Assembly (NCBI GenBank): GCA_963823555.1
Contig: CAWGMA010000003.1
Coordinates: forward strand, 320,001 to 384,000
Source: Candidatus Eiseniibacteriota bacterium
Lineage (GTDB): Bacteria; Eisenbacteria; RBG-16-71-46; CAVPCR01
Length of the DNA stretch: 64,000 bases
Reading direction: 5' to 3'
Shown here: piece after piece, positions 1 through 64,000 of the stretch
How positions within the stretch are numbered: the stretch's first letter is position 1
Layout: each line of letters starts with the position of its first letter
The notes under the pieces: generated by a model
Database searches by the model: none
What the model saw: only the letters and a program-made list of their open reading frames with translations
What the model was told of the DNA's origin: nothing
Made by a program: the position numbers and the translations under genes

Positions 1-7
1 GGAGGAG

Positions 8-982
8 ATGGGTATGAAGGCGATCCGAATTCACCAGCCGGGCGGGCCCGAGGCGATGGAGCTCGAGGAGCTGGCTCCACCCGAGCCGGGACCGGATCAG
101 GCGCAGGTTCGCATCGAGTCGATCGGCGTCAACTTCATCGACGTCTACCATCGCAGCGGTCTGTACAAGCTCGATCTGCCCGCCGTCCTCGGCGTCGAGG
201 CCGCAGGCACCGTGACCAAGGTCGGATCCGGTGTCACCGCTCTCGGCGCCGGCGATCGTGTGGCCTGGGCCGGGATCCCCGGGGCCTATGCCGAGATGGC
301 GGTCGTTCCCGCCGCCCGGCTGGTGCCGCTGCCTGCAGGGGTGAGCGCGCGGGATGCCGCCGCCGTGATGCTGCAAGGCATGACCGCACACTACCTCGCC
401 ACCTCGACCTTTCCGCTGGCTCCTGGCCAGAGCTGTCTCGTCCATGCGGCCGCGGGTGGAGTCGGCCTTCTCCTCTGTCAGATCGCCCGGCGGCGCGGGG
501 CGCGCGTGATCGCCACCGTATCCTCGGCCGCCAAGGCCGATCTGGCTCGTGGCGCCGGTGCCGCCGAGGTCATCCGCTACGATGAGGAGGATTTCGCTGA
601 GGCCGTCCACCGCATCACCGCCGGTCGCGGAGTCCATGTGGTCTACGATGCGGTCGGCCGGACGACCTACGAGCGCAGTCTGCGCTCGCTGGCGCCGCGC
701 GGCATGCTCGTTCTCTACGGCCAGTCGAGCGGGGCCGTGCCCCCGATCGACCCGCTCGTGCTCTCCCAGTCCGGCTCACTCTTCCTCACGCGGCCCAACC
801 TGGCGCACTATGTGGCCACGCGCGAGGAGCTCGTGGCTCGCGCCGGGGAAATCCTCGGCTGGCTCGCCGATGGTTCGCTCAAGCTGCGTATCGGGCTCGA
901 GCTGCCGCTCGTCCAGGCGGCGGCGGCGCACCGCGAACTCGAGTCGCGGCGAACGACGGGCAAGGTGCTCTTGCGGCCATGA
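8..982 (+). CDS. qor: NADPH:quinone oxidoreductase (zeta-crystallin-like MDR family)
   Basis: IGVNFID, LGVEAAG, HAAAGGVG nucleotide-binding motif and C-terminal TTGKVLL; GGAGG upstream (alternative ATG at 14). Confidence 0.9.
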   Translation: MGMKAIRIHQPGGPEAMELEELAPPEPGPDQAQVRIESIGVNFIDVYHRSGLYKLDLPAVLGVEAAGTVTKVGSGVTALGAGDRVAWAGIPGAYAEMAVVPAARLVPLPAGVSARDAAAVMLQGMTAHYLATSTFPLAPGQSCLVHAAAGGVGLLLCQIARRRGARVIATVSSAAKADLARGAGAAEVIRYDEEDFAEAVHRITAGRGVHVVYDAVGRTTYERSLRSLAPRGMLVLYGQSSGAVPPIDPLVLSQSGSLFLTRPNLAHYVATREELVARAGEILGWLADGSLKLRIGLELPLVQAAAAHRELESRRTTGKVLLRP

Positions 983-1136
983 CCTTCGCCGCACCCCCGA
1001 TGGTGTGGTTGCCCTCCTAAGGGATGCCGGTCGACGTGTGTTACCGTGCCTTGCTTGAGACCGAGGTCCATCCCTGACGCATGACACGGACGCGTCAGGG
1101 TTCGCGCCGCCGCGCGGCGCAGCCATAGAAAGAGCC

Positions 1137-1544
1137 ATGGGCGGAGTCAATCCGTACATCAAGAAACCCGAGGTCAAGCTGCCGACGAAGCGCTACAAGA
1201 TCACCTTCGTCAACAGCGGTAAGACCGTCGAAGTGGATCCGCTGAAGCTCCCCTACGGCCACGAAGGGCAGGCGGGCTCGATTCTCGACGTCGCCCTCGC
1301 ACACGGCATCGATCTCGATCACGCTTGCGGCGGGGTCTGCGCCTGCTCGACCTGCCACGTGATCATCAGGCGAGGGCTCGGTAGCTGCAGCGCATCCACC
1401 GAAGACGAGGAAGATCAGCTCGACAACGCGCCGGGTCTCACGCCCATGTCCCGCCTCGGGTGCCAGTGCGTTCCGGACGGCACGAGCGACATCGAGGTAG
1501 AGATTCCGCAGTGGAACCGGAACCTCGTGCGCGAGGAGCACTAG
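1137..1544 (+). CDS. fdx: 2Fe-2S ferredoxin (ISC/adrenodoxin type)
   Basis: HACGGVCACSTCHV ... SRLGCQ cysteine pattern. Confidence 0.88.
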   Translation: MGGVNPYIKKPEVKLPTKRYKITFVNSGKTVEVDPLKLPYGHEGQAGSILDVALAHGIDLDHACGGVCACSTCHVIIRRGLGSCSASTEDEEDQLDNAPGLTPMSRLGCQCVPDGTSDIEVEIPQWNRNLVREEH

Positions 1545-1569
1545 TCGCCCGGGAGCGGGGCGCGACCCG

Positions 1570-2310
1570 CTAGTGCGGATGGCGGTGGCGCAGGATGTGC
1601 GGCCGCTCGAGACCGTGCGCCATCATGAGGGGCTCATCGTCGAGGAGCGCCGTGGCCGCCCCGTCCGCCACGATCATGCCGCCGTCGATCAAGATGGCGC
1701 GCGGGCAGAGCTCCACCACCAGCTCGAGATCGTGAGTGGCGATGATCTTGGTCGCCGGGATGCCGGCGACGAGAGCCTTGATCTCCCTCCGGCCGCGCGG
1801 ATCGAGATCGCTCGTGGGCTCATCGAGCACGAGCACCCGCGGCGCACAGGCCAGTACCCCGGCCAGGCACACCCGCCGTTTCTCACCCTGGCTCAAGTGG
1901 TGCGGGGCCCGGGTCTCATATCCCCGAAGTCCAACCTGATCGAGCGCCTGTGCCGCTGCTCGCTCTGGATCCTCACCGAACTGCTCCGGACCGAAGGCCA
2001 CGTCCTCGATCACGGTCGGGCAGAAGAGCTGGTCGTCCGGATCCTGGAACACGACACCGACCTGCCGACGGATCGCGGCCAGATTCTCCTCCTCGAGCGG
2101 TGTGCCGAACACGAACACCGAGGGCGTTCGCGGCAGGCGCTCGGGCAGGATCCCGTTCAGATGCAGGAGCAGCGTGGATTTTCCCGCGCCGTTCGGACCG
2201 ATGAGGCCGACGCAGTCGCCCTCCGCCACCTCGAAGCTGAGTCCAGAGAGGGCGGGCGTCCCGTCGGGGTAGCGGTAGTGGAGGTCGCGGATCGCGAGCG
2301 CGGGAGTCAC
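1570..2310 (-). CDS. ECF transporter ATPase (NikO/CbiO) with His-rich C-terminus
   Basis: GPNGAGKST, FQDPDDQLF, LSQGEKRR, LDEPT; GTG start at 2310 overlaps the upstream TGA (GTGA); the longer ORF-track call is a spurious extension. Confidence 0.9.
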   Translation of the reverse strand: MTPALAIRDLHYRYPDGTPALSGLSFEVAEGDCVGLIGPNGAGKSTLLLHLNGILPERLPRTPSVFVFGTPLEEENLAAIRRQVGVVFQDPDDQLFCPTVIEDVAFGPEQFGEDPERAAAQALDQVGLRGYETRAPHHLSQGEKRRVCLAGVLACAPRVLVLDEPTSDLDPRGRREIKALVAGIPATKIIATHDLELVVELCPRAILIDGGMIVADGAATALLDDEPLMMAHGLERPHILRHRHPH

Positions 2311-2915
2311 TTCCAGCCTCGCGCCGCCATCGCGGCATGGATGCGCTCGGCGCGCTCCGTCGATCGCACGAGAAGCCGTCCCGCCACCGTCGCCAGCGTC
2401 CGCCATTGGCGGCGGGGTGACCGCGCGAAGGTACGGGCGGCCCGTGCGCGCTGCATACGTTCCATCTCTTCGACCAGTACGAACAGGTAGCGCACCATGA
2501 GTGCGATCGTGGTCAGGAGGAGCGTCGGCACACGCAGCTTCCGGAGCGTCCGCAGCATCTCGGCGAAGGAGGTGGTGCTGGAGAGGATGATCATGGTCGA
2601 AAGGGAGAGCGTGCTGCGGATGACGATGGTCGCGAACACCTGCCGGCCGCCCGGTCGGAACAGGCTCAAGACGGCGATGCCGAGAACCAGCGGTTCCAGG
2701 ATCAGGAGTCGCGTGACGAGGAACCGCATCGGAACGCGGCAGAGGACGGCGCTCGCCGCGAGGAGGGCCGCGATGGCCGCCAGCACGAACCATGATGAGA
2801 GCGGCGTGATCGCCGTCGCCATCACCATGATGAGCGCCAGCCCCAGCTTGAGCCCGGCAGGTAGCCGGTGGATCGGGCTCGCGATGCGCGCATAGGGTTC
2901 GAGGAGGTTGCGCAT
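2307..2915 (-). CDS. ECF transporter T component (NikQ/CbiQ)
   Basis: SPIHRLP start, TM helices, RYLFVLVEE..RM..ARAAR and RAERIHAAMAARG motifs; ATG overlaps the upstream stop (TGATG). Confidence 0.88.
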   Translation of the reverse strand: MRNLLEPYARIASPIHRLPAGLKLGLALIMVMATAITPLSSWFVLAAIAALLAASAVLCRVPMRFLVTRLLILEPLVLGIAVLSLFRPGGRQVFATIVIRSTLSLSTMIILSSTTSFAEMLRTLRKLRVPTLLLTTIALMVRYLFVLVEEMERMQRARAARTFARSPRRQWRTLATVAGRLLVRSTERAERIHAAMAARGWK

Positions 2916-3859
2916 CAAGTCTCCCGCTCGGCGCGGCGGCGAACGAGGAGTTCCGCCAGCGCCCAGGACAGGAGGAGGACGATGAGCGTGCCCACGACTC
3001 CTGCGGCGGCCACGGCGGCGACCGGCGAACCGATGCCGGGGAACTCGTAATCGGGGAGCAGCGCCGTGATCGGCGGCGCGAGGGAACGATGCTCGAAGCC
3101 GAGATGCGATGCGACGCGCTCGAGGCCGTCGGGCCACGGGCTCGCAAACGGAGCCACGAAGACGACGAGACCCAGGGCCACGATGAGGCCCAGGGCGACC
3201 ACGGGACCCCAGGCGCTGGAGCCGGCGCGCGTCTTCGCGCCTGCGAGATGAGGGCGGGCTTCGACCACGGCGACGAGGACGAGCGCCGTGATGAGACCCT
3301 CGCCGAGGCCGATGAGCATGTGCACCGCGGTCATGGCCGGGAACACCGCCGACCAGGGGGTGGTCCCCGCCAGGGCCAGCTCTCCGGCACACGGGACCGC
3401 GGCGCACACCGTGGCGCACCAGCCGGCGAACGCGGCGCCGGCGATCGTGCCGCGGGGACCGGGGTCGAGGCGTCGAACCAGTCGGTAGGCCACATGACCG
3501 GCCAGGACGCTGACGATCGCCATGTTGAACACATTGGCGCCGAGCGCCGTGAGGCCACCGTCGGCGAACAGGAAGCACTGCACTACGAGCACGGTGGTCA
3601 TCACGATGACGGCGGCGGCGGGGCCCAGGAGCACCGCGGCCAAGGCGGCCCCGATCAGATGGCCCGAGGTGCCCCCGGCGACCGGGAAGTTGAGCATCTG
3701 GGCGGCGAAGATGAACGCGGCGGTGATGCCGAGGAGCGGGACCTCGTGGCGGGGGATGTGCCGCTGCGCGTGACGGAGTGCGATGCCCACGCCAGCGGCC
3801 GCGAGGGCTCCCGAAGCCACTGCCGTGCGCGCGTCGAGGAAGCCATCAGGAACATGCAC
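2915..3859 (-). CDS. fused NikM/CbiM substrate component + NikN (PDGLE domain)
   Basis: N-terminal MHVPDG metal-binding motif, AQMLNFPV, GTSGH, C-terminal ASPWPDGLE. Confidence 0.9.
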   Translation of the reverse strand: MHVPDGFLDARTAVASGALAAAGVGIALRHAQRHIPRHEVPLLGITAAFIFAAQMLNFPVAGGTSGHLIGAALAAVLLGPAAAVIVMTTVLVVQCFLFADGGLTALGANVFNMAIVSVLAGHVAYRLVRRLDPGPRGTIAGAAFAGWCATVCAAVPCAGELALAGTTPWSAVFPAMTAVHMLIGLGEGLITALVLVAVVEARPHLAGAKTRAGSSAWGPVVALGLIVALGLVVFVAPFASPWPDGLERVASHLGFEHRSLAPPITALLPDYEFPGIGSPVAAVAAAGVVGTLIVLLLSWALAELLVRRRAERET

Positions 3860-3912
3860 GGTTCATCTCCGATGCTGCTCGCAGGCGGCGCTCGCTACCA
3901 GCGGGCTCTGTC

Positions 3913-4338
3913 TCATGCCGGCAGGTCCTTGCCGGTCGTCGTGATCGTGAGCTTGCCGTGCTTGACACCCTTGGCGGCGATCAGCTCGGCGGCCAGCTTC
4001 TTGATGGCGCTGGCGCGGCCGCGAACGGCGAGTATCTCCAGGCAGTGATCGTGATCGAGGTGAGCGTGCAGCGTGGAGATGATCACGCCGCGATGATCGT
4101 GCTGCACCGAGGTGAGGACATCCTGGACCCGGCTCCGGTGGTGATCGTAGACAAGGGTGATGCTGCCGGCGATCGTGCGCTGGCCTCTCGCCTGGCGGTG
4201 CTCGACGAGCTGGGCGCGGATCATGTCGGCCACGGCGAGCGATCGATTGTCATAGCCCTTCTCGCGCACCATGGTGTCGAGCGCGCGAGCCAGGGCCGTG
4301 GGCAGGGAGACGCTGAAGCGGGTCGTGGGCTGGTCCAT
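3913..4338 (-). CDS. nikR: nickel-responsive transcriptional regulator NikR
   Basis: RFSVSLP ribbon-helix-helix, NRS..., YDHH, HAHLDHDHCLE Ni-binding motif. Confidence 0.95.
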   Translation of the reverse strand: MDQPTTRFSVSLPTALARALDTMVREKGYDNRSLAVADMIRAQLVEHRQARGQRTIAGSITLVYDHHRSRVQDVLTSVQHDHRGVIISTLHAHLDHDHCLEILAVRGRASAIKKLAAELIAAKGVKHGKLTITTTGKDLPA

Positions 4339-4339
4339 A

Positions 4340-4367
4340 GTGTTACGATTCTAGCGCATCGTAACAC
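4340..4367. promoter_or_regulatory. putative NikR operator overlapping the nikR -10 box
   Basis: Perfect dyad GTGTTACGAT-N8-ATCGTAACAC (= GTGTTA-N16-TAACAC, NikR 6-16-6 geometry); contains minus-strand TAGAAT (4353-4348). Confidence 0.85.
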
Positions 4368-4386
4368 CAGCCGCCATCGCGGCGAC

Positions 4387-5541
4387 CTAGGGCGCGATCA
4401 CGAGTTTGAGCCGGTGGCCGGCGCCGGCATCGAGACGGCAGAAGTAGGTCCCGGCCGGCCAGGCCGCCGTGTCCAGGGCCACCTGGTGCGGCCCGGCGGG
4501 GAGTCGCTCCCCACGGATGGGAGCCGCGCGCTCGCGACCGAGTGCATCATAGACGGTGAGGGACACGGGGCCCGAGGCGGGCAGCTCGAAGCCGATCCGG
4601 CTCCATTCCCGGGCCGGGTTGGGTGCGGCCCACAGCCGTAGGACCGAGGGCGGCGTCGAGGCCGGTTCGACGGCGGTGGCCAGGACCATCGCGGTCCGGA
4701 TGAAGGCGGCGGAGGTGAGGCCCTCGGCCTCGAGCAGGCAGGGCAGGTAGTGAGCGCATCCCGTTTCGACGTAGAAGACCGCGATCCCGAGGTCGAGGAG
4801 ATGATCGCGGAACGGGCGGTTGTAGGCGCCCAGGGACCCCACGACCTGCCGGAAGTGCGAGGATTCACGGAGCTCGGGGGCGTTGGCCGCGGCGTGCGTC
4901 CACGGCGAGTACGCGTCGAAGCTGGACTCGCTGTTCATGAAGATGCCGCTTGCGATCCCGGGGTGCGCGCTCTGGAGCTGGTCCCAGGTCAGGAACGCGC
5001 CGTCGTACGCGACACAGATCGCGAACCGGTCGGGGAACTTGGCCGCGAACTTGGCGGCGCCGAAGCCGCCCATGGAGAAGCCTTCGATCACCCGCTGGCC
5101 GCGATGCGGAATGGTGCGGTAGGTGGCATCCACGTGGGGCACGAGCTCGTGGACGAGGTTCGTTTCCGCCGGCTTGGCGCCGTCCCAGCTGTCGGCCCAC
5201 ATGCTGTCCCCGTAGCCGTTGGGGAAGACGATGATCACAGGGCCGATGAGGCCGGCCTGGCGCGCCGCCTCGAAGGAGGCGGGGACGAGCGTGTTCTGCG
5301 TGCCGCCCTGCGAGCCACCGAGACCGTGGAGGTGGTAGACGACGGGATAGCGCTCTTCGCCGGTGTCGTAACCATCCGGCAGGTAGATGTTGTAGTAGAG
5401 GGTGCGCTGGGTGACGGGGCCGAAGAAGCTCTGCTCGAGGAGGACTCCGGCCCCCGCGGTGCGCGCGAGGAGCATCGCGGCAAGCAGCACCGCGAAGAGC
5501 CAGGGGTGGCGCCTGAACCGGGAAGTCAAGTCGAGTCGCAT
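4387..5541 (-). CDS. secreted alpha/beta-hydrolase esterase with C-terminal FlgD-Ig/T9SS-like sorting domain
   Basis: Signal peptide, YLPDGY..YPVVYHLHGLGG, GFSMGG nucleophile motif, C-terminal PNP...YDALGR...AGTYFCRL; start inferred at ATG 5541. Confidence 0.8.
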   Translation of the reverse strand: MRLDLTSRFRRHPWLFAVLLAAMLLARTAGAGVLLEQSFFGPVTQRTLYYNIYLPDGYDTGEERYPVVYHLHGLGGSQGGTQNTLVPASFEAARQAGLIGPVIIVFPNGYGDSMWADSWDGAKPAETNLVHELVPHVDATYRTIPHRGQRVIEGFSMGGFGAAKFAAKFPDRFAICVAYDGAFLTWDQLQSAHPGIASGIFMNSESSFDAYSPWTHAAANAPELRESSHFRQVVGSLGAYNRPFRDHLLDLGIAVFYVETGCAHYLPCLLEAEGLTSAAFIRTAMVLATAVEPASTPPSVLRLWAAPNPAREWSRIGFELPASGPVSLTVYDALGRERAAPIRGERLPAGPHQVALDTAAWPAGTYFCRLDAGAGHRLKLVIAP

Positions 5542-5572
5542 GCGGAGCCCTCCACGGCCGTTCCGCGCAGGA

Positions 5573-6304
5573 TCAATCGTAGGACTCGCAGCGCACGTCG
5601 CGCCGATCGAAGCCGAACTCCTCCATGAAGAAATCCCGCACCGGGTAGACCAGGGCCTTGAGCCCACTCACCATCGGGACGAACAGCCGTTCCCCCCAGC
5701 CTTCGCCGACCAGCACGTCCCGCAGGATGTCGGTCTCGGGCCTGGAATCGAGGCCCGGCCCGCCGCCGGGAACGGTGGCGATGTAGCGAAAGCGCGATGA
5801 ACGCAGGGCGCACGCCACGAACTCTTCATGATAGAGCAGGTTCTCAGGGCGGTCGGCGCTGTTCACAAGGAGGATCTCCGGGGCTCGCGCCAGCTCGCGC
5901 TGATGGCTGCAGATCGCATCGACCATGCAGCGGATCGGCACGATCCCGGTGAAGCGGCCGACGAACACGAGACGTTCCGGCAGCGGATCAGGAGCGGTGA
6001 AATGGCCGAAGGGCCCGGCGAAGGCGAGCTCCTGTCCGGGCTCGATCACGTTCAGGTAGCCCGAGCCCAGGCCGCCCTCGACCCGGTCGAAGCAGATCGT
6101 GAGCTCGCCCGACGGCGATTCGGGCCGCGCCAACGAGTAGGCGCGGATGAGGGGCGGCCGCTCGCCGACCGGGAGGTGGAGGGAGATCCACTGTCCGGGT
6201 CGGAAGTGGATCGGCTTCTGGATCTGAGCCAGGACGAGCTCGCGCACGTCGGGAGCGAGCTCGTGCACGGCCGTGACGCGTGCCTTCTGCGTCGGGATAG
6301 CCAT
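5573..6304 (-). CDS. FAD/NAD(P)-binding oxidoreductase (ferredoxin-reductase-like)
   Basis: FRPGQW, RAYSLA, GLGSGYL, GPFGHF, TGIVP; start inferred at ATG 6304. Confidence 0.75.
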   Translation of the reverse strand: MAIPTQKARVTAVHELAPDVRELVLAQIQKPIHFRPGQWISLHLPVGERPPLIRAYSLARPESPSGELTICFDRVEGGLGSGYLNVIEPGQELAFAGPFGHFTAPDPLPERLVFVGRFTGIVPIRCMVDAICSHQRELARAPEILLVNSADRPENLLYHEEFVACALRSSRFRYIATVPGGGPGLDSRPETDILRDVLVGEGWGERLFVPMVSGLKALVYPVRDFFMEEFGFDRRDVRCESYD

Positions 6305-6414
6305 CGGGACTCCGCGATGATGTCGGGCAGCGGCCGCCGCGCATCGAGACGCGAGAGCGGGCCGCCCGCCCGTGCGGCGCACGGGCCCGCTCTCTGCTGG
6401 TTCCGGGTTCCGCG

Positions 6415-7374
6415 CTAGCGCGCGGCGCCGATCTCGGCGCCGGCTTTGGCCTTCGCCTCCTGGCCGCCGTAGATATCCATGATCTGGGCGAGCATCGCGA
6501 GCGCCTCGTCCTTCGGCCGCTGGAACGAGTTGCGTCCGATGATCGAACCGAAGCCGCCGCCATCGCGGATGGCGCGGCACTCGTCATAGATCTCATCCAG
6601 CGACTTGGCCGCACCGCCCGAGAAGATGACGATGCGCTTGCCATTGAAGGCGCTCTTCACCACCAGGCGCACGCGGTCGGCAAGGGTGGCGATCGGGAGG
6701 TTGTACTTCTCGATCATCTTCTTGGCTTCGGCCTGTTCGATGTGCGCGGTGGGGGGTTTGACCTTGACGATGTTGGCGCCGAGCTGGCACGCGATCTGCG
6801 CCGCGTAGCAGGCGACATCGATGGCCGTCTCTCCCTCCTTGGACAGGCCGGAGCCGCGAGGATAGGACCAGATGACGACCGCGAGCCCGCAAGCCTTGGC
6901 CTCCTCGGTGAGTTCGCGGATCTCCTCGTACATGTCGTTACGCAACGCGGAGCCCGGATAGATGGTGAACCCGATCGCCGCACAGCCGAGCGCCAGCGCG
7001 TCGCGCACCGTGGCGGTGACCGCGGGGCAGGGATCCTCACCCGAGTAGAGCGTGTCGGAGTTGTTGACCTTGAGGATGAGCGGAACCTCGGCGGCGTAGC
7101 GATCGGCACAGGCCTGGATGAAGCCCAGCGGCGCGGCATAGGCGTTCATCCCCGCCTCGATCGCGAGCTGGAAGTGGTACTCGGGGTCGAACCCCGCCGG
7201 GTTGGGCGCGAACGAGCGCACCGGCCCGTGCTCGAACCCCTGGTCGACGGGAAGGATCACCATGCGCCCCGAGCCGCCGGTGCGGCCGTGGTTCAGCATC
7301 CGGGCGAGATGGGCGCGCACGCCCGGGGTTTCGTTCGAGTACCAGCTCAGGATCTCCCTGATTCTGCTGTTCAT
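6415..7374 (-). CDS. fbaB: class I fructose-bisphosphate aldolase (DhnA family)
   Basis: ILPVDQGFEHGP, IVKVK Schiff-base lysine, IIGRNSFQRP; AAGGAG RBS before ATG 7374. Confidence 0.92.
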   Translation of the reverse strand: MNSRIREILSWYSNETPGVRAHLARMLNHGRTGGSGRMVILPVDQGFEHGPVRSFAPNPAGFDPEYHFQLAIEAGMNAYAAPLGFIQACADRYAAEVPLILKVNNSDTLYSGEDPCPAVTATVRDALALGCAAIGFTIYPGSALRNDMYEEIRELTEEAKACGLAVVIWSYPRGSGLSKEGETAIDVACYAAQIACQLGANIVKVKPPTAHIEQAEAKKMIEKYNLPIATLADRVRLVVKSAFNGKRIVIFSGGAAKSLDEIYDECRAIRDGGGFGSIIGRNSFQRPKDEALAMLAQIMDIYGGQEAKAKAGAEIGAAR

Positions 7375-7462
7375 TCTCGTTTCTCCTTGACCTCGTGGGG
7401 TCATGACTTGCGGCAAAGACCGGCCGATTCTAACCCATGGCGAGCGGTCTGCCCAGGCGGCG

Positions 7463-7885
7463 CTAGCCGGCGAGGTGATAGAGCATGAAGTAGATGACGA
7501 CTCCGGTGATGGACACGTAGAGCCAGATCGGGAGCGTGAGGCGAGCGATCTTCCGGTGAGCCGGGAAGCGGCCGCGCAACGCCCGCGACACGGTGACGAT
7601 GACCAGCGGCACGATGATCGCGGCGAGCACCGTGTGCGTGAAGAGGATGACGAGGTACACGGCCCGCACGGCGGGTGGTCCCACGAAGCGGGTGGTGCCG
7701 GCGTGGGCGTGGTAGGTGAGATACGAAATCAGGAAGAGCACCGAGGTCGTGAGCGCCGCGGTCATGCAGGCGCGATGGACCGCGATCCGCCGCCGGCGAA
7801 TGGCCATGTAGCCGGCGACCAGGAGCGCGAAGCTGGCCGAGTTGAGCCCGGCATTCAGGGCCGGGAGCGCCGCATAAGGGATCAT
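7463..7885 (-). CDS. DUF420 family membrane protein
   Basis: LPALNAGLN, HRACM, FLISYLTYH, HRKIAR.TLPIWLYVSITG. Confidence 0.85.
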   Translation of the reverse strand: MIPYAALPALNAGLNSASFALLVAGYMAIRRRRIAVHRACMTAALTTSVLFLISYLTYHAHAGTTRFVGPPAVRAVYLVILFTHTVLAAIIVPLVIVTVSRALRGRFPAHRKIARLTLPIWLYVSITGVVIYFMLYHLAG

Positions 7886-7910
7886 GAGCCCGTCGCCGCC
7901 GGCGCCGCGA

Positions 7911-8573
7911 TCACGATGACCTCGCCTCGCGCGCGAGCCGGATGGCGTGGGCGCGAAGATTTCGCATCGCCTCCTCGTCGGTCGAATCGTAGTAGCCGCG
8001 GATGCGACCGGCCGCATCGATCAGGATGAAGCGGTTCGAATGGACGAAGGCCCCATCGGCTCCTTCGGCGCTCAGGTGGAAGCTGTCGGAGAGCAGCGGG
8101 TAGATGACCTCCTTGCGTCCGGTCAGGAAGTACCATCGTTCCGCGTTGGCCTGGTAGCGAGCGGCATAGTCGGCAAGAACCAGATAGGTGTCGTAGGCAG
8201 GATCGACGGTGAAGGAAACGAACCGCACGGTGGGCGCGTCCTCCATCGCGCGCGCGAGCTCAGCCATGGTGGCGGTCATGCGTGGGCAGATGCTCTCGCA
8301 ACGGGTGAAGATGAAATCGGCGATCCATACCTGCCCGTCCAGGTCCGCCCGGATCAGCGGCCGGCCGCTCTGAGTGGTGAGCTCGAAATCGCCCACCGTG
8401 CCGTGCACTGGGAGTGGTTTGCCGAAGCGCTGGAAGCGTTCGAGCTCGCCGGTCTGGATCACCACGACGACCATAATGGCGAGGATGGCGGCGAGAACGA
8501 GCAGGCCGACGACGACGAGAGGGCGTCCGCTCCTGGAGGGTCGGTCTGCCGTCGTGTCCTCGAGATTCGACAT
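7911..8573 (-). CDS. SCO1/SenC copper chaperone
   Basis: N-terminal TM, FIFTRCESICP (CxxxC), VDPAYD, HSNRFILID; AAGGAG RBS. Confidence 0.9.
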   Translation of the reverse strand: MSNLEDTTADRPSRSGRPLVVVGLLVLAAILAIMVVVVIQTGELERFQRFGKPLPVHGTVGDFELTTQSGRPLIRADLDGQVWIADFIFTRCESICPRMTATMAELARAMEDAPTVRFVSFTVDPAYDTYLVLADYAARYQANAERWYFLTGRKEVIYPLLSDSFHLSAEGADGAFVHSNRFILIDAAGRIRGYYDSTDEEAMRNLRAHAIRLAREARSS

Positions 8574-8636
8574 GGCTTGGTAACTCCTTGCCGGGATCTG
8601 CCGGGCCGAGAACGCTAGCAAGGGAGGGGCGCGTGG

Positions 8637-9587
8637 TCAACGCGATGACAGGTGGTCCCCGCCGGAACCGGGTTGCGGCGTGCCGCGGCGAAGCTCGATC
8701 GCACCCAGGAGGAGGGCCGCCAGCGAGAGAGGGGCCACGTAGTAGACCAGACGATAGACCGCCAGCGCGCCGATCGTGGCCGCGGGGTCGGCGGCCGAGC
8801 CGAGAAGGAGGAGCATCACCGTCTCGAACACGCCCAGCCCACCGGGGATCGCGCTCGCCACGCCGGCCACCTGGGCCAGCATGAACACGCCGATGAAATG
8901 TCCGAAGGGCATCTGAACGGAGGTGAGCAGGACATAGGGGACACTCGCTGCGAGCACCCAGTCGAGCGATGCTACCGCGACCTGAGCCAGGGCCCGCTCG
9001 ATCGTCGGCAGATTGACGTGCCAGGATCCGATCTTGAGCGCGTTCACCCGGCGCGCGCACCAGACGAGGTAGAAGACCAGGGTCACCAGGAACAGGAAGC
9101 CGAGAAGGCGCGGCGAACGAGCCGGCAGCGCCACGGTGGCGGGAACGAACGGGGGCGCGAGGAGGAGCACGACACCGCCGACGAACAGGAAGCCGAGCCA
9201 GGAGATCATGGCGGCGAGGGCGATGAGCTTGGCGACATCGAACGGCTTCAAGCCCCAGGCGGCAAGGAGGCGGTAGCGCACGGCCCCACCGCTCAGGAGC
9301 GCGAACCCCATCGCGCGACTGAAGGCATAACCGATGAACGCTGTCGCCGCCAGGCGGGGGAAGGGGAGTGTGCGCCCGATCGTCTTGAGCGCGAGCCAGT
9401 CGAGCCCGATGAGCGGCAGGAAGTCGAGCGCCGTGAAGGCGACCGCAAGGAGGATGCGATCGCCGGGGATCGACCTGAGCTGGTTGGCGATCTCCGCCAC
9501 CGACGTCTCCTGGAGCTCGTGCCGGAGCACGAGCAAGGCGACGACGAAGGAGACCAGGCCGAGGAGGGTGGTGAGCCGCTTGTGCAT
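8637..9587 (-). CDS. lysylphosphatidylglycerol synthase TM / flippase-like membrane protein (MprF N-terminal-like)
   Basis: Polytopic; SGGAVRYR, IPGGLGVFE, YRLVYY motifs; no C-terminal synthase domain. Confidence 0.8.
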   Translation of the reverse strand: MHKRLTTLLGLVSFVVALLVLRHELQETSVAEIANQLRSIPGDRILLAVAFTALDFLPLIGLDWLALKTIGRTLPFPRLAATAFIGYAFSRAMGFALLSGGAVRYRLLAAWGLKPFDVAKLIALAAMISWLGFLFVGGVVLLLAPPFVPATVALPARSPRLLGFLFLVTLVFYLVWCARRVNALKIGSWHVNLPTIERALAQVAVASLDWVLAASVPYVLLTSVQMPFGHFIGVFMLAQVAGVASAIPGGLGVFETVMLLLLGSAADPAATIGALAVYRLVYYVAPLSLAALLLGAIELRRGTPQPGSGGDHLSSR

Positions 9588-9675
9588 GTTCGTGACGGCC
9601 GCGGGGCGGCCGGAGCCGGGAGCATAGCGGATCGCGGACAGCCAGGGGTGCGTCCATGGTAGGCTTCGGGACGAG

Positions 9676-10587
9676 ATGAGCACCGATCCCATCCACATCC
9701 CCATTGCTGCAACCGGGCCGGCGACGACGAGCCCGGCCCGCCACCGCCGCCATCCCGACTGGCTCAAGGTGAAGCTGCCAGGGGGGCCGGGCTACGAGCG
9801 CCTGCGCGGGATGCTCCACGGCCTCCGTCTCAACACGGTGTGCGAGGAGGCCCTGTGCCCCAACGTCGGCGAATGCTGGGGGCAAGGCACGGCCACGTTC
9901 ATGATCCTCGGCGACATCTGCACGCGCGGCTGCCGCTACTGCGCGGTCGACAAGGGGCATCCCGTCGGCCTCGATCGGGAGGAGCCGGCACGCGTCGCCG
10001 AGGCGGTCGAGCGCATGGGGCTCCGGCATGCCGTTGTGACCTCGGTCGATCGCGACGATCTCATGGATGGCGGAGCCGAGATCTTCGCGGCGACGATCCG
10101 CGCCATCCGGGCTCGCGTTCCGGCCTGTGCCGTGGAGGTGCTGATCCCCGACTTCCAGGGTCGGGAGGAGAGCCTCAGTCATGTGCTCGCCGCGCGTCCC
10201 GATGTCCTCAACCACAACATCGAGACCGTGCCCCGGCTCTACCCACGGATCCGCCTCGGTGGCGACTATCCGCTCTCGCTCGAGCTCCTCGGCCGGTCGC
10301 GCCGGATCGACCCCACCATCCCTACGAAGTCGGGACTCATGCTCGGGCTGGGCGAAACCAACGAAGAGGTGCTCGAAGTGATGCGTGATCTGCGCCGCGT
10401 CGAGTGCGAGATCCTCACCCTCGGTCAGTACCTGCAGCCGACGAAGAAGCACACCGCGGTGGCGCGCTACCTGCATCCGGACGAGTTCGCTGAGCTCCAT
10501 GCCAAGGGGATGGCCATGGGCTTCCGCCATGTGGAATCGGGCCCCCTGGTGCGCAGTTCCTACCACGCCGAACGGCATGTCGAGTGA
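9676..10587 (+). CDS. lipA: lipoyl synthase
   Basis: CEEALCPNVGEC, CTRGCRYC radical SAM motif, C-terminal RSSY. Confidence 0.97.
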   Translation: MSTDPIHIPIAATGPATTSPARHRRHPDWLKVKLPGGPGYERLRGMLHGLRLNTVCEEALCPNVGECWGQGTATFMILGDICTRGCRYCAVDKGHPVGLDREEPARVAEAVERMGLRHAVVTSVDRDDLMDGGAEIFAATIRAIRARVPACAVEVLIPDFQGREESLSHVLAARPDVLNHNIETVPRLYPRIRLGGDYPLSLELLGRSRRIDPTIPTKSGLMLGLGETNEEVLEVMRDLRRVECEILTLGQYLQPTKKHTAVARYLHPDEFAELHAKGMAMGFRHVESGPLVRSSYHAERHVE

Positions 10588-10638
10588 TCGCAGATGATCG
10601 TCTCTGTCACGAACGCCGCGCGAGCGGAGGAGAAGACC

Positions 10639-12066
10639 GTGAACGGTGAGCTTGCCAACTATGATGTCGTCGTCATCGGGTCCGGGCCAGGCGGCTATGT
10701 TTGCGCCGTGCGTGCCGCGCAGCTCGGGCAGAAGACCGCTCTCGTCGAGAAGGAAGCGACGCTCGGCGGGACGTGTCTCAATGTCGGCTGCATTCCAACC
10801 AAGGCTCTCCTCCACAGCGCCGATGTGCTTCACGATTTCAACCGCGCCAAGGATTATGGCATCGCCGCCGAAGGCGGCGCGCACGTCGACATGGCGGCCC
10901 TCGATCAGTACCGCACCCGGGTGGTGACCAAGAACACCAAGGGTGTGGAGTTCTTGATGAAGAAGAACAAGGTCGACGTGGTGCGGGGCGTGGGCCGGCT
11001 CGCCGGCGCGGGGAAGGTCACGGTCACCGCCGCCGACGGCTCGACGCGAACGCTCGCCGCCCGCCACGTCGTGCTCGCGCTCGGTTCGGTGGCGCGCTCG
11101 CTCCCGGGCTTCGAGTTCGACGGCGAGCGGGTCATCTCGAGCACCGAGGCCCTCACGCTCAAGAAGGTGCCCGAGTCGATGGCCATTCTCGGCGCCGGCG
11201 CCATCGGGGTCGAGTTCGCCTCGATCTACAGCCGCTTCGGTTCGCAGGTGACGGTGGTCGAGCTCCTGCCGCATCTCCTCCCGCTCGAGGACGAGGAGAT
11301 CTCGGCCGAGCTCGAGCGCGCCTTCCGCAAGCAGGAGATCGCGTTCATGACCGGCGCCCGCGCCGAGGGCGTGGATCGGAGCGGCAAGAAGCTCGCGCTC
11401 AAGGTGAAGGACAAGGACGGCAAGGATCACACCATCGCTTGCGACGTCCTCCTGGTCGCCGTCGGCCGCGGGCCCGCCACCGCCGGCGCCGGCCTCGAGG
11501 AAGCCGGGATCACCATGGAACGAGGTTACGTCAAGGTCGACGACTTCATGCGCACCTCGACGGCCGGCGTCTATGCCATCGGCGACATCGTCGCCCTCGA
11601 GGATCGCGCGCACCCCCAGCTCGCGCACCTCGCTTCACATGAGGGGATCCTCGTTGCCGAGCACATCGCCGGCCTCGAGCCCCGGCCGATCAACTACGAC
11701 CTGGTGCCGGGAGCCACCTACTCTTCGCCGGAGGTGGCCGCCGTCGGTCTCACCGAGGCGGAGGCCAGGAAGCAGGGATACGAGGTCCGGGTGGGCCGTT
11801 TCCCCTTCTCGGCCAACTCCAAGTCGAGCATTCTCCTCGAGTCGATCGGGTTCGTGAAGATCGTGGCCGACGCCAGGTACGACCAGGTGCTGGGAGTGCA
11901 CATCATCGGACCCAAGGCGACCGAGCTCATCAACGAGTGCGTGACCGCGCTCGGGCTCGAGGTGACGAGCGAGGAGCTCCATCGCGCGATCCATGCCCAT
12001 CCCACGCTGTCGGAGGCGGTGATGGAGGCGGCGCACGCAGTCGAGGGGCATCCGATCCACCTCTAA
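10639..12066 (+). CDS. lpdA: dihydrolipoyl dehydrogenase (E3)
   Basis: GSGPGG, GGTCLNVGCIP, HAHPTLSE; GTG 10639 preceded by GGAGG. Confidence 0.95.
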   Translation: MNGELANYDVVVIGSGPGGYVCAVRAAQLGQKTALVEKEATLGGTCLNVGCIPTKALLHSADVLHDFNRAKDYGIAAEGGAHVDMAALDQYRTRVVTKNTKGVEFLMKKNKVDVVRGVGRLAGAGKVTVTAADGSTRTLAARHVVLALGSVARSLPGFEFDGERVISSTEALTLKKVPESMAILGAGAIGVEFASIYSRFGSQVTVVELLPHLLPLEDEEISAELERAFRKQEIAFMTGARAEGVDRSGKKLALKVKDKDGKDHTIACDVLLVAVGRGPATAGAGLEEAGITMERGYVKVDDFMRTSTAGVYAIGDIVALEDRAHPQLAHLASHEGILVAEHIAGLEPRPINYDLVPGATYSSPEVAAVGLTEAEARKQGYEVRVGRFPFSANSKSSILLESIGFVKIVADARYDQVLGVHIIGPKATELINECVTALGLEVTSEELHRAIHAHPTLSEAVMEAAHAVEGHPIHL

Positions 12067-12090
12067 CCCACGCATGAATCCATCACGCCG

Positions 12091-13068
12091 GTGAAGCACT
12101 ACACATACCTCGAAGCCATCCGCATGGCGCTCGCCGAGGAGATGCGGCGCGATCCCCGTGTCTTTCTCATGGGCGAGGACATTGGCGCCTACGGTGGCGC
12201 CTTCCGCGTCACGGCGGGACTCCTTGCCGAGTTCGGTCCCGAGCGCATCATCGATACGCCGATCACCGAGGCGGGCCTGGTCGGCGCGGCGATCGGCGCC
12301 GCTCTCATGGGACAGCGCCCGGTGGTCGAGATGCAGTTCATGGATTTCCTGTCCAATGGGTTCCAGCTGGTCACCAACTTCGCCGCCAAGTGTCACTATC
12401 GCTGGGGTGCGGCGGTGCCGATGGTGATCCGCGGGCCGGCCGGCGGCGGGGTCGGCGCCGGTCCCTTCCACTCGCAGAACGTCGAGGCCTACTACCTGCA
12501 CACGCCCGGCCTCAAGATCGTCGCTCCGGCCACGGCGAGCGATGCCCGGGGGCTGCTCAAGGCCGCCATCCGGGATCCCAACCCGGTTCTCTACTTCGAG
12601 CACAAGTTCCTGTACCGGCATGTCAAGGAAGCCCTGGATGTAGCGGGCGACGGCCTGATCCCCATCGGGCAAGCGGCGATCCGGCGGCCCGGGCGGGCGC
12701 TGACGGTCGTCACCTTCGGGGCCATGGTGCAGCGGGCGATGGCCGCGGCCGAGGTGCTCGCGGGCGAGGGGATCGAGGTCGAGGTGGTCGATCTGCGGAG
12801 CCTGAACCCGTGGCACGAGGAACTCGTCTACGGGTCGGTCCGCCGTACGGGAAGGGCGCTCGTGCTGCACGAGGCGTCGCGGACCGGAGGCGTCGGCGCC
12901 GAGTATGCGGCGGCCATCGGCGAGGCCTGTTTCGAGTGGCTGGATGCGCCGGTCGAACGCGTGGCCGCGCTCGATGTCCCGATTCCCTACCATCATGACC
13001 TCGAACGTGCGGTGCTGCCATCGCTCGAAGTCATCGTCGATCGTGCGCGTGCCCTGGCCCGCTACTGA
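12091..13068 (+). CDS. 2-oxoacid dehydrogenase E1 beta subunit
   Basis: GEDIG.YGG.F, DTPITEAG, FHSQN, FEHK. Confidence 0.93.
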   Translation: MKHYTYLEAIRMALAEEMRRDPRVFLMGEDIGAYGGAFRVTAGLLAEFGPERIIDTPITEAGLVGAAIGAALMGQRPVVEMQFMDFLSNGFQLVTNFAAKCHYRWGAAVPMVIRGPAGGGVGAGPFHSQNVEAYYLHTPGLKIVAPATASDARGLLKAAIRDPNPVLYFEHKFLYRHVKEALDVAGDGLIPIGQAAIRRPGRALTVVTFGAMVQRAMAAAEVLAGEGIEVEVVDLRSLNPWHEELVYGSVRRTGRALVLHEASRTGGVGAEYAAAIGEACFEWLDAPVERVAALDVPIPYHHDLERAVLPSLEVIVDRARALARY

Positions 13069-13110
13069 TTCCTCACGTACCGGGCGCCGCCGTTGCTCGT
13101 CGGGCCGATC

Positions 13111-13119
13111 TGCTAAGAT
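13111..13119 (+). promoter_or_regulatory. extended -10 promoter for the selenoprotein gene
   Basis: TGCTAAGAT about 50 nt upstream of AAGGAG RBS and ATG 13171. Confidence 0.5.
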
Positions 13120-13170
13120 GAAGAGGTCCCCGATCAGAGGCTTCGATGGTTCCGTGTGTAAGGAGACCCC

Positions 13171-13734
13171 ATGAAGTTCCCCGGCTTCTCCCTCATCCTC
13201 GCGCTCTGGATCGCGCTCCTCATGGGGCCCGGATGCGGTGACGACGACCCATCCCCCAACCAGCCGCCCGACGGCACGGTGGCCGCCGACTTCACCCTGC
13301 TGGATGTGAACGCCCACTCGGGCACGTTCGAGCAGGGCGTGTCGCCCCGCCAGTTCGAGGGCCGGATCTCGGCCTGGTACTTCGGGGCCGCCACCTGAGG
13401 GTACTGCCGTGGCCAGTTCGGCCACCTCGACACGATGCAGGACGAGCTGGCCGCCGAGGAGCTCGCTCTTGACGGGCAGATTCTCGGGGTCAACGAGGCG
13501 GGAGCCGAGGGTGGGGTCGAGGCCATGTGTCTGGGCCGGGATCTCCCCCTGTTGCAGGACACCTCGACCGCTCAGGTGTGGGGCGCGTGGGAAGTGGCCT
13601 ACCGGGATGTCGTCGTCCTCGACGCGGAGAACCGCATCATCACGATCTACAACTTGAGCGAACATGACCTCGGCCAGCCGGCGAACTACGAGGCGCTGAA
13701 GGCGATCCTCCGCACCGCTGCCGCAGGGAATTGA
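13171..13734 (+). CDS. selenocysteine-containing redoxin (AhpC/TSA-thioredoxin fold) lipoprotein, UxxC active site, 187 aa
   Basis: ORFs 13171-13398 and 13435-13734 are in one frame joined by TGA 13396-13398, giving WYFGAAT-U-GYC; lipoprotein signal (..LLMGPGC); DFTLLD redoxin motif; SECIS-like hairpin just downstream. Confidence 0.85.
13409..13425 (+). promoter_or_regulatory. bacterial SECIS-like element
   Basis: Stem GTGGCC / loop AGTTC / GGCCAC starting 10 nt after the UGA; G at loop position 2 followed by U. Confidence 0.75.
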
Positions 13735-13748
13735 AAGGAGGGGCGACC

Positions 13749-15971
13749 ATGGCTCGCTCCATCATCGCTCGCCGATGGGGGCTCGCGCTCCTCGTCGCCG
13801 GCATCCTCGCGGCGACGCCAGCCACCGCCGATCGGGTCGGCGACCGTCTCGCGGGGCTCCTCGGCGAATTACCCGCGGAGGAGATCCCGACGGGTGTCCT
13901 CATCGACCGCGTGCTCGAGCTCGCGCCGCTCACGGATCATGATGGGACCGCAGCGTCCATGCCGGTGACCCTTCGTGACTGGCGCCAGATGCTCCACCAG
14001 ATCTCGCGGGCATCCCTCGCGCCGCCCTCCTGGTCCGATCTCGAGGCGGTCACCGCCCAGGCTCAACCCCTGATCGACGCCGGCGTGATTCCCATCGCGA
14101 TCATGAACTTCCGCTACGATCGGATCCGCCGCGATGCGCTCGAAACCGGAGCGCTGGTGGCGCGCGAGGGGCGCCTCACGATCGGCGTCGGAGATGCCTT
14201 CACGATCGGGCGCGCCTTCGCCGCCAGTGCGCTTCGTGATGACACCCATCGCGGGCATCACATCGTGTTCGCCCTCGATCGCGACATCTACCTCACGAAC
14301 GATCCGGTACGACCGCTCAGGTTCGAGATCGATTTCGACGACGGGAACGGCTATGTCGCGGCGGCCTTCGGCGAACGACGCGCCGTCCGCTACCTCCTGA
14401 GCGGGCGGAAAGTGGTCAGGCTGCGCATGACGCTGGCCGATGGCAGCGTCCAGCATGGCGCCTTCGAGTTCGATGTGCGCGCCCTCGACACTCCGGCTCC
14501 CGACGATACGCTGCACGTGACCGCCTCGATCCCGTTCAATGGCGGATTGGGCACCGGAGATGCGTACGTCTATCTGGCCCCCGGCCACGCCGCGCTCGTC
14601 AATCCGGTGGTGTTGCTCGAGGGTTTCGACCTCGACAACAGCATGAACTGGGACGAGCTCTATGCCCTGCTCAACCGGGAGGAGCTGATCGAGACCCTGC
14701 GCCTGCGCGGCTACGACGCGGTGGTGCTCAACTTCGGCGATGCCGTCGATTTCATCCAGCGGAACGCCTTTGTCGCGGTCGAGCTCCTCGCACAGATCCA
14801 GGGCATGATCGCGCCCGGCCAGACGGTGGTCCTCGCCGGGGCCAGCATGGGCGGGCTCGTCGGGCGCTATGCGCTCGCCTACATGGAGATGAACGCGTTG
14901 CCGCACGCGGTGCGGACCTTCATCTCCTTCGATTCCCCCCAGAACGGGGCCGCCATCCCGCTCGGGATCCAGTACTGGCTCTGGTTCTTCGCCGATCAGT
15001 CGCCGGAGGCCGCGGCCTTGCTCGCCGCCCTCGATGCGCCCGCGGCGCGACAGATGCTCGTCTATCACCACACCGATCCGCCGGGCGCGACGGGAGAGAG
15101 CGATCCCCTACGGTTCGCGCTTGCCGCCGAGCTCTCGGCGCTCGGGGATTACCCTTCCGGGCCGCGCCTGGTCGCGATCGCCAACGGCAGCGGGGCGCGA
15201 ACCGGGCAGGGCTTCAACCCCGCCGCGCAGTTGATCCGCTGGGAATACTCGAACTGGTACATCGACCTGATCGGCAACGTATGGGCCGTGCCCGATGGGG
15301 CGAGCGCCACCATCTTCCGCGGGCTCATCGACATCATCCTCCTGCCGCCCGATGAGCTCACGGTCACGGTGGCCGGAACCCAGCCCTACGACAATGCTCC
15401 CGGCGGGTGGCGGAACTCGATGGCGGAGATGGCGGCGACCCCGGCACCCTACGGCGACATCATCGCGCTCCATCCCAACCACTGCTTCATCCCATCCACG
15501 AGCGCCCTGGCTCTCGACACGAGCGATCTCTTCTACGACATCGCGGGCGATCCCGATCTCCTCGCGCACACGCCCTTCGATGCCGCCTACTTCCCGCTCG
15601 CCAACGAGGAGCACGTTGCCATCACGCCCGAGAACGCCGCCTTCATCCTCGCCGAGGTCGAGGGCGGTACGGTCGCGATCGCGGAGCCGGTTCCGAGCGT
15701 GGCGCGAGTCGAGCTCGCCACACGGAATCCGATCGCGAGCGAGGCGCTCATCCGCTACGCGCTGCCCCACGCCGGTCCCGTCCGGCTGTCGGTCATCGAT
15801 GTCCTGGGCCGGGAGGTGGCCCGGCTCGTCGATCGCCCGCTCACGGCCGGGGCGGGCGAGGTGGTCTGGAGCGCACGGAATGCCGGCGGATCCCGGGTCG
15901 CGGCCGGGGTCTACTTCGTCCAGCTCAGGGGATCGGATTTCTCCACCGCCACGAAGGTGCTCGTCGAGTGA
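13749..15971 (+). CDS. secreted lipase-like alpha/beta hydrolase with C-terminal FlgD-Ig/T9SS-like domain
   Basis: Signal peptide, LEGFD, GASMGGLVGRYAL, FDSPQNGA, tail DVLGREV...AAGVYFVQL; GGAGG RBS before ATG 13749. Confidence 0.8.
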   Translation: MARSIIARRWGLALLVAGILAATPATADRVGDRLAGLLGELPAEEIPTGVLIDRVLELAPLTDHDGTAASMPVTLRDWRQMLHQISRASLAPPSWSDLEAVTAQAQPLIDAGVIPIAIMNFRYDRIRRDALETGALVAREGRLTIGVGDAFTIGRAFAASALRDDTHRGHHIVFALDRDIYLTNDPVRPLRFEIDFDDGNGYVAAAFGERRAVRYLLSGRKVVRLRMTLADGSVQHGAFEFDVRALDTPAPDDTLHVTASIPFNGGLGTGDAYVYLAPGHAALVNPVVLLEGFDLDNSMNWDELYALLNREELIETLRLRGYDAVVLNFGDAVDFIQRNAFVAVELLAQIQGMIAPGQTVVLAGASMGGLVGRYALAYMEMNALPHAVRTFISFDSPQNGAAIPLGIQYWLWFFADQSPEAAALLAALDAPAARQMLVYHHTDPPGATGESDPLRFALAAELSALGDYPSGPRLVAIANGSGARTGQGFNPAAQLIRWEYSNWYIDLIGNVWAVPDGASATIFRGLIDIILLPPDELTVTVAGTQPYDNAPGGWRNSMAEMAATPAPYGDIIALHPNHCFIPSTSALALDTSDLFYDIAGDPDLLAHTPFDAAYFPLANEEHVAITPENAAFILAEVEGGTVAIAEPVPSVARVELATRNPIASEALIRYALPHAGPVRLSVIDVLGREVARLVDRPLTAGAGEVVWSARNAGGSRVAAGVYFVQLRGSDFSTATKVLVE

Positions 15972-16244
15972 GTCGAACCGGCTGACGGCCCGCCTGTCCC
16001 CCGGTCACGCAGTCGGAAAAAAAGTCAGCCGGGCCCCGGCCGCGACCTGTGCCCAGGAGTCAACTGCCAACGCAGCAACCACTTGTGCTAGAAGAATCCG
16101 GGGTCCGGGTTATGCACGGAAGGAACCTGGCGTTAGCGCCCCGGGCCGCGGACGGCGGTGAGGCGCTTCCCCACTACCAAGGGTCCCGAGGGGCGCCCGC
16201 GCCACGATGCGCGCGGCAGCCGGACCCGACGAGGGTTTGATCCA

Positions 16245-18560
16245 ATGCTCATTCGCACGAAGGATGTTCTCGAGTACCACGCCCAGGGACGGCCCGGGAA
16301 GGTACAGGTCGTTCCCACCAAGCCCTGCCTCACGCAGCGCGATCTTTCGATGGCCTACACGCCGGGGGTCGCCGAGCCGTGCCGCGCCATCGTCAAGGAT
16401 CCGCACGATGTCTTCAAGTACACGGCCAAGGGCAATCTGGTGGCCGTCATCACCGACGGCACCGCGGTTCTCGGTCTCGGCAACATCGGGCCGGAGGCCG
16501 GCAAGCCGGTCATGGAGGGGAAGGGAGTCCTCTTCAAGCGCTTTGCCGATATCGATGTCTTCGACATCGAGCTACGCACCAGCTCGATCGAGGAGTTCAT
16601 CTCGGTCGTCAAGGCGCTCGAGCCCACGTTCGGTGGCATCAACATCGAGGACGTGAAGGCTCCCGAGTGCTTCGTCATCGAGGAGCGCCTGAAGGAAATG
16701 CTCGATATCCCGGTCTTTCATGATGACCAGCATGGGACCGCGATCATCGCCTCGGCGGCGCTCGTCAACGCGTGCGAGGTCGCCGAGAAGGACATCTCCA
16801 AGGTGCGGGTCGTCTTCTCCGGCGCCGGCGCTTCCGCGATCGCCACGTCGAAGATGTTCGTCCAGATGGGCGCGCGCAGAGAGAACATCTTGTTCGTGGA
16901 TCGCGCCGGGGTCATCTACAAGGGTCGCGACCAGGACATGAACCCCTACAAGGAAGTGATCGCCGCGGACACGTCCGCGCGCACTCTTCCCGAGGCGATG
17001 GCGGGCGCCGATGTCTTCGTCGGGCTCTCGATCGGCGGCCTGGTCAGCGAGGAGATGGTGCGCTCGATGGCGCGCAAACCGATCGTGTTCGCCATGGCCA
17101 ACCCCGATCCGGAGATCGGCTACGAGGAGGCCAAGCGGGCGCGTCCCGACATCCTCATGGCCACCGGCCGCTCCGATTTCCCGAACCAGGTCAACAACGT
17201 GCTCGGGTTCCCCTTCATCTTCCGCGGCGCGCTCGACGTCAGGGCGCGAGCGATCAATGACGAGATGAAGGCGGCGGCCTCGCACGCGCTGGCGGCCCTG
17301 GCCCGCGAGGATGTGCCCGATGTCGTGCGGCGGAGCTACGGCGATGCGCCGCTTCACTTCGGCCCCGAGTACCTGATCCCGAAGCCGTTCGACCCGCGCG
17401 TGCTCTTGTGGGAGGCGAGCGCGGTGGCCAAGGCGGCGATGGAGACCGGGGTGGCGCGCGAGCCGATCGCCGATCTCGACGCCTATCGTGATCATCTCGA
17501 GGGCCTGCTCGGACGCTCGCACCAGGTCATGCGCTCGATCATCCACAAGGCCCGGCGCGAGGCGGCGCGGATCGTCTTTCCGCGCGGCGGCGACGAGAAG
17601 GTGCTGCGCGCGAGCCAGGTCATTCTCGATGAGCGGATCGCCATTCCCATCCTGCTCGGCAACGTCGAGCGCATGAAGGCGCGAGCCCAGGAACTCGAGC
17701 TGGATCTCGACGGGGCGCAGATGCTCGATGTCGCGCAATCGCCGTCACTCGAGCGTTACGCGCAGAAGCTCTACGAGATGCGGCAGCGCAAGGGTGTCAC
17801 GCCGGCTCGGGCCCGCCGCATGCTCAGGGATCCCCAAGTCTACGCCATGATGATGGTGCACATGGGGGATGCCGACGGCGCCATCGCCGGTATCGAGCAC
17901 ACGTTCAGCGATGTCGTGCGCGCGGCCATCCAGATCGTCGGTCTCAAGCCCGGGATCAAGCGAGTGGCGGCCGCGCACATGATGGTGCTCGGCGATCGCC
18001 TGCTCTTCTTCGCCGACACCTCGGTCAACATCGAGCCCACCGCGGAGGAACTGGCAGAGATCGCCATGATCTCCGCCCGCACCGCACGTCGCTTCGACAT
18101 CATTCCCAAGGTGGCGATGGTCTCCTTCGCCAACTTCGGGGCGGTGCGGCATCCGCTCACCGAGAAGGTGGCGCGGGCGGTGCAGATCGTCCAGAAGGCG
18201 ATGCCGGATCTCGTGATCGACGGCGAGATGCAGTGCGATGCGGCCCTGGTGCCCGAGCTGGCCACGCGCAACTTCCCGCACTCGCGCATCGCCGGCGACG
18301 CCCGAGTCCTCATCTTCCCGGATCTCGCCTCGGCCAACGTGGCGTTCAAGCTCCTGCACGTCCTGGCGGGCGTCAACGCCATCGGTCCGATCATGATGGG
18401 GATGGCGCGCCCGGTGAACGTCCTCGACTACACCGTATCGGTGGAGACGATCGCCCACATGGCGGCGGTGACCGCGGTCCAGGCGGAGACCCAGGAGCCG
18501 CCGGCGGCGCGACCCGCGGCCGCCCGGGAAGCGCCCCGGACCGCAGCCGCTCCTGCCTAG
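16245..18560 (+). CDS. maeB: NADP-dependent malic enzyme fused to a phosphotransacetylase-like domain
   Basis: AYTPGVAEPC, GKPVMEGK, HDDQHGT, TGRSDFPNQVNN, C-terminal PTA-like DGEMQ.DAAL. Confidence 0.95.
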   Translation: MLIRTKDVLEYHAQGRPGKVQVVPTKPCLTQRDLSMAYTPGVAEPCRAIVKDPHDVFKYTAKGNLVAVITDGTAVLGLGNIGPEAGKPVMEGKGVLFKRFADIDVFDIELRTSSIEEFISVVKALEPTFGGINIEDVKAPECFVIEERLKEMLDIPVFHDDQHGTAIIASAALVNACEVAEKDISKVRVVFSGAGASAIATSKMFVQMGARRENILFVDRAGVIYKGRDQDMNPYKEVIAADTSARTLPEAMAGADVFVGLSIGGLVSEEMVRSMARKPIVFAMANPDPEIGYEEAKRARPDILMATGRSDFPNQVNNVLGFPFIFRGALDVRARAINDEMKAAASHALAALAREDVPDVVRRSYGDAPLHFGPEYLIPKPFDPRVLLWEASAVAKAAMETGVAREPIADLDAYRDHLEGLLGRSHQVMRSIIHKARREAARIVFPRGGDEKVLRASQVILDERIAIPILLGNVERMKARAQELELDLDGAQMLDVAQSPSLERYAQKLYEMRQRKGVTPARARRMLRDPQVYAMMMVHMGDADGAIAGIEHTFSDVVRAAIQIVGLKPGIKRVAAAHMMVLGDRLLFFADTSVNIEPTAEELAEIAMISARTARRFDIIPKVAMVSFANFGAVRHPLTEKVARAVQIVQKAMPDLVIDGEMQCDAALVPELATRNFPHSRIAGDARVLIFPDLASANVAFKLLHVLAGVNAIGPIMMGMARPVNVLDYTVSVETIAHMAAVTAVQAETQEPPAARPAAAREAPRTAAAPA

Positions 18561-18624
18561 CCGGGCCAGAATGGAGCTAAGTCATTACTTAGAAGTCTTT
18601 TAGTGGGTTTCAGCGAGTTCGCGA

Positions 18625-18650
18625 AGACGGCCGGGGGTGACCCCGGCCGT
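18625..18650 (+). terminator. probable intrinsic terminator after maeB
   Basis: 11-bp stem GACGGCCGGGG-GTGA-CCCCGGCCGTC followed by CTCTT. Confidence 0.55.
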
Positions 18651-18758
18651 CCTCTTGGGTCGTGCTAGAATGGCCCGGCGTTTTGGTCCCGGCCGGCCGT
18701 TCCCGCTCGATCCCAACACCCCCGGCGTCGCCCCCGGGCTGAAGGAGGAAGCCAAGGG

Positions 18759-19406
18759 ATGAGCAAGCTCGTCCTCATCCGACACGGGCAGTCGCTATGG
18801 AACAGCGAGAACCGTTTCACAGGCTGGGTGGATGTCCCGCTCACCGAGCAGGGGCGTCGCGAGGCCCGCGTCGCGGCGCGGCTGGTCCGCAAGATCCAAT
18901 TCGATGTCGCCTACACCTCGGTCCTGTCGCGCGCCGAGGAGACACTCGCCATCATTCTCCAGGAGATCGACCAGGATCCGCCGGTGATTCGCGACCAGGC
19001 CCTGAACGAACGCCACTATGGTGACTTGCAGGGTCTCAACAAGGCCGAGATGGCGCAGCGCTTCGGGGCCGAGCAGGTCCATCTCTGGCGTCGCTCCTAT
19101 GATGTGGCGCCCCCGAACGGCGAGGCGCTCAAGAACACCGCCGAGCGCACGCTCCCCTTCTTCGAGCGAGCCATCCTGGGCGACGTCAAGCAAGGGAAGA
19201 ACGTACTGGTCGTGGCCCACGGCAACTCGAACCGATCCATCGTGATGCAGCTCGACAAGCTGAGCCCGGAGGAAGTGGTGAAGCTCGAGCTGGGAACCGG
19301 AGTGCCCCTCGTCTACGAGATGTCCGCCGGGGGCGAGGTCGAATCCAAGGAAATCCGCCAGCTTCCGGTCGAGGAAGCGGTCGAGCAGGCAAGAGGGAGC
19401 GTATGA
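18759..19406 (+). CDS. gpmA: 2,3-bisphosphoglycerate-dependent phosphoglycerate mutase
   Basis: LIRHGQS.WN, LNERHYG.LQG, AHGNS; extended -10 TGCTAGAAT at 18663-18671. Confidence 0.93.
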   Translation: MSKLVLIRHGQSLWNSENRFTGWVDVPLTEQGRREARVAARLVRKIQFDVAYTSVLSRAEETLAIILQEIDQDPPVIRDQALNERHYGDLQGLNKAEMAQRFGAEQVHLWRRSYDVAPPNGEALKNTAERTLPFFERAILGDVKQGKNVLVVAHGNSNRSIVMQLDKLSPEEVVKLELGTGVPLVYEMSAGGEVESKEIRQLPVEEAVEQARGSV

Positions 19407-20683
19407 GCACCGACGTCGTCATGCCGCAGATGGGCGAGAGCGTCGCCGAGGGAACCATCACCAAGTGGCTGAAGAAGGTGGGCGATCCCATCAAGCGCGA
19501 CGAGCCGCTCTTCGAGATCTCGACCGACAAGGTCGATGCCGAGATCCCGTCGCCGGTCGATGGTGTGCTGGCCGAGATCATCCATGGCGAGGGGCAGACG
19601 GTCGAGGTGAACACCGTCGTGGCGCGGATCGGCGTGGAAGGCGAGGCGACAGCACCGGCGCCCGCAGCCGCGATTGAAGCGCCTGCCGCCGCTCAGGCCC
19701 CGGCCGCCCCCGCAGCGCCGGCCGCACCCGCGCCGCCGCCGCCGGCCCCGCCGCGGCGCGACGGGGGAGCGGCCACCGTCGCCGAGGTGCGCCGCACGCG
19801 CTCGACCCCGATCGTGCGCCGCATCGCGGCGGAACATGGCATCGACATCGCCCAGGTGCCGGGCACCGGGATCTCGGGTCGGGTCACCAAGCAGGATATC
19901 CTCGAATACGTCGAGAAGGGCGGCGCGGGCGCACCCGCGCCGGCCATGCCGTCGCCCTTCCTGCCGGGTGAGCGCGTGCACACCGAGGCGATGACGGTCA
20001 TGCGGCAGAAGATCGCCGAGCACATGGTGATGAGCCGGCGCACCTCGGCGCACGTGACGACGGTCTTCGAGATCGACATGACCGCGATCGAGAAGCTGCG
20101 CCAGAAGAACAAGGAACGCTTCCTTGCCGAGAACGGCGTCAAGCTCTCGATCACCGCCTTCATCGCCCGGGCGGTGGTCGACGCCCTGCGCGCGTACCCC
20201 ATCGCCAATGCCTCGCTCGACGGCAAGAACATCATCTACAAGAAGGACATCAATCTCGGCATTGCCGTCGCCCTCGACTGGGGGCTCATCGTGCCCGTGA
20301 TCAAGAACGCCGAGGAGAAGAACCTCGTCGGTCTGTCGCGGGCCATCACCGATCTGGCCACGCGCGCCCGCGAGAAGAAGCTCTTGCCGGAGGAGGTCCA
20401 GGGCGGGACCTTCACCATCACGAACCCCGGTGTTTTCGGCAGCCTGTTCGGCACGCCGATCATCAACCAGCCGCAGGTGGCGATCCTCGGTGTGGGAGCC
20501 GTCGTCAAGCGGCCGATGGTGATTCCGGCGGCCGACGGCAGCGACTCGATCGCCGTCCGCTCGATGTGTTACATGGGGCTCTCCTTCGATCATCGTCTCC
20601 TGGATGGCATGCTCGCCGATTTCTTCATGTCGCACGTGAAGAAGAGCCTGGAGAGTCCCGCCCTGCCCGAGCTCGGGGCCTGA
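19403..20683 (+). CDS. 2-oxoacid dehydrogenase E2 (dihydrolipoamide acyltransferase), single lipoyl domain
   Basis: MPQMGES..STDKVD lipoyl domain, Pro/Ala linker, E3-binding GTG..GRVTKQD, catalytic FDHRLLDG. Confidence 0.93.
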   Translation: MSTDVVMPQMGESVAEGTITKWLKKVGDPIKRDEPLFEISTDKVDAEIPSPVDGVLAEIIHGEGQTVEVNTVVARIGVEGEATAPAPAAAIEAPAAAQAPAAPAAPAAPAPPPPAPPRRDGGAATVAEVRRTRSTPIVRRIAAEHGIDIAQVPGTGISGRVTKQDILEYVEKGGAGAPAPAMPSPFLPGERVHTEAMTVMRQKIAEHMVMSRRTSAHVTTVFEIDMTAIEKLRQKNKERFLAENGVKLSITAFIARAVVDALRAYPIANASLDGKNIIYKKDINLGIAVALDWGLIVPVIKNAEEKNLVGLSRAITDLATRAREKKLLPEEVQGGTFTITNPGVFGSLFGTPIINQPQVAILGVGAVVKRPMVIPAADGSDSIAVRSMCYMGLSFDHRLLDGMLADFFMSHVKKSLESPALPELGA

Positions 20684-20713
20684 CCTCGCGGCGAGGCCGC
20701 GGCCGAGGAGCGT

Positions 20714-21706
20714 GTGAGGACCATGACCCCGCCGCCGGCGCTGGCCATCATCACGCAGAGCGAGCGCATGCGAGAGATCCTCGATCGCGTGCGCGCTGTT
20801 GCCGCTACCGACGGCTCGGTGCTGCTGATCGGTGAAACCGGAGTCGGCAAGGAGCTCTTCGCCGACTACATTCACCGCGTCAGCCCGCGGGCGGCAGGGC
20901 CTTTCATCAAGGTGGCGCTGTCCGCGATGCCGCACGAGCTCCTCGAGAGCGAGCTCTTCGGCCATGAGCGGGGCTCGTTCACGCACGCCGTGAGCCAGAA
21001 GAAGGGCCTCTTCGAACTCGCCAGCGGCGGCTCGCTATTCCTCGACGACATCGACGATGTTCCGGCGGCGATCCAGCCGAAGCTCCTCCGCGTGCTCGAG
21101 TCGCGGGAGGTGATGCGCGTCGGTGGCACCACGTCCATCGCGATCGATGTGCGGCTCATCACTGCATCGAAGATCGATCTCAAGGAGCTGGTCGGGCGCG
21201 GGCTGTTCCGCACCGATCTCTTCTATCGCATCAACGTCGTGCCGCTGGAGATTCCCCCGCTGCGCGAGCGCCCCGAGGACATCCCGCTCCTGGTCGAGCA
21301 CTTTCTCGAGCGTTTCGCCCCGCAGAAGAAGCTCGCGATCGCGCCTCCGGCGCTCAGAGTTCTCGTCAGCTATGCCTGGCCCGGGAACGTGCGCGAGCTG
21401 CGCAATGTGATGCAGCGCATCGGCATCTTCGCCAGCGGCGAGATCCGGCTCGAGGATCTGCCGTCCGAGATTCACCATGCGGACCCGATCCAGGATCTGA
21501 TCCATGCCTGCTCGCGCTGCTTCGCCGATGAATCGATGTCGTTCCCGCAGGTCGTATCCTGCCTCGAGGTGAACCTGCTGCGTCAGGCGCTCAAGGAATC
21601 AGCGGGTAATCGCGCCCAGGCCGCGAAGTCCTTGGGGTTGAGCAGCTCGACGCTGCGGGACAAGCTCAAGAAGTACGGCCTCGACGGCGGCACGGAGACG
21701 GAGTGA
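20714..21706 (+). CDS. sigma54-dependent activator (AAA+ and Fis HTH only, no N-terminal regulatory domain)
   Basis: GETGVGKE, ESELFGHE, WPGNVREL, C-terminal HTH; GAFTGA is GSFTHA, Walker B is LFLDDI; alternative start ATG 20723. Confidence 0.88.
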   Translation: MRTMTPPPALAIITQSERMREILDRVRAVAATDGSVLLIGETGVGKELFADYIHRVSPRAAGPFIKVALSAMPHELLESELFGHERGSFTHAVSQKKGLFELASGGSLFLDDIDDVPAAIQPKLLRVLESREVMRVGGTTSIAIDVRLITASKIDLKELVGRGLFRTDLFYRINVVPLEIPPLRERPEDIPLLVEHFLERFAPQKKLAIAPPALRVLVSYAWPGNVRELRNVMQRIGIFASGEIRLEDLPSEIHHADPIQDLIHACSRCFADESMSFPQVVSCLEVNLLRQALKESAGNRAQAAKSLGLSSSTLRDKLKKYGLDGGTETE

Positions 21707-21842
21707 AGCCCGCCGCCGGCGGCCACCGGCAGGCGATCCCGGCGCGGACTGCGGCGGCGGGAACCCGCGGGCGATTCCACGGATTCCCGCCGCTGGAGGT
21801 CTGGCGCCGCTCCTAAGTCCAAGTCCCCCATGTGAAGCCCCC

Positions 21843-21857
21843 TGGTACGGCCTATGC
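21843..21857 (+). promoter_or_regulatory. putative sigma54 (-24/-12) promoter of the hydrogenase operon
   Basis: TGGTACGGCCTATGC with GG-N10-GC spacing, directly after a sigma54 activator gene; embedded in an inverted repeat AAGCCCCCTGG...CCAGGGGGCTT. Confidence 0.6.
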
Positions 21858-21932
21858 CAGGGGGCTTTGGTGTGGGCGGCCCCGCATTGACGCCAGGACG
21901 CGAGGGACCACGCGGGCCGCGGGAGCGAGGGA

Positions 21933-22154
21933 ATGCTCAGCGAGCCGGGACGACCGCAGGCGCTCTGCCTCCGCGGAGAGGTGGTGCAGATCTCCGAGCG
22001 CGAAGGACGACGCGTCGTCAGGGTGGCTGTCGAATCCGGGACCATCCTCGACGTAGCGCTCGACATGCCCCCGGATCTCCATCTCGGCGATCACGTGCTG
22101 ATCGATGCCTTCCTCCGTGTCGAGCGTCTCGAACAGGACATCGAGTCGCATTGA
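21933..22154 (+). CDS. small hypothetical protein, distantly HypC/HupF-like
   Basis: CLRGEVVQI...DLHLGDHVLID resembles HypC CLAVPGKI...KVGDYVLVH; purine-rich RBS; first gene after the sigma54 motif. Confidence 0.5.
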   Translation: MLSEPGRPQALCLRGEVVQISEREGRRVVRVAVESGTILDVALDMPPDLHLGDHVLIDAFLRVERLEQDIESH

Positions 22155-22220
22155 AGTCCGGCGCGCCGGGTAAGAGGAGCGCGGGGCGGATCCGTGGCAC
22201 CTTGAATCGAGGAGGAGCCC

Positions 22221-23342
22221 ATGAGCGAGCAGGCGCTGACCATCTGGGAGCACGCGCAGATGCGCGGCTACTCGCGCCGCGACTTCCTGCAGTTCTGCGG
22301 ATGGATCGCGGCGGCGGCGGGAATCGAAGCTTCAGGGCTGGCTCGGGTGGTGCACGCGCTCGAGACCAAGCCCCGCCTTCCGGTCGTCTGGTTCCATTTC
22401 CAGGAGTGCACCTGCTGCAGCGAGTCCTTCATCCGGTCATCGCACCCCATCGTCGGCGACATCGTGCTCGACAAGATCTCGCTCGACTACACCGAGACGC
22501 TGCAGGCGGCGGCCGGGAAGCAGGCGGAAGAGGCGCTGCACGAGACCATGACCAAGCACAAGGGCGAGTACTTGATGCTGGTCGAGGGCTCGATCCCGAC
22601 CAAGGACGATGGCATCTATTGCTGCATCGGGGGACGCAGCGCGCTCGACATCGTCAACGAGGCGGCGAGCGGTGCCAAGGCGATCATCGCCTGGGGGAGC
22701 TGCGCCTCGAACGGTTGCATCCAGGCGGCGAATCCCAATCCGACCGGCGCCACTCCAATCAAGGATGTGATCTCCGGGGTGCCGATCATCAACGTGCCCG
22801 GCTGCCCGCCGATCGCCGAGGTGATGGCGGGAACGGTGGTTCACCTCCTGGCCTTCGAGCGCATCCCGCAACTCGATGGGCTTGGCCGGCCCAAGGCGTT
22901 CTACTCCCGGCGCGTCCATGACACCTGCTACCGCCGTCCCAACTACGACGCCGGGCTCTTCGTCGAGCGGTTCGACGACGAGAACGCCAAGCGCGGCTTC
23001 TGTCTCTACAAGGTGGGATGCCGCGGTCCGGTGACCTACAACGCCTGCGGTGTCACCCGCTGGAACAACGGGGTGAGCTTCCCGATCCAGTCCGGGCACG
23101 GCTGCATCGGCTGCAGCGAGGGCCATTTCTGGGACAACGGGCCGTTCTACCGGCACCTGGCTGCGTTCCCCGGCTTTGGCATCGAGACCACGGCCGATAC
23201 GGTCGGGCTCGCGGTGGGAGCGGCCACCGTGGCGGGTATCGCCGCGCATGCGATCTCGACCAACATCCGGAAGCGGAAGATCATCTCCGAGAGCATCCAG
23301 AGCGGCAGCAAGAACGCGGGCACCAAGCAAGGAGGCGCGTGA
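22221..23342 (+). CDS. hyaA: membrane-bound [NiFe] hydrogenase small subunit, O2-tolerant type
   Basis: Tat signal SRRDFL, ECTCCSES, CASNGC, GCPP, HDTCYRR, C-terminal TM anchor. Confidence 0.95.
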   Translation: MSEQALTIWEHAQMRGYSRRDFLQFCGWIAAAAGIEASGLARVVHALETKPRLPVVWFHFQECTCCSESFIRSSHPIVGDIVLDKISLDYTETLQAAAGKQAEEALHETMTKHKGEYLMLVEGSIPTKDDGIYCCIGGRSALDIVNEAASGAKAIIAWGSCASNGCIQAANPNPTGATPIKDVISGVPIINVPGCPPIAEVMAGTVVHLLAFERIPQLDGLGRPKAFYSRRVHDTCYRRPNYDAGLFVERFDDENAKRGFCLYKVGCRGPVTYNACGVTRWNNGVSFPIQSGHGCIGCSEGHFWDNGPFYRHLAAFPGFGIETTADTVGLAVGAATVAGIAAHAISTNIRKRKIISESIQSGSKNAGTKQGGA

Positions 23343-25060
23343 TGGCTCGCATCGTCATCGATCCAATCACCCGCATCGAGGGTCACCTGCGCATCGAGGT
23401 GGAGGTCGGAGAACGGCGCCATCGTCGACGCCTACAGCTCCGGCACCATGGTGCGCGGCTTCGAGCTGATCCTGAAGGGGCGTGATCCCCGGGATGCCTG
23501 GGCCTTCACCGAGCGGGCCTGCGGGGTATGCACCACCGTGCACGCGCTGGCGTCGGTGCGCACGGTCGAGGACGCGCTCGACATCACCGTGCCGCCGAAC
23601 GCCGAGCTGGTGCGAAACCTCATGTTCTGCGCCCAGTACCTGCAGGACCATGTCGTCCACTTCTACCATCTGCACGCTCTCGACTGGGTGGACGTGGTCA
23701 GCGCTCTCAAGGCCGATCCGAAGAAGACCTCGGAGATCGCCCAGTCCATCTCCAACTGGCCCAAGAGCTCGCCGCGCTACTTCGCCGATGTCCAGAACCG
23801 CCTCAAGACCTTCGTCGAGAGCGGGCAGCTCGGGATCTTCGCCAACGCCTACTGGGGACACCCGGCCTACAAGCTGCCGGCGGAGGTGAACCTGCTCGGG
23901 ACCGCGCACTACCTCGAGGCCCTGGAGTGGCAGAAGGAGATCGTGAAGGTTCACACCGTCTTCGGCGGTAAGAACCCGCACCCGAACTACCTGGTCGGCG
24001 GCGCGGCCTGCGCGGTCAACATCGATGAATCGAACGCCATCAACGCCGAGCGGCTGGCCATGGTGGGGCAGCTGTTCAATGACGCGGCGGACTTCGTGAA
24101 CCAGGTCTACATCCCCGATCTCATGGCCGTGGCCTCCTTCTACAAGGACTGGGGCGCGGTGGGCGGCGGACTCTCGAACTACCTCGCCTACGGTGATCTG
24201 CCGACGCACGGCTACCACGATCCGAGCAAGTTCAAGTTCCCGCGCGGCGTCATCCTCGACCGCAATCTCGCCGAGGTGAGGCCGGTGGATGGCAAGGATG
24301 CCGAGCAGGTGACCGAGACCGTCGCCCACTCCTGGTACGAGTACGAGGGCGGCGATGATCAGGGCAAGCACCCGTGGGCGGGGGAGACCCGGTTCAAGTA
24401 CACGGGGCCCAAGCCTCCCTACGAGCACCTGGAGGTGGAGCAGAAGTACAGCTGGCTCAAGACTCCGCGCTGGAAGGGGCACCCGATGGAGGTCGGTCCG
24501 CTGGCTCGGCTGCTCGTCGGCTACGCCTCGGGCAGCGCCGAGATCAAGGAAGTGGTGGACGGCGCGCTGCAAGCAGCTCGAAGTGCCGGTCGGCGCACTC
24601 TTCTCGACGCTGGGGAGGACCGCGGCCCGGGGTCTGGAGACGGTGCTCATCGCCCGCTGGGCCAAGGAGTTCTACGGCGATCTGGTCGCCAACATCAAGA
24701 ACGGTGACACCCGGATGGCCAACCTCGACAAGTGGGATCCCGACACCTGGCCGAGCGAAGCCCGGGGCGTGGGTACTGAGCGAGGCGCCGCGCGGCGCGC
24801 TCGCCCACTGGATCGTCATCAAGGACAAGAAGATCGACAACTACCAGCTGGTGGTGCCGAGCACCTGGAACGCCTCGCCGCGCGACGCGGCGGGCCAGCG
24901 TTCGGCCTACGAGGCATCGCTCCTCGGCACCCCGGTCGCCAATGCGGATCAGCCGGTGGAGGTTCTGCGCACGATCCACTCGTTCGATCCCTGCATCGCC
25001 TGCGCCGTTCATCTCCACGATGAGAAGGGGGTTCACGTCCACCACCTGAACACATTCTGA
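23342..25060 (+). CDS. hyaB: [NiFe] hydrogenase large subunit, interrupted by three +1 insertions (23408, 24570, 24775)
   Basis: [16 protein letters not shown]1 [18 protein letters not shown]2 DPCIACAVH plus C-terminal extension; removing one base at each site gives a 571-aa ORF. Confidence 0.9.
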
Positions 25061-25072
25061 GAGGTGAGAGCG

Positions 25073-25753
25073 ATGAACGGAACGACGACGATCGAACGAG
25101 TCTACGTCTGGGAGTTCTCGGTTCGGCTCTACCACTGGGTGAACGCCCTGGCTGTGTTTGCGCTTGCCGTGACGGGCCTCATCATCGGCCGGCCGGTGAC
25201 CCTGCAGGTGGGCGGGGAGGCCTCATTCAGTTACTGGTTCGGCACGGTTCGCTTCATCCACTTCGTGGCCGGGTTCGTCTTCTTCTTCAACTTCCTCTTT
25301 CGTCTCTACTGGGGTTTCGTCGGCAACAAGTACGCGAAGTGGGACAACTTCATCATCCATCGCAAGAACCAGTTCAAGGAGATGGGCGAGGTGCTGAAGG
25401 TCGACATCTTGCAGGCGAAGATGCACCCGATGGAGTCGGTCGGGCATAACAGCCTGGCTGGGTTGACCTACTTCCTCACGTTCATCGTCTTCCTGTTCCA
25501 GGCGATCACTGGATTCGGCATGTACGCGGCGATGAGCAACTCCTGGTTCCCGAATCTTTTCGCCTGGATCGTGCCGTTGCTGGGCGGCGATTTCGCCGTC
25601 CGCCAGTGGCACCACCTGATGGTGTGGTTCTTCATCATCTTCAGCTTCATCCACGTCTACCTCGTGTTCTATCACGACTATGTGGAGGGCCGCGGCGTCA
25701 TCTCCTCGATGGCGGGCGGATGGAAGTTCATCGAGCGGCGCGTGCGCCGGTAG
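25073..25753 (+). CDS. hyaC: Ni/Fe hydrogenase cytochrome b subunit
   Basis: VYVWEFSVRLYHW, RFIHF, GHNSLAG, WHH, HVY haem-ligating His residues. Confidence 0.93.
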   Translation: MNGTTTIERVYVWEFSVRLYHWVNALAVFALAVTGLIIGRPVTLQVGGEASFSYWFGTVRFIHFVAGFVFFFNFLFRLYWGFVGNKYAKWDNFIIHRKNQFKEMGEVLKVDILQAKMHPMESVGHNSLAGLTYFLTFIVFLFQAITGFGMYAAMSNSWFPNLFAWIVPLLGGDFAVRQWHHLMVWFFIIFSFIHVYLVFYHDYVEGRGVISSMAGGWKFIERRVRR

Positions 25754-25800
25754 ACGGAGGCCGCACCTGGCGAGGCGGCGCGCACGAGAGGTGAGTGACG

Positions 25801-25825
25801 GGGGGCTCCGAATTCCGGGGCCCCC
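25801..25825. terminator. GC-rich hairpin between convergent hyaC and HNH gene
   Basis: GGGGGCTCCG-AATTC-CGGGGCCCCC; no U-tract. Confidence 0.35.
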
Positions 25826-25845
25826 TTGGCATGTCCGCTTGCTCA

Positions 25846-28194
25846 TCACGCCGCCAACTGTTCGGTAGCGAGGTGTTGGTGGGTTCGACACCAGGTGTGC
25901 CAGCGGTCGATAGCGGCGCGGACTTGATGCTCCGAGGCGCGGCGGCCGTTGGTGTAGGAGACGAGGGCGTGGCGGGTCAGGGGGTGGATGCCGAGGCGGA
26001 AGGAGAGGGCCCAGGGGGCCCAGCCGCCGATCTCGATGGTGCCCTGGTGGAGGAGGGCGTGGTGGGCGCGGCAGAGGGTGACGAGGTTCCACCGGGCGTG
26101 AGGGCCGCCGCGGGAGCGGAACCAGAGGTGGTGGACCTCGAGGTGTTGCCGGGAGGTGCAGCCGGGCACGGCGCAGCGGTGGCGGTCGCGGCGGACGATG
26201 GGGTGGAGCCGGTGGTGTCGGCGCGCGGCGGGGGAGTCGTGCTCGAGGATGAAGTGGACGAGGAGGACCTCGAGGAAGGCCGAGTCGGGTGGGGAATCGG
26301 TGTGAGCGTGGGGCGCGAGGATCTGTCGGCAGCGGCGGAGGGCGCGGCGGAGGAGGGAGAGGACGTCGTGGGGAGCCCAGAAGCGGATGCGGGCGACGGG
26401 GCGGTCTGGGAGGAGGGGGAGAGCGTAGTCGAGGCCGCGGATGCGAGGTGGCTGGCGGCGGGAGAGGGGTGGCAGGGGCCAGCCGAGGGGCGGTGCGGCG
26501 GCGGTGAGCATGTCCGCCGCTGCCAACGCGTTCGTGATGGCAGGAGCGCGGCGGCGGCGATCTCGCGGCTCCGCTGCAAACGCGTTCGCGGCGGTGGTGT
26601 CGGCGACGCACTGGGCGTAGGTGCGCAAGATCGCAGGGTCGGCGCCGGGGAGCATGTAGAGGGCGGCGTGCTCGACGGTGCGCTCGATGTCGCGGGCGGA
26701 GAGCGCGCGGGCCCAGGCGACCCAGAGCGGCTCGGTGGAGGGGTGGACGACGCGGAGGAGGGAGCGGGTGGCGGTGTAGCCGAGGGAGCCGTCGAGATAG
26801 GCGCGGCGCAGCAGTCGGAAGCGGCGCAGGGCCCGAGAGAAGGCACTCAGGCTCTCGGCGTGGCGGCGGGTGAAGCCGAGGCGGTCCGCGCAGTACTGGT
26901 CGTAGGAGCGGGCGCCGAGGTGTTCCCAGGCGCGGGTGTGCTCGAGGCGGTCGAGGTGGCGGCCGAGCTCGAGGCGGAGCCGGCGCTTGCGGGTGATGAG
27001 CCGGGCGAGAACGGCGGCGAGCTCGAAGGGGTCGCCGGTGCTGCCGACTCGCTCCTCGGGGCCGAGAACCGGTGCGGGGGGCGCATGGGCTCCCGCGGCG
27101 GCGCGGGTGTCGGTCTCCGTGCTCTCTGACGGTGGGGACGCGCACGGCTGCGGCGCCCCGTCCCCCGGCGCGGGGAGGAAGGAGTAATCGAGACCGCTGG
27201 CGACGATGATGTCGAGGAGGCTCTGGCGGCGGGGCTTCTGGTTCATGAGCCGGCTGAGCGCAGCGACGCCCCGCTGGCGGCGGAACTCCGCTTCATGGCG
27301 CTGGGTGTCGGCGGGGTCCTCGTCGCCGACGCGGGCGAGGTAGTCGGCGGCGATCCACTCGGCGCACTGGTGGAGGGGAGCCTCGCGGCCGGCGGCCCTG
27401 CGCGCGGACTCGACGGCGACGGCCCACAGCTCGCTCGTGCGCGCGGGGACGGGCACCGACATCCAGTCGCCCTCCGCGGGAGCATCGGGGTCGAGGAGAT
27501 TCAAGCCCGGGCGGAGCTGGGCCTCGAGGCTCGACGACGCCGCGACGACATGTGGCGCCGCGTCGCTCGGTGCGGTAACGGTGTTGTCGGCGGTTGCGCC
27601 GGCAGGGGCAGGGGTCGTGACCTGCGGGGCCTCCACCCGCCGCCGCTCGAGCTCGGCCCGCACCGCGGCCCCGAGCTCGGTGACCGAGCACCCGGCAGCC
27701 CGCTCGATCCACACCCGGCGCTCGGCGGCCGCGGACTCCGCACCGAGGACCCGCATGAGAGGCCCGACCTTGGAGGCGTGGAGGTGGCCCTGGGCCCATG
27801 CGCGCTCGAGCTCGGGCACCGCACCCAGGGCGCGCCCGAGCTTCAACAGCTGCCGTGCCTTGCCCTCCTTGAGACCGAGCTGATCGTAGGCGTAGTCGAT
27901 GGCGCGCGCGTAGCCGAGAGGTCGAAACAGCTCCTGGTCCCAGACCCGGACCAGGCCGCGGGCGAGCTCGCGATCGAGAGCGAGGTGTGCCCCGGCGAGC
28001 GCGCGGGTGTCGCGATCGAGCTCGAAGGCGGCGCGGGTGACGGCGGCGAGCGCGGCGGCGGTGACCGGCTGGCCGCGGGTCGTGGTGACCGGCCGGCCGC
28101 GGGCGCCGATTGACGCGCCATCGGGCGGGCGATCGAGTGCGCATATCGCATTGCCTATCGGAGCGGTCATTGGGATCTCTCCGGCGAGTGCCAT
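25846..28194 (-). CDS. HNH endonuclease with two DUF222-like helical blocks (probable selfish insertion)
   Basis: C-terminal RDRHRCAVPGC...LEVHH...GG...NLVTLCRAHH; duplicated W..LG..S/A..Y..D.LG...A block; GGAG RBS before ATG 28194; antisense within hydrogenase operon. Confidence 0.85.
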   Translation of the reverse strand: MALAGEIPMTAPIGNAICALDRPPDGASIGARGRPVTTTRGQPVTAAALAAVTRAAFELDRDTRALAGAHLALDRELARGLVRVWDQELFRPLGYARAIDYAYDQLGLKEGKARQLLKLGRALGAVPELERAWAQGHLHASKVGPLMRVLGAESAAAERRVWIERAAGCSVTELGAAVRAELERRRVEAPQVTTPAPAGATADNTVTAPSDAAPHVVAASSSLEAQLRPGLNLLDPDAPAEGDWMSVPVPARTSELWAVAVESARRAAGREAPLHQCAEWIAADYLARVGDEDPADTQRHEAEFRRQRGVAALSRLMNQKPRRQSLLDIIVASGLDYSFLPAPGDGAPQPCASPPSESTETDTRAAAGAHAPPAPVLGPEERVGSTGDPFELAAVLARLITRKRRLRLELGRHLDRLEHTRAWEHLGARSYDQYCADRLGFTRRHAESLSAFSRALRRFRLLRRAYLDGSLGYTATRSLLRVVHPSTEPLWVAWARALSARDIERTVEHAALYMLPGADPAILRTYAQCVADTTAANAFAAEPRDRRRRAPAITNALAAADMLTAAAPPLGWPLPPLSRRQPPRIRGLDYALPLLPDRPVARIRFWAPHDVLSLLRRALRRCRQILAPHAHTDSPPDSAFLEVLLVHFILEHDSPAARRHHRLHPIVRRDRHRCAVPGCTSRQHLEVHHLWFRSRGGPHARWNLVTLCRAHHALLHQGTIEIGGWAPWALSFRLGIHPLTRHALVSYTNGRRASEHQVRAAIDRWHTWCRTHQHLATEQLAA

Positions 28195-28540
28195 GTCCAC
28201 CGCTCCTGAGATCACGATGCGTGCCAGTCGCAGCGCTCCCCTAACTGATGATCACTGCGTTCATCCCCCGCTTACCACCCGCCACACACCGACAACGCCG
28301 TTCACACAACCGGCAACCGCGTTGACGCCACGGCAAACGTGCCCGTGGCAAGCTCAGTCTGCTGCCAGTCAGGGTCCGAGCGCGACAGCATCGCCGGGTG
28401 CGGCGTGCTACAGTCGAGGCGGTGACCCGGCCGCCGGCCGGGCGACCGTCAGGGCGAGCCCAAGCGCGAGCACCGCAGGGGTCCGACCAACGGAGTCCCT
28501 GGGCAGCGACCAAGCGCAGCAGATGGTGGGGTCCCGGGCC

Positions 28541-29050
28541 ATGGGGCAGCAACGAATCCTCGTACTCGGCATCGGCAACCTGCTCATGGGCGACGAGGGA
28601 GTCGGCGTTCATGCCGTGCGCCGCCTCCAGGGGCAAGCGCTCCCACCCGCCGTCGACGTCATCGATGGCGGCACCGGCGGCTTTCATCTGCTCTCCTTGC
28701 TCCAGGACTATCCGCTCGTCGTCATGATCGACGCGACGATGGACGGCAAACCACCTGGCACAGTGGCCGTCATCGAGCCGCGCTACGCCAGCGACTTCCC
28801 GCGCTCGCTCTCTGCCCACGACATCGGGCTCCGCGACCTCGTCGAATCCGCGGCATTGCTCGGCCCGCTACCCAAGATCCATCTCGTCACGGTCTCGATC
28901 CCGGGGCTGAACGGGCTCTCTCTCGATCTGTCACCGGCGGTCGCGGCCGCCGTGCCGCGGGTCATCGAGGTCACGTTCGACCTCGTCCGCGCCGAGTGTG
29001 CAGGGCGCGAACCGGCGGAGCCCCAATCCGGAGCGCACGAGGATGCATGA
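28541..29050 (+). CDS. hyaD: hydrogenase maturation endopeptidase (HyaD/HybD family)
   Basis: VLGIGNLLMGDEGVG, IDGGT, IDA, SAHDIGL. Confidence 0.92.
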   Translation: MGQQRILVLGIGNLLMGDEGVGVHAVRRLQGQALPPAVDVIDGGTGGFHLLSLLQDYPLVVMIDATMDGKPPGTVAVIEPRYASDFPRSLSAHDIGLRDLVESAALLGPLPKIHLVTVSIPGLNGLSLDLSPAVAAAVPRVIEVTFDLVRAECAGREPAEPQSGAHEDA

Positions 29051-29399
29051 ACTCGGCATCGCCCAGTCGATCCTCGGCATCGTCGAGGAGGCCGTGCCCG
29101 ACCCGGGAGATCGGGCCCGGCTCAAGAGCGTCCGCGTGCGCGTGGGCCGGCTCTCGGGCGTGCTCGCCGACTCGCTCGACTTCTGCTTCACCGCGCTGGT
29201 CGACGGGACGGCGCTGTCGGCGGCGCGGCTCGCCATCGAGGACGTTCCGGCCCGTATCACCTGCCGCAGCTGCAGCGCCGAGGCCGAGGTCGAGGATCTG
29301 GTCTTCGCCTGCCCATCCTGTGGCGGAACGCAAGTCAAGCTCGTCCAAGGTATGGAGCTCGCTGTCGTCGAGCTCGAACTGGCCGAGGGGGTGTCATGA
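29043..29399 (+). CDS. hypA: hydrogenase nickel metallochaperone HypA
   Basis: MHE N-terminus, two CxxC motifs. Confidence 0.95.
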   Translation: MHELGIAQSILGIVEEAVPDPGDRARLKSVRVRVGRLSGVLADSLDFCFTALVDGTALSAARLAIEDVPARITCRSCSAEAEVEDLVFACPSCGGTQVKLVQGMELAVVELELAEGVS

Positions 29400-30064
29400 G
29401 TGTCATCACCATCGAACGCAAGGTGCTGGAGAAGAACGATGCCATCGCGCGCGCGAATCGCGAGCTCTTGGTGCAGAACCATATCTTCGCCGTCAATCTG
29501 GTGAGCTCGCCCGGGGCAGGCAAGACGAGCCTCGTCGAACGTACGCTCACAGAGCTCTCCGGCAAGCTCCGCGTGGGGGTCGTCGAAGGAGACGTGCAGA
29601 CCGATATCGATGCCCGTCGCATCGCGCGCTATGAGGTGCCCGTGGTGCAGATCGTCACCCACGGCGCCTGTCATCTCGAGGCGCAGCTGGTGCGCGACGC
29701 GCTCACCAATCTGGCCCTGGACCAGCTCGATTGCGTGATCATCGAGAACGTCGGGAACCTGGTGTGCCCGGCGAGCTTCGATCTGGGCGAAGCGATGAAG
29801 GTGGTCATCCTGAGCGTCACCGAGGGCGACGACAAGCCGCTCAAGTACCCGGCCATGTTCCGCCACGCCCGGGTCCTGGTCGTCAACAAGACCGATCTCC
29901 TGCCCTATCTGCCGTGCGACATCGGGGTGCTCAAACAGAACGCTCTCCAGATCAACCCCGAGCTTCGCATCCTCGAGACCTCGTGCACCACCGGCGCCGG
30001 GATCCAGGAGTGGGCAGGCTGGCTCGCAGCCGAGTGCGCGCGAAACACCTCTGGACACGCATGA
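29396..30064 (+). CDS. hypB: hydrogenase nickel incorporation GTPase HypB
   Basis: SSPGAGKT, CHL, ENVGNLVCP, NKTDL. Confidence 0.95.
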   Translation: MSVITIERKVLEKNDAIARANRELLVQNHIFAVNLVSSPGAGKTSLVERTLTELSGKLRVGVVEGDVQTDIDARRIARYEVPVVQIVTHGACHLEAQLVRDALTNLALDQLDCVIIENVGNLVCPASFDLGEAMKVVILSVTEGDDKPLKYPAMFRHARVLVVNKTDLLPYLPCDIGVLKQNALQINPELRILETSCTTGAGIQEWAGWLAAECARNTSGHA

Positions 30065-32538
30065 CCGAACGCGTGCGCGTCACGGTCCGCGGAGCCGTGC
30101 AGGGCGTCGGCTTCCGGCCCTTCGTCTACCGCCTGGCGACCGAGCTCGGTCTCCGGGGCTGGGTGTTGAACGCGCCGGAAGGCGTGTTCATCGAGGTCGA
30201 GGGCGAGCGGGCCGGGCTCGATCGGTTCCTCCTGCGTCTTCCCGCCGAGAGTCCGCCGCGGGCTTCGATCCAGAGCCTCGAGTCGTCCTTCCTCGATGTC
30301 GCCGGGTATCCGGATTTCACCATCCGCGAGAGCGCCGGGACCGGGCCGCGCGTGACGGTCGTGCTTCCCGACATCGCCACCTGCGCCGACTGCCTCGCCG
30401 AGATCCTCGATCCCGCCGACCGGCGTTATCGTTATCCATTCACCAACTGCACGCATTGCGGACCTCGCTTCACGATCATCGAGGCCCTGCCCTACGACCG
30501 TCCGGCGACCTCGATGCGCGCCTTCGCGATGTGCGCGGACTGCCGTCGCGAGTACGAGGATCCGCGCGATCGCCGGTTCCACGCCCAGCCGATCGCCTGT
30601 CCAGTCTGTGGCCCCGGGCTCGCGCTGTGGGACCCGGCGGGCCGCAAGCAAGTCGCGGGTGATGAGGCGCTCGTCGCCGCAGCGCGAGCGATCGCCACCG
30701 GCGCCATCGTGGCGGTGAAGGGGCTGGGCGGCTACCATCTGATGGTCGATGCGCGCGACACGGCGGCTGTCGAACGGCTCCGCGCGCGCAAGCACCGGGA
30801 AGAGAAACCGTTCGCCCTGCTCTATCCGGATCTGGCGACGGTGCGCGCCGACTGCGTGGTGTCGCCGCTCGAGGAGCGGCTCCTCGAGTCTCCTGAAGCG
30901 CCGATCGTCCTCCTCGGCCGCCGCCCGGCCACGGCCGGCCGCACCTCAGCCGGCACCTCACCCGGCACCTCACCCGGCAACTCACCCCGCACCTCACCCC
31001 GCACCTCACCCGGCGTCTCATCCGCCGTGGCGCCGCGTAATCCCTACCTCGGCATCATGCTGCCGGCGAACCCGCTGCATCATCTCCTCATGCGTGAGAT
31101 CGCCCGACCCGTGGTCGCGACGAGCGGCAACCTCTCCGACGAGCCGATCTGCATCGACGAGAGGGAAGCGCTCGAGCGGCTGGGCGGCATCGCCGATCTC
31201 TTCCTCGTGCACGATCGCCCGATCGTGCGCCATGTGGACGACTCGATCGTACGCGTCGTGCTCGGTCGCGAGCTGGTGTTGCGTCGTGCCCGCGGCTATG
31301 CACCGCTGCCGCTCCGGCTGGCCAGCCCCGGACCGCCGCTCCTCGGCGTCGGCGCCCATCTCAAGAACACCGTGGCGCTCGCCGTGGACCGGAACATCTT
31401 CGTGAGCCAGCACATCGGCGACCTCGAGAACGACGCCGCCCTGGAGGCATTCCGGCGGAGCGTCGAGAGTCTGAGCAGGCTGTTTGCGACCTCGCCCACG
31501 GGAGTGGTCGCCGATCTGCATCCCGACTATCTCTCGACCCACTACGCCCGGTCGACCCGGTTGCCGCTGGTGCAGATCCAGCATCACCACGCTCATGTGG
31601 CCGCCTGCCTCGCGGAGAACGAGCTTTCCGGGGAAGTACTCGGTGTGTCCTGGGATGGCACCGGCTACGGCCCGGACGGCACGGTGTGGGGTGGGGAGTT
31701 CCTTCGCGGCGACGCGGCGGCGACCGAGCGCTTTGCCGCCTTCCGCTCCTTCCGCCTGCCGGGTGGCGAGCGTGCCGTGCGCGAACCGCGCCGCGCCGCG
31801 CTGGGCGCGCTCCACGAGCTCCTCGGCGACAGGGTCTTCGCCCGCGGCGAGCTGGCGCCGCTCCAGGCGTTCACGACCGAAGAGCTCGGGGTTCTCAGGC
31901 AGATGCTGGCCAGGGACGTCCAGTCTCCCCGCACCTCGAGCGCCGGCCGCCTGTTCGATGCGGCCGCCGCGCTCCTCGGTCTCCGCCAGGTCTCGCGCTT
32001 CGAGGGGCAGGCAGCGATGGAGATCGAGTACGCGGCGGCCGCGGCGGAGTCCGAAGGCGGCGCGGAGTCCGAAGGCGGCGCGGAAATCAGGACCGCAGGC
32101 TTCTCCTGTGCATTGATCGAACGCACCGCTTCGGGTCATGATGCAGAGGGAACGGATCCGGCCCGCCGGGAACCGGTGCTGCCGTTCGCGATCGACTGGG
32201 GCCCCCTCTTCGCCGCCATGCTGGCGGCGCTCGAGGACGGCCGTTCGCCGGGGTCGATCGCCTACCGTTTCCATGATGCGCTCGCTGCCGCCATCGTGAT
32301 GGTGGCCGAGCGCGCCGGCCGGGAGCAGGTGGTGCTCTCGGGCGGCTGCTTCCAGAATCGCATTCTTCTCGAACGCACCGTGGCGCGTCTCACGGCGGCC
32401 GGGTTCCGCCCGTACTGGCACCAGCGCTTTCCGCCGAACGACGGCGGCATCGCGCTCGGCCAGGTGGTGGCGGCACTCGCCGCCCGCAGTCGCGGCGCCG
32501 CCCACGCCGGCGCGATCGCGGCGCGTGGGGAAAGCTGA
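30061..32538 (+). CDS. hypF: carbamoyltransferase HypF
   Basis: GAVQGVGFRP acylphosphatase domain, two CxxC-x18-CxxC fingers, QHHHAH, DGTGYG, PPNDGG; ATG overlaps hypB stop. Confidence 0.95.
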   Translation: MTERVRVTVRGAVQGVGFRPFVYRLATELGLRGWVLNAPEGVFIEVEGERAGLDRFLLRLPAESPPRASIQSLESSFLDVAGYPDFTIRESAGTGPRVTVVLPDIATCADCLAEILDPADRRYRYPFTNCTHCGPRFTIIEALPYDRPATSMRAFAMCADCRREYEDPRDRRFHAQPIACPVCGPGLALWDPAGRKQVAGDEALVAAARAIATGAIVAVKGLGGYHLMVDARDTAAVERLRARKHREEKPFALLYPDLATVRADCVVSPLEERLLESPEAPIVLLGRRPATAGRTSAGTSPGTSPGNSPRTSPRTSPGVSSAVAPRNPYLGIMLPANPLHHLLMREIARPVVATSGNLSDEPICIDEREALERLGGIADLFLVHDRPIVRHVDDSIVRVVLGRELVLRRARGYAPLPLRLASPGPPLLGVGAHLKNTVALAVDRNIFVSQHIGDLENDAALEAFRRSVESLSRLFATSPTGVVADLHPDYLSTHYARSTRLPLVQIQHHHAHVAACLAENELSGEVLGVSWDGTGYGPDGTVWGGEFLRGDAAATERFAAFRSFRLPGGERAVREPRRAALGALHELLGDRVFARGELAPLQAFTTEELGVLRQMLARDVQSPRTSSAGRLFDAAAALLGLRQVSRFEGQAAMEIEYAAAAAESEGGAESEGGAEIRTAGFSCALIERTASGHDAEGTDPARREPVLPFAIDWGPLFAAMLAALEDGRSPGSIAYRFHDALAAAIVMVAERAGREQVVLSGGCFQNRILLERTVARLTAAGFRPYWHQRFPPNDGGIALGQVVAALAARSRGAAHAGAIAARGES
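30940..31023 (+). repeat. 7 x 12-bp in-frame tandem repeat inside hypF
   Basis: Units of consensus (G/C)GCACCTCACCC encoding RTSA-GTSP-GTSP-GNSP-RTSP-RTSP-GVSS. Confidence 0.9.
32044..32079 (+). repeat. 18-bp in-frame tandem duplication inside hypF
   Basis: GCGGAGTCCGAAGGCGGC x2 (AESEGG AESEGG). Confidence 0.85.
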
Positions 32539-32548
32539 GGAGTCGACG

Positions 32549-32821
32549 ATGTGCCTTGCAGTTCCGGGCAAGATCCTTGATGTCCATGGGACGGATCCGC
32601 TCTTGCGCAGCGGCCGGGTCGATTTCGCCGGGATCGTGCGCGAGGTGAACCTGTCCTGCGTCCCCGAGGCCAAGGTGGGGGACTACGTGCTCGTCCACGT
32701 CGGGGTCGCCATCAGCGTCGTGGACGAGGCGGAGGCGGCGCAGGTCTTCGAGTACCTGCGGCAGATGGGGGATCTCGCCGAGATCGATCCCATCTCCGGG
32801 CTCGAGGAAGGCGCGAAATGA
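32549..32821 (+). CDS. hypC: hydrogenase maturation chaperone HypC
   Basis: [27 protein letters not shown]. Confidence 0.95.
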
Positions 32822-33945
32822 GATTCATCGACGAGTACCGGGATGGCGCCGCCGCCGCCCGCTATGCTCGAGCCATCCGCCGCGCGACCACGCGGCCATG
32901 GACGATCATGGAAATCTGCGGCGGGCAGACCCATGCCATCGTCAAGTTCGGCGTCGACGAGCTCCTGCCGCCCGAGCTGACGCTCGTGCACGGGCCCGGC
33001 TGTCCGGTGTGCGTCACACCGGTCGAGCTGATCGAGAAGGCGCTCGAGATCGCCGCCCGCCCGGAGGTCGTCTTCTGCTCCTTCGGGGACATGCTACGGG
33101 TCCCGGGCATCTCCCGCGATCTGTTCTCGGTGAAGGCGGCCGGAGGCGACGTGCGCATCGTCTACTCGCCGCTCGATGCGGTGCGCATCGCCCGCGAGAA
33201 CCCGGACCGCGAGGTGGTCTTCTTCGCCGTGGGATTCGAGACCACAGCACCCGCCAACGCCATGGCGGTCGTCCAGGCCGCGGGGGCGGGGATCGCCAAC
33301 TTCTCGATCCTGGTCTCGCATGTTCTCGTGCCGCCGGCCATGGAGGCCATCCTCTCGGCTCCGGCGAACACCGTGCAGGGCTTTCTTGCTGCCGGCCACG
33401 TGTGTACGGTGATGGGGTTCACGGAGTACGAGCCGCTTGCGAGCAAGTACCGGGTGCCGATCGTCGTCACCGGATTCGAGCCGGTCGATATCCTGCAGGG
33501 CATCCTCATGTGCGTGCGCCAGCTCGAGTCGGGGCGAGCCGAAGTGGAGAACCAGTACGCGCGTGCGGTCCGGCGCCAGGGGAACCGCCCGGCACAGGAG
33601 CTCATTCGCCGCGTGTTCCAGGTCGTGCCGCGGAAATGGCGCGGGGTGGGCGAGATCCGCGAGAGCGGACTCGGCCTGCGCGCGGAGTATGCGTCCTTCG
33701 ACGCCGAGCTGCGCTTCGGGGTGGCGGATCACACCGCCGAGGAATCCCCCGATTGTCGGAGCGGGCTCGTGCTGCAGGGGGTGCTGAAGCCGTTCGAGTG
33801 TCCGGCCTTCGGCACGACCTGCACCCCCGAGCATCCGCTGGGAGCGACCATGGTCTCCTCCGAAGGGGCTTGCGCCGCCTACTATCGCTATCGGCGGTGG
33901 AACGCGGCGCCGGCCGCCGCCGGCGATCGTGTGAGCCAGCGATGA
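32818..33945 (+). CDS. hypD: hydrogenase formation protein HypD
   Basis: [19 protein letters not shown]-terminal Cys cluster MVSSEGAC. Confidence 0.96.
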
Positions 33946-35009
33946 ACCGCGAAGCCGATCCCGAAGCCGGTCCCGGCTTCCAGTGTCCGATCCCCATCCA
34001 CGAATACCCGCAGATCCTGCTCGCTCACGGCGGAGGCGGAGCGCTGATGCGCGACCTCATCGAGCGCATGTTCTTGCCGCTATTTGCGCATCCGGCGCTC
34101 GATGCCCGCCATGACGGGGCCGTCGTCGAGCTTCCCGGGCGCCGGCTCGCCTTCACCACCGATTCCTACGTGGTGCAGCCGCTCTTCTTTCCTGGCGGCG
34201 ACATCGGTAGTCTCGCCGTCAACGGGACGGTGAACGACCTCGCCATGTGCGGCGCCCGTCCGCTCTACCTGAGCGCTGGTTTCATTCTCGAGGAAGGCCT
34301 GCCCATGGCGACCTTGTGGGAGGTCGCTCGCTCGATGCAATCGGCGGCCGCCGCGGCGGGGGTCGCCTTCGTCACGGGCGACACCAAGGTCGTGGATCGT
34401 GGCAAGGGGGATGGTCTCTTCGTCAACACGGCGGGGGTCGGGGTCGTCGAGCACGAGCGCGTCATCGGGCCAGCCGAGATCCGACCGGGAGATGTCATCC
34501 TCCTGAGCGGGGACATCGGCCGGCACGGGATCGCCATCATGGCCGTGCGCGAAGGGCTCGAGTTCGAGAGCGTCGTCGAGAGCGATTGCGCGCCCCTCGT
34601 CCGGCCGATCGCCGATCTCCTCGCCGCGGGCATCGCGGTCCACTGCCTCCGCGATCTCACCCGCGGTGGGCTCGCGAGCGCGCTCTCAGAGATCGCAACG
34701 ACCGCCGGCCGGCAACTCCGCATCGAGGAGGTTGCGATCCCGGCGCGCGAGGATGTGCGGGGCGCCTGCGAGATCCTCGGGCTCGATCCCCTCTACGTGG
34801 CCAACGAGGGACGCTTCATCGCCATCGTCGCGGCCGCCGACGCCGAACGGGCACTCGACATCCTCGGCGCCCACCCTGTCTGCCGGGATGCCGCGATCAT
34901 CGGCTCCGTGCTCGAGGACGAGCGCGGCCTCGTCACGATGCGGAGCCGTATCGGTGCCACCCGCATCATCGATCTGCTCTCCGGCGAGCAGCTCCCGCGC
35001 ATCTGCTAG
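33942..35009 (+). CDS. hypE: carbamoyl dehydratase HypE
   Basis: LAHGGGG, TTDSYVV, GDTKVV, C-terminal PRIC. Confidence 0.96.
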
Positions 35010-35051
35010 ATCACGCATGCTTCGCGCCGGGCGCGGCGCACCGAAACCCCG

Positions 35052-36629
35052 TCAGAGTCCGGCGGCGATGTCCGTGCGCCCGGTGATGCGGTAGAGGGGA
35101 CCGGCGGGCTCGACCGCGAACCGGGCCACCAGCTCGGGCTCGAGCTCGGTCACGTAGACCGGCCGCTGCTCGAGGTTGCCCTCGATGAGCCAGGCTCGCA
35201 AGAGCGAGGTACGGAGCCCGAACGGGGGCACCCTGATGCCCGGGTGGTGCTTGCGGATGTAGCGCCGGTACCACGGCCAGTCGATGAGGTTGTCGTAGAG
35301 CACGGCCACATCAGGGCGTGGTGAGAGCACGGTCGCGCCGTACCACAGGGAGAAGGTGCGGCCGTCACCGCGTGAGACGACGAGCGCATCCGGCGCGAGC
35401 ACCGCGATTCCCTCGCGCGCGTACTCGTACGCGGTATCGTCGCGCTCGCTCACGGCCGCGCGCCCGGAGACCACCACGAGGCTCAACAGCGCGGCGGCGA
35501 CGACGGCGGCGGCGGCGGCCCCTGGTGCGCCGGACAGAGCGCCCGCGGGAAGCCGGACGCGGGCGAGGATCGAGACGAAGGCCACCGCGCCCACGCCGGC
35601 AGCCAGGGCCAGCGCGAGCACGGCCGGCAGGTAGTACGCCGCGGGATCGGGAATGGCATAGGCGGCGGCGGCGGCGCTCGTGCCGACGAAGAGGAGGATG
35701 AGCGCCACCGCTTCGCGCCACGCGCGTCGCACGAGGAGGATGAATCCACCGGTGGCAAAGGCCGCGCCGCCCAGCCCGAGCTGGGCGAATGGCCCGGCCA
35801 CCAGGGCGTCGCGGAACCGCTCGCCGAAGAGTTCGAGACCGGAGCGCAGGAAGTGGCCGCGGAAGGGCGCGCCGCTCATCGTCCACCACAGTCCCGACCA
35901 GGTCTCCGGATCGCCCCAGTCGAAGGGCGGATTGAATCGCGAGCGGAGGAGCAGCGCGAGGTAGAGCGAGAGCGGAATCAGGAAGAGGAGGATACTGAAG
36001 ACGGCGTTCGCCAGGCGCGGCCGCTCGCCGCGCCGGATCCAGCGGAGCCCGATGTAGGCGAGGGTGATGCCCAGGAATGGCAAGGTCTGGAGATGGTGCG
36101 CCATCCCCAGACCGAGAAGGTACGCGGCGAGGAGGCCAGCCCGCTGCCCGCCGGTGAAGAGAAGCGCGAGCGCCGAGGCCACGATCGCCAGGTGGAGCGT
36201 GTACACCTCGCCGATCAAGGCCTGATTCCAGAGCGTGAGCGAGGCGGCGAGGAACGCTCCGGCGAGCGCTCCGGCCGCGTTGCTCGCGAGCCCGTCGCGC
36301 CCGAACACGCGTGCCGCGAGCGCGCGTCCAGCCACGGCGGCGGCCGCCACCGCCGCCACCGCCGCGAGCAGGGTGATCACATTGAGCGCGCTCACCGGGA
36401 GCGGGACCAGGAAGCCGGCCGTCCGCACCAGGAGCATGAGGAGCGGGTATCCGGTCGGGTGCGGCACGCCGAGCGTGCGCCCTGCCGCCTCGAGCTCCGG
36501 CCCATCCTCGCCGAAGTGAGCCCAGGTGGCGAGCGGGGACCACGCCGGCAAGTAGAGCGCGAGCGCGAAGATCGCGGCGAGGAGGACCGCCCAGTGGCGG
36601 CGGAGCGCGCTCGGCCTCGCTGTGTTCAG
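35052..36629 (-). CDS. DUF2723 / TMEM260-like membrane glycosyltransferase
   Basis: EDGPEL...LGVPHPTGYPL, W.QA..GEVYTL, GMAHH, DWGDP; frame is open up to the upstream TAG with only CTG (36629) as a plausible start. Confidence 0.8.
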   Translation of the reverse strand: MNTARPSALRRHWAVLLAAIFALALYLPAWSPLATWAHFGEDGPELEAAGRTLGVPHPTGYPLLMLLVRTAGFLVPLPVSALNVITLLAAVAAVAAAAVAGRALAARVFGRDGLASNAAGALAGAFLAASLTLWNQALIGEVYTLHLAIVASALALLFTGGQRAGLLAAYLLGLGMAHHLQTLPFLGITLAYIGLRWIRRGERPRLANAVFSILLFLIPLSLYLALLLRSRFNPPFDWGDPETWSGLWWTMSGAPFRGHFLRSGLELFGERFRDALVAGPFAQLGLGGAAFATGGFILLVRRAWREAVALILLFVGTSAAAAAYAIPDPAAYYLPAVLALALAAGVGAVAFVSILARVRLPAGALSGAPGAAAAAVVAAALLSLVVVSGRAAVSERDDTAYEYAREGIAVLAPDALVVSRGDGRTFSLWYGATVLSPRPDVAVLYDNLIDWPWYRRYIRKHHPGIRVPPFGLRTSLLRAWLIEGNLEQRPVYVTELEPELVARFAVEPAGPLYRITGRTDIAAGL

Positions 36630-36632
36630 GGA

Positions 36633-37901
36633 CTACATCTCCCGCCAGGTTGTCACCGAGTAGGGCGAGATCGCGGTCAGGCGCTGGAGCGCGATCGACG
36701 AGTAGAGGATGTCGGCGTTGCCGCCCACGGTCTGCTGGTCGATGCCGCCCTGGGAGAGGACGGCGCCCCAGATATGGATCCCCGCGCCGCCTCCGGTGAA
36801 GGTGATGTCGCCGAGGACGAGCACCATGCCGTACCAGGTGAAGGAGCCCGAGCAGTCGAAGTCGCCGTCGACGATGAGCAACCCGCCGCCGTTGACCCCA
36901 CCCGAGGTGTGCATGTCTCCGGTGCAGTGAACGACGGTGTACTCGGTCCGCGTTCCCCAGGCGGTGTTGGCATACGTGCCCTGCGGGACCACGTGCTCGG
37001 CGAAGGCGACATACTCGTCACGGAGAGCCTGGAGGTCCATGTTGACCGGCGAGGATTGCACCGAGGGCTCGGAGCCGTCGCCCTCGATGTTGTTCTGCTG
37101 CTGCGGGCTGAGGCCGCCGGTGATGTTCAGGGGGTCGCCGGTCGTCAAGATCCCCGGAACCTCCGGGTTCGCCGTCAGGAGCCCGGTGTCCGGGTCCCAG
37201 TCCCCGCCGCTGATCAGGAACTGCGTGCCGTTGAACTGGTAGTCGTCATCCTCGGAGTAGATCGCGGCGTCGATGACCTGGAACGGCATCTTGATCGCCT
37301 CGACCTCGATCGTGCGGTTGGCCGCCCCCTGCGTGCCGCACGAGGTCACGACCAGGACCGGGAATCCGCGCATCACGTTCTCGATCGGGGGCGTCTGCAT
37401 GTTGCGGTCGTGGTCCCCGAAGAGGACCACCTGATTGGTCTGGGTCAGCTTGTAGTGCACCTTGGCCCAGGGGTAGCTGACGACATTGTTGGCCTGGCGG
37501 GTGAGGACCTCGGGGTACGACTCCCCGCTCTCGTCCACCTGGCCGTCGCCGTCGTTGTCGAGGTTATCGGTCTCGGTCTCGGCGATGTCGGGATCGTTCG
37601 CCGACTCGCCCGAGCCGAGGACGACGTAGCGCCCCCAGCCCGGGGTCGAACCCCAGCCCGAAACCTGGCCGATGAAGTTGGTGGAATCGCGGTGATCGCT
37701 CATCCGGGCCAGGGTCTCGGCATAGCCCGCCTCGGCATGGTAGAGCGCCTGGTTCCAGCGCATGTCGTGACCCGCGATCTGGGTCTCGGTCTTGGTCTGG
37801 GCCATGAAGAGGCCGCTGATCAGCGTCAAGCTCAATAGAACGAGCAGGCTGATCAGGAGCGCGCTGCCGCGCTCGCGCTGTCGATTCTCGGAAGGCACCA
37901 T
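36633..37901 (-). CDS. PilX-like minor pilin with beta-rich C-terminal region
   Basis: ERGSALLISLLVLL (no Glu5), QALYHAEAG, DNLDNDGDGQVDE acidic loop. Confidence 0.8.
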   Translation of the reverse strand: MVPSENRQRERGSALLISLLVLLSLTLISGLFMAQTKTETQIAGHDMRWNQALYHAEAGYAETLARMSDHRDSTNFIGQVSGWGSTPGWGRYVVLGSGESANDPDIAETETDNLDNDGDGQVDESGESYPEVLTRQANNVVSYPWAKVHYKLTQTNQVVLFGDHDRNMQTPPIENVMRGFPVLVVTSCGTQGAANRTIEVEAIKMPFQVIDAAIYSEDDDYQFNGTQFLISGGDWDPDTGLLTANPEVPGILTTGDPLNITGGLSPQQQNNIEGDGSEPSVQSSPVNMDLQALRDEYVAFAEHVVPQGTYANTAWGTRTEYTVVHCTGDMHTSGGVNGGGLLIVDGDFDCSGSFTWYGMVLVLGDITFTGGGAGIHIWGAVLSQGGIDQQTVGGNADILYSSIALQRLTAISPYSVTTWREM

Positions 37902-37938
37902 CTCTTGACGCTCCTTGACTGAACCCCCGGGAAGACCA

Positions 37939-40092
<2,154 letters not shown>

Positions 40093-40152
40093 TTCGCGTC
40101 CTCCCCGGGATCGGAGGCCCGCCTTGTCGGCCGGCCCGCGTCCCGTCGAAGC

Positions 40153-40575
40153 TCAGCGACCACGGTTGCGGTAGGTGGTCAGCTCGACAGTCTGCGTGCC
40201 CTTGTGCGTGGCCCAGGACGAAGCCAGGTCGATACGCTTCGAGCCGGGGACCGGGGCGTTTTCCGTGACCGTCCAGGTCACCGTGTAATCATCGATCGAC
40301 TCCGAGTAGTTACCGGCCTGCAGGGAGTCGTAAGGGACGGCCATGAGATCGTCGAGACGCTCCTGGCCGGCCTGGACCGCCTGGCTGCGAACCCGCGCCT
40401 GGGTCACGCCGGCCAGAGCGAGCGGGACGACCTGGGCGATGGCCAGGAGGCCGATCCCCATCACCGTGAGCGCAATCATGACCTCGACCAGGCTGAAACC
40501 CCGGTCGCGGCGGTGAGCGCGCCGGAGGCGCGATCTCAGCGGCCAGCGCAATGCAAGCATCAGACCCTCCATCAC
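40153..40575 (-). CDS. PilV-like minor pilin
   Basis: RGFSLVEVMIALTVMGIGLLAIA prepilin motif; exact start uncertain. Confidence 0.8.
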   Translation of the reverse strand: MMEGLMLALRWPLRSRLRRAHRRDRGFSLVEVMIALTVMGIGLLAIAQVVPLALAGVTQARVRSQAVQAGQERLDDLMAVPYDSLQAGNYSESIDDYTVTWTVTENAPVPGSKRIDLASSWATHKGTQTVELTTYRNRGR

Positions 40576-41063
40576 TCGACTCGAACCTGGCCGGTTGGAG
40601 CCAGCAGGATCAAGCTCTGCGACTCGCCATCGAGGCCGCTCACGACCAGGCGACCTGTTTCCGAGGCGCTCCCGTTACGAATGAAGATCACCTGATCGCC
40701 CGAGAATCCGAGCGAATCCGGATTGCTGAGCGCCACGTGCTCGGGCATCGTGAACGGCCCCAGGGTGGGCTCGCCGTTGTCGGCCACCCCATTCTCGTTC
40801 TCGTCGCTCACGATGAGGTGCGTGTCGGTGTTCTCATCCCAGCTCACGATTTGCGGTACGCCCTCGGTCACGGCCTTTTGCCGGGCGAGCCGCATGTGAG
40901 CGGCGAGACTGATCGTGGCGCCCTTGACCGAGTTCGCCCGCAGGTGACGGGTGAAGGCGGGAATGGCGGTCGCCATGGCGATGGCCATCAGGGTCAGCGC
41001 CACCATCATCTCCACCAGCGAGAATCCTCGCTCTCTGCGCTCAACCCTCATCTTCGCGCACAT
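40572..41063 (-). CDS. FimT/GspH-like minor pilin
   Basis: RGFSLVEMMVAL, LARQKAV, F..NG, C-terminal TGQVR; GAGG RBS before ATG 41063. Confidence 0.82.
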   Translation of the reverse strand: MCAKMRVERRERGFSLVEMMVALTLMAIAMATAIPAFTRHLRANSVKGATISLAAHMRLARQKAVTEGVPQIVSWDENTDTHLIVSDENENGVADNGEPTLGPFTMPEHVALSNPDSLGFSGDQVIFIRNGSASETGRLVVSGLDGESQSLILLAPTGQVRVE

Positions 41064-41301
41064 GCCCACCTCGAATCGCTCAAGTGCTCCGGTCGATGAC
41101 GGCTCACTGTGAGACGCCGGCGGTAGAGCACCGGCTGCCTGTTCGATCTGCTGCAGACTGCGCGGCGCAATCCGCAAAGAGCCAGCATCGGCGGGGTTCT
41201 GTCTCGGGGCCGGTCACTGCGCTGAGGCGGGTAGACGTGGTCTCACTTGGACTTGTCCCCGTTCTCGGCCAGACCGGCCGGAATATCCGGGACATGGCAG
41301 C

Positions 41302-41318
41302 AGCAAGAGAGAGGCCAA
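41302..41318 (-). promoter_or_regulatory. putative sigma54 promoter of the minor-pilin operon
   Basis: TTGGCCTCTCTCTTGCT (GG-N10-GC) in the dnaJ-fimT intergenic region. Confidence 0.55.
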
Positions 41319-41370
41319 GGCGAGGATGCGGTGGCGGAGGGGCAGATGCCCCCGGGAGTGAAGTGTGGGC

Positions 41371-42345
41371 TCAGGTCTGGGTCGTGGAGGTCCGGGTCCG
41401 CTGGTCGTCGCGATTTTTCGCGATTTGACGGAGGATATCACGCTCCTCGGAGCTCAGGTCCGTGGGGACCGTGATCAGGACCTCGGCCAGGTGGTCGCCG
41501 CGACGCCCCTCGTGGTCCTCGATTCCGGCGCCGGCCATACGCAGCACTCGCCCCGAGGGCGTACCCGCGGGGATCGCCAGGCGGGTCCTTCCCTTGAGGG
41601 TCTCGACCTCGATCGTGCCGCCGAGCGCGGCGATCCAGAACGGCACGGAGACCCGGCTCCTCACATTCAGACCTTCCCGCTCGAGCTCGGGATGGGCGGT
41701 GATGCGGAGGGTGATATAGAGGTTGCCCGGCGGACCGCCGCCGGGGGCGTCGTTTCCCCGTCCCCGGAAGCGCAGCACCTGGCCGTCGGCGGCTCCGGGC
41801 TTGAGGCGCACCGAGATCGTCTCGGTCTCGGGCTGCCGATCTCCACCCGACACGGTCGCCAGGCGCTCATACTTGAGCGTCTTGGTCGTCCCGCGAGCCG
41901 CCTCCAGGAAGCTCAGGTCGAGGAGGAAGCGGAGGTCTGCCCCGCGCCGGCCACGCCGGCCGAAGGGCTCCTCGGAGAATTCCTCGGGGCCGAAGCGGCT
42001 CCGGCGGAAGCCCCGCCGATCACCGAAGGGCGATGCTCCGCCGCCGAACAGGTCGGCGAAGATGTCCCCGAAGCTGGCATAGATGTCCTCGGTCGAGCTG
42101 AAGCCTCGGAACCCCATGTCCTCGACGCCCGAACGCCCGCGCTGATCGTAGGCCTGCCGCTTCTCGGGGTCGCTGAGAACCTCGTAGGCGTTCGAGGCCT
42201 CCTTGAAGCGGTCCTCGGCTTCCTGGTTTCCCGGGTTCTTGTCCGGATGGTACTTGAGGGCCAGGCGCCGGTACGCCTTCTTGATGTCCTCGATCGAGGC
42301 ATCGCGGGCGACCCCGAGGGTCTCGTAGTAATCGCGTTCAGCCAT
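41371..42345 (-). CDS. DnaJ-class chaperone lacking zinc fingers (CbpA-like)
   Basis: J domain with HPD, G/F-rich linker, DnaJ C domain, no CxxCxGxG. Confidence 0.9.
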
Positions 42346-42600
42346 GGTCCTTGGAGAATCTCTCGTCGACTCCCGCGCCGCCTGGCGGCAACTCCTCCAG
42401 CCGGAACCTCCGGGCTCGAGGGGGGAGTCTAGCTCGAAACTGCCTCGATTGGATCCATCCCGAATCCGCGCCGATTCGCCGGCTACCGTTCCCTGCCCTC
42501 ACCCTCCCCGGCGGTCGGGTCCGCCCCTGCCGGCCATCCAGTTTGCCATCGGAGCGCACGATAACGGGATGGGGCCGGATCTCCGGCTGCCGGCAAGACC

Positions 42601-44595
42601 ATGAACGATCCCTACGCCATCTTTCTCATCGAGTTCCTGAACTCGGCCGAGGAGCTCATGGCCCGTGTCCGGGCCGAGCTCGACCAGTTGCGCGCGAGCA
42701 CGGATGAAGCTCCCGACCTGACCGCGCTCATGCGCGGCTTTCACTCCCTCAAGGGCAACAGCTCTTTCGTGCCGGACTGCCCCATCACTCCGCTGGCTCA
42801 TGTCGCCGAGGACGTGGTGAGCGCGGCCCGCGAGGGTGCCGTCGACCCGGAGCAGCTCATCGAGCCGCTGACCGCAGCCATCGATTGTATCGAGATGCGG
42901 CTCGAGGAGTACCGCCGCGGGGAGCCGGTCGTGCCACCGACAAGCCGTGAGCAGGAGATCCTGAGCTCCCTCAGGACGGTCAGCGAGAACGCCGGCGGTC
43001 GTCGTCCGTCTTCGCGTTACTTCTTCGCGGGCGAGGATGTCACCGAGGATCTCGAGTTCCTCGGCCGCGAGCTACAGAACAGCGCCGATGCCCCGCGCCT
43101 CGGAGCCATCCGGGATCGGCTCGCTCGTCTCGCCGCGGCGAGCGGGGCCAGCGGGATCGATGATCTCGGTGGCGACGCGGAGCCCGACGCGCGATCGCTT
43201 CTCCGCTGGCTCGCCGACCGAGCCGTGCGTGTCCCCTTGGCCAAGGGAGCCAGCTTGCTTCGCGGCATGTCCAGCTCAGGTGGCGGGGGGCCGCGCGGCA
43301 GTCTGGTCCCGCGGCACTTCACCATCGATGCGCAGGTCGTGGACGAGTTCCTCGATCACGCGGTCGAGTTGCGTGTCTTCGGCGAGCGAATGGCGCGACT
43401 GGATCGCCGTCTCCGCGAGATGGTGGAAACACCGGGCGTGTCCCGCGGTGATCGACCCGATGTGGAGCTGGAGCGGGTTGCATGCGAGTTGCGGGCCGTG
43501 ACCAGCGCCTTTGCTCCACTCGCCGCGAGGCTCCAGGCCCGGCTGCTCGCCATCCGCCGGTTGCCCGTCAAGCGTCTGCTCGAGCGTCATGCCGCGATGA
43601 TCCGGGACCTCGCGCCCAAGCTCGGCAAGGAGGTCGAAGTCGTCATCGAAGGGGGATTGACCCCGGTCGACAAGAGCATCATGGAACAGCTCGAAGCTCC
43701 ACTCACGCACATGGTACGCAATGCCGTGGATCACGGCCTCGAGTCCCCTGGGGGGCGGTCGGCGCAGGGCAAATCGTCTCGGGGTCGGATCGTGCTCCGG
43801 GCGTCGACGGAGGGGCAGTGGTTCATCCTCGAGGTGGCGGACGATGGACCGGGGATCGATGTGGAGGCGCTCCGGCGCTCGGCCGTCGAACGGGGCTTTC
43901 TCAGCGCCGAATCAGCCAGGCACATGAGCGACGAGCAGGTGATGCATCTCGTCTTCCTCCCCGGCCTGAGTTGCCGCCGGGAGGTGAACGAGCTTTCCGG
44001 CCGCGGCATCGGCATGGACCAGGTGTTCGCGACGGTTCGCCAGCTCCGCGGCAGCGTCCGGATCCACAGCGAGCCCGGGCAGGGATCGCGATTCGTCATT
44101 CAAGTCCCGGATACCGGATTCGCCGTCGTGCGCTGCGTCCCAGTCCGGGTCGGAGACATGAGCTTCTTCATTCCGCACGATGCCACACGGCGCTGGACCG
44201 ATTCCGGCATCGATCCCGAGCGGGATGGTCCACTCATCACCCTGGCCGAGATCGCTCACCATCTGGGCATCGCCGAGGAGCGTCTGATCCGGACTCGGAA
44301 GGGGGACCCGGAGGAGACCGGTCGGGCCGGCAAGAGGAGCCGGAGCGGGCGCGGGCTCATCGTCGTTCTCGAGGGCCGGGGCCGCCGCTTCGGCCTCGAG
44401 GTGGATGAGGTCGGGAGCGAGGCCGACGTGGTCGCGCGGCCCATCGATCGCGAGCTCGTTCGGGCTCCGTTGTGGTGCCTGGCTGCTCTGGGAGAGGAGG
44501 GGGAAACCCGACTCGTGCTCGATGTCGACGGGCTGGCCGCGATCCTGCCGGCTCTCAGGAATCGTCCTTTCCCGGCCGTGTCGGATGCGGCCTAG
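42601..44595 (+). CDS. cheA: CheA-like chemotaxis histidine kinase
   Basis: Hpt RGFHSLKG, HMVRNAVDHG, DDGPGID, SGRGIGMD, C-terminal CheW-like domain. Confidence 0.88.
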   Translation: MNDPYAIFLIEFLNSAEELMARVRAELDQLRASTDEAPDLTALMRGFHSLKGNSSFVPDCPITPLAHVAEDVVSAAREGAVDPEQLIEPLTAAIDCIEMRLEEYRRGEPVVPPTSREQEILSSLRTVSENAGGRRPSSRYFFAGEDVTEDLEFLGRELQNSADAPRLGAIRDRLARLAAASGASGIDDLGGDAEPDARSLLRWLADRAVRVPLAKGASLLRGMSSSGGGGPRGSLVPRHFTIDAQVVDEFLDHAVELRVFGERMARLDRRLREMVETPGVSRGDRPDVELERVACELRAVTSAFAPLAARLQARLLAIRRLPVKRLLERHAAMIRDLAPKLGKEVEVVIEGGLTPVDKSIMEQLEAPLTHMVRNAVDHGLESPGGRSAQGKSSRGRIVLRASTEGQWFILEVADDGPGIDVEALRRSAVERGFLSAESARHMSDEQVMHLVFLPGLSCRREVNELSGRGIGMDQVFATVRQLRGSVRIHSEPGQGSRFVIQVPDTGFAVVRCVPVRVGDMSFFIPHDATRRWTDSGIDPERDGPLITLAEIAHHLGIAEERLIRTRKGDPEETGRAGKRSRSGRGLIVVLEGRGRRFGLEVDEVGSEADVVARPIDRELVRAPLWCLAALGEEGETRLVLDVDGLAAILPALRNRPFPAVSDAA

Positions 44596-45054
44596 ATGAT
44601 CATGGAGAGCGTCCTGGTCTTCGAGGTGGGGGAGGATCTGGCAGCGGTCCCGGTCGGCGTGGTGGAGGAGATCCGCGATCGCGCGTCGCTGACGCCCGTC
44701 CCTGGTGCCCCCGACGACGTGCTGGGCCTGCTCCAGCACGGGGGCCGCATGATACCGGTCATCGACGTCGCGAAACGGATGGGGCGGAGCTCATCCGATC
44801 CTGTCTCGGCAGACCATCCAGGCTGCGTCATCGTGATCCACAGCGAGCAGCACGCGGTGCGATGGTGGTGCGGGTTGGCCGTGGCACGTGTTCTTGGCGT
44901 TCGCCATCCGGACGATGATCCTGGTGGGGACGCGCCGCTCCTCGACCTGCACGCTTTCCTGACCAGCGCTGGAGCCGGGGTGGCCGGGACTCGGCTGGAC
45001 GGAGCACCACGGGATGGCGCTGGCGGCATTCCAGAATCCATAGCGAGGACCTGA
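44596..45054 (+). CDS. cheW: CheW-like adaptor
   Basis: V.EI...[12 protein letters not shown]...GRMIPVID. Confidence 0.8.
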
Positions 45055-46760
45055 TGCGATCCGGTTTGAGATTTCGCATGATGAGCGGCCACGTTCTCTT
45101 GCTCGTCATGATCCTGGCCACGTGCCTCTATGGCCTCTGGGTGAACCACTCCCTGGCACGCGAGAGCAAGCGGGTGGGACGCGGCGCGGTCACCGTGGCC
45201 AAGCTCATCGATCGCACCGCCATGCGCCTCGAGGATCTCCGGCATCTCGTGATCGAGACGGCCGCGAGCGAGCACCCGGGGCCGCCCTCGGATGTCGCCG
45301 GCGCCGACGGGGCGGCAGCGAATCCGAGCGACGGTCCGAGGACTGCCCTCCGTAGCGAAGCGGCCCTGATCGCGGTGGAGATCTCCCAGCTCATGACCCG
45401 CGGCCGCAACCTGATCGACGACCTGCTCAGTGAGGGGACGGCGAGCGATTATCTGCAGGCGAGCGCTGCCGAACTCGATGCGCTGGCCCGCAGCCACGAT
45501 CGCGTCCAGTCCGCGGTCAATTCCCTGCGCTCGAGCCCGGCGAACGTGGAACCGGGAGCGGTGGTGAGTCTCATCGATGATGAGCGCCAGCGCATGGATG
45601 CGCTCTCCGACCAGATCGTCCATCTCTGGCAGGGCCAGGTCGAGGTGCGCGAGCGCAAGGTGGTGGAGGATTTCTCCCTGGTCGCCATCGTCACCATCCT
45701 GGCCGGCGTGCTCGCCTGCCTGGCCGGCTATCGCAGTGCCGGGAGCTATGAAGCGCGGTTCCACCGTCACGCGCAGGATCTGGAGACGACCGTGGATCGG
45801 TTGACCACGAGTGCCACGTATCTGAGCCACTCCAGCACCGAGCTGGCCGTGCGGAACGAGATGCAGGCCTCGCAGCTGGAGACGGCAGCCGTCTCCCTGG
45901 CTGCGGTCACCGACCGCACCATGCACGCGGAGGCAGCGGGCGAGGCCTCCAGCCGGGTCCTGGAGGCACGCCAGCAAGCTGAACGCGTCTCGGCCGACAT
46001 CGATGAGATGGGTGTCGCCATGGAGGAGATCGCCGAGGCCAGCGATGCCATCCTCGAGATGATGCATCTGATCGATGACATTGCCCGTGAGACCAACATC
46101 CTCGCCCTCAACGCCGCCGTCGAGGCGGCCCGGGCCGGGGAATCGGGCCGCGGCTTTGCTGTGGTCGCCGAGCGGGTCCGCGCCCTGGCGGAGCGTTCAT
46201 CCGAAGCCGGCCAGCTCACCGAGCGCCGCATTCAGGAAACCCGGACGCGCGTCCAGCGCGGACGAGCCGTGGTGGCGCGGACGAGCCTCGCCGTGTCGGA
46301 GATCGAGGGTTCGGTGGACAGCATCCAGCAGCAGCTCGAGAGCATCGTGAATCTGTCGCAGGAACAGGAGCAGGTGATCGCCAAGGTGTCGCGGGCGCTC
46401 AACGAGCTGGATGGCGACATGCGGGCCATGGATGCCGCCGAGAGCTCGGCAGCGACGGCGGTGGCGCTCCGCCGTGATGCGGAGAATCTGCTCCGCGTCC
46501 GCGGCGAGCTGGCGGCCATGACCGCACGGAGACGAGAGGCGAGCGGGAGTCCTATCTTCGGGGCCGAGGCTCCGATGATCACCGGAACGACGAGCGTCTC
46601 GGCGACCACGCCGAAGGGCGGGCGCCGGGCGAAGCCCCCCCTGCCGGAGAGCGCCGCCGAGGCCGAGGCGCTGGCGGCGCGGCTCAGCGCGCTGGCCATC
46701 ACCGGGCTCGATCGCGCGCCAGGGGCCGCAGGCGAAGCAGCAGGCGACAAGGCCGCCTAG
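45054..46760 (+). CDS. methyl-accepting chemotaxis protein
   Basis: Two TM segments; [37 protein letters not shown] signalling hairpin. Confidence 0.9.
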
Positions 46761-46787
46761 ATTCCACATTCTCAACTCATTGTACCG

Positions 46788-46816
46788 TTGATTCTTAGCT
46801 TCTCGCGTGCTATGCT
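46788..46816 (+). promoter_or_regulatory. sigma70-type promoter
   Basis: TTGATT-N17-TATGCT with extended TG. Confidence 0.55.
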
Positions 46817-46988
46817 CTCCGAGTTAGTCGAGAAGCGAGAGGATTGGCGACGATTCGTCCCTGAGGCGCCCCGCACACCCCCGGGGGCGCCCCCTCTTGG
46901 GAAGCTCACCGGCTTGCTGATCCTCAAGTCCCCCAGACCTTCCGATCCATCGCGCAGGTGTCGACTTGAACCTCTTCTCGGACGATCC

Positions 46989-48776
46989 ATGATCCGTGCG
47001 ACCACTGCGTCACTCATTGTCATGGCGGTCGTCACCGCGACCGTCGTCGGCGCCGTCGCTCCCGCCATGGCCTTCTTCGCCGCCGATTTCGAGCAACGCT
47101 GGTTCGCTCTGCCCGACGGCCTGATCACGGATCACACCGTCATCCGCGACCCAAGCGGTGCCTTCCATCTCTTCTACACGGTGGGCATTGCCGGCCAGGG
47201 CTGGCCGCATCCCGGGAACATGATCGACTTCGGCCACGCGACGTCGACCGACCTCATCCACTGGACGGATGCGCCGCGTGTCCTGCACACGGCGGAGAGC
47301 GGGTGGAAGAGCCGGAACCTGTGGGCGCCTCATGTCATCGCCTCGCCCACGGGGGGCTACTTCCTCTATTACACGGGGGTGGATTCTTCGCTCACGCAAG
47401 CGGTCGGAGCAGCCTTCTCGCTGGATCTCTACAACTGGATCGACTACTCGGTCGATGCTCCCGCCTATCATCCCGATCCAGCCTGGTCAGCCTGGCGGCC
47501 GGGCATCTGGTCCGATGGTCGCGATCCCTTCGGCTTCCGTCTCGGCAACGGCACGGCGCTCCTCGCCACGGCGCTCGCCAGCGACCTCTACACCGGCGTC
47601 GGCGTTCGCGGGGCGATCGCGCTCGCCTATTCGAGCGATGGCGTCAACTTCGTCGATGTCGGGGCCCCGCTCTTCATCAACAACACGAATCGCACGCTCG
47701 AATCGACGAGCCTCTTCCGCCGTCCGGATCGCTACTTCCTCTTCTTCCACGAGTCGGGAGTTCCAGGCGTCCACTACATGCACTCTCCAGCGCTCATGAG
47801 CGGCTGGGACAAGACCCAGGCGCAGGTGCTCGATCCGCTCGCCTTCGGGCCGACCGAGGTGGTGTCGGCCGGTGACGCCACCTTCATGGGGCGCTGCTAC
47901 GACGCGGATCACTCCGGCACGGTCATCTACGGCGCCAAGTTCGACAGCCTCAGATGGACGAGCGACCGGGTCACGTTCTCCAGCACGAACACCCTGTGGA
48001 GCGGTTGGAGCGCCGAGGGTGACGCCTTCGAGTACCAGCCCGTGTTCGGTGACCGTCCATTCGCTCGCGGCGGCCAGCCCTCCGGCGAGGAGGGCTGGTT
48101 CTGGATTCATACCGCCGAGACCTATACCGGGCCCATCCACAACAACGACCCGGGTGCGCCGCCCGAGTTCGAGCGGACCGGCGTCCTGCGTTCCGCACCC
48201 TTCACCGTGACCGGGGGGCACCTCGCGTTCAAGATCGCGGGTGGCAACGATCCCGACCACCTCTACCTTGCGCTCGTCGACGCCGGGAGCGGGGAGGTCC
48301 TCCGGCGCGCCAGCGGCAACGATTCGAATGAGCTCGTCGAGCGCGCCTTCGATCTCGCCGGGCTCGAGGGTGAGCTCTGCCGGATCGAGATCGTCGACGA
48401 CAGCGCGGCCGGACCGCATGGGTACATCGCCGTCGATTCCATTCGCGAGGGCGAGGGCGAGCCGCCGGTCGGGATCGCCGATGAGGCCGCTCCGGTCATG
48501 GCACCGCTCCTCGGCGCCGTCTATCCGAGCCCGACCACCGGCCCCGCCGCCGTGCCCTTCGCGCTCGCCCGGGAGGGCGAGGTGCGGATCCTCATCTACG
48601 ACGTGAGCGGGCGGCTCCGGAGGCGGCTCGTCGACGGGCGCCTGACGGCGGGGCGCCACCGCGCGCACTGGGACGGCACGGATGCCACCGGACAGCGAGT
48701 TGCGGCTGGGGTCTATTTCCTGCGGATGGAGACGAGCGCGGGAGCTGCGACGCGCCGCATCACCGTGGTTCCCTAG
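46989..48776 (+). CDS. secreted GH32/GH43-like five-bladed beta-propeller glycosidase with C-terminal FlgD-Ig/T9SS-like domain
   Basis: Signal peptide, FHLFY, GHATSTDLIHW, WAP, RDP, TGVLRSAPF, tail IYDVSGR...WDG...AAGVYFLRM. Confidence 0.72.
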   Translation: MIRATTASLIVMAVVTATVVGAVAPAMAFFAADFEQRWFALPDGLITDHTVIRDPSGAFHLFYTVGIAGQGWPHPGNMIDFGHATSTDLIHWTDAPRVLHTAESGWKSRNLWAPHVIASPTGGYFLYYTGVDSSLTQAVGAAFSLDLYNWIDYSVDAPAYHPDPAWSAWRPGIWSDGRDPFGFRLGNGTALLATALASDLYTGVGVRGAIALAYSSDGVNFVDVGAPLFINNTNRTLESTSLFRRPDRYFLFFHESGVPGVHYMHSPALMSGWDKTQAQVLDPLAFGPTEVVSAGDATFMGRCYDADHSGTVIYGAKFDSLRWTSDRVTFSSTNTLWSGWSAEGDAFEYQPVFGDRPFARGGQPSGEEGWFWIHTAETYTGPIHNNDPGAPPEFERTGVLRSAPFTVTGGHLAFKIAGGNDPDHLYLALVDAGSGEVLRRASGNDSNELVERAFDLAGLEGELCRIEIVDDSAAGPHGYIAVDSIREGEGEPPVGIADEAAPVMAPLLGAVYPSPTTGPAAVPFALAREGEVRILIYDVSGRLRRRLVDGRLTAGRHRAHWDGTDATGQRVAAGVYFLRMETSAGAATRRITVVP

Positions 48777-49852
48777 CCCCGGCTACGGGCCGCGGTCCGC
48801 GGCGGCGGAAAGACCGGACGCTTCTCCGGTTCCCACGGTCGCCAGCCGACGAACGTCGACTCCCAGGCCATCATCGCCAGCCTCCTGACATCCTCCTCGC
48901 TCAGGTCGAGGAGATCGATGGCGAGAAGATACTCGTCGACGAGCGTCGTGTCCGACACCGTCGTGTTGTCCGTGCACAGGGCACAGCGGATGCCCGCATC
49001 GAGGAACTTGCCCAGGGGATGCTCGGAGAGAGACTGGACCGCTCCGGTCTGGACGTTCGAGCTCAGGCAGACCTCGATCGTGATCTCGTCGCGGGCAATG
49101 CGGCGTGTGAGCTCGTGATCGCGCACCGCCGACACGGCGTGGCCGAGGCGGCGCGGGGCGAGGTGCTCGATCGCCTCCCAGATCCGGTCCGGCCCCTCGT
49201 CCTCCCCGACGTGCACGGTGCCGTGGAGTCCCATCCGGCCCGCCAGACGATAGGCCTCCGCGAACAAGACCGGCGGGAACGGGCGCTCGGCACCGGCGAT
49301 GTCGAATCCGACCACTCCGACATCGTCGTGATAGTCCTCGCGTTCACCGGCCACCTCGCGCAAGAGGATGTTCGCCATGTTGCCGCCATGATTGCGCATC
49401 GCGATCACCACGATCCCGACCCGGAAGTCCGGGTGCTCGGCCCGGAAGCGGATGAGGCCCTTGCGCACCGAGTGCAGCACCTGGCGGGTGGTGAGACCGG
49501 CCCGGCGGTGGATGATCGGGTTCAGCCGGAGCTCGAACAGCCGCACGCCGTCGCGATAGGCGTCCTCAGCGATCTCGTGCGCGATCTGCCGCAGGTTGTC
49601 GTAGAACTGGGTGTACTGGAGCGGAATGTGGAACTTGTCGAGATAGTCGAGGAGCGTGCGATCCCGCTCCGGGTCCCAGGCCAGGAAACGCTTGAAGCCC
49701 TCGAACGCCATCCCGGGGATGGCGCGGTAGTACTTCTCGGAGAGTCGCCACAAGGTGATGGGACGGATCGATCCGTCGAAGTGCCGGTGGAGCTCGGCGA
49801 GCGGCAGGGTTCCGAGGAACGCGATCTGGTCCTCACGACTCCAGTTCTTCAT
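48773..49852 (-). CDS. add: adenosine deaminase family protein
   Basis: ELHRHFDGS, GFDIAGAE, TVHVGE, RLGH, EVCLSSN, CTDN. Confidence 0.88.
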   Translation of the reverse strand: MKNWSREDQIAFLGTLPLAELHRHFDGSIRPITLWRLSEKYYRAIPGMAFEGFKRFLAWDPERDRTLLDYLDKFHIPLQYTQFYDNLRQIAHEIAEDAYRDGVRLFELRLNPIIHRRAGLTTRQVLHSVRKGLIRFRAEHPDFRVGIVVIAMRNHGGNMANILLREVAGEREDYHDDVGVVGFDIAGAERPFPPVLFAEAYRLAGRMGLHGTVHVGEDEGPDRIWEAIEHLAPRRLGHAVSAVRDHELTRRIARDEITIEVCLSSNVQTGAVQSLSEHPLGKFLDAGIRCALCTDNTTVSDTTLVDEYLLAIDLLDLSEEDVRRLAMMAWESTFVGWRPWEPEKRPVFPPPRTAARSRG

Positions 49853-49858
49853 GAAGCG

Positions 49859-49887
49859 ATATTGGAGACGGGCTCGCACGAAGTCAA
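49859..49887 (-). promoter_or_regulatory. sigma70 promoter giving a probable leaderless add mRNA
   Basis: TTGACT-N17-CAATAT-N6-ATG, no Shine-Dalgarno. Confidence 0.55.
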
Positions 49888-49961
49888 CGGCCGAGGTCGA
49901 AGCCGGACAGGACGGGGTCCACGCTCGCGACTGAGCTCGGTCGCGCCGAGCCGAGCCGGAG

Positions 49962-52553
49962 TCAACGCAGGAGCACGGCCTCGCGGGTGAGGGCGCGGCC
50001 CTGGGACTCGAGTCGCACGAGATAGATGCCGGAGGGCATGCTGCGCGCGGCATCACTGCGGCCGTCCCAGCGGAACTCGTGCTCGCCGGACATGAGGACG
50101 CCGTCCAGCAGGGAGCGGACGTGACGACCGTGGACGTCGAACACGTCGAGGCGAGCGCGACCCGCTGCCGGGAGCTGGAAGCGAATGCGCGTGGATGGAT
50201 TGAAGGGGTTTGGAACCGGCGGGTCGAGCGCGAGGGTGGTCGCCGGGGGCGTGGGCCCGTTCTCAACCGACGCTGCTCCCGGCAGGAGCGTGAAGTCGAT
50301 ATTGAGGACGCGCTGGCCCGCGAAGACGTGGATCGGATCGGCCGCCGCCGGGTTCCTCCGCTCGCGGTACACCTCGCCGAAGAAGCCCTCGATCCCCGGG
50401 GTGAGCGCTCCGTACTGCCCGGTGGGGAGCGGTACCGTCTCGAACACGCCGTTCTCGTTGGTCACCGTGGGTCGCCACAGCTCGCCGCCGAGCGGAAAGG
50501 GATGGACCGGCACGGCGGCCAGAGGCATTCCGTTCGACTCGTCGACGACGCGGCCGCGCATGGCGCCGCCCGTCGCCAGCGAGAAGTCGATACCGGAAAC
50601 CTGGTCGGCGCCGTTGACGACGATGCGGTCGGCCCGCGTCAGGTTCTCCGGCAGGTGGCTCGGCAGAACAGGATAGTACTGCCCCATGTACAGGGTCCCG
50701 GAGGGCAGTGCTTCGATGACATAGGCGCCGGCGCCGAGAGCGGTGAGCGCATACGCTCCATCGACCTCCGTGGCCGCGCTCGCCGCCACCGCTCCCGTCG
50801 CGGGAACGATCGCCTGCACGGTGATTCCGGCGAGTGCGCCCCCTGGGCCGCTGAGGCGACCTGAGATCCGGCTCTCGGTCAGCGTGCAGCCCTGGCCCAG
50901 GGCTCCGATCGCGCCGCAAGTCGGGAGCGCGAGGCAGGGCGAGTCGGCGCGGAGGGAGAGATCGCCGGAATCGGGATCGCAGTACAGGGGGTCGAGGGAG
51001 ATGTTCTCTCCGGCGTTGCGCCCGCAGATCGCATCACCGCCCGCATTGGCCCAGATGTCGCTGCAAGACACGGTCACCTCGGCTCCCGCCTGGCAGACGA
51101 AGGCCGGTCCGAGACGGGTGGCGGTGATGAGGCAGCGGTCGACCACCGTGTCGGAAGGGCCTCCGGCGAGGACCCGGGAGCGGATGCCGAAGCCGCCGTT
51201 GCCGTGAATGGTGGAGAGTGTCACCTCGTGCATGCCGGCGACCTCGACTCCACCCCCGTCGCTCGTGAGGATGCTGTTGTTCGCGATCACGCACTGGGTG
51301 ATCCGCGCTCCCAGTGGGGCATCGATCTCGATTCCGGTGCCGCCGCAGTCCGTGATGCGGCAGGCGATGATCTCGGCGGCCGACTCGAGCTTGAGTCCGG
51401 GACCGCTCCCGTGGATCGCGAAACCCTCGATGCGGGGGTGACCCGAGGCGACGCGCAGCACGGGCGCATTGCTCTCGATCTGCACGAGCTCGGTCGCCTG
51501 GGCGCCATCCACGGCGAGGAGGACGGCATCGGAGCCGGAAAGCGTGAACGGTCCCTCGTAGCTTCCGGCCGTGACCTGGATCGTGTCGACCGCGCAGCGC
51601 GCGGCCAGCGCCAGCGCGGCGGGTAGCGTCATGTCATCCGGAACACGCACGGTCGCCGGAAGGTCGACCACGGCCATCGTCGTATCGGTGGCGGAACTCT
51701 GGGGGTCGCTCACGGTGAGAACCACCGGATAGGCACCCGCCGCGGCGTAAGCATGGATCGGCGTGGCCCCGGTGGCCGTCGCCCCGTCGCCGAAATCCCA
51801 GTGATAGGCCAGCGTATCGCCGTCGGGATCGGAGGATCCGCGGCCATCGAAGGCGATGCCCGTGCCGGTCCTCCCGCAGTAGGGGCCGCCCGCTGCGGCG
51901 CTGGGCGGTGAGTTGACCTCGAGCTCGAGACGAACGCCGTAGCACTGTCCGTATCCGAAGTCGTCGAGGTCGAACCAGTCGCCGTGATCGCCGGTCAAGT
52001 TGGCGAGGGCCCGGCCGGGCTGACTCGGGCCCGGGACCCGACCGATGTACCAGGTGGGAGGAATCGCGGCCGATTCGTAGACCGCTCCGAGCCAGACCGT
52101 TTCGCCGAGCCCGAGCCCGAGCGGCGGGTCGACTTGATACTCGCTGTACACGCTGTCGCCCGCGATCGGGGCATGGAGGAGCTTCAATCGCTCATTGCCG
52201 CAGGTATCGTCCGGCGAGCCATTGGCGTCGCGCCAGAGGTAGACGTTCAAGGTGGCGACCGTCGGTTCGATGAAGAACATGCGGATGCGCGTGATGTCCC
52301 CCGCCGCCTGCGAGTTGACGAAGGGGAAGGCGAAGCCGACCAGATTGCCAGGTTGGCCGGGACCGCCGGGCCGGCAGTCGCCGCCGTCCCAATCGAGCTG
52401 TACCGAGAGCTTGGCGGTGGGGATATCCGGGGCACACAGGAGCTCGACCGTCGATGCGGCGACGGCCGGGGCCAGGCCGAAGAGCGCGACAAGGACCGCG
52501 CCGACGGCCAGGGAGGTTCGCGAGCGGGAGCGGTCCGAGCAGGGCAGGGGCAC
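49962..52553 (-). CDS. large secreted protein: PKD domain, right-handed beta-helix, carboxypeptidase-regulatory-like repeats, FlgD-Ig/T9SS-like tail
   Basis: SSDPDGD.L.YHWDFGDG, Cys-rich beta-helix ending DPLYCD...L..DSPC, PNPFNPST...PSGIYLVRL; GTG 52553 with AGGAG RBS, TGGTAGAAT upstream. Confidence 0.78.
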   Translation of the reverse strand: MPLPCSDRSRSRTSLAVGAVLVALFGLAPAVAASTVELLCAPDIPTAKLSVQLDWDGGDCRPGGPGQPGNLVGFAFPFVNSQAAGDITRIRMFFIEPTVATLNVYLWRDANGSPDDTCGNERLKLLHAPIAGDSVYSEYQVDPPLGLGLGETVWLGAVYESAAIPPTWYIGRVPGPSQPGRALANLTGDHGDWFDLDDFGYGQCYGVRLELEVNSPPSAAAGGPYCGRTGTGIAFDGRGSSDPDGDTLAYHWDFGDGATATGATPIHAYAAAGAYPVVLTVSDPQSSATDTTMAVVDLPATVRVPDDMTLPAALALAARCAVDTIQVTAGSYEGPFTLSGSDAVLLAVDGAQATELVQIESNAPVLRVASGHPRIEGFAIHGSGPGLKLESAAEIIACRITDCGGTGIEIDAPLGARITQCVIANNSILTSDGGGVEVAGMHEVTLSTIHGNGGFGIRSRVLAGGPSDTVVDRCLITATRLGPAFVCQAGAEVTVSCSDIWANAGGDAICGRNAGENISLDPLYCDPDSGDLSLRADSPCLALPTCGAIGALGQGCTLTESRISGRLSGPGGALAGITVQAIVPATGAVAASAATEVDGAYALTALGAGAYVIEALPSGTLYMGQYYPVLPSHLPENLTRADRIVVNGADQVSGIDFSLATGGAMRGRVVDESNGMPLAAVPVHPFPLGGELWRPTVTNENGVFETVPLPTGQYGALTPGIEGFFGEVYRERRNPAAADPIHVFAGQRVLNIDFTLLPGAASVENGPTPPATTLALDPPVPNPFNPSTRIRFQLPAAGRARLDVFDVHGRHVRSLLDGVLMSGEHEFRWDGRSDAARSMPSGIYLVRLESQGRALTREAVLLR

Positions 52554-52853
52554 CGTAACTCCTGGAAGACTGGGACGATGATTCGGGGATGGCCCGGGGG
52601 TTCGGTGCGGCCCGGAAAACGACGCTGATTCTACCACGGCCCGGCCGTGCCACTGCCGCTCCAGCCGGGAGAGGGTCCGGGCGCGGCAGGTCCTCCTGGG
52701 GGGGCACCGGTGGCCGTGTGGGTCCACCGCCGCCCGCGGGCGTGCGCACCAGGGGACAGCCGCTCGGGACGGCGCCTCCGCCGAAATGTCCCGCTCCGGC
52801 TCCATGTCATGAAATGATAGCTAGTTGTGGCTGAGCGCGAGCCCTGGTGCCGA

Positions 52854-52870
52854 CTGGAACGGGCGTTGCA
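52854..52870 (+). promoter_or_regulatory. putative sigma54 promoter
   Basis: CTGGAACGGGCGTTGCA (GG-N10-GC), AT-rich IHF-like site at 52803-52827 just upstream. Confidence 0.6.
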
Positions 52871-52971
52871 ATGACCGGCAGCGACCGGTCGTGACGAGAG
52901 CCATCGCCGGTTGCCCATCGCCCAGATTCCGTTGCTGCGGGGACTTCAACCGCCCCAGGGAGGATTCTTCG

Positions 52972-53883
52972 ATGCGTTCCATGCGGGTTCCTTTCATCCT
53001 CGGCCTCATGACGCTCGCGCTGGCCGGGTGCGGCCAGGACGACACCACCAGTCCCGATGCCACCACTGACGACTCGTTCGATCAAGGTGCCCTGAGTCAG
53101 CTCATGACCGAGGAGAGCGACTACTTCGACGGCGGCGAGGTGCTCTCGGCTGATCGAGTCATGATCGAGAACACCCAGGGGAAGCGGACGCCGGAGGGCG
53201 CTCCGATCGAGTCCTTCTATTTCGTTCGCGAGATCAACGGCCGCGATGTGCGCCGCGAGATCACGATCGACCATCCGCACGGCGAGCCGGCGGTGGCCCG
53301 TGTTTCGACTCGGGTGGCGCTCCGCGGGATGTTCCATCTGTTCTATGAAGACCCCGATAACATCTACCTTCCGGGAGTGATCGACAAGCCGCTCAGGGCC
53401 ATGGCTCGCCATCGCGCCGTCTTCATGCAGCGTGAGCAAGCGATGCATCAGCATCGTGGCTGGCGGCTCACGGGCATCTCGGCGACCGAGATCCTCTCCG
53501 AACCCACGACCAAGGACATCGTGAGCCTCGAGGTCATCTCGAACTCGGTGAACCTGACCATCACCGACCCGCTCGAGCTCGTGCGCATGAGCGGGCTCAT
53601 GACCTTCCAGCCGGGGGAAGAGGTGACACTCCGCGTCACGACGACCGATCCCACCGATTTCGTCTTCCTGCACACGGGGTCGCTCAAGGACGAATTCCGC
53701 CCCCTCGGGAATGGCGTCTTCGAGGGCACGTGGCGGGTTCGCGAGCGGGTCGGTCGGCGGCACTTCGGAGTGGATGTGATCGATCGCGATACCCTCTTCG
53801 ATGATGCGGCCCCCTATGACTCGGCGATCTGGGTCCTGCACTACCGCGTGCGGGGCGAGTCCCCGGAGCCCTTCGAGGGATAG
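52972..53883 (+). CDS. hypothetical lipoprotein
   Basis: Lipobox LALAGC; GGAGG RBS; no recognised catalytic motif. Confidence 0.78.
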   Translation: MRSMRVPFILGLMTLALAGCGQDDTTSPDATTDDSFDQGALSQLMTEESDYFDGGEVLSADRVMIENTQGKRTPEGAPIESFYFVREINGRDVRREITIDHPHGEPAVARVSTRVALRGMFHLFYEDPDNIYLPGVIDKPLRAMARHRAVFMQREQAMHQHRGWRLTGISATEILSEPTTKDIVSLEVISNSVNLTITDPLELVRMSGLMTFQPGEEVTLRVTTTDPTDFVFLHTGSLKDEFRPLGNGVFEGTWRVRERVGRRHFGVDVIDRDTLFDDAAPYDSAIWVLHYRVRGESPEPFEG

Positions 53884-53984
53884 CCGGTCGCCGGAGCGCG
53901 CGGGAGCCCCGCCAGTCGAGCCGGTGGCGGGCGCTACGGCCCGGGCCCATGGGCGGTGACCCGGTCCGACCAGCGCCCCAACCT

Positions 53985-54018
53985 GAAGGCCTGGAGCCTG
54001 ACAAGGCTCCGGGCCTTC
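53985..54018 (+). terminator. probable intrinsic terminator
   Basis: 15-bp stem GAAGGCCTGGAGCCT-GACA-AGGCTCCGGGCCTTC followed by GGCCTTT. Confidence 0.5.
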
Positions 54019-54214
54019 GGCCTTTCCCGGGCCGCCGAGGGCGCTTGGGCGAAACGCGGCGCACTCGATCCACGTCCATTCAAGTGATCTTCCCGGCGCG
54101 GGGCGGAACGCGAAGATCCGGCTCCCCGCCGGCGATGCGGCCCAGTGGCCCTAAAGCGGCCACGGGCATGGATCGAGGCCACGATCACGCCCTCCGGCGT
54201 TCCAGAGGTACCCC

Positions 54215-55423
54215 ATGCTTGGACATGAAACCGAGGATCTCAAGGCCCCGAGGCGACGGACAGACCCCGGGCTGGTCTGTCTCCTGGTCTCGGGTTTCTT
54301 TCTCTTCTTCCTGGCCGCAGCGGTCGCCCAGGCCGACGAGGAACGGACGAGCGAGGTCAAGCGCACGTTCGACCTGAAGGGCAAGATCGAGGTGCGCAAT
54401 CTGGCCGGCAAGGTCACGGTCGGGCGTGCCCCGGGCGCCTCGAGCCTCATCACCGCGACCGTTCATGCCGTCGGGGCCAGCGAGGCCGAAGCAAAGGAGC
54501 TGCTCGCCGCCCTCGACGTGCAGTTCGACGAAGCGGATGGTGGGGTCGAGGTTCGCGCTCGTTACCCGCTCGATCGCCATACGGAGTACGCCTACCTGGG
54601 CGGGACGGGATCCGGCAAGTCCACGACACGCACCACCTACGAAGGCAAGCGGGTCACGGTCACCACATCCAAGGCCAGCGACGCCGCCGCGCTCTGGGTC
54701 GATTTCGATGTCCTCCTGGCTCCGGGATCGGGGTTCAAGCTCGAGGAGGTGGTGGGTGAGGTCGCGGTCTCGGATGTCGAGGGGTCCGTGTCGGTCGAGG
54801 TCGGGATGGGCGATCTCTTCCTATCGAGCGTCAAGGGGAGCCTGGAAGCGGAGACCGGTTCGGGTGATGTCAGCGTGAAGAACCACCGCGGCGATATCCA
54901 GATCGGAACGGGATCGGGCGACCTGACCATCGACGGCACCGAAGGCGAGGTGGTCGCCGAGACCGGTTCCGGAGACGTCGTGGTCGCTCAGGCTTCGGGG
55001 AAGGTCAAGGCCAGCACGGGATCGGGTGATGTCGAGGTCCGCGACTCGAAAGCGGCGCTTCACATCGAGACCGGGAGCGGCGACGCCCTCCTGAAGAACG
55101 TGAGTGGGGGCGATGTCCGTGTCGGCACCGGATCCGGTTCCATCAAGGTCGAGAGCCCGGCGCTGTTCAAGTCTCCCACCCTGGCCCGCGCTCGTCTGGA
55201 GACCGGTTCCGGTGATATCTACGTCACCATCGATGATCAAGCCTCGATGCGGCTCGACTTCGAGAGCGGGAGCGGAACGCTCAAGGCCTCGAACGCCCTC
55301 AATGGGAAGGTGGAGCGCACGGGAGCGCACGGCCACTACCGCTGCAGGATCGGGGCGGGAGAGAGCGAGGTGGAAGCCGGCACCGGGTCCGGCGATCTCA
55401 TGCTCCGACTGGCCAGCGAGTAG
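54215..55423 (+). CDS. DUF4097-like (putative adhesin) beta-strand repeat protein
   Basis: Signal peptide, many TGSGD(V/L/I) repeats at about 19-aa spacing. Confidence 0.82.
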   Translation: MLGHETEDLKAPRRRTDPGLVCLLVSGFFLFFLAAAVAQADEERTSEVKRTFDLKGKIEVRNLAGKVTVGRAPGASSLITATVHAVGASEAEAKELLAALDVQFDEADGGVEVRARYPLDRHTEYAYLGGTGSGKSTTRTTYEGKRVTVTTSKASDAAALWVDFDVLLAPGSGFKLEEVVGEVAVSDVEGSVSVEVGMGDLFLSSVKGSLEAETGSGDVSVKNHRGDIQIGTGSGDLTIDGTEGEVVAETGSGDVVVAQASGKVKASTGSGDVEVRDSKAALHIETGSGDALLKNVSGGDVRVGTGSGSIKVESPALFKSPTLARARLETGSGDIYVTIDDQASMRLDFESGSGTLKASNALNGKVERTGAHGHYRCRIGAGESEVEAGTGSGDLMLRLASE

Positions 55424-55564
55424 CTGCGAGCAACCTGGAGTCGCTGGGCGCCCAGCGACCAGCGCGGTCGCCTCGGAGCCGCATGGCGCCCCGGAGTAAT
55501 GCGGCCGTTCGGGGAATCGTCTAGACTTGTGCTCGGCGCTAGACTTCCGGAGTCCCGAGCATTC

Positions 55565-56410
55565 ATGACCACGCTGTCCCCATTTACCATCCTCTCTCGC
55601 GACGAGACGGATGAGGTTCTCGACTACCTCCTCCGCGATCCGATCGAGACGGTGTTCCTGCGCGGCCTGATCCTGCGTGTGGGGCTGGCCATCGGCCGCC
55701 GTTTCGGCTGCTTCGTGGCCCATCGCCAACCGGACGGTGAGTTGGGCGGCGTGATGCTGATGAGCACGCTGGTCGTGCCCTACGCCACCGACCCGGCGGC
55801 CCCGATCGCGTTCGGCGACGCCCTTCGTTCCTCGCCCTACGTGATGCGCAACATCGTCGGGGCGAGCGCCACGGTCGAGGAGCTCTGGTCGGCGATGCGC
55901 CCGTGGCGTCCCCGGCCCCGTCTCCTGCGCCGTTCGCAGCCGGTCTATGTCGTCGATCGCTCGTCGCTCTTCTACCTCCCGGCCCCCAGGCTCAGACGCG
56001 CCTCGCTCGGCGACCTCGACCTCCTGGTGCGGGCGGGGGCGACCATGATGATCGAGGAAGTGGAGGAGGATCCGCTCCGCCGCCGCCCCGAGCAGTACCG
56101 GGGCCACGTCCGGGATCGCATCCTGCGCGGGGATGAGTTCCTGTGGGCGGACGAGGAGGGGCTCTGTTTCAAGTGCAATGTCAGTTCGCGTACTCCGGAG
56201 GCGGCTCAGATCGAAGGGGTCTTCACTCCTCCTGAAAGACGGGGGCTGGGATTCGCGACGCGCGGACTGAGCGAGGTCTGCAATCGCCTCCTCGGCGAGA
56301 TCCCGCAGCTCACGCTCTACGTCAACGACTTCAACACGCCGGCCATCGGCCTTTACGAGAAGCTCGGCTTTCGCCGCAGCGGCGAGTTCCAGTCGATCTT
56401 CTTCGACTGA
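55565..56410 (+). CDS. GNAT family acetyltransferase (FR47-like C-terminal domain)
   Basis: GVFTPPERRGLG, LYVNDFNTPAIGLYEKLGF. Confidence 0.85.
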   Translation: MTTLSPFTILSRDETDEVLDYLLRDPIETVFLRGLILRVGLAIGRRFGCFVAHRQPDGELGGVMLMSTLVVPYATDPAAPIAFGDALRSSPYVMRNIVGASATVEELWSAMRPWRPRPRLLRRSQPVYVVDRSSLFYLPAPRLRRASLGDLDLLVRAGATMMIEEVEEDPLRRRPEQYRGHVRDRILRGDEFLWADEEGLCFKCNVSSRTPEAAQIEGVFTPPERRGLGFATRGLSEVCNRLLGEIPQLTLYVNDFNTPAIGLYEKLGFRRSGEFQSIFFD

Positions 56411-56799
56411 TCCAGCGGTCGCGGGTCTGCACTGAAGGGTGGGGGAGACGGAGAAGGGATCTGACGCTCCCCGCGTTCTTCCCTCGCCAGATCCCTCCTC
56501 CGCCTTCCCCCGTCCGCGGCCATGGCCGGGTATTGCAAAGGTCATGCCTCATGGTGGGGCTCGTGATCACCAGCACGCGCTGGCTCCCTTCTCACGGGAG
56601 ATAGGCACCGGTCGCCGCGGGAGCTGCCTTTCTCGGAGCCGCCGCCTGGCCGACATCTGGTGATGCCGTCGACGTTCTTGACCACCCAGTGCGCGGCGCG
56701 CCGGCCGCGCGGCCCTGGCCGGGCGGCCGGGCACATGAGAAGATGGGCCGCGGGCAGCAGCTCGGATCAGTTGGTTTGCGCGGCGAGAGGTCTCGGAAC

Positions 56800-57798
56800 A
56801 TGGTTTCTTCTCCAGTTCGGATCGGGCTCATCGGCGCCGGCCTGCACGGCATCCGATATGCAAAGCACATCGCCAGGGACGTGGCCGAGTCCCGGCTGGT
56901 CGCTCTCACCCGGCGCGATCAGGCCGCGGGAGCCGCGCAAGCGGCCGAGCTCGGTTGCGCCTACGAGCCGGATGTCCGGGCTCTCGTCAGCCGCGATGAC
57001 GTCGATGCTGTCGTCGTGGTCACGCCCCCCGTGGCGCATCTGGAGGCGGTCTTGACCGCGCTGGCGGCCCGGAAGGCCGTGCTCGTGGAGAAGCCGATGG
57101 TGGCCACGGTTGCGGAGGCGGAGGAGCTACGCCTGGCGGCCAGGCAGGCCGGTTGCCAGGTCATGGTGGCGCACACCCTCCGCTACAACACGATGCTGCG
57201 CACGTTGCGAGAGGAACTGCGGGCGCTGGGCGAGATCGTGCAGGTCCGCATGTCGCAGCGCCTCGAGCCGAGCTCGCTCGCCTGGCAGCAAGCGCATCAG
57301 GCGAGCGGCACGGGGTCCATCCTGCTCACCGGCGTGCATCTCTTTGATGCGGTCCGCTGGCTCTTCTCGGATGAGGTGGTGGAGGTGTTCTGTCGTTCGC
57401 GACGGGTGGTCAATCCGGCGCAGGAGGATTTCTTCGCGGCCAGCGTCGTCCTGGCTCGAACACGGATCCATGCCGAGCTCGAGGTCTCGAAGTACACGCA
57501 GAGCCGGAGCTGTCGCATCGAGGTCGTCGGACACAACGGCCAGTTCCTGGGTGACTACTGGAATCATCGTCTCTTCCACGTGAGCGGACGGAGCGAACGC
57601 GCCTGGGCCCTGCCGCCGGAGGTGTTCACCGTCAAGGAGGCGGTGCGTGACTTCTGCCGCCGCCTGATCTCCGGCCGGGAGATGCCGATCACGGTCCTCG
57701 ATGGGCTGCGTACGCTCGAGGTCGCTGAGGCCTGTTATGCCTCGGCCCGGACCGACAGCGTGATCACGCTCGCTCCGGCGCCGGTGGCGAGCGGCTAG
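56800..57798 (+). CDS. Gfo/Idh/MocA oxidoreductase
   Basis: IGLIGAG, VDAVVVVTP..H, EKPM, GVHLFD. Confidence 0.88.
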   Translation: MVSSPVRIGLIGAGLHGIRYAKHIARDVAESRLVALTRRDQAAGAAQAAELGCAYEPDVRALVSRDDVDAVVVVTPPVAHLEAVLTALAARKAVLVEKPMVATVAEAEELRLAARQAGCQVMVAHTLRYNTMLRTLREELRALGEIVQVRMSQRLEPSSLAWQQAHQASGTGSILLTGVHLFDAVRWLFSDEVVEVFCRSRRVVNPAQEDFFAASVVLARTRIHAELEVSKYTQSRSCRIEVVGHNGQFLGDYWNHRLFHVSGRSERAWALPPEVFTVKEAVRDFCRRLISGREMPITVLDGLRTLEVAEACYASARTDSVITLAPAPVASG

Positions 57799-58135
57799 GG
57801 CCGGCCGGGGCGCCGCCGGCACGCGCTCCCTCCGCCCGGTGCCCCATCCCGCGACACCGATCGCTTCCTGCCGGTGCGCCCGGTCCGCCCCGTCGGTTCC
57901 GGCGGGGCTCGCCCGCCCGCCCGGCTCCCAACCACCCGATCCGTTCCTCAAGTCCGTTCGCGCCCCGGTCGATCCAGTACGTGGCAGAGGGGGTCTCCCG
58001 GTTCGTCCTGCCGGCCGATTCAGCTTGCCCGACACCAGTGCCCTGACCTCCGGAACCCCCTCGCCCTTCCTACCGGTCCCGTTCGCTCGCCGGACGCGGG
58101 TAACCGGGCCGGTGCTCCGCACACGGAGGTAGGGC

Positions 58136-58510
58136 ATGCGCTTCGGAGAATTCCTGCTCAGTCGGGGCCGGATATCCAAGAAGGACATGGACGAGGCCTG
58201 CCGCGCGCAGATCGTGAACAACCATCTGATCGGCGTGCTGGCCATGGATCACGGCATGTTGCGGCCGGACGAGCTCGAGCACATCCTCGACCACCAGGCT
58301 CGCGCCATTGACAAGCCGCGCTTCGGAGAGGTCGCGATCGGGCTCGGCTATCTCGGCCGCGAGGATCTCGAGGAGCTACTCACGATTCAGGCCGAGAACC
58401 GGCTCCGCATCGGAGATGTGCTCGTGCTGCAGTCGCGGCTCACCGAGCAGGAGCTGCTCGCCGAGCTGCGCGCCTACCGCGAGATCATGAGGCAGAACAA
58501 GGTCGCCTAG
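58136..58510 (+). CDS. stand-alone MshEN-like repeat protein (putative c-di-GMP binder)
   Basis: Four R(F/I)G..L...G....L...L..Q-like repeats; GGAGG RBS. Confidence 0.7.
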   Translation: MRFGEFLLSRGRISKKDMDEACRAQIVNNHLIGVLAMDHGMLRPDELEHILDHQARAIDKPRFGEVAIGLGYLGREDLEELLTIQAENRLRIGDVLVLQSRLTEQELLAELRAYREIMRQNKVA

Positions 58511-58562
58511 GATCAGCGTCGTCTCCCGGTCCATGAGGTGAGGCGCAACATCGTCCCGGTTC

Positions 58563-59657
58563 CTATCCCGGGACGAAGCGGATCGGAATGTGCCCGGCCG
58601 CGCTCTCGACGACGTGGACCGCGATCCGGCCGGCCAGCACCGATGCGGTCTCACGAAAGGCCGCGCTCGCCGGCGAGTCGGGATGGGAGACGATCATCGG
58701 CGTTCCCGCGTCGCCTCCGGCCCGGATGCGGGGATCGATCGGAATCGATCCCAGGAAGGGAATGTCGAGCTGCCGGGCGGCCCGCTCGCCGCCGTCGCGC
58801 GCGAAGATGTCGTGCACCGCATTGCAGCTCGGGCAGACGAAGCTCGACATGTTCTCGATGAGACCCAGGGTCGTGATGTTCACCTTGTCGAACATTCGCT
58901 TGGCGCGCACCACATCGGCCAGAGCCACCTCCTGCGGCGTGGTGACGACGACCGCTCCCGTCACCGGCACGCGCTGGGCGAGCGTGAGCTGCACGTCGCC
59001 GGTTCCCGGCGGCAGATCGACGACCAGGTAGTCGAGCTCGCCCCAGGCCACGTCGCGCAGGAGCTGGATCACGGCGCCGTTCAGCATCGGGCCGCGCCAG
59101 ATCATCGCCTGCTCGGGATCCACGAGGTAGCCGATCGACATCACCTCGATGCCGTGGCCGGTGAGCGGGCGCACGCGCTGATCCGCGTCGAGCATGGGCG
59201 GATCCTTGATCCCCATCATGATCGGGATCGACGGGCCATAGATGTCGGCGTCGAGGAGACCCACCCGCGCTCCCGCCTGCGCCAGGGCCACCGCCAGGTT
59301 CACGGCCACCGTGGACTTGCCGACTCCTCCCTTGCCCGAGGCCACGAGCACCGTGTTCTTGACCGTCGGGATCAGGTTCTCTGCTCCCGGCGCTCCGGTC
59401 AGCCCCCGCACCTCGGCTCCGAAGCGCACTTCCACCGCCGTGACGCCGGGGAGATTCTTCACGGCTCGCTCGCAATCGGCCTGGATCTCCGCTTTCAGCG
59501 GGCAGGCGGGCGTCGTGAGCTCGACGAGGAAGGACACCCGACCGTCATCGACCCGGACGTCCTTGATCATGCCGAGCTCGACCAGCGAGCGCTTGAGCTC
59601 GGGGTCGGGGACTGGCTTGAGGGCGGCAAGCACCGCCTCCGTGGTGAGGTTGTTCAT
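58563..59657 (-). CDS. mrp: Mrp/ApbC (NBP35) Fe-S cluster carrier ATPase
   Basis: DPEL...LGM N-terminal domain, GKGGVGKST, DLPPGTGD, ENMS..CPSC. Confidence 0.95.
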   Translation of the reverse strand: MNNLTTEAVLAALKPVPDPELKRSLVELGMIKDVRVDDGRVSFLVELTTPACPLKAEIQADCERAVKNLPGVTAVEVRFGAEVRGLTGAPGAENLIPTVKNTVLVASGKGGVGKSTVAVNLAVALAQAGARVGLLDADIYGPSIPIMMGIKDPPMLDADQRVRPLTGHGIEVMSIGYLVDPEQAMIWRGPMLNGAVIQLLRDVAWGELDYLVVDLPPGTGDVQLTLAQRVPVTGAVVVTTPQEVALADVVRAKRMFDKVNITTLGLIENMSSFVCPSCNAVHDIFARDGGERAARQLDIPFLGSIPIDPRIRAGGDAGTPMIVSHPDSPASAAFRETASVLAGRIAVHVVESAAGHIPIRFVPG

Positions 59658-59743
59658 GCTCAGATCTCGCGGATTGGAGTTGAGGGAGGGCTCTTCGCGC
59701 AGGCAGCCTGGTGCGCGCGGGAAATCCATGATGGCGCTCTGGG

Positions 59744-59772
59744 ATGCTAGCTCGGATGCCGGTCCTTGCCAA
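59744..59772 (-). promoter_or_regulatory. sigma70-type promoter for mrp
   Basis: TTGGCA-N17-TAGCAT. Confidence 0.45.
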
Positions 59773-59921
59773 TGCCTGACGACTCCTCCCGGAGAAGGAC
59801 GATCAGCCCAAGGCGGAAGCCGAGCCAGCAGTTGCGCCGGTCGGGACTCGTCACTAAGATCCAGTTCCTTCCCCCGGTGACTCGCCGGAATTCACGGTCG
59901 AGAAAGAGACTGGTCGCCCCG

Positions 59922-61829
59922 ATGAACAAGGTCGTTCTCCTCATCCTCGCCATCGCGGTGGCGGCCTTCCTGGCCGCCCGCCATGCCCCGCTCGATCCCC
60001 TGCCCGCGACCTCGCCGCGGCTGAGCCCGCTCGACGGCGGGCTCGCTGTTCCCGGCGGCCTGGTGGGCGCGGGGGCGAGCGCCGCCATCACGAGGGCGGA
60101 TCTCCAGGCCTGCGTCCGGGTGCTGGCCAGTGATGAGATGGAGGGAAGGCGGACCGGAGAGCCCGGTGCCGAGCGCGCGGCCCATTACCTGGAGACCGAG
60201 TTCCGCCGCTTCGGGCTCCGCCCCGGCGGCGATGGCGGAAGCTACCGGCAGCGCTTCGTCGCCCAGCTCGGAGCCCGGCCCGGTGAGAAGAACCGGTTGA
60301 CCCTCCTCGCGGCCGGCCGATCCATCGATCTCGCGCTCGATCGCGAGTGGCGCCCGTTCGCCTTCGCCACACCAACTCGTGGCCAACTACGTGCACCCGT
60401 TGTTTTTTGCGGCTACGGCATCACGAGCCGTGATCCCGCCTACGATGACTACGCCGGTCAGGACGTCGCGGGCAAGGTGGTCCTTCTCTTCCGCTTCGAG
60501 CCAGGGGTCGATGACTCGTTGAGTGCGTTCGATGGCACCCGGCTCACGATCCACGCCGATCTGCGCAACAAGGCCAAGAATGCGCTTGATCACGGCGCCA
60601 TCGGCGTCCTTGCCATCACCCCGCCGGGGCACAAGGACGACCTTTTGCCCTTCGATGGAAGTGACGAGGCCGGAAGCGGCCATCTTCCAGCGGCCCAGAT
60701 CCGTTCGGACGTGCTGGCCCGCGTGCTGGCCGGCGTCGATCTGGCGGCCGCGGCGGCGCGCATCGACGCCAGCGTCGAGCCCGCGTCCTTCGCGCTCGAT
60801 CTCGAGGTGGCCATGACCATCGGTGTCGAGCCCGTGACGGGCGAAGCATGGAACGTCGTCGGCATCCTGGGCGGCAGCGATCCAGACAGCCAGGCGACCG
60901 CGATCGTGCTCGGAGCCCACTACGATCACCTCGGGCGCGGCGGGCGGGGCTCGATGGCGCCCGGCGCGACCGAGATCCACAACGGGGCGGATGACAACGC
61001 TTCGGGAGTTGCGGCCCTCCTCGAGATCGCCGGCGCCATGGCCGGCGAGGAAGCCCCGGCACGATCGATCGTGTTCGTGGCCTTCACCGGGGAGGAGATG
61101 GGTCTCCTCGGTTCCAGCCGCTACGTCGAGGATCCGCCGTGGCCCATCGCTGCGACGCGCGCCATGATCAATCTCGACATGATCGGACGCGGCCCCGAGC
61201 GTCAGATCCAGGTGTCCGGCGTTGGCACCTCGCCGCGCTTCCGCGAGCTCGTCGCGAGCGCCGCGGCGGCGGAAGGGTTGACCCCTGTCTTCAACGAGGG
61301 TGGATACGGGCCGAGCGACCATACGCCCTTCTATGCGCAGAATCTCCCGGTGCTCTTCTTCTTCACGGCCCCGCACGAGGACTATCACCGCCCGAGCGAT
61401 GACTGGGAGAGGCTCGACTACTCGTTCCTCGAGTCGGCGACCCGGCTCGCGGCGAAGGTGGCGGGAGACCTGGCCGGCGGGGCGCCGATCGAGTTCGCGC
61501 GTGCTGACGGGGGGCTGCCCCGCGGCGGGGAGCGCGGGGGCGAGGGCTACGGGGGACGCGGCTACGGGCCCTATCTGGGCACGGTTCCCGACTTCACGCC
61601 CGTCGAACGCGGGATCCGGCTCTCCGGTGTGCGCGAGGGATCCCCGGCCGAGGCGGCAGGGATCCAAGGGGGGGATATCATCGTCGGCTGGGAGGGGCGG
61701 CCCATCCTCAACATGAAGGACTATTCCCAGGCCCTCAAGAGCCATCGCCCGGGAGATCGGGTCGAGATCTCTATCTTGCGCGATGACAAAGAGATATCGG
61801 TTTCAGCGACCCTCGCCGAGCGGCACTAG
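59922..61829 (+). CDS. M28 family aminopeptidase with PA and C-terminal PDZ domains
   Basis: LASDEMEGR, GAHYDHLG, GADDNASG, GEEMGLLGS, NLDMIGR, SDH, YH, YLGTVPD PDZ. Confidence 0.92.
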   Translation: MNKVVLLILAIAVAAFLAARHAPLDPLPATSPRLSPLDGGLAVPGGLVGAGASAAITRADLQACVRVLASDEMEGRRTGEPGAERAAHYLETEFRRFGLRPGGDGGSYRQRFVAQLGARPGEKNRLTLLAAGRSIDLALDREWRPFAFATPTRGQLRAPVVFCGYGITSRDPAYDDYAGQDVAGKVVLLFRFEPGVDDSLSAFDGTRLTIHADLRNKAKNALDHGAIGVLAITPPGHKDDLLPFDGSDEAGSGHLPAAQIRSDVLARVLAGVDLAAAAARIDASVEPASFALDLEVAMTIGVEPVTGEAWNVVGILGGSDPDSQATAIVLGAHYDHLGRGGRGSMAPGATEIHNGADDNASGVAALLEIAGAMAGEEAPARSIVFVAFTGEEMGLLGSSRYVEDPPWPIAATRAMINLDMIGRGPERQIQVSGVGTSPRFRELVASAAAAEGLTPVFNEGGYGPSDHTPFYAQNLPVLFFFTAPHEDYHRPSDDWERLDYSFLESATRLAAKVAGDLAGGAPIEFARADGGLPRGGERGGEGYGGRGYGPYLGTVPDFTPVERGIRLSGVREGSPAEAAGIQGGDIIVGWEGRPILNMKDYSQALKSHRPGDRVEISILRDDKEISVSATLAERH

Positions 61830-61889
61830 CGGGTGCGGGCCGTCCTGCCTTCAGGGTCCTGACCGGGGAGGAGCCCCGGCGGGTCATCG

Positions 61890-61918
61890 TTGACCCCAGG
61901 GCGGGGACCGGTCATACT
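61890..61918 (+). promoter_or_regulatory. sigma70-type promoter upstream of resB-like gene
   Basis: TTGACC-N17-CATACT, about 275 nt before the ATG. Confidence 0.55.
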
Positions 61919-62194
61919 CTCGGGCTTTGCGCCCTGGTCGCGGGCGGTCCAAGGCACATTTCGACAAACGCTTAGAGCTCCAGCGTGAGGCCAGGGGGGG
62001 AGCCCGGCGGGTCAGGCAGGACGGTGTGAAATCGGGTATCCCGGGGAACCGCGAGGCCCGCTGCGGGGATCATAAGCAGATTCGGCCCCGCGATCATCGT
62101 AAGAGGCGTTCGATCCAGGCGTCCGAGCCCTCCGTAGGAAGAGAAGCCCTCCCTCTCCAGGCGCCCCGCGGGTCCGGCAATCGAATAGGACAAG

Positions 62195-64000
62195 ATGGCG
62201 CGCTTTCGCGACACGGCTTTCTACCAAGTCTACCTGTGGCTGACCTCGGTCAAGCTGACCGTGGTCCTGCTTGCGATCATCCTCATCGCCCTCATCGCGG
62301 GCACGGTCTTCGAAGCCAACCGCGGTACGGCGGCCGCCCAGTTCCTCTTCTACAACTCCCGCTGGTTCGACGCGCTGCTCATCTTCTTCGCGATCAATCT
62401 GACGTGCTGCACCATTCGCCGCTTCAAGCGCCGGTTATCGCAGATCGGTTTCATCACCACGCATATCGGCGTGATGGTGATTCTCATCGGCGGTCTCATG
62501 AGCCGCAACATGAAGATCGAGGGGCAGCTCATCATTCCCGAGGGCGAATCGAGGAGCTCCATCCTCCTCAGTGACAATGTGCTGACCGTGAGCACGTTGA
62601 TGAACGGCGAGCGCGTGACGCGCGAGTACGATACGCATTACGACAAGCTCGGCGGGCGCACCGAGGTCCAAGATGTGTTCCGCGTGCCGGAAGGCGATAT
62701 CGAGCTCGTGGTCGACCGCTTCTATCCCGACTTCCGCGCCGAGGACAAGCTCGAGGACACCAACCCCGAGCGCAATCCGGCGCTCGAGTTCGTGGTGCAC
62801 GGCTTCGGGGGCGAGCAGACGACGGCCATCTTCGCCGATTCGAAGCTGAGCCGGCAGCCCGGTGTGGCGCCCGTCACCATGAGCTTCGTCGAGGCTCCGG
62901 ACGCCGCCGCCATGGAGCGAGAGCTGGGGCCGCGGGGTCCGGAGACGAGCTCGGGGCTGGGTCAAGTCCAGGTGGAGCTCACGACCGGAACCAAGCTCCA
63001 GATCCCGGTCGACGGGGGTCTCGGGCGGCCGCACTCGCCGCCGGGTTCAAGCATCCAGGTGACCATCGAGGCCTTCTACCCGCATTTCCTCTTCACCGGC
63101 CAGGAGTACTCGAGCCGTTCGCCGGCGATGGCGAACCCCGCGGTCGTGGTCGATGTCACCGGTCCGGGTGGCATCCATGAGCGCCATCTCCTCTTCAGTG
63201 ACAACCCGGATGTCAACGTCAACCACCGCGATGGCGGCGAACTGACCAAGGCCGTGACCTATCGCCGTGAGAGCGGCGTCCCGGAGATCGCCGGCGAGGT
63301 CAAGTTCATCCGTGGACCGGATGGCGCGATCCACTTCGTTGCCCGCGGCGCCGGGGGCAAGGACGGCGCCGTGAGACAGGGCACGATCGCCATCGACAGC
63401 GAGGCCGGCTACCCGGAGACGGGGAGTACCTTCAAGCTGGCGCGCGTGCTCGACCACGCGCGCTTCGAGCAGCGCGTGTGGAATGCGGGGCGCGAGGCCC
63501 GCAACCCGGCGTTGCATGCGACGCTCCGGAGCGGCGAGGAGGAGCGCTCGCTGTGGGTGGGTGTCGGCGCTGCGCGCGAGATCATGCTCGGCGACATCCC
63601 CGTCGTCCTCGATTACGGCGCCAAGCAGCATGCCCTCGGGTTCAACGTCAAGCTCGAGGACTTCCGCGAGATCAACTATCCCGGGATCAGCATGGCGCAG
63701 TCCTTCGAGTCCGATGTCATCGTCACCGCGCCGGACAAGACGTTCTCCCGTATGATCTCGATGAACAACCCGCTCAAGGTCCATGGCTACAAACTATTCC
63801 AGTCGAGCTTCCAGCGTGGGGCGCGCGAGACCTCCATCTTCTCGGTGGCGCGGGACCCCGGTGTTCCCGTCGTGTATGCCGGAAGCCTCATTCTCGTGGT
63901 GGGTTTGATTCTGATCTTCTTCGTGAAGCCCTATCTGATCCGTACGGGATCGGAGCGGGGTGTCGTGCCGCCCGGTGAAGGCGCAGCAGGGGTGGCGGAT
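62195..64000 (+). CDS. cytochrome c biogenesis protein ResB/CcsB-like (runs off window end)
   Basis: Not in ORF track; I translated MARFRD...LTSVKLTVVLL...GT..E...YNSRWF...THIG...ISMNNPL..GYKLFQSSF...DPGVPVVYAG, with both ends in the same frame. Confidence 0.85.
   Translation, partial: MARFRDTAFYQVYLWLTSVKLTVVLLAIILIALIAGTVFEANRGTAAAQFLFYNSRWFDALLIFFAINLTCCTIRRFKRRLSQIGFITTHIGVMVILIGGLMSRNMKIEGQLIIPEGESRSSILLSDNVLTVSTLMNGERVTREYDTHYDKLGGRTEVQDVFRVPEGDIELVVDRFYPDFRAEDKLEDTNPERNPALEFVVHGFGGEQTTAIFADSKLSRQPGVAPVTMSFVEAPDAAAMERELGPRGPETSSGLGQVQVELTTGTKLQIPVDGGLGRPHSPPGSSIQVTIEAFYPHFLFTGQEYSSRSPAMANPAVVVDVTGPGGIHERHLLFSDNPDVNVNHRDGGELTKAVTYRRESGVPEIAGEVKFIRGPDGAIHFVARGAGGKDGAVRQGTIAIDSEAGYPETGSTFKLARVLDHARFEQRVWNAGREARNPALHATLRSGEEERSLWVGVGAAREIMLGDIPVVLDYGAKQHALGFNVKLEDFREINYPGISMAQSFESDVIVTAPDKTFSRMISMNNPLKVHGYKLFQSSFQRGARETSIFSVARDPGVPVVYAGSLILVVGLILIFFVKPYLIRTGSERGVVPPGEGAAGVAD

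Follow-up and report, generated by a model that had tools for sequence, protein, structure and literature searches.

A split gene in a Candidatus Eiseniibacteriota genome almost certainly encodes a TUGYCR-family selenoprotein, predicted to be a lipid-anchored envelope redoxin

The window, i.e. the whole stretch of 64,000 nucleotides that was analysed, contains on its forward strand a single reading frame for a protein of 187 amino acids which is interrupted only once, by an in-frame TGA at codon 76 (residues WYFGAAT-U-GYC), and which itself terminates in TGA (13732-13734). The coordinates of the gene and its features are collected in Table 1. Standard gene calling breaks this frame into ORFs of 75 and 99 amino acids, and public gene calls of exactly these two lengths are identical to the two halves of the gene. 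The original prediction had treated the two short ORFs as one frame broken by a TGA at the start of a CxxC motif, which is what a reading of the sequence gives. The annotation is corrected accordingly, the selenocysteine (Sec) codon splitting the public calls of this gene and of most of its relatives.

The gene is flanked on one side by a lipA-lpdA-E1beta run and on the other by a gene for a secreted, alpha/beta-hydrolase-like protein whose C-terminus shows a weak FlgD-Ig domain (13749-15971, + strand), which starts 14 nt past the selenoprotein stop and is possibly co-transcribed with it here. This hydrolase-like gene was not found in the flanks of the homologues, and a scan for promoters and terminators found none. 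A comparison of approximately 1.5 kb of flanking DNA at 31 loci revealed no conserved operon: no ORF cluster was common to more than three of the 31 loci and none included the window locus, nor was there any recurring neighbour that hints at a substrate, or any recurrent transporter or metal gene.

Table 1. Features of the TUGYCR-family gene, with positions in the window
Feature	Position	Strand	Basis
Shine-Dalgarno-like AAGGAG, 5 nt upstream of the ATG	13160..13165	+	Sequence
187-aa TUGYCR-family redoxin gene, with TGA76 as the Sec codon	13171..13734	+	NF053656, 207 bits, cut-off 100
Lipoprotein signal peptide (predicted) up to Cys22, non-canonical G-P-G-C	13171..13236	+	Conservation in homologues (predicted)
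TlpA/ResA/Prx-type thioredoxin-fold domain, approximately residues 39-182	13285..13716	+	Profile, model (pLDDT 89), fold matches
In-frame TGA (Sec76), which opens U-G-Y-C	13396..13398	+	Reading frame and homologue alignment
Cys79, partner in the UxxC pair	13405..13407	+	No variation in alignments A2 and A5
Bacterial SECIS hairpin, 6-bp stem, AGUUC loop	13409..13425	+	Covariation; fits the consensus model given in part of PMC13188914
Arg145-Asp146; Arg in the TlpA/ResA cis-Pro slot, the peroxiredoxin Arg position	13603..13608	+	Sequence alignment

When translated through the TGA, the protein matched the NCBIfam domain model NF053656.1 (redoxin_TUGYCR) with 207.1 bits against a cut-off of 100 (E 1e-61) over model positions 2-145 of 146, and it carries the T-U-G-Y-C-R motif verbatim at residues 75-80; its match to Pfam AhpC-TSA (PF00578), at 20.2 bits, is below the 26-bit cut-off of that family. 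It is the sole NF053656 member within its own genome, and nothing in the gene differs from the family in a way that would affect membership. As the title of NF053656 is ‘TUGYCR motif thioredoxin fold (seleno)protein’, the gene is a further member of a selenoprotein family which NCBIfam has already curated: the call of a selenoprotein was right, whereas the suggestion that it might represent an undescribed family finds no support. A full-text literature search for ‘TUGYCR’ and ‘NF053656’ returned no paper naming the family, and NF053656 is not mentioned in the sections and term-search results covered of PMC13188914, a 2026 review of 119 prokaryotic selenoprotein families. The family is curated yet uncharacterized in the searchable literature. 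Two groups of predicted selenoproteins in Table 1 of that review, ‘Prx-like thiol:disulfide oxidoreductase’ (PF00578, UxxC) and ‘Redoxin family’, likewise have UxxC and belong to the AhpC-TSA clan, but our protein falls under the PF00578 cut-off and NF053656 is missing from the parts of PMC13188914 covered.

The genome (4.6 Mb, 92.5% complete) was searched for the selenocysteine machinery, and selA, selB and selD were all found over their cut-offs, selD with a TGA of its own, together with a tRNA-Sec(UCA); an ordinary tRNA-Trp(CCA) is also encoded. Within the phylum, NF053656 was matched over cut-off in 28 of 206 genomes, with one TGA in 30 of the 33 matches and the other three being internal repeats of a single gene, and 50 of 401 sampled Myxococcota genomes carry the family, with one TGA in 59 of 64 matches. 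Where positions were checked, codon 76 was TGA in all 31 lead domains and in 29 of 30 Myxococcota domains (29 loci; the top-scoring loci with one duplicate dropped), the other one having TGC. The lead domains include that of the window gene, one from a myxococcotal locus and two from sub-cut-off paralogues. At the protein level, 72 full-length homologous domains were obtained from the 70 proteins that span the site in the top 150 of 1160 library relatives; the pair reads C..C in 58, W..C in two and is lost in 12, and most of the other 80 of these 150 relatives are halves that start past the Sec site. Cysteine is therefore the usual residue at position 76 of these library homologues, as the selenocysteine reading had anticipated, and TGC and TGT codons are also seen in DNA. 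Four metagenome Cys loci were found by a pattern that demanded Cys, and therefore prove that Cys genes exist, not how frequent they are. A quick tree needs seven changes between Sec and Cys, with 39 of its 77 branches open. The selA gene occurs in 27 of the 28 carriers of the family, the exception being a 75% complete genome which has selB; this co-occurrence tells us little, because selA is present in 183 of the 206 phylum genomes.

A genuine stop codon, an error of sequencing or a tryptophan codon (code 4), each meaning that no selenoprotein is made at all, are extremely improbable readings of the TGA. The tryptophan at position 76 in two library homologues and the split of the public gene calls at the TGA would fit such a reading, but the only W homologue placed on the tree sits among Sec forms, which is consistent with a misread TGA, the TGA is kept at the same codon over two phyla, and three relatives of approximately 90% identity terminate at the same residue. 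In addition, a public RNA run yielded a contig that covers 13349-13499 with no differences across the codon and no other letter over the TGA, at a depth of approximately 2 which is no demonstration of transcription, and the genome has a tRNA-Trp(CCA) while the gene itself terminates with TGA. The conserved TGA76, the tRNA-Trp(CCA), the relatives, the RNA-run contig and the tree together led us to reject tryptophan readthrough, sequencing error and a pseudogene, and the internal TGA almost certainly encodes an active-site selenocysteine.

A hairpin, GTGGCC-AGTTC-GGCCAC, lies 10 nt past the TGA, exactly as had been described from the sequence, with its loop starting after a spacing of 16 nt and G-U at loop positions 2-3. 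The bSECIS consensus, as given in part of PMC13188914, comprises a stem of 4-16 bp, a loop of 3-9 nt, G in loop positions 1-2, a distance of 16-37 nt from the UGA, and an MFE (minimum free energy) of -7.5 kcal/mol or lower; the values found here are 6 bp, a 5-nt loop, G at position 2, 16 nt from the UGA, and -13.2 kcal/mol for the 42 nt following the UGA, all within that consensus. A 6-bp hairpin of the same register and loop pattern follows only 66 of 109,056 TGA triplets in the genome, and the gene's own terminal TGA has one of the six pairs at this register. All six pairs (register +11..+16 with +22..+27) are present in 28 of 31 lead and 27 of 29 Myxococcota TGA domains; three non-Sec repeats of one gene have one, three and two pairs, and five Cys genes have four, two, four, four and four. 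In 30 distinct sequences, the stem is paired in 97.8% of 180 cells and changed on both sides in five of six pairs (42 cells), giving a covariation score of 0.625 as against 0.171 in shuffled alignments (0 of 500 shuffles) and 29-57% pairing in slid controls. Many of the stem changes also affect residues 81 and 85 of the protein; the hairpin is a clear example of a bacterial SECIS element whose pairing survives such coding changes. The loop sequence is no independent evidence for a SECIS element, because it is fixed by Gln-Phe codons and because the AGTTY loop also occurs in non-Sec repeats. In MFE folds, the hairpin is formed in windows of 40-50 nt and is replaced by a longer competing stem in windows of 60-100 nt. 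A second Sec redoxin in the same genome has a hairpin in the same register with an AGT loop. The Cys homologues, the Sec machinery and the covariation of the hairpin all support the Sec readthrough and SECIS readings of the original prediction, and SelB would in all likelihood bind the GU-loop hairpin and deliver Sec-tRNA at UGA76. None of the three refuting conditions named in the original prediction was borne out: Cys occurs at the site in homologues, selABCD are all found in the genome, and the RNA-run contig has no other letters over the TGA.

The N-terminus had been read as a lipoprotein signal. Cys22 does stand behind a hydrophobic stretch, and a Cys in such a setting is kept among the homologues (29 of 31 in one set, 24 of 30 in the other), but its box, G-P-G-C, is non-canonical and fails both of the coded lipobox patterns, the looser, PROSITE-like one of which is passed by 23 of 31 homologues. 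Because the lipobox of our protein is non-canonical, the case for lipid anchoring rests on conservation among the homologues, which makes export of the protein, with lipidation at Cys22, likely. The reading as an exported redoxin is supported, and exported or lipoprotein selenoproteins are already known in SaoX and SaoC, as described in part of bioRxiv 10.1101/2022.07.06.499078.

A model of the protein, built with AlphaFold2 from 51 sequences (pLDDT 89), has an extended thioredoxin fold, the nearest folds being those of DsbE (Z 17.8), ResA (17.4) and Etrx2 (16.0), with BCP and AhpE at approximately 15, and hhalign with 4-sequence templates gave 98.5% for TlpA/DsbE/ResA as against 95.2% for peroxiredoxins (Prx). 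The protein thus resembles the TlpA/ResA/CcmG/DsbE group (PDB 3gl3, 2f9s and 4hqz) in fold (Z 16-17.8, rmsd 2.1 Å), in CxxC spacing and in its predicted membrane anchor, but differs from it in having Sec at the first position and Arg in place of the cis-Pro, with 18-24% identity. In TlpA, ResA and CcmG this cis-Pro stands at the start of strand beta3, and here Arg145, within Y-R-D-V-V-V-L-D, aligns at that place; in a sequence alignment it pairs with the Arg of four Prx/BCP proteins of the same genome and with the Pro of four of its TlpA-like proteins and of PDB 2lrn. According to section 10 of PMC2757866, the site is occupied by a cis-Pro in thioredoxins and cytochrome-maturation proteins, where this residue is more conserved than the CxxC and is likely to be part of the protein-substrate site, whereas the Arg found there in peroxiredoxins activates the catalytic cysteine. 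With the peroxiredoxins BCP, PrxQ and AhpE and the envelope protein PprX (PMC3322552, in part) our protein shares the fold (Z approximately 15), the Arg at the cis-Pro position and the predicted envelope location. However, the active-site motif of peroxiredoxins is PxxxTxxC (same source and part), and as this is absent the protein is by motif not a peroxiredoxin; it has G-x-x-T-U-x-x-C, with Sec or Cys where Prx has Thr.

Genome-locus domains retain Arg145 in 26 of 30 and in 30 of 30 cases, and CxxC library domains in 55 of 58, but none of the 16 domains that are without the redox pair has it; these 16 are not independent (four are near-copies and three come from one protein), and most of them keep Asp146. 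This loss together with the redox pair is a sign that Arg145 may be catalytic, although the loss of Arg in dead domains may also reflect general decay. We considered Cys120 as a resolving cysteine linked to Sec, since 17 of 30 Sec forms, most of them from the same phylum, have it; its presence in only three of 30 Myxococcota domains and two of 50 library forms does not support this role.

Given these features, the best explanation is that of a Sec protein of the TUGYCR family, predicted to sit lipid-anchored in the envelope, with peroxides or similar small oxidants as the substrates that it reduces, a proposal to which we give about an even chance. In such a mechanism, the Sec76 selenolate would attack the oxidant, with Arg145 stabilizing the site as in peroxiredoxins, Cys79 would resolve the oxidized Sec76 to a selenenylsulfide, and DsbD, or a TlpA fed by DsbD, would re-reduce the enzyme. 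A three-domain DsbD is encoded beside a TlpA lipoprotein in the genome and is a plausible electron source for the predicted enzyme; peroxide reduction in the envelope that is fed by ScsB/DsbD via TlpA is known for Caulobacter PprX, as described in part of PMC3322552. Of all the steps proposed, that of a peroxide-type substrate is the least secure. Against it stand the position of Sec, which is first in the CxxC while the peroxidatic Cys of Prx is second, and the best sequence and structure matches, which are to TlpA/DsbE/ResA and not to Prx.

Both of these points also bear on a different role for the same Sec lipoprotein, as a TlpA/ResA/CcmG-like reductase of disulfides or sulfenic acids in envelope proteins. 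A UxxC/CxxC with its nucleophile at the first position, the leading fold and profile matches to DsbE, ResA and Etrx2 and the presence of DsbD in the genome are what such a reductase would show, and the role is possible, if less favoured. The protein lacks, however, the cis-Pro that is likely to be part of the protein-substrate site (PMC2757866, in part), the Arg in its place tracks the intact redox pair, and there are other, Pro-containing TlpA proteins in the genome, one of them with Sec. We consider a peroxide-type reductase more likely than a protein disulfide reductase because Arg145 occupies the cis-Pro slot and is lost together with the pair.

A third role, in which the Sec lipoprotein would bind or traffic a metal or metalloid in the manner of Sco or Sao proteins and turn over no oxidant, is unlikely. 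Sco proteins have a CxxxC motif and not the CxxC spacing found here, Arg is no metal ligand and, as described above, the flanks of the 31 loci have no recurring transporter or metal genes. In its favour are weak SCO1-SenC matches in 18 of 30 members (E <= 1) and the possibility that the dead tandem repeats could serve as binding modules. Metal binding may become possible where the cis-Pro is lost (PMC2757866, in part, citing Su et al. 2007), and a metal role has been proposed for the exported selenoproteins SaoX and SaoC in part of the preprint cited above.

Returning to the peroxide-type reductase, we suggest tentatively that the TUGYCR family could be a distinct type of exported seleno-peroxidase, with first-position Sec in a UxxC motif, a TlpA-like scaffold and the peroxiredoxin Arg replacing the cis-Pro. 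If this were true, the family would represent, in living form, the type of hybrid that has been proposed to link peroxiredoxins with the proteins of cytochrome maturation, and such seleno-peroxidases would be widespread in this phylum and in the Myxococcota, concealed by split gene calls. The Arg in place of the cis-Pro, with its co-loss with the redox pair, offers a concrete and cheap handle on the question of an envelope peroxidase.

Among wider kin, the bacterial deiodinase-like selenoproteins (PF00837) share with our protein the F-G-x-x-T-U spacing, and hhalign gave 96.8% against four such loci from relatives; those loci, in contrast, keep Pro at the cis-Pro site, and a Pfam scan found no PF00837 match for our protein or in the 51 and 30 members scanned. 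Deiodinase-like genes with an in-frame TGA (L068-L071) occur in four of 31 related genomes. The N-terminal domain of animal selenoprotein P (PF04592) is, like our protein, a secreted thioredoxin-like domain with UxxC. PF04592 was weakly matched by four of 15 distant paralogues, with E values of 0.0025-0.19 and none at cut-off, and the sole PF04592 match in 111 genomes lies inside a distant paralogue. Our protein has no match to PF04592 and none of 30 core members matched it at E <= 1. Searches for homologues, whether by a 40-sequence clan profile or by one paralogue run against longer proteins, brought up no PF04592 protein, the PDB and fold matches listed include no selenoprotein P entry, the Atlas gave unnamed clusters only, and no bacterial relative of selenoprotein P is named in the parts of PMC3473315 and PMC10298544 covered. 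The wider TUGYCR clan may, with low probability, be the bacterial kin of this domain. Seven sub-cut-off UxxC paralogues (L050, L051, L109-L112 and L115) have K/E-D-D replacing Y-R-D, and two of the five K/E-D-D paralogues that were scanned individually gave weak PF04592 matches.

Several unusual relatives were also observed. Six distant paralogues, all belonging to a single family within the phylum (L107, L108, L113, L114, L118 and L121; e.g. G030:C132:97341-97658 and G033:C1:54793-55146) have an in-frame TGA followed directly by Cys, giving a U-C dipeptide and no CxxC; their top NCBIfam match is NF053656, below cut-off at 48-70 bits, and from their sequences they are possibly an uncatalogued selenoprotein subfamily. 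One gene, G003:C15:78866-81178 (L046; P0011), encodes five tandem TUGYCR domains with TGA in the first and the last, while from its middle three domains the redox pair, Arg145 and the hairpin have all been lost. The proteins P0002-P0005, P0014 and P0165, one of them named as from Planctomycetota, are lipoproteins with a dead first domain and a second that is cut exactly at the Sec position, and P0007 is an apparent fragment between two such TGAs. In the Atlas, several of the clusters nearest to P0013, a natural Cys homologue, and to L102 are recorded as viral (Uroviricota) redoxin-like proteins, which we note as a lead only. The genome itself encodes four other likely selenoproteins, at C2:260432-260803, C1:1632270-1632605, C2:668410-668700 and C4:475969-476883, namely a BCP (T-P-G-U), a TlpA-like protein (U-G-P-C, with a hairpin in the same register), a Prx-like UxxC protein and SelD.
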